Positions 1-17,034 of a stretch of 17,034 nucleotides of DNA are shown here, in pieces. Location of the stretch: assembly GCA_045863855.1 (NCBI GenBank), contig BTVV01000132.1, positions 1 through 17,034 on the forward strand, in the 5' to 3' direction. A program made the position numbers and the translations under genes. The first letter of the stretch is position 1. Every line of letters begins with the position of its first letter. Under the pieces are notes generated by a model. The model saw only the letters and a program-made list of their open reading frames with translations, had not been told where the DNA came from and made no database searches. Source of the DNA: Planctomycetota bacterium. GTDB lineage: Bacteria > Planctomycetota > SZUA-567 > H5-PLA8.

Positions 1-3000
1 GTTGCTTGGGTGTAATCCTGTACTTGGAAGTAGACCACCCCATCCACGGCCTGCCAGAAATAGGCGTACTGGTTAGGTCCAAGGTTCGTCAGCGGGCTTT
101 TTACCTCAGCACTGACCGAAATAGGATAATCGCCCGGCAGACTCGCCGTATCCGCTTCGCAAGCAAAACGGGGGACCAGCGGTATGCTCGCCAGCGTGTC
201 GCCATTCACCAGGCCCGTGTAGGTCGCCGTAAAAGGCGGATTCGGCTCGCCGTAAAAGCGCTGCTTGTCGTCCACCGTGATCGTCAGTGGTGCTTGAAGG
301 ACCGTGAGCAACACGCTCGCATGAGCCGGCTCATAGCGCGCCGGATCCGCGGGCGTGAAGGTGGCCGTGAGCGGCACGAAACCGGCATTGGGAACTTCCC
401 CTGTCGCACGATTATAGGTGAGCGTGCCCGCCGTGCTTGGCGTAACGACAGCATTGAATATGCCGGCCGAAAGAGGCTCGCCGTAGGTTATCGCAGCCGG
501 CTGAGGCCAGTTGATCACGGGAACGGCCTTCGTCACCGTGATCGAAACGGTCTTGCTGACCGCCTGGTAGTTCACGCCGTCGTCAGGCGTAAAGGTCACG
601 CTCAACTCGTGGGTTCCCACATCCAGGATTGTTTCCGCGCCTGGTGAGTAAGCGAACGCCCCCGGCGTATCCGACGTGGCGTTCAGTTGAGTGTCGCTCA
701 AGGGCGTCCCGTAGACCATGGGTGCTGGCTCTTCCCAGGTTACGACCGGGGTGTTCGTGAGTATGTCGACCGTATAGGCCCGCGATCCCGTTACCCCCTG
801 GCTGTCGGTCGCCGTGACCGTGAATTCGTAGCGGCCCGGCAGATTCGGCGTGCCTTCGATACGGGCCTCCGTGGAGATTGCCCCCGGCACCAGCGCCAGC
901 CCCGGCGGCAGCGTACCGGCCGAAATGCTGAAGCCGTATGGGTCCAGCCCGTTGGTCGTGTTCAGAGCCGCCCCATAGGGCTGCAGCGAGATCCCCGACG
1001 GAAGCGCCTCGGGATACACGATCAGTTTCTGTTCCGGCCCGATGAAATTCGCCAGGCTCGTGGGATTCACGCCCACGGGAATCGTGGCCAGATAGGTGCC
1101 CGTCGCAGCGTCAAAGACCGTAGTCGTGTTCGACCAATAGTTGAGCACCCACACTTCCTGGCCGTCGGGGCGCATGGCGATACCGGTGGGCGTCTGGCCC
1201 TGGCTGGGGAAGGTCTGGACCACGCCGCCGCTGGCCGTGTCCACCACCGCCACGGCGTGATCCGACTGGAGGGTCACGTAAAGCCTCCCACTGTCGGGGC
1301 TAACGGCCACGCCGGCTGGGCCGCCGCCCACGGGGATATTGCCCGTCAGGGTATTCGAGCCGGCGTCCAGCACGTCCACTGAGTTTGTCCAGTTGCTGGC
1401 GATGTAGACCTTCAATCCGTCCGGACTGACCGCGATGCCGTGCGGCGCGAGGCTGACCGGAACCCGGACGAGTTCGGTGTTGGTATTCAGGTCCAGCACC
1501 GACACTTCGTGCGAGCCGTAGCACGAGACGTACGCGCGCGAGCCGTCGGGCGAGAGCGCCAAGGCCACCGGCGCACCGCCCACCGGAATGGCGGCGAGCT
1601 GTTGCACGTAATTCAGGTCGAAGACCACGACGTCACCTGTGCTGTAATTGGTAACGTAGGCCCGTTGCGCATCCGGGCTGATCGCGATGGAGGTCGGCTG
1701 CTGCGCCGAGGGGAAGGATCCGGCCTTCGCCAACGTCCGACGGTCGATAATCTCGACGGTGTTGGTGCTCCAGTTCGTGATGTAGGCGAAGAGCGCGTGC
1801 GAAGCCGAGGCGCCGCCGCGCGGCCCGTTGAATCCGCCCAGCGTGGTCACAACGCGCTTGGTGACCGTATCGATGATCGTAACATCGTTCGAGGACTCGT
1901 TGGGCACATACGCATAGGGCGCGCCGGGCCGGGGCTGTTCGACCTTGATGAGGTAATCCCGCTGGCCGGGGTTGCCCAGGGCGTCCACAGCTTCCACGGT
2001 GAAGTGGAAGAGGCCCTCCATCACCGGGATCCCGGAGAGCGTGCCTGCGGCGTCGAGCGCCAGACCGGGCGGCAGCGCGCCCGCAGAGACCGAGAAGACG
2101 AACGGCGGCGTCGCGACCGAGGCACTCAGCGTTACGCCGTAGACCTCACCGATCAGCCCGATGGGCAAGTAGGGCGGCTCGATCACCGGCTCGGGACCGG
2201 GCAGCCTGCCCGTCGAGGCGTTCAATTCGAGGAGGAAGCCGTTGAAGCCCGTCGCGTTCCAGGTGCCGGGTGCACCGAGTCCGCTTGTGGTTCCAGACAG
2301 TCCCGCCGCAACATGAAGACGCCCTGGAGAGCCGGCGAGGCCGGACCATAACCCTTGCCCGCCGTGCACTTCCTGGATGCCATCCTTGTTACCGTCCCCA
2401 TCGGTATCGATGCCGAAGGACGTCCGAGGCTGGCCGGTGGTGGCATCCAGAGCCCACAACCGGACAATTTGCCAGGATGGACCGTTGCCTCCCAGAAGCG
2501 CAACGCCGTCCTGAACGACGACGGCTGATGCCCGATGGGACAGGGGCTGCACGCCGTCGCTTACGCCATCGCCCGTCAATTCGGCGCCAAAGCCCGCTCG
2601 CGGCTGGCCGGTGGCCGCGTCCAGACAAGCCACAAAACCGTTTCCAAGCTCGCCAGCATCGAAGCCGCCCGTGCCGCCGATTCCGGCGTTGTCTGAAGAA
2701 ACGTATCCGGCGAAATAGAGCGACCCGCCGGCGACCGCGATCCCGTTCCCATATTCATTCGATGACCCGCTGAAGGTCTGGATTCCGCTGGTTCCGAATC
2801 CTGCCAAGGGTTGGCCGCTGGATGCATCTATTGCCGCCACGAAGGCATCCTGCTGGCCGACGGACGCGACGGTGGCCGCCGAACCGATGCGGAAGTCGCC
2901 GCTTCTGAATTCACCCGTGACGTAAACCGTGCCGCCCGCCGCGCAGACTCGATACGCGGCATCGTAGCTGCTGCCACCGATGCGCTGGATCCCGTCGCCA

Positions 3001-6000
3001 ACCCCGTCACCGGTCACGTCCAGGCCAAAGCCGGAGACCGCAAGTCCAGTGCCTGGATCTAGAGCCAGTACAAATCCGTCCGCGATTCCCAGACGCGCAT
3101 AGCTGCCCGCCCCGCCCACGCCCGCGTTCGTGCTGTCGAACTCGCCGGCGACGTAAACCCGACCGGCTTCCGCGGCAACCGCGTAAGCCGCATCGGTGTT
3201 TCCATCTGCGCCGCCGAAAGTCTGGATGCCGTCACCGATTCCGTCGCCGTTCAGGTCACGCCCGAACCCTGCGCGCGGTTCTCCGGTGGAAGCGTCCAAG
3301 GCGGCGACGAAGGCGCGCGGCCCCAAGGAGACCAGGCTGGAGCCTCCGTCCGGCGACCCGATCATTCCGTACAGGGAGCCCGCGACGAAGATGGTTCCGT
3401 CCAGGGCCACAACGCCGTACGCCGTGGCGCTACCCGGGATAGTCTGCGTCCAGGCATAGGAGCCGTCCGCATTGAAGCGTGTCACGAAGGCCCCGAATCC
3501 GGTCTTCACTTCGACTCCGACCCCGGGATTGAAGTCCAGGGCATTGCCGTAGCGGCCGGCTACGTAGCGATTGCTGTACGTGTCCAGGCAGAGTCCACGC
3601 AGAGGGTCCCCTCCGCCCTGGATCACGGGAGGGAACGGGTTGGCGACGGCGTCGGCGTACACCGTGAAGGCCACGCTCTTCACCCCCATGCCCCCATCGT
3701 CGTCGAAGACGGTTAGCGTGACGGTGAAGTTGCCCGGATCGGCCGGCGTAAAATCGTAGCTCGCGGCATAGCCGTCGGTCCCGTAGGGCGCACCGTTGCG
3801 CATCACACTCCAGGTGTAAATGTGCGTATCGTCCGCGCCGGGATCGGCGACCGTGCCGTTAAGACCGATCGGGGTTCCCACGCCGGCGAACGGCGGCGCG
3901 CCCTGGATGGCCACCGTGGGCGCCACGTTGTGGACCGCTGCGTCCAGGCTGTCGGCGCCAAGGAGGCCGCCGGCATCCGTCACGCTCACCGTGACCAGGT
4001 AGATCCCATCGTCCCGGTAGGCGTGGCTGGCGTTGACCTGGTCGGCAACGACCGTGGCCGCCTCGACGACTCCGTCGCCCCAATCAATGCTCGCCGCGGC
4101 AAAGATCTCGCCTGGGTCATCCGTCACGGTCGCCATGAGCGCGAAGACCTGGCCCTCGTCGAGGCTGACGTTCGAGCCGGCGTCGACCTCAGGGGGCCCG
4201 CCTGCAATGTCCAGGACCATGGAAGAAATTGCCTCCGCTCCGGCGTCGTCTCGAACCCGGACGCTCACCGTATATCTGCCGCTAGTTGAATACACATGCT
4301 GCGCAGTGGCAGCGGCTGTAACGAGGTCTTGGGTTCCATCGCCAAAAGCGAAGATATAGGTAAGGATGTCGATCGGTGCGCCTGGGTCGCTTGCGTTTGC
4401 GGTAAGGGTAAGGACGGCGCCTGTCGTGCGCTCCCCTGTCACTACCAAGGGGTCCATCACGGCGAATTGTGGAGCTCGGTTTTCGACCGTCAAAGTCGTA
4501 TAGTCTTCGGAACTGCGTCCTAGATTATCTCTGACCCGTAGCAAGACCGTATATACACCATCCCTTCCCAGTCCCCATGCGCTGAGCGTCTCCCACGACA
4601 AGGAATGGCTTAGCCCGGGCAACTCGAAAAGACCGTCTCCGTCTAGATCCCATTCGGCGGCGGTCAAATCGCCCACCGACGCAGCCCCATCCAAGTTTAT
4701 AGTATCACCTTCCTGCACTACGTACGGTCCGCCAGCTGCGGCCACCGGAAAAAGCTCACAAGCGTCGCCCAAGCCGTCGCCATCCGTATCGGTTTGATCC
4801 GCGTTGGGAATGTCTGGGCAGTTGTCGCACTCATCTCCAAGGCCGTCGCCATCGGGGTCGCGCTGTGTGTTTGCTACGTTGGGGCAATTGTCGGACTCCC
4901 CGCAATATCCATCGAAATCCGCATCATCTGGCGCTGAGTATGGACATGGATCGCAAGCGTTACCAACGCCATCCCCGTCGGCATCGTCCTGGTCCCCATT
5001 GTGGACTACCGGACAGTTGTCGCAGGCGTCACCAACGCTGTCTACATCTACGTCACTCTGATCTGTGTTGGAACGAAATGGACAGTTATCAAATGTGAAA
5101 CAGACCCCGTCCTGGTCCTCATCGAGCTCCTCGTCAATATCACCATCGAAATCGTTGTCTAGGCCATCACAAATCTCCGACTGCGGATCGTCGCACGCGT
5201 TGCCTATTCCGTCGAAGTCCCAATCTGCCTGATCGGCGTTGGGCGTAAGCGGGCAATTGTCTATCGCGTCATCTACGCCGTCGTTGTCGTCGTCGGAATC
5301 GCAGGCGTCGCCGAAGGCGTCCCCGTCCTGGTTTGCCTGGTCAATGGTTGCCACCATTGGACAGTTGTCGAAGGCGTTCGCAACGCCGTCGTTGTCAATG
5401 TCCAGGTCACAGGCGTCCCCCTGGCCGTCCCCATCTAGGTTCTGCTGATCCGGATTGGAAATGGTTGGGCAATTGTCCACAATGGAAGGCACGCCGTCTT
5501 GATCCACATCGTTTTCGAGGTCGTATGGGCTGGGGTCGCACGGGTCGCCGATGCCGTCAAGATCGCTGTCGAGTTGGTCGGCGTTTGCGGCCAATGGACA
5601 ATTATCGCAAGCATCACCTACCGCATCCGCATCGTCATCTTGTTGGTACACATTCTGGATGTTAGGGCAGTTGTCGACGTTCCCACATTGGCCGTCGCCA
5701 TCCGCATCGTTCAGAGGATCGAAGGGACAGGGGTCGCAGGCGTCGCCTTGGCCGTCGCCGTCCGAGTCGGCCTGGCCCGGATTCGCATGGACCGGGCAAT
5801 TATCGACCGGGTCCGGCACCTCATCGCCATCCGTATCAAACAGAATCGGCGAGCTACCCATACAGTAGTAGAGCCCTCCCCAAACACCTGTTCCGTCAGC
5901 GAGGGCGACATGACTACATCCCACTGCCGCATCGCATGAGTCCGCCGTGCATGGATTCCCGTCGTCACAACTTAAAGGGGCACCAACACAGACTCCGTCC

Positions 6001-6758
6001 TGACACCGATCTCCAGAGGTGCAAGGGTCGCCATCGTTGCACGCTGTACCATTGGCCTCCAACATGCAGTCTACGCTGCGCGCCTTCACGCCCTGGGCCG
6101 AGTTGTGATCGAAGGAAAACCTTGGCACCCTATGAGGGCGAAGCCCAACGTGTCGGCCTGCGGTCGCGGCACTCGACGGCGAAGTCGAGACCGGCCGGAT
6201 CGGCGAGTTCATGTGCGGAGCCGCCGCGTGATTCGCAGGGGGCCGACTCGGGGCCGTGTGGACTTGCCCAGGTACTTGCTCCGCCACTCCCTGCCGGATC
6301 GAAGTGGCGCTCAAGACCTGTTGAGGCGTGGCCCTCGCCAACATGGGCCGGGACTGGCTCTCCGCTCGATGGAGCGCCAACGCGCCTAAATAGGGCTCGG
6401 TTCTCAAGAGCTGTTCGCCGTTTACGCCATCGTCGAACCAAGTCCGCAGCCGCACGTGCAGGCCATTCATGATTTTGGCGGAGATGGGCGGCATGCCTTG
6501 GGAGGTATCTCCCAGGATAATCTTGTACTGGCCTGCTTTGAGATCGGCAGCCTGCGGCCCCGAATTCCAGACCGCGTGCCGTTCTTTGTCGAGAATCTCA
6601 AAGCGCAAGGTGCCGCGCCCGCTAAATAGCCCCTCCGCCGAGACCACACGACCAGAAACACGTAGCCGCAGCAGGTCTTCTTCGGATCCCCAACACCCGG
6701 AAGCGAAAAAGCAGTAAAATCCCAACTGAAATACCGCGAAGTAACTAAGCCGGCTCAT
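1..6758 (-). CDS. Giant secreted multidomain adhesin-like protein, 3'-partial (>=2252 aa): signal peptide, fibre-type N-terminal domain, CTDC repeats, thrombospondin type-3 repeats, 4x PKD, beta-propeller, He_PIG-type Ig, YVTN propeller, He_PIG-type Ig, 2x Ig, MBG-like
   Basis: Hand translation of the minus strand from ATG 6758 (preceded by AGGGAG, 6 nt spacer) gives no stop down to base 1: MSRLSYFAVFQLGFYCFFASGC...YFWQAVDGVVYFQVQDYTQA. All short minus-strand ORFs in the track here fall in the other two frames, consistent with this frame being open. Confidence 0.95.
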   Translation of the reverse strand, partial: MSRLSYFAVFQLGFYCFFASGCWGSEEDLLRLRVSGRVVSAEGLFSGRGTLRFEILDKERHAVWNSGPQAADLKAGQYKIILGDTSQGMPPISAKIMNGLHVRLRTWFDDGVNGEQLLRTEPYLGALALHRAESQSRPMLARATPQQVLSATSIRQGVAEQVPGQVHTAPSRPPANHAAAPHMNSPIRPVSTSPSSAATAGRHVGLRPHRVPRFSFDHNSAQGVKARSVDCMLEANGTACNDGDPCTSGDRCQDGVCVGAPLSCDDGNPCTADSCDAAVGCSHVALADGTGVWGGLYYCMGSSPILFDTDGDEVPDPVDNCPVHANPGQADSDGDGQGDACDPCPFDPLNDADGDGQCGNVDNCPNIQNVYQQDDDADAVGDACDNCPLAANADQLDSDLDGIGDPCDPSPYDLENDVDQDGVPSIVDNCPTISNPDQQNLDGDGQGDACDLDIDNDGVANAFDNCPMVATIDQANQDGDAFGDACDSDDDNDGVDDAIDNCPLTPNADQADWDFDGIGNACDDPQSEICDGLDNDFDGDIDEELDEDQDGVCFTFDNCPFRSNTDQSDVDVDSVGDACDNCPVVHNGDQDDADGDGVGNACDPCPYSAPDDADFDGYCGESDNCPNVANTQRDPDGDGLGDECDNCPDIPNADQTDTDGDGLGDACELFPVAAAGGPYVVQEGDTINLDGAASVGDLTAAEWDLDGDGLFELPGLSHSLSWETLSAWGLGRDGVYTVLLRVRDNLGRSSEDYTTLTVENRAPQFAVMDPLVVTGERTTGAVLTLTANASDPGAPIDILTYIFAFGDGTQDLVTAAATAQHVYSTSGRYTVSVRVRDDAGAEAISSMVLDIAGGPPEVDAGSNVSLDEGQVFALMATVTDDPGEIFAAASIDWGDGVVEAATVVADQVNASHAYRDDGIYLVTVSVTDAGGLLGADSLDAAVHNVAPTVAIQGAPPFAGVGTPIGLNGTVADPGADDTHIYTWSVMRNGAPYGTDGYAASYDFTPADPGNFTVTLTVFDDDGGMGVKSVAFTVYADAVANPFPPVIQGGGDPLRGLCLDTYSNRYVAGRYGNALDFNPGVGVEVKTGFGAFVTRFNADGSYAWTQTIPGSATAYGVVALDGTIFVAGSLYGMIGSPDGGSSLVSLGPRAFVAALDASTGEPRAGFGRDLNGDGIGDGIQTFGGADGNTDAAYAVAAEAGRVYVAGEFDSTNAGVGGAGSYARLGIADGFVLALDPGTGLAVSGFGLDVTGDGVGDGIQRIGGSSYDAAYRVCAAGGTVYVTGEFRSGDFRIGSAATVASVGQQDAFVAAIDASSGQPLAGFGTSGIQTFSGSSNEYGNGIAVAGGSLYFAGYVSSDNAGIGGTGGFDAGELGNGFVACLDAATGQPRAGFGAELTGDGVSDGVQPLSHRASAVVVQDGVALLGGNGPSWQIVRLWALDATTGQPRTSFGIDTDGDGNKDGIQEVHGGQGLWSGLAGSPGRLHVAAGLSGTTSGLGAPGTWNATGFNGFLLELNASTGRLPGPEPVIEPPYLPIGLIGEVYGVTLSASVATPPFVFSVSAGALPPGLALDAAGTLSGIPVMEGLFHFTVEAVDALGNPGQRDYLIKVEQPRPGAPYAYVPNESSNDVTIIDTVTKRVVTTLGGFNGPRGGASASHALFAYITNWSTNTVEIIDRRTLAKAGSFPSAQQPTSIAISPDAQRAYVTNYSTGDVVVFDLNYVQQLAAIPVGGAPVALALSPDGSRAYVSCYGSHEVSVLDLNTNTELVRVPVSLAPHGIAVSPDGLKVYIASNWTNSVDVLDAGSNTLTGNIPVGGGPAGVAVSPDSGRLYVTLQSDHAVAVVDTASGGVVQTFPSQGQTPTGIAMRPDGQEVWVLNYWSNTTTVFDAATGTYLATIPVGVNPTSLANFIGPEQKLIVYPEALPSGISLQPYGAALNTTNGLDPYGFSISAGTLPPGLALVPGAISTEARIEGTPNLPGRYEFTVTATDSQGVTGSRAYTVDILTNTPVVTWEEPAPMVYGTPLSDTQLNATSDTPGAFAYSPGAETILDVGTHELSVTFTPDDGVNYQAVSKTVSITVTKAVPVINWPQPAAITYGEPLSAGIFNAVVTPSTAGTLTYNRATGEVPNAGFVPLTATFTPADPARYEPAHASVLLTVLQAPLTITVDDKQRFYGEPNPPFTATYTGLVNGDTLASIPLVPRFACEADTASLPGDYPISVSAEVKSPLTNLGPNQYAYFWQAVDGVVYFQVQDYTQA
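110..752 (-). other. Two Ig-like repeats plus an MBG-like domain (stalk region of the 1..6758 protein)
   Basis: TPVVTWEEPAPMVYGTPLSDTQLNAT, VPVINWPQPAAITYGEPLSAGIFNA, then APLTITVDDKQRFYGEPNPPFTATYTGLVNGD (typical MBG start). Confidence 0.75.
760..1025 (-). other. Putative Ig (He_PIG-like) domain
   Basis: PYGFSISAGTLPPGLAL...IEGTPNLPGRYEFTVTATDSQG. Confidence 0.75.
1040..1920 (-). repeat. YVTN/YncE-type 7-bladed beta-propeller
   Basis: About 42-aa repeats such as IAISPDAQRAYVTNYSTGDVVVFD, LALSPDGSRAYVSCYGSHEVSVLD, IAVSPDGLKVYIASNWTNSVDVLD. Confidence 0.85.
1945..2190 (-). other. Putative Ig (He_PIG-like) domain
   Basis: PFVFSVSAGALPPGLALDAAGTLSGIPVMEGLFHFTVEAVDALG. Confidence 0.75.
2200..3650 (-). 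repeat. Beta-propeller (SBBP/delta-60-like blades) with DxxGDG loop insertions
   Basis: Repeats of VYVAG...AFVAALDASTG.P.AGFG...GIQTFGG; first blade YVAGRYGNALDFNPGVG...AFVTRFNADGSYAWTQT. Confidence 0.75.
3655..4748 (-). repeat. Four tandem PKD domains
   Basis: PVAAAGGPY..WDLDGDG; YIFAFGDG..HVYSTSGRYTVSVRVRD; IDWGDG..HAYRDDGIYLVTVSVTD; YTWSV..FTPADPGNFTVTLTVFDDDGG. Confidence 0.85.
4755..5837 (-). repeat. Thrombospondin type-3 (TSP3) Ca-binding repeat array
   Basis: Ten DNCP motifs followed by N.DQ.D.DGDG.GDAC-type segments, plus two DPCP units; very Asp-rich; 26 Cys by hand count. Confidence 0.92.
5860..6068 (-). repeat. Cys-rich CTDC (Dictyostelium slime-mold-type) repeats
   Basis: CNDGDPCTSGDRCQDGVCVGAPLSCDDGNPCTADSCDAAVGCSH; 10 Cys in this segment. 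Confidence 0.8.
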
Positions 6759-6764
6759 ACCATG

Positions 6765-6770
6765 CTCCCT
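6765..6770 (-). promoter_or_regulatory. Shine-Dalgarno site of the giant CDS starting at 6758
   Basis: Minus strand reads AGGGAG-CATGGT-ATG. Confidence 0.65.
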
Positions 6771-6777
6771 GTTATCT

Positions 6778-7275
6778 CTATCGACCCGATACGGTCACCG
6801 GGCTGTCTAGTCCATGCCCTTCCAGGCTAGTCTTCAACTTGCGCGCCTGATTGCAGAACAACCAGCACGACGCGGCAAGCAGAAAAAGGTTCTTCACGAA
6901 TGCGCCGGCTGGGGTCTCAAGCACTTTCAGCCAGTGTTCATCATTCACACCTAGAATCTCGAGGTTCAGGCAGCCGCAGGAGATGTCCAGCCCGCGTGCC
7001 CAAGCCTGTCCCGTGGCAACCAAAAACGCGATGAAGAGGGCCACAACCCAACCACGCGCAGCCAGCGACATCCGATCCGCCAAGAGCAGTCCGCCGCAAG
7101 CCAACTCCAGCCATGGAAGTCCTACGGCCAGCGTCTTGGCAATGAGCTCCGCAAGCCCAAGATCAAAGGCGTAAATCGAAGCGAGGAATTTCACGGGATC
7201 GGCGAGCTTTGCTAATGCCGCGAAGATAAGCAGCAGGCCCAGAATCCATCGAATGACCGTCATGGTGCGGGTCAT
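6778..7275 (-). CDS. MauE/DoxX-family membrane protein (165 aa)
   Basis: RWILGLLLIFAALAKLADP..F..SIYAF, LPWLELACGGLLL, ARGLDISCGC are MauE-family motifs, with about 4 hydrophobic segments. Start placed at ATG 7275, which has GGGAGG upstream and overlaps the rhodanese stop as ATGA, rather than the track's 7320. Confidence 0.9.
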   Translation of the reverse strand: MTRTMTVIRWILGLLLIFAALAKLADPVKFLASIYAFDLGLAELIAKTLAVGLPWLELACGGLLLADRMSLAARGWVVALFIAFLVATGQAWARGLDISCGCLNLEILGVNDEHWLKVLETPAGAFVKNLFLLAASCWLFCNQARKLKTSLEGHGLDSPVTVSGR

Positions 7276-7925
7276 GGCATTTGCCTCCCGCTTTCCGAGG
7301 CGCTCACCGCCAGCCGCCACTCCGCATAGCCTTCATGCAGGTAACTCACCCGAGTAAAGCCGTGCACTTGCGCCAGCACCGTGGCGACTTTGGCAGCGAT
7401 GGCGCAATTCTTATTCCCGCAATAGACGACAATGGGCGTCTCCGGGCCATACTGCCGCTTGAAGGCGGGCACGGCGCTATCCAACTCGTTTATGGGAAGG
7501 GAGATTGAACCGTCGATGTGCCCCGCCTTGAAGGCTGCTGTTGGGCGACCGTCCACGAGCAGAATCCTTCCCTCGCGCTGCTTCGGAATGATCTCTTCCA
7601 GCGAAACGCCTAGCGGAATGACCAGTTCCTTGTCGGCCATGTTTTCCACTGAGAGGTGAACGTCCTCTTGCGCGTATACGGCTCCCTGCCGCGGAACAGC
7701 TTGAGCGCGGGATGTATCGAGAGCGCTCTCTTCGGGAAAGATCGTGTTCGACTGCAGCTCCGACTTTGGGGTGGGAGCCAGAACTGGCATTGCGGTCGCA
7801 GACGGGTCTTGCCAACGCACACCGAGAGGGTGCGAGTGGTTAAAAACCAGTCCGAGACCCACGGCCGCGACGGGAAGCAACGCGGCCTGAATCGCCGCCC
7901 TTCCAATCGATGCGCTTATACCCAT
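7272..7925 (-). CDS. Membrane-anchored rhodanese-domain protein (217 aa)
   Basis: N-terminal hydrophobic anchor AALLPVAAVGLGLVFN; rhodanese motifs LLVDGRP..FKAGHIDGSISLP, IVVYCGNKNC, GFTRVSYLHEGYAEW. Confidence 0.92.
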   Translation of the reverse strand: MGISASIGRAAIQAALLPVAAVGLGLVFNHSHPLGVRWQDPSATAMPVLAPTPKSELQSNTIFPEESALDTSRAQAVPRQGAVYAQEDVHLSVENMADKELVIPLGVSLEEIIPKQREGRILLVDGRPTAAFKAGHIDGSISLPINELDSAVPAFKRQYGPETPIVVYCGNKNCAIAAKVATVLAQVHGFTRVSYLHEGYAEWRLAVSASESGRQMP

Positions 7926-8066
7926 ATCGTCACAGAATCCGTTCTTCCTGCTTTAATCGGACAGCACCATCTCATTCGCTTTCTTGCTCCGGGCCCAACC
8001 CCCTTGCAATAAGTTGGAAGCCTCGGCCCCAATACGAAAGGTATTCTGGACGAACGATGGTTACCG

Positions 8067-10586
8067 CTAAGGCAACAGCCACCAGTCCGTTCCGTCGCTG
8101 ATGAATTCGGCGGCTTTGGATTTAGACACTTTCCGGTAGGTCAGCCCATTCACCAATCCGCCGGCGGCTACCACCTTCGCGCTGGTCGCGCCTCCCGGAA
8201 GAATCTGGATCAGGTAGCGTTTACCCGTGTTTCCTGCAGCGACGGGTAGGGTGATCACAGGAACCGTGCGTGCCGGTGCGCGCACCAGAATGATGCCGTC
8301 GTTGAGCGTCAAAGTAGTGTCGCCAACCGCGATCAGGACCGGCGCCGCCGCCACCGCACCAGACGGACCTTGCGGACCCTGCGGACCTTGAGCGCCTTGC
8401 GGTCCGGCCGGTCCCTGCACGCCGGCAGGCCCCTGTGGCCCGGTCGGTCCTTGCGCACCATCTGGCCCTTGAACACCTTGGGGGCCTTGCGGTCCATCCG
8501 CACCCGCCACGCCTTCTGGTCCTTCCGGTCCCTGCGGGCCTTGCACGCCGGCCGGGCCTTGGGGTCCGACAGGCCCCTGTGCGCCAGAGCTCCCGTCTTC
8601 ACCATCTGCGCCTGCAGGGCCTTGCGGACCGGCAGGCCCGGCGGGGCCTTGCGCGCCACTAGGACCTTGGGGGCCTACAGCTTCCACGATATCGAAAGTC
8701 AGACCGGTGGAAACACCTCCTCCAGGCGTTGGATTAAAGGCCGTGATCGTGGCTGTTCCGGGAGTAGCAATGTCGCCCGGCAAGACCTGGCACTCGATTA
8801 CCGTGTTAGAAATCGGAAAGGTCTGGCGGTCCGAGCCATTCCATCGAAGTACTGTAGCGCCGGTTAAGCCTGCCCCAGTAACACGTAACCTGCCCGCGAA
8901 ACCGCCGGCTAATCCTTTGGATGGGCTTAGCACCGTCAACGATGGAACGGCGTATTCCACTGGCAAGCCCATTTGCTCCGTGTAGGTGAAATGGTCGATC
9001 GCCAACGTTCCCACTTTCACCTGAAGCGTACGAGGGTAAAGGTAAATGGATGCAAAGGATTCAGTAATTTGCGCTTCGAGCTGCGTATCCGAAATAAAAG
9101 TCGTAGGAAGCACTTGCCAATCCGCAAAAACCTTGGAAGCCGGCAGGAAGCCCGTACCGGTTATGGTCAGCGTGGCTGGCGTGTTTACATACAATGAGGC
9201 CGGTGTGACTGTCCCCATGGTGGGCGCAGGGTAGATGTTAAGTGTAAGGGCATTTGAAAGTCCTCCGACCGCCACGGAAGTGAAGACCGTGACTTCAGCC
9301 GTACCGGGGGTATTCACCAAGCCATCCGGCACGGTCGCGCGCAGCTTTCCCACGTCCAAGCACACGGTTACCAAGTCGGTCCCATTCCAGCGGACGGTGG
9401 ACAATCCACTGCCGAATAGTCCCGCGCCTTCAACAACTAGATCGCCCCCCAGCCCACCCGCGATGGCAAAGTCGGGCTGCAGACGATCAAGAACCGGAAC
9501 TGGCAAAGTGTCGAAATGATCAATGGTTAGTACGCCGCTGGGATACTGGCTGGAAATGAAAGGGCGGCCGGCGCTATTCAGTGCAATAGAATAAGCGCTG
9601 GTAAAGGAAGATGTAGTAGCTCGACTACCTGGTCCGCCTGCAGGGGGGGAGCCGACGGGGGCCGTTCCACTCCCCGCGACAACGGTCTGTACGTTCAACG
9701 TATCAATTTTTATTACCCTGGACCCAGAATAATTACCTGTTACGCAAAATAGGTTTCCGTCGGAATCAACAGCGATATCGTTGACTTGTCTGTAGTCGTA
9801 GGAGTTCGTAATAGTTGAAATGGTTCCCCCCGATATTTTTCGAAAACCAGGATAGGACTGTTGAGCGACATACAGATCACCGTTGGAATGTACCGCCAAG
9901 CCCACAGGATAGTAGATACTTGCTAGTAGGGGGTCGTTTCCATCGCCTCCGGACGCTGCCGCTCCATTGCCTGCAAAGGTCGAAATAGTGCCGTCCGTAG
10001 CAACTCTCCGTACTCGATGGTTTAACGTGTCTGCAATATAAATATTACCCGCGCCATCCACCGCAACGGCCCTTGGTTGATTCAGTCTCGCCTGTGTGGC
10101 CGGACCGTTGTCACCTGCAAACCCACTCGCGCCGTTGCCCGCAACGGTAGTAATAATCCCCGCGGTATCCACCTTCCGCACTCGATTTCCGGATCGCTCA
10201 GCAAGGAAAAGGTTTCCACTCGAATCCACGGCCACATCATTGACGTCGTTTAGCAGCGCATCCGTGGCCAAGCCGCCGTCTCCGGCAAAACCCGTTGCAC
10301 TGCTTTGACCCGCAACTCGGGACATGACTCCATTCGTGTCTACTTTGAGGACTCGACTTCCTGCTGCGATAAATAGATTTCCCGCACTGTCCACGGCCAA
10401 ACCGTTCGGTTGGATATTGGCATCCTTGGCGGCCCCCCCTTCACCTGGAGAAGCACTCCCACCGCCTGCGTAGAAGACGAGAATATCTTCCCCGGCCTGC
10501 ACAAGTCGCGCATTCCAAACCCCAAGAAGCAAAACGCAAATACACATCCCACGCACATGGTCGATCCGTCGCCATCTACCAAGCAT
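8067..10586 (-). CDS. Secreted NHL-repeat / IPT-TIG / collagen triple-helix protein (about 839 aa)
   Basis: The 855-aa ORF in the track. Preferred start is ATG 10586, preceded by GGGGAG and followed by a signal-peptide-like [27 protein letters not shown] repeats, three IPT-like domains, 36 Gly-X-Y triplets and a short C-terminal domain follow. Confidence 0.9.
8352..8675 (-). repeat. Collagen triple-helix repeat, 36 uninterrupted Gly-X-Y triplets
   Basis: [18 protein letters not shown]...[12 protein letters not shown], counted by hand. Confidence 0.95.
8685..9500 (-). repeat. Three IPT/TIG-like domains
   Basis: [81 protein letters not shown]. Confidence 0.85.
9520..10490 (-). repeat. NHL-repeat beta-propeller
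   Basis: [47 protein letters not shown] and related copies. Confidence 0.9.
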
Positions 10587-10633
10587 GCTCGGTCTCCCCA
10601 TTTTCCGATGAAAATCCCAATGCATTCGAACCA

Positions 10634-13600
10634 CTACTTCTTGTACTGCGTCTTACTGAGCCGAAGGAGCGCTTGCGTACCGGTACGCAAACCATCCACT
10701 TCAAGCTCGATGGGCAGCAGGATTGTTGCTGGCGCAGACGTGGAGGCCAATGGCGTTCCGAATACGCCTGCCGGCATCCAATGGCTCGCGGCCGTGATCG
10801 TCCACTTAGACTTGAAGAAGGTCATCGTCTGAATACCGGTCAGGGCCACCGGCAGACTACCCACTTTAGTGGGCCTCTTGTAGGTAAATTGCGTGAGGGT
10901 GGCGTTGGCCACAAATCCAGGAAGCGTCGGCTGATCGCCGGCATCCTCGCTGAAGGCACCCACGGTCAGCAGCGCGCCATCATTGCGGGGATCGAAATCC
11001 GCTCCACCCTGGGGCTTGAAATACATGGTCAGCATAATGCGTTCCTGCAATCCGCCGGAATTGCGTTGCGTGATGGACGCCTTCTCGACGAAGAAGATCC
11101 CATCCGGAAGATCGTTCAACACCGAGCCCCATTTGAAGTTGCCGGCGCCCGCCGCGGTGGCGCTTGCACGCGTGTAGTCCGTCTCCAGGGTGACCGCCGA
11201 TTCGAAGGCTCCCAAGCGAATCGAGACTAAAATGGGCTGCGGGGCCTTTACCTGAGGAACCGCCGCGAAGGGCGCTCCCAATGCGGCCTGCAAGTTAGCG
11301 GCCGAGATCGTGAACGTGAGGATTCCCGTGCTCCGATTCAACGCCGCCTTGAACTTGGGCGTGGCTCCCGTGGCGCTCTGCCAAACGATCTGGGTCGTGG
11401 TGATCGAAGTCGCGGCCAGCGGTGCGGCCGGCAGGATTGCGCTTCCGAACGCAAGTTGCACCGTCTCGACGCCCAGGTTGTTCGGATTCAAACCCGCCGC
11501 TGCCAGCGCCGCGAACTCCAGCTTGGCCTGCAAATTGAGCGTATCGAGATTTAATCCCTTCGGGAAATCCAACTTGTACTTCCCGCTGATCGGCCGCCAG
11601 CCGGCGTCCCCAGTGAACGCGGATACCAAAGGCGCCTCGGCTTCGTCGTCCTCGCTCTCACCTATCCCGTTTCCGGGTGTCGAGTCAAGATCCGTCTCGT
11701 TGGCGGCGCTGATCTCGGCGGAGTTGACGATTTCGCCGGAAGCGGTCACGGTGGCCGTGATCAAGAGGGTTATCGACGTGCCGGCGTTTACGGTCCCCAC
11801 CGTCCATACGCCCGTGCCGGACACGTAGGCGGCTACGCCATCGTCGCTCAGGTAGGTCAGCCCCGACGGAAGCAGGTCGGTCACCTCGACGCCGCTGGCG
11901 TTGGAAGGCCCGGCGTTGGTGACCGTAAGCGTAAAGGCGACGGTCTCTCCTACTTTAGCGTCGGAAAGGTCGGCGACCTTGGTGAGCGAAAGGTCAATCC
12001 GCCGTTGAATGGCCGTGCTTTCCGTATCTGAGTCGTCTCCCGTCTCGACGAGCGTCTCGTTCGCGGCGAGGTCCATGGCCGCACACGTGACGGAAGCACC
12101 GTGCGCCGCCGACGCGCCGGCGGTGAGCGTAAAGGTCAAAGTCGCGCTGCTTCCCGAGGCCAAACTGCCCACGCTCCAAGCATCGTCGGCGGTTCCTCCG
12201 TGCGTCCCTACGCTTGGGCTGGTCGAATCGAGAGTCACGCCGGAGGGCAGGGTTAGGTCCGTGCCGAGTTGTACGCCGGTGGCGTTGGACGGCCCGTTAT
12301 TGGTGAGCGTGACGGTATATACGAGGTTCCCCGCGCCGCTGCCGGCGGTGACCGGATCGGCGCTCTCAGAAACAGTCACTTTCAGGTCCGTTTCACGCGT
12401 AACGCTGGTGCTCTCGGTGTCCGAGTCGTTCGCGGCGGACGTATCGGTCTCGTTCACGGATTCCACTTCGGCCTGAAGCGAGATGGCATCGGCGGCGGCC
12501 GCGGCGCTGGCGCCGGCGAAGAGTACGATCGTCAGGGTCTTATCGGTTCCGGCGGCCAGCGTGCCCAGCGTCCAATCGCCGTCCGGTGAGCCGCCGTAGG
12601 TTCCTTGTTCGGCCAGCGCCTGCTTGAAGGTCACGCCGCTGGGCAGGGTGAGATCCGTGGCGATGACGATGCCGCCGGCATCGGACGGCCCGAGGTTCTC
12701 CACGCTGATCTGATAGACGAGGTTCGCGGGAAAGTTCGAGCCGGCCACGACGGGGTCGGTGAAGTCCACGACGGTGACTTTGAGGTCCACCTCACGGTAC
12801 ACGGTCGTGCTTTCGCTGTCGGAGTCGTTGGCCGTAACCGGATCGTCCTCGTCCACCGCGGTGACGGCCGGCGCGCAGACGATCACGGCCCCGTGCGCGG
12901 TGCTCGCCCCCACCGCCACGGTAACCTTGAGCGTCTCGTCCTCGCCGGGGGCGAGGGACGCGAGCGTCCAGGTGTTCGAGTCGGCATCGGAGGTCACGTC
13001 GCCGGCCGAGGGGTTGACGAAGAAGATCGAGGTTCCGCTGGGAAGCGTGAGCGTGTTTTCCAGTTCGATGTTCGTCGCCGCGACGTTGCCGGCGTTGGCA
13101 AGCGTGATCGTGTAGACGACCGTGTTGGTTCCGGCCTGGGCCGGATCTTCGCTTTCGGCCACGGTGACTTGAAGATCGGTGTACTGCGGCGTGACCGTGG
13201 CGGAGTCGTAGTCGTCGCCCGCGCCGTCGTCCGGGGTGCTGTCCAGATCGGCCTCGCCGGCCGCGGTGACCTCGGCGTGGTTGGTGATCGAGTTTGACGA
13301 ATTCGCCTGCGCGGTGATCTGAAGCGTGGCGCTGGCACCCTTCAAAAGTGCACCCACCGTCCAGACGCCGTTGACTTCGTCGTACGCGCCTGCCCCGTCG
13401 TCGCTCAGGTAGGCCAAACCAGCCGGAAGCAGGTCCGTCACTTCAACGCCCGTGACGTGATCTTGTCCGGCGTTGGTAAGCGTGAGCGTGAAGACAACCT
13501 CTCCGCCCAAGAGCGGCGTAGCGTCGTCCACGGTCTTGGACAGTTCCAGGTCAGGTTTCCGGTCGAGCACCGTGATCGTGAATGGCTGCTCCACGACCTG

Positions 13601-16600
13601 CCCGGAGGCGTCTGCTACGCGCAGGCGGATCGAATAACTGTTCTTGGTCTCGTAATCGAACTCGGCCCCTGTTTTGAGGTCGTTACCGGCCACTGTAAAG
13701 GAGCCGTTGTCCGTATCTCCGGTTCCGGATACGAGCGTGAAGGCATACGTATCGTCGCTTCCATCCTCATCGAGCGCGCTGAGCGCGCCCACGACCGTGC
13801 CCGCGGCGAGCGCTTCGGCGACTTCGCTGGAGGAAAGCTCGATTCCGGTTGGCGCGACGTTTACTTTCGCCAGGATGCGGTTGGCTTCGTAATGGAAAGT
13901 AAGCGCCTTGTTCGAGGGCAGCCCCAGCGCCTGCATGGTCAAAAAGGCCCCGCTGCGAGAACCGAAGGTCACCAGCTCCAGTTCCAGGCCGGCGGGCGGG
14001 TCGTAAGAGCCAAACGAGACGATCAATGCGCCGTCGAGCGTGGCCGCGTCGGCGACCTGCAGCTTCCCATGCGCGCCATCGGCGACGTGCAGCGTAAGCG
14101 CCCCCCCGCCAGACTGCCCGTAGTCGCCGGTCAGCGCCAGCTTTCGTCCGGCCGGAATGCTTAGCGCATCGCCCAAGGTCAAGTCGTTGGCTTTCGGATC
14201 GAAGTCCACCGTGACCACCGGATCGGCCACGCCTCGCGCGATGGTCACGTCGTAGCGCGCATCGCCCCACTGATGCGGAACCTGTTGCGGGTTCCACTTC
14301 ACCGTTTCGCTCCAAGAGCCGCTCAGGTCGGTATTCCAAACGAAGGCGTGACTCGTGGCCGGCGTGCCGGCCTTGATCCGGTAAAGCCCGCCTTCGAGGT
14401 AGTCGTGAGGGTGCTTCCCGCCGCTGTTGTAGCGTTTGTAATCCGAAACCAGCAACTGGCCGAAGGGGTCCACGATCACGTCGAGCGGACAGTTGAAGCC
14501 CTTCGCCAAGCGCTGCACTTGCCCGGTCAAGGGATCGGCCATGACCACGTCGCCGTAGCGCAGGGCCTGGAAACCGGTTAAGGCATCGCGCGTGAGGCCG
14601 CTCTCCCAAGGTGCGCCAAAACGCGAGATGAAGGCCTTCTTGTGGTAGCTCAAGGGGAACGCGTTCCCGGTGTAGAACGCGAATCCGTCGGGCGAGCTGT
14701 GCGGGCCCAGCCCGTTGGGGCTCGCCGGATCGTGACGCAGGACCGCCGGACCGTAGTTATGGTGCGTCACCGAGAAGACGCGGTTGCCCGGCAGGAAGAA
14801 GCCCGCGTCGTTGGCGACGGGGGAGTTTCGCCACAAGAGATTCGGCCGCCCGTAGTCGGCGAAGGGCGTGGCCCGGAAGAGTTCGTCCCAGTGGTCGTCG
14901 GTGAAGTCGTTGTCGAAGCTGTCGTAAGGCAGCGGGCCGGTGTTGTTGTTGGTCATCCAGAGCTGCCCGTCGCCGTCGAAGGCCAGCCCGAAAGGATTTC
15001 GCGCCCCGGACGAATGCACGCGGAACTTGTCGCTCGCCACCGACGTGAAGGGCAGACCGCTCTGGATCTCAGCCGTCGAGAAGCCTCCCGCGTTGTCAAC
15101 ATCGGGCACGGCGGTCAGATCGAGCAGCCGGCTCACCGTGCCGCCGTAAGGCTCCTCGTTGTCGCCTTCAAGCCCAGTCGGCCCGCCGAACTCGTCGGAG
15201 CGCAGCCCGATTCCCGCGAACAGCGAATCGCCGATGATCGCGAGCTGGTCCACGTGGTGGTAGTCGATGGGAATGTTCTGCACGAGCGCCACGCGCGTTT
15301 CGCCGCTCTCGCCAAAGACGCCGTTGGAGCCCTCGTCGCGCAGCCGCCAAATCGTGCCTACTTTGGCGCCGGTATCGTTGCTGCTTACATACAGCGTCGA
15401 ACCGTGGAAGGCCAAACCCAGCACCAGTTGTGTCCCGAAGCTCGCCACTTCCCGCTTGTCGCTCAGCGCGCCCGAGGCACTGTACTGGAAGCTATAGACC
15501 TTGCCCGAGGTCTCCGTCACGTACAGCCGCCCGTCGGGACCGAAGGCCATCTGCGATACCTGGTGGATGAAGTTCGAAGCCAGGGTGCTCGTCTCGCTGA
15601 TTCGTTCGATCTGCAAGTCCGCCGCGAAGTCGGCGCAGATCGAGGGCGCCCCGCGGCGCAGCAGGAGGCTGTAGTGGTTGCCCGCCATAGCTTGGCTGGC
15701 GGCGATCTTGATCAAGTAGGTTCCCGTCGTGGCGGCCGTCCACGTGCGGCCCTTGATGCGCATGCTCTCGCCGAACTCCTGGTCGGCCTGACTGACCGCC
15801 GTGCCCGTCACCGATGCCATGGCCGGGTCGAAAACCTCGACTGTCATTACGGTCAGTTCACTGCCCGATAAGGTTCCGTTGGCGTTCAGCGAGCCCCACG
15901 TGGCCGAATTCGGCACGCCGTCCTGGATGCGGTAGAAGACCTTGGCCACGAGCGCTTCACCGGCCGTGGCGTCCACCGCGTACCAATCCTCCGTGCCCGG
16001 CTGGAGGTAGAGGTTCGGATGCGCATCGGGTTCGAGAGCCGCCGCCGCGCCGGAGGTGTCGTTGGGTTCGTAGCGGTCGTCCACGACGACCGTCACTTCG
16101 GCCTGACCGCTCAAGGGATCTTCGCCGCCCGGCCCGTCGGGGTCGGCGCTCGCGGTCAGCCGGAAGGTGTATGAGAGGGCCTTATCCACGCGCACGCTCG
16201 TATCAGCCGCGTCCTCGGGCGTGAACGCGACGACCCCGTGCCCGGCCGTCTTCGTCCACTGGTACGTCAGCCCCGAGCCGCCGTAGGTGACGGTCGCGTC
16301 GAGTGCCACGTCCAATTCGCCCAGCTTCCCGGCAGTCTGCACGGGTACGGTCACGATGGATACGGACGGCGGCTGGACGAAGCCGAAGTCCACGGTCAGG
16401 TTGCCGTTCGTTCCGTCGCCGTCCGCGGGCGTATCCGGTTCGCTGCCTGCCGCCAGTGTTACGGCTTGGCAGGCCACACCCAACCCGGCGACGGTGGAGC
16501 CGTTGTCGTCGCCGTTGATGTCGTCGTCCGGATCGGGCGCGACGCCGTTCCCCGTGCTGGAAACGTACCCTTCCAGCGGGCCGCCCGAGGCGAAATTGGA

Positions 16601-17034
16601 CGGCGCGATTTGGACGAGATACTCGCCGTCGGGCAAATCGGCGAAGCTGTATGTTCCGCCCCCGGCCGTCGTGATCGTCTCGGTGAAGGTATCGCCCGCG
16701 TCGAGGCTCCCCGCCGTCGTGCCGTCGTCCGTATAGAGGTTGACCACCACGCCATCCACGCCGGTTTCACCATCGCCGAGTTCGTAGACGCCGTTGTTGT
16801 TTAGATCGCGGAAGACCAGGTCGCCGAGGGTATGGCCTGTCGAGATCGTGATGACGTAGGCGCTGCCTTGATCCAGCCCGGCGACGTCATCGTCCCCGGA
16901 CGCCCCCACGAGCGCCGTATCCCCAGAGAGCGCGACCGACCAGCCGAATTGATCGCCCGCCGCCGCGTCCGAGGCAGTGAGCTTCGCCTCCTGGCTCCAG
17001 ACCCCGGCATTGCGTACGAAAACGTACGCAGAGC
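10634..17034 (-). CDS. Giant multidomain surface protein, 5'-partial (>=2132 aa): FG-GAP, SdrD-B-like, PKD/Ig, PPC-like, glucose/sorbosone-dehydrogenase-like propeller, passenger-like segment, cadherin-like, 5x DUF11, basic C-terminal domain
   Basis: The 2091-aa ORF in the track. The frame stays open upstream of 16909 to the window edge ([44 protein letters not shown]), so the true start lies outside the window. Stop is TAG at 10636-10634. Confidence 0.95.
11635..13557 (-). repeat. Five tandem DUF11 Ig-like repeats
   Basis: Starts [42 protein letters not shown], each followed by (F/Y)T.T.TN.G-like motifs and a WT(V/L)G.L-like motif. Confidence 0.9.
13565..13860 (-). other. Cadherin-like domain
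   Basis: [59 protein letters not shown]. Confidence 0.85.
14370..15620 (-). other. Glucose/sorbosone dehydrogenase-like (PQQ-type) six-bladed beta-propeller
   Basis: [68 protein letters not shown]. Confidence 0.8.
15655..16082 (-). other. PPC-like (pre-peptidase C-terminal) domain
   Basis: [42 protein letters not shown]. Confidence 0.6.
16375..16835 (-). other. SdrD B-like domain
   Basis: [55 protein letters not shown]. Confidence 0.85.
16850..17034 (-). repeat. FG-GAP repeat (end of an integrin-like propeller)
   Basis: [32 protein letters not shown]...GSAYV. Confidence 0.9.

Follow-up and report, generated by a model that had tools for sequence, protein, structure and literature searches.

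A rhodanese-MauE gene pair beside a giant cysteine-rich protein in a Planctomycetota bacterium, a candidate substrate-linked disulfide module

The window, i.e. the whole stretch of 17,034 nucleotides analysed here, is the entire contig C132 (BTVV01000132.1) of a Planctomycetota bacterium. Its minus strand carries a gene pair followed by a giant open reading frame (ORF). The first gene of the pair (7272..7925) encodes a rhodanese-domain protein of 217 amino acids (PF00581, E 3e-16, 60 bits against a cut-off of 22.2). An N-terminal hydrophobic segment (residues 7-28, 7842..7907), predicted from hydropathy to be a membrane anchor or signal, leads via a Pro/Ala-rich linker to a single rhodanese domain at about residues 115-204, and a conserved N-x-x-x-P-L-G motif stands directly behind the segment. 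The active-site loop C169-G-N-K-N-C174 (YCGNKNC, 7404..7421) has C169 at its first position and holds the only two cysteines of the protein. The loop does not follow the CxxGxR-type pattern of GlpE-like enzymes.

The TGA stop codon of the rhodanese gene overlaps the ATG of the second gene in an ATGA (7272..7275). This gene (6778..7275) encodes a MauE membrane protein of 165 amino acids (PF07291, E 9e-22, 78 bits against a curated cut-off of 27). AlphaFold2 modelling (mean pLDDT 89.5) predicts four helices at residues 3-25, 43-66, 71-93 and 122-155, and the motif C100-G-C102 (6970..6978) sits in the loop between the third and the fourth. A structure search with this model gave NACHO/TMEM35A as the best match (Z 12.2, rmsd 2.4, 117 aligned residues). 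DsbB and VKOR are not among the best 50 matches listed for the four-helix model, which is still compatible with a likeness to them.

A 19-bp spacer (6759..6777) containing GGGAG, similar to a ribosome-binding site, separates MauE from the giant ORF (3..6758). The latter encodes at least 2252 residues of a predicted exported protein, the candidate client of the pair and a putative adhesin according to the initial annotation, and its C-terminus, with any surface anchor it may carry, lies beyond the contig end. The visible part contains 43 cysteines, 36 of them within residues 231-667. Behind a signal-like N-terminus and an Ig-like N-domain follow CTDC-type repeats (10 Cys between residues 231 and 299, 5862..6068; Dicty_CTDC, E 1e-7, 32.1 bits against a cut-off of 27) and TSP3 repeats (26 Cys between residues 321 and 667, about 26% Asp, 4755..5837; TSP_3, E 2e-38, 130 bits against 25), as well as PKD, beta-propeller, He_PIG and MBG regions. 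No other ORF in the host genome assembly matches TSP_3. The layout described in the initial annotation, in which a two-Cys rhodanese is joined by an ATGA to a CGC-bearing MauE, with the 36-Cys ORF 19 bp away, was recovered in full on re-reading.

The Ig-like N-domain is a beta-sandwich (residues ~31-122, 6393..6668; profile match E 2.8e-10, model pLDDT 89.4) and is homologous to the N-domain of DsbA fusions located upstream of related pairs. The giant protein is the only match of the profile in the host, and a PDB structure search with the model returned no match at E <= 0.001. A role as a module-specific docking tag is ruled out, as this domain type heads many large proteins in 29 of 49 genomes, with up to 20 matches each.

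The MauE family has recently been described as a DsbB-like disulfide generator that requires its CXC motif (Gonzalez et al., bioRxiv 10.64898/2026.03.05.709764). According to this preprint, MauE is probably the second commonest disulfide generator in bacteria, and its partner is assumed to have a thioredoxin fold. Complementation of E. coli dsbB and the cysteine requirement were demonstrated for two MauEs distant from that of the window, both of which rescued E. coli without a co-expressed rhodanese; quinone binding was addressed by docking only. Like the window protein, the MauEs of the preprint match PF07291, have four helices with the CXC between helices 3 and 4 and a conserved Lys and Glu, and occur without mau genes and without DsbB. 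In the window protein, these residues are inferred from position to be K23 in helix 1 and E57 in helix 2, both invariant in an 89-row alignment. The motif C[GA]C is present in 160 of 160 related MauEs. The window MauE continues as CGC-L-N and thereby departs from the consensus CXC-F-G, while its close homologues mostly read CGC-F-N/D/K; the Phe-Gly is highly conserved in the MauE set of Gonzalez et al. and was no criterion for inclusion. Further differences from the described MauEs are the coupling to a CxxxxC rhodanese and the adjacent candidate client. The words "rhodanese", "operon" and "neighbo" do not occur in the main text of the preprint.

The rhodanese-MauE arrangement is not due to chance, since related loci repeatedly show these two genes in this order, with the loop motif and the gene overlap. 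The rhodanese lies directly upstream of MauE in 72/78 related species loci and 44/47 metagenome loci with sufficient room, and the pairing is found again in an independent phylum sample (25/30 and 35/38). A 4-base in-frame stop/start overlap joins 106 of 133 related pairs. The CxxxxC loop is present in 129 of 133 paired rhodaneses and in 25 of 25 from the independent sample; D125, C169 and C174 are invariant across an 89-row rhodanese alignment whose rows were chosen for CxxxxC. Thus, the second active-site cysteine pointed out initially is present, but it is not special to this gene: it is the norm in the family and also occurs in an unrelated rhodanese of the host on contig C9 and in the solved BH2092. 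Among 113 untruncated paired homologues, 104 have the N-terminal hydrophobic segment, preceded by K/R in 98 and followed by N..[SNR]P in 79 of these 104. An exhaustive search yielded 304 rhodanese homologues; a word search for close full-length homologues at E <= 1e-10 retrieved only the query itself.

Hydropathy and helix order alone predict that the CGC of MauE and the CxxxxC of the rhodanese lie on the same outer side of the membrane, in agreement with the topology expected for a redox pair in the initial annotation. Complex prediction for the two proteins gave a score of 0.60, with 0.00 for the best control, a partner pLDDT of 69, and agreement between runs in at least 95% of contacts. In the benchmark, 18 of 157 solved complexes reached the mark at <= 0.60, and both of the mismatches that passed it, out of 215, did so at <= 0.60 as well. 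Co-folding of the pair, proposed at the outset, therefore weakly suggests that the rhodanese binds MauE. The score speaks for pairing; the output listed no contacts for the complex, and proximity of the two Cys motifs is no part of the result.

Phylogenetic analysis places all 28 rows linked to Cys-rich proteins, including the window, in one clade of 77 rows (SH-aLRT 96), and all 50 DUF1573-linked rows outside it. A Cys-rich predicted-exported neighbour was found in 22 of 51 window-clade loci, compared with 0/57 controls and 0/21 non-clade loci; the Fisher test (p 4e-6) is merely descriptive, as kin loci are not independent. Fe-S, Zn, multiheme and CoA-activase proteins were left out of this count, as were four control ORFs that had been flagged but look cytoplasmic on visual inspection. 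Two borderline cases outside the clade were likewise omitted, namely a 28-Cys protease 6 kb away on the opposite strand (L074) and a 17-Cys beta-helix protein 4 kb downstream (L079). The Cys-rich neighbours span several unrelated families, i.e. TSP3, beta-helix with CTDC/EGF, DUF7507, Stig1-like and a 131-Cys repeat protein, and adjoin the pair in differing arrangements. CTDC matches were detected in 9 of 49 clade genomes, each time in the ORF adjoining the pair, and in none of the 300 other genomes examined from the same phylum, although eight of the nine are one inherited gene family and hence not independent cases.

The survey of neighbourhoods thus bears out an enrichment of Cys-rich exported proteins in the clade of the window, which is absent from the family at large. 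The pair had also been called dedicated to such clients, and for the pair family this fails: Cys-rich neighbours are lacking in 57 of 57 controls and in 29 of 51 clade loci. Where the flanks are complete, 9 of 29 clade loci have one and 20 have none, and the same-family pair L260 was searched for a Cys-rich neighbour without a hit. Most pairs look like housekeeping genes, and for the window copy a substrate-linked extra module is plausible.

None of the MauA/MauD-type families was found among the five long ORFs of the contig by family-profile scan, consistent with the initial reading that mau structural genes and MauD are absent. In the host genome (93.9% complete), no match to PF02600, PF13462 or PF01323 was detected, i.e. 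neither DsbA nor DsbB. Together with the reported dsbB complementation by MauE, this supports the non-DsbAB route of oxidative folding suggested initially. The further suggestion that the rhodanese replaces MauD as the thiol partner fares less evenly. It is in line with the lack of a DsbA match in the host and with the rarity of DsbA among the control pair genomes (5 of 56, Verrucomicrobiota sample); genomes of non-clade loci were left out of the DsbA, DsbB and VKOR searches. Against it, 21 of 51 clade loci encode DsbA immediately upstream of the rhodanese, among them L010, L025, L034 and L047, which belong to the nearest species loci of the window; of the 22 Cys-linked clade loci, 16 have an adjacent DsbA gene. 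The rescue of E. coli by the two MauEs of the preprint, which needed no co-expressed rhodanese, also speaks against it. The rhodanese is thus not simply a DsbA substitute. Tandem rhodanese domains occur in each of the six Cys-linked loci that lack DsbA and have their upstream side in view, compared with 0/27 DsbA-linked loci; the window rhodanese, with its single domain, differs from these DsbA-less loci.

On balance, the window pair is, by a narrow measure, probably an extra, acquired MauE-rhodanese disulfide module that moves together with the gene of the giant Cys-rich protein downstream and has this protein as its main client. The CGC of the window MauE would pass electrons to quinone in a DsbB-like manner. 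The tethered rhodanese domain would lie on the same side and have its C169/C174 loop oxidised by MauE, as gene coupling, motif conservation and the weak complex prediction suggest. The oxidised rhodanese would then pass disulfides on. In this host, direct donation to the CTDC/TSP3 cysteines is favoured because no DsbA is detectable, although within the model its chances and those of a relay via another thiol protein are roughly even. Where related loci have retained DsbA, the rhodanese and DsbA would more likely work one after the other or side by side. A more sweeping proposal is put forward tentatively and is rather less than an even bet: in many phyla, MauE may as a rule work with a CxxxxC rhodanese in the role of DsbA, with no thioredoxin involved, and one clade of the pair may have become a portable folding cassette that was recruited several times beside unrelated, extremely Cys-rich surface proteins and here oxidises the 36-Cys TSP3/CTDC region directly.

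It is less probable that the pair is a generalist envelope disulfide module hitch-hiking on a genomic island, with the TSP3 protein no more its client than other exported proteins. The control and clade loci lacking Cys-rich neighbours fit this explanation, as do five of the seven TSP3 ORFs of clade genomes, which lie away from the pair while two adjoin it, and the description of MauE as a generalist (10.64898/2026.03.05.709764). An island is also suggested by the atypical composition of the contig (rank 16 of 345 chunks) and by its two Cys-poor giant genes. Misbinning as a cause of this composition is disfavoured, as a congener holds two 76%-identical copies of the DUF11 gene located upstream on the contig, which probably belongs to the right genus. 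A pure generalist would not readily be found next to unrelated Cys-rich families time and again and in differing arrangements. Moreover, the host already owns a separate housekeeping set, with a MauE on C93 and a DUF1573 protein and an anchored rhodanese on C42, and a tree uniting the window pair with this set was rejected (AU p 0.00036). At least two MauEs are encoded in 12 of 20 Cys-linked genomes and in 9 of 29 others, as raw counts from genomes that may differ in size.

Rhodanese folds are classically sulfur carriers. Accordingly, the rhodanese might be an accessory off the main oxidation path, removing persulfides or sulfenic adducts or reshuffling wrong disulfides on exported cysteines, while MauE oxidises a thioredoxin-fold or DUF1573 protein; this is considered quite unlikely. 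A three-gene set would be completed by DsbA in the clade and by CGC-bearing DUF1573 in 34 of 57 control loci; CxC is present in 50 of 50 DUF1573 proteins. DUF1573 appears among the UGC selenoproteins listed in PMC9312934 and PMC13188914. MauE alone functions with the DsbA of E. coli itself (10.64898/2026.03.05.709764), and the 4-Cys VKOR and 13 Redoxin-family matches of the host could be MauE partners, which also counts against the favoured module. An accessory role is at odds with the almost invariant second loop cysteine and with the identity of the MauE-coupled gene, which is a rhodanese and not DsbA or DUF1573. It also fits poorly with four loci in which DsbA adjoins MauE without an intervening rhodanese, as though DsbA and the rhodanese could stand in for each other (L017, L051 and L256; G185:C83 by coordinates only).

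A sulfur-metabolism unit unrelated to folding, passing sulfane sulfur or thiosulfate to quinone in the manner of DoxD/TQO, which it may resemble, is very improbable: a rhodanese domain next to a DoxX-like membrane protein and the PF07681 matches of many close MauE homologues would suit it, but the genes that recur beside the pair encode DsbA, DUF1573 and disulfide-rich exported proteins, and no sulfur-oxidation gene recurs among the 45 largest neighbour clusters. The experimentally established disulfide activity of the MauE CXC also speaks against it (10.64898/2026.03.05.709764).

Several known systems resemble the proposed module in part. DsbA-DsbB and DsbA-VKOR likewise combine a membrane oxidase with an outer-side dithiol carrier; the host has no DsbA or DsbB match, the candidate carrier has no thioredoxin fold, and MauE has one Cys pair, whereas DsbB and VKOR have two. 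The mauE-mauD-mauA cluster also encodes a MauE module beside a disulfide-rich exported client (10.64898/2026.03.05.709764), but the window lacks MauD and MADH genes, and its candidate client is the giant TSP3/CTDC protein. PspE, a periplasmic rhodanese of E. coli, is reported to be able to support disulfide formation without DsbA (Chng et al. 2012, as cited in PMC5403849). It has one cysteine and works with DsbC on overexpression, whereas the window rhodanese has two loop cysteines, a membrane segment and MauE coupling. TsoB (NF045694), described in PMC13188914 as a rhodanese/DsbD-fusion selenoprotein with UxxxxU, shares the five-residue loop spacing and the link to a membrane thiol protein. 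The window rhodanese scores 26.3 bits against the NF045694 cut-off of 805, has Cys instead of Sec, and is paired with a separate MauE in place of a DsbD-like fusion. No rhodanese-MauE partnership was found in the literature searched, with subscription journals mostly outside its scope.

MauE was already known as a disulfide generator; the division into clades and the association with Cys-rich clients are added here. A rhodanese-fold protein-disulfide oxidase would have a catalytic role of which the same literature gave no example. It would supply a missing piece in the folding of disulfide-rich surface proteins by PVC bacteria and would represent a compact two-gene folding system. The natural partner of MauE, left open in the preprint, becomes a directly testable question, since MauE of the sampled Verrucomicrobiota is mostly coupled to a gene for a two-Cys rhodanese, and no DsbA was detected in 51 of 56 genomes with such a pair. 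For such work, the giant protein of the locus, with its 36 cysteines, is a natural candidate client.

The features named in the initial annotation are all present in the window. The rhodanese gene (7925-7272, minus strand) encodes 217 aa, the only cysteines of which, C169 and C174, lie within YCGNKNC, and it shares an ATGA overlap with the gene for MauE (7275-6778, minus strand), a protein of 165 aa with CGC at residues 100-102. The giant ORF starts 19 bp past MauE, is at least 2252 aa long and contains 36 Cys within residues 231-667, with CTDC repeats first and TSP3 repeats second; farther along come matches to PKD, beta-propeller, He_PIG and MBG. Because the window is an entire contig, the C-terminus is missing and "adhesin" is a guess. 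Judged by eye, the N-terminus of the giant protein (6687-6758, minus strand) ends in F-A-S-G-C22, a possible lipobox. Two large, Cys-poor surface-type genes are also located on the minus strand, one with NHL, choice-of-anchor Z and collagen matches (8067-10634), the other with FG-GAP, SdrD, GSDH, cadherin and DUF11 matches (10634-17034).

MauEs of two phyla rescue motility and PhoA activity of E. coli dsbB; neither Cys of a periplasmic CXC is dispensable for this, and MauE is regarded as a generalist (10.64898/2026.03.05.709764). Rhodaneses and gene neighbourhoods are absent from the main text of this preprint (March 2026), and no description of a rhodanese-MauE partnership was found in the literature searched. 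The window's module is real and is a new variant of this recently described pathway. In the best reading, which is just on the probable side, it is an additional oxidase module of MauE and rhodanese, tied to its Cys-rich neighbour, the putative client. Direct observation covers the anatomy of the locus, its conservation, the clade split and the neighbourhood counts; localisation, electron path and client are inferred.

The initial annotation asked whether both Cys motifs lie on the outer side of the membrane. In the MauE model (pLDDT 89.5), CGC is found between helices 3 and 4, a loop assigned to the periplasm (10.64898/2026.03.05.709764). Of 113 untruncated rhodaneses, 104 have a single N-terminal hydrophobic segment, and in 98 of these basic residues precede it, which implies an outer-side rhodanese domain, as far as sequence can indicate. 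Co-folding weakly supports binding of the rhodanese to MauE: the predicted complex scored 0.60 (best control 0.00; at least 95% of contacts shared between runs; partner pLDDT 69). Of 157 solved complexes, 18 passed the mark with scores no higher than 0.60, as did the only two of 215 mismatches to pass.

Related loci were the 80 best of 186 from species and the 80 best of 346 from metagenomes. Given at least 500 bases of room, the rhodanese is directly 5' of MauE in 72 of 78 species loci and 44 of 47 metagenome loci. The genes overlap by four bases in 106 of 133 related pairs, CxxxxC is retained in 129 of 133 paired rhodaneses, and C[GA]C in all 160 related MauEs. A few paired rhodaneses have lost the loop cysteines (L062, L078, L082, L267); MauE retains CGC there. 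Among 301 genomes drawn independently from the phylum to which one Verrucomicrobiota locus belongs, 127 contain MauE, with pairs at 25 of the 30 best-scoring MauE loci. Sixty control regions of ~12 kb consisted of 22 known pairs and 38 regions chosen down the list, biased to long contigs, and 35 of these 38 are pairs.

The expected enrichment of Cys-rich exported neighbours holds in the window's clade but not at the control and non-clade loci. In a 176-row tree (quick search, unrooted), all 28 Cys-linked rows, the window included, fall within one clade of 77 rows (SH-aLRT 96), and all 50 DUF1573 rows fall outside it. Within ~3 kb, 22 of 51 clade species loci have a Cys-rich predicted-exported neighbour, a label hand-curated with a crude custom gene picker and including truncated genes (L010, L012) and opposite-strand genes (L041, L052, L061). 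A DsbA fusion is directly 5' of the pair in 21 of the 51, and both features occur together in 16; among the 29 clade loci with full flanks, the counts are 9 for Cys-rich neighbours and 10 for DsbA. Several unrelated families are represented among these neighbours, which are placed 5' or 3' of the pair. CTDC repeats occur in 9 of 49 clade genomes, each time within an ORF adjoining the pair (eight represent a single gene family), and in none of 300 further genomes from the phylum. At L013 (825-3053), directly 5' of tandem rhodanese and MauE, is an ORF of 743 aa without a Pfam match that begins like a signal sequence and whose CPDPC repeats hold 131 Cys. The beta-helix/CTDC protein at the module is joined by a conserved exported protein of ~290 aa that has one bacterial-TSP3-like repeat (L014, L019, L021, L023, L032, L033, L035, L037, L041, L046, L052, L066).

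In the family as a whole the pair is common without Cys-rich exported neighbours, which the initial annotation named as refuting its idea: none was counted at 57 Verrucomicrobiota control pair loci (four flagged ORFs being judged cytoplasmic by eye) or at 21 non-clade species loci (borderline L074 and L079 left out). A reading of the pair as a generalist hitch-hiker, which this would suit, is rather unlikely. Only two of seven TSP3 ORFs found adjoin the pair, and the same-family pair L260 has no Cys-rich exported neighbour; both count against exclusivity. The clade's neighbourhoods favour the linked-module reading.

DUF1573 adjoins the pair in 34 of the 57 control loci, where DsbA is absent from the ~12-kb regions. 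It never adjoins pairs of the window's clade, in which DsbA occupies the same position. MauE may have in DUF1573 a thiol partner, or a client, that has escaped notice. DUF1573 (L198-L257, L261-L276; host genome G000:C42:24926-26624) is Ig-like, with CxC in 50 of 50 matches. DUF1573 with UGC (PMC9312934, PMC13188914) and TsoB, a rhodanese with UxxxxU (PMC13188914), are tabulated as selenoproteins.

Replacement of MauD, as initially suggested, or of DsbA by the rhodanese has arguments on both sides. In its favour, DsbA is found in 5 of the 56 genomes with control pairs and in 21 of the 49 clade genomes, four loci carry DsbA beside MauE with the rhodanese not between, and tandem rhodaneses occur at 6 of 6 Cys-linked loci that lack DsbA and have their upstream side visible (L006, L009, L012, L013, L016, L087) versus 0 of 27 DsbA-linked ones. 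Against it, 21 clade loci, near relatives of the window among them, carry both DsbA and the rhodanese, and MauE by itself functions in E. coli (10.64898/2026.03.05.709764). Tandem rhodaneses are also seen at loci without a Cys-rich neighbour (L044, L056, L057). Also in favour of replacement, VKOR is found in 19 of the 49 clade genomes and DsbB in a single one, with DsbA, DsbB and VKOR all unmatched in 20; the assemblies are incomplete, and the counts are exclusive of other thioredoxin folds. The periplasmic rhodanese PspE is cited in a review (PMC5403849) as a partial substitute for DsbA/DsbB, jointly with DsbC. For the rhodanese, a part as relay between MauE and either DsbA or DUF1573 is equally conceivable, as is one in repair. 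That the rhodanese is an accessory, a reading to which MauE's independent function would lend itself and the conserved pairing would not, is unlikely, and a role of the pair in sulfur metabolism is very improbable.

The host genome (93.9% complete) has no match to DsbB or DsbA, and encodes VKOR, DsbD and 13 Redoxin matches. A stand-alone VKOR with four Cys motifs (G000:C140:1449-2057) adjoins a small ferredoxin-like ORF in this genome without a DsbA match. A second MauE is located on contig C93; C42 carries DUF1573 and an anchored rhodanese with CxxxxC. The housekeeping MauE of this genus (G000:C93:10917-11366) is apart from its rhodanese and DUF1573 (G000:C42:24926-25411); in the family's other genera the three genes stand together. 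A tree test rejected placement of the window's pair within the family's housekeeping set (p 0.00036). Each of two congeners has a single strong MauE, and neither matches the module at the DNA level; one contains two 76%-identical copies of the 5' DUF11 gene, with the module not downstream of them. The window's contig is atypical in composition (rank 16 of 345), and the giant ORF is the sole TSP3 protein of the host and has its highest Cys count (43, next 34, counted over the predicted genes of contigs longer than 5 kb). Taken together, the separate housekeeping set, the tree test, the congeners, the atypical contig and the giant ORF fit an extra copy of the pair acquired together with its neighbour.
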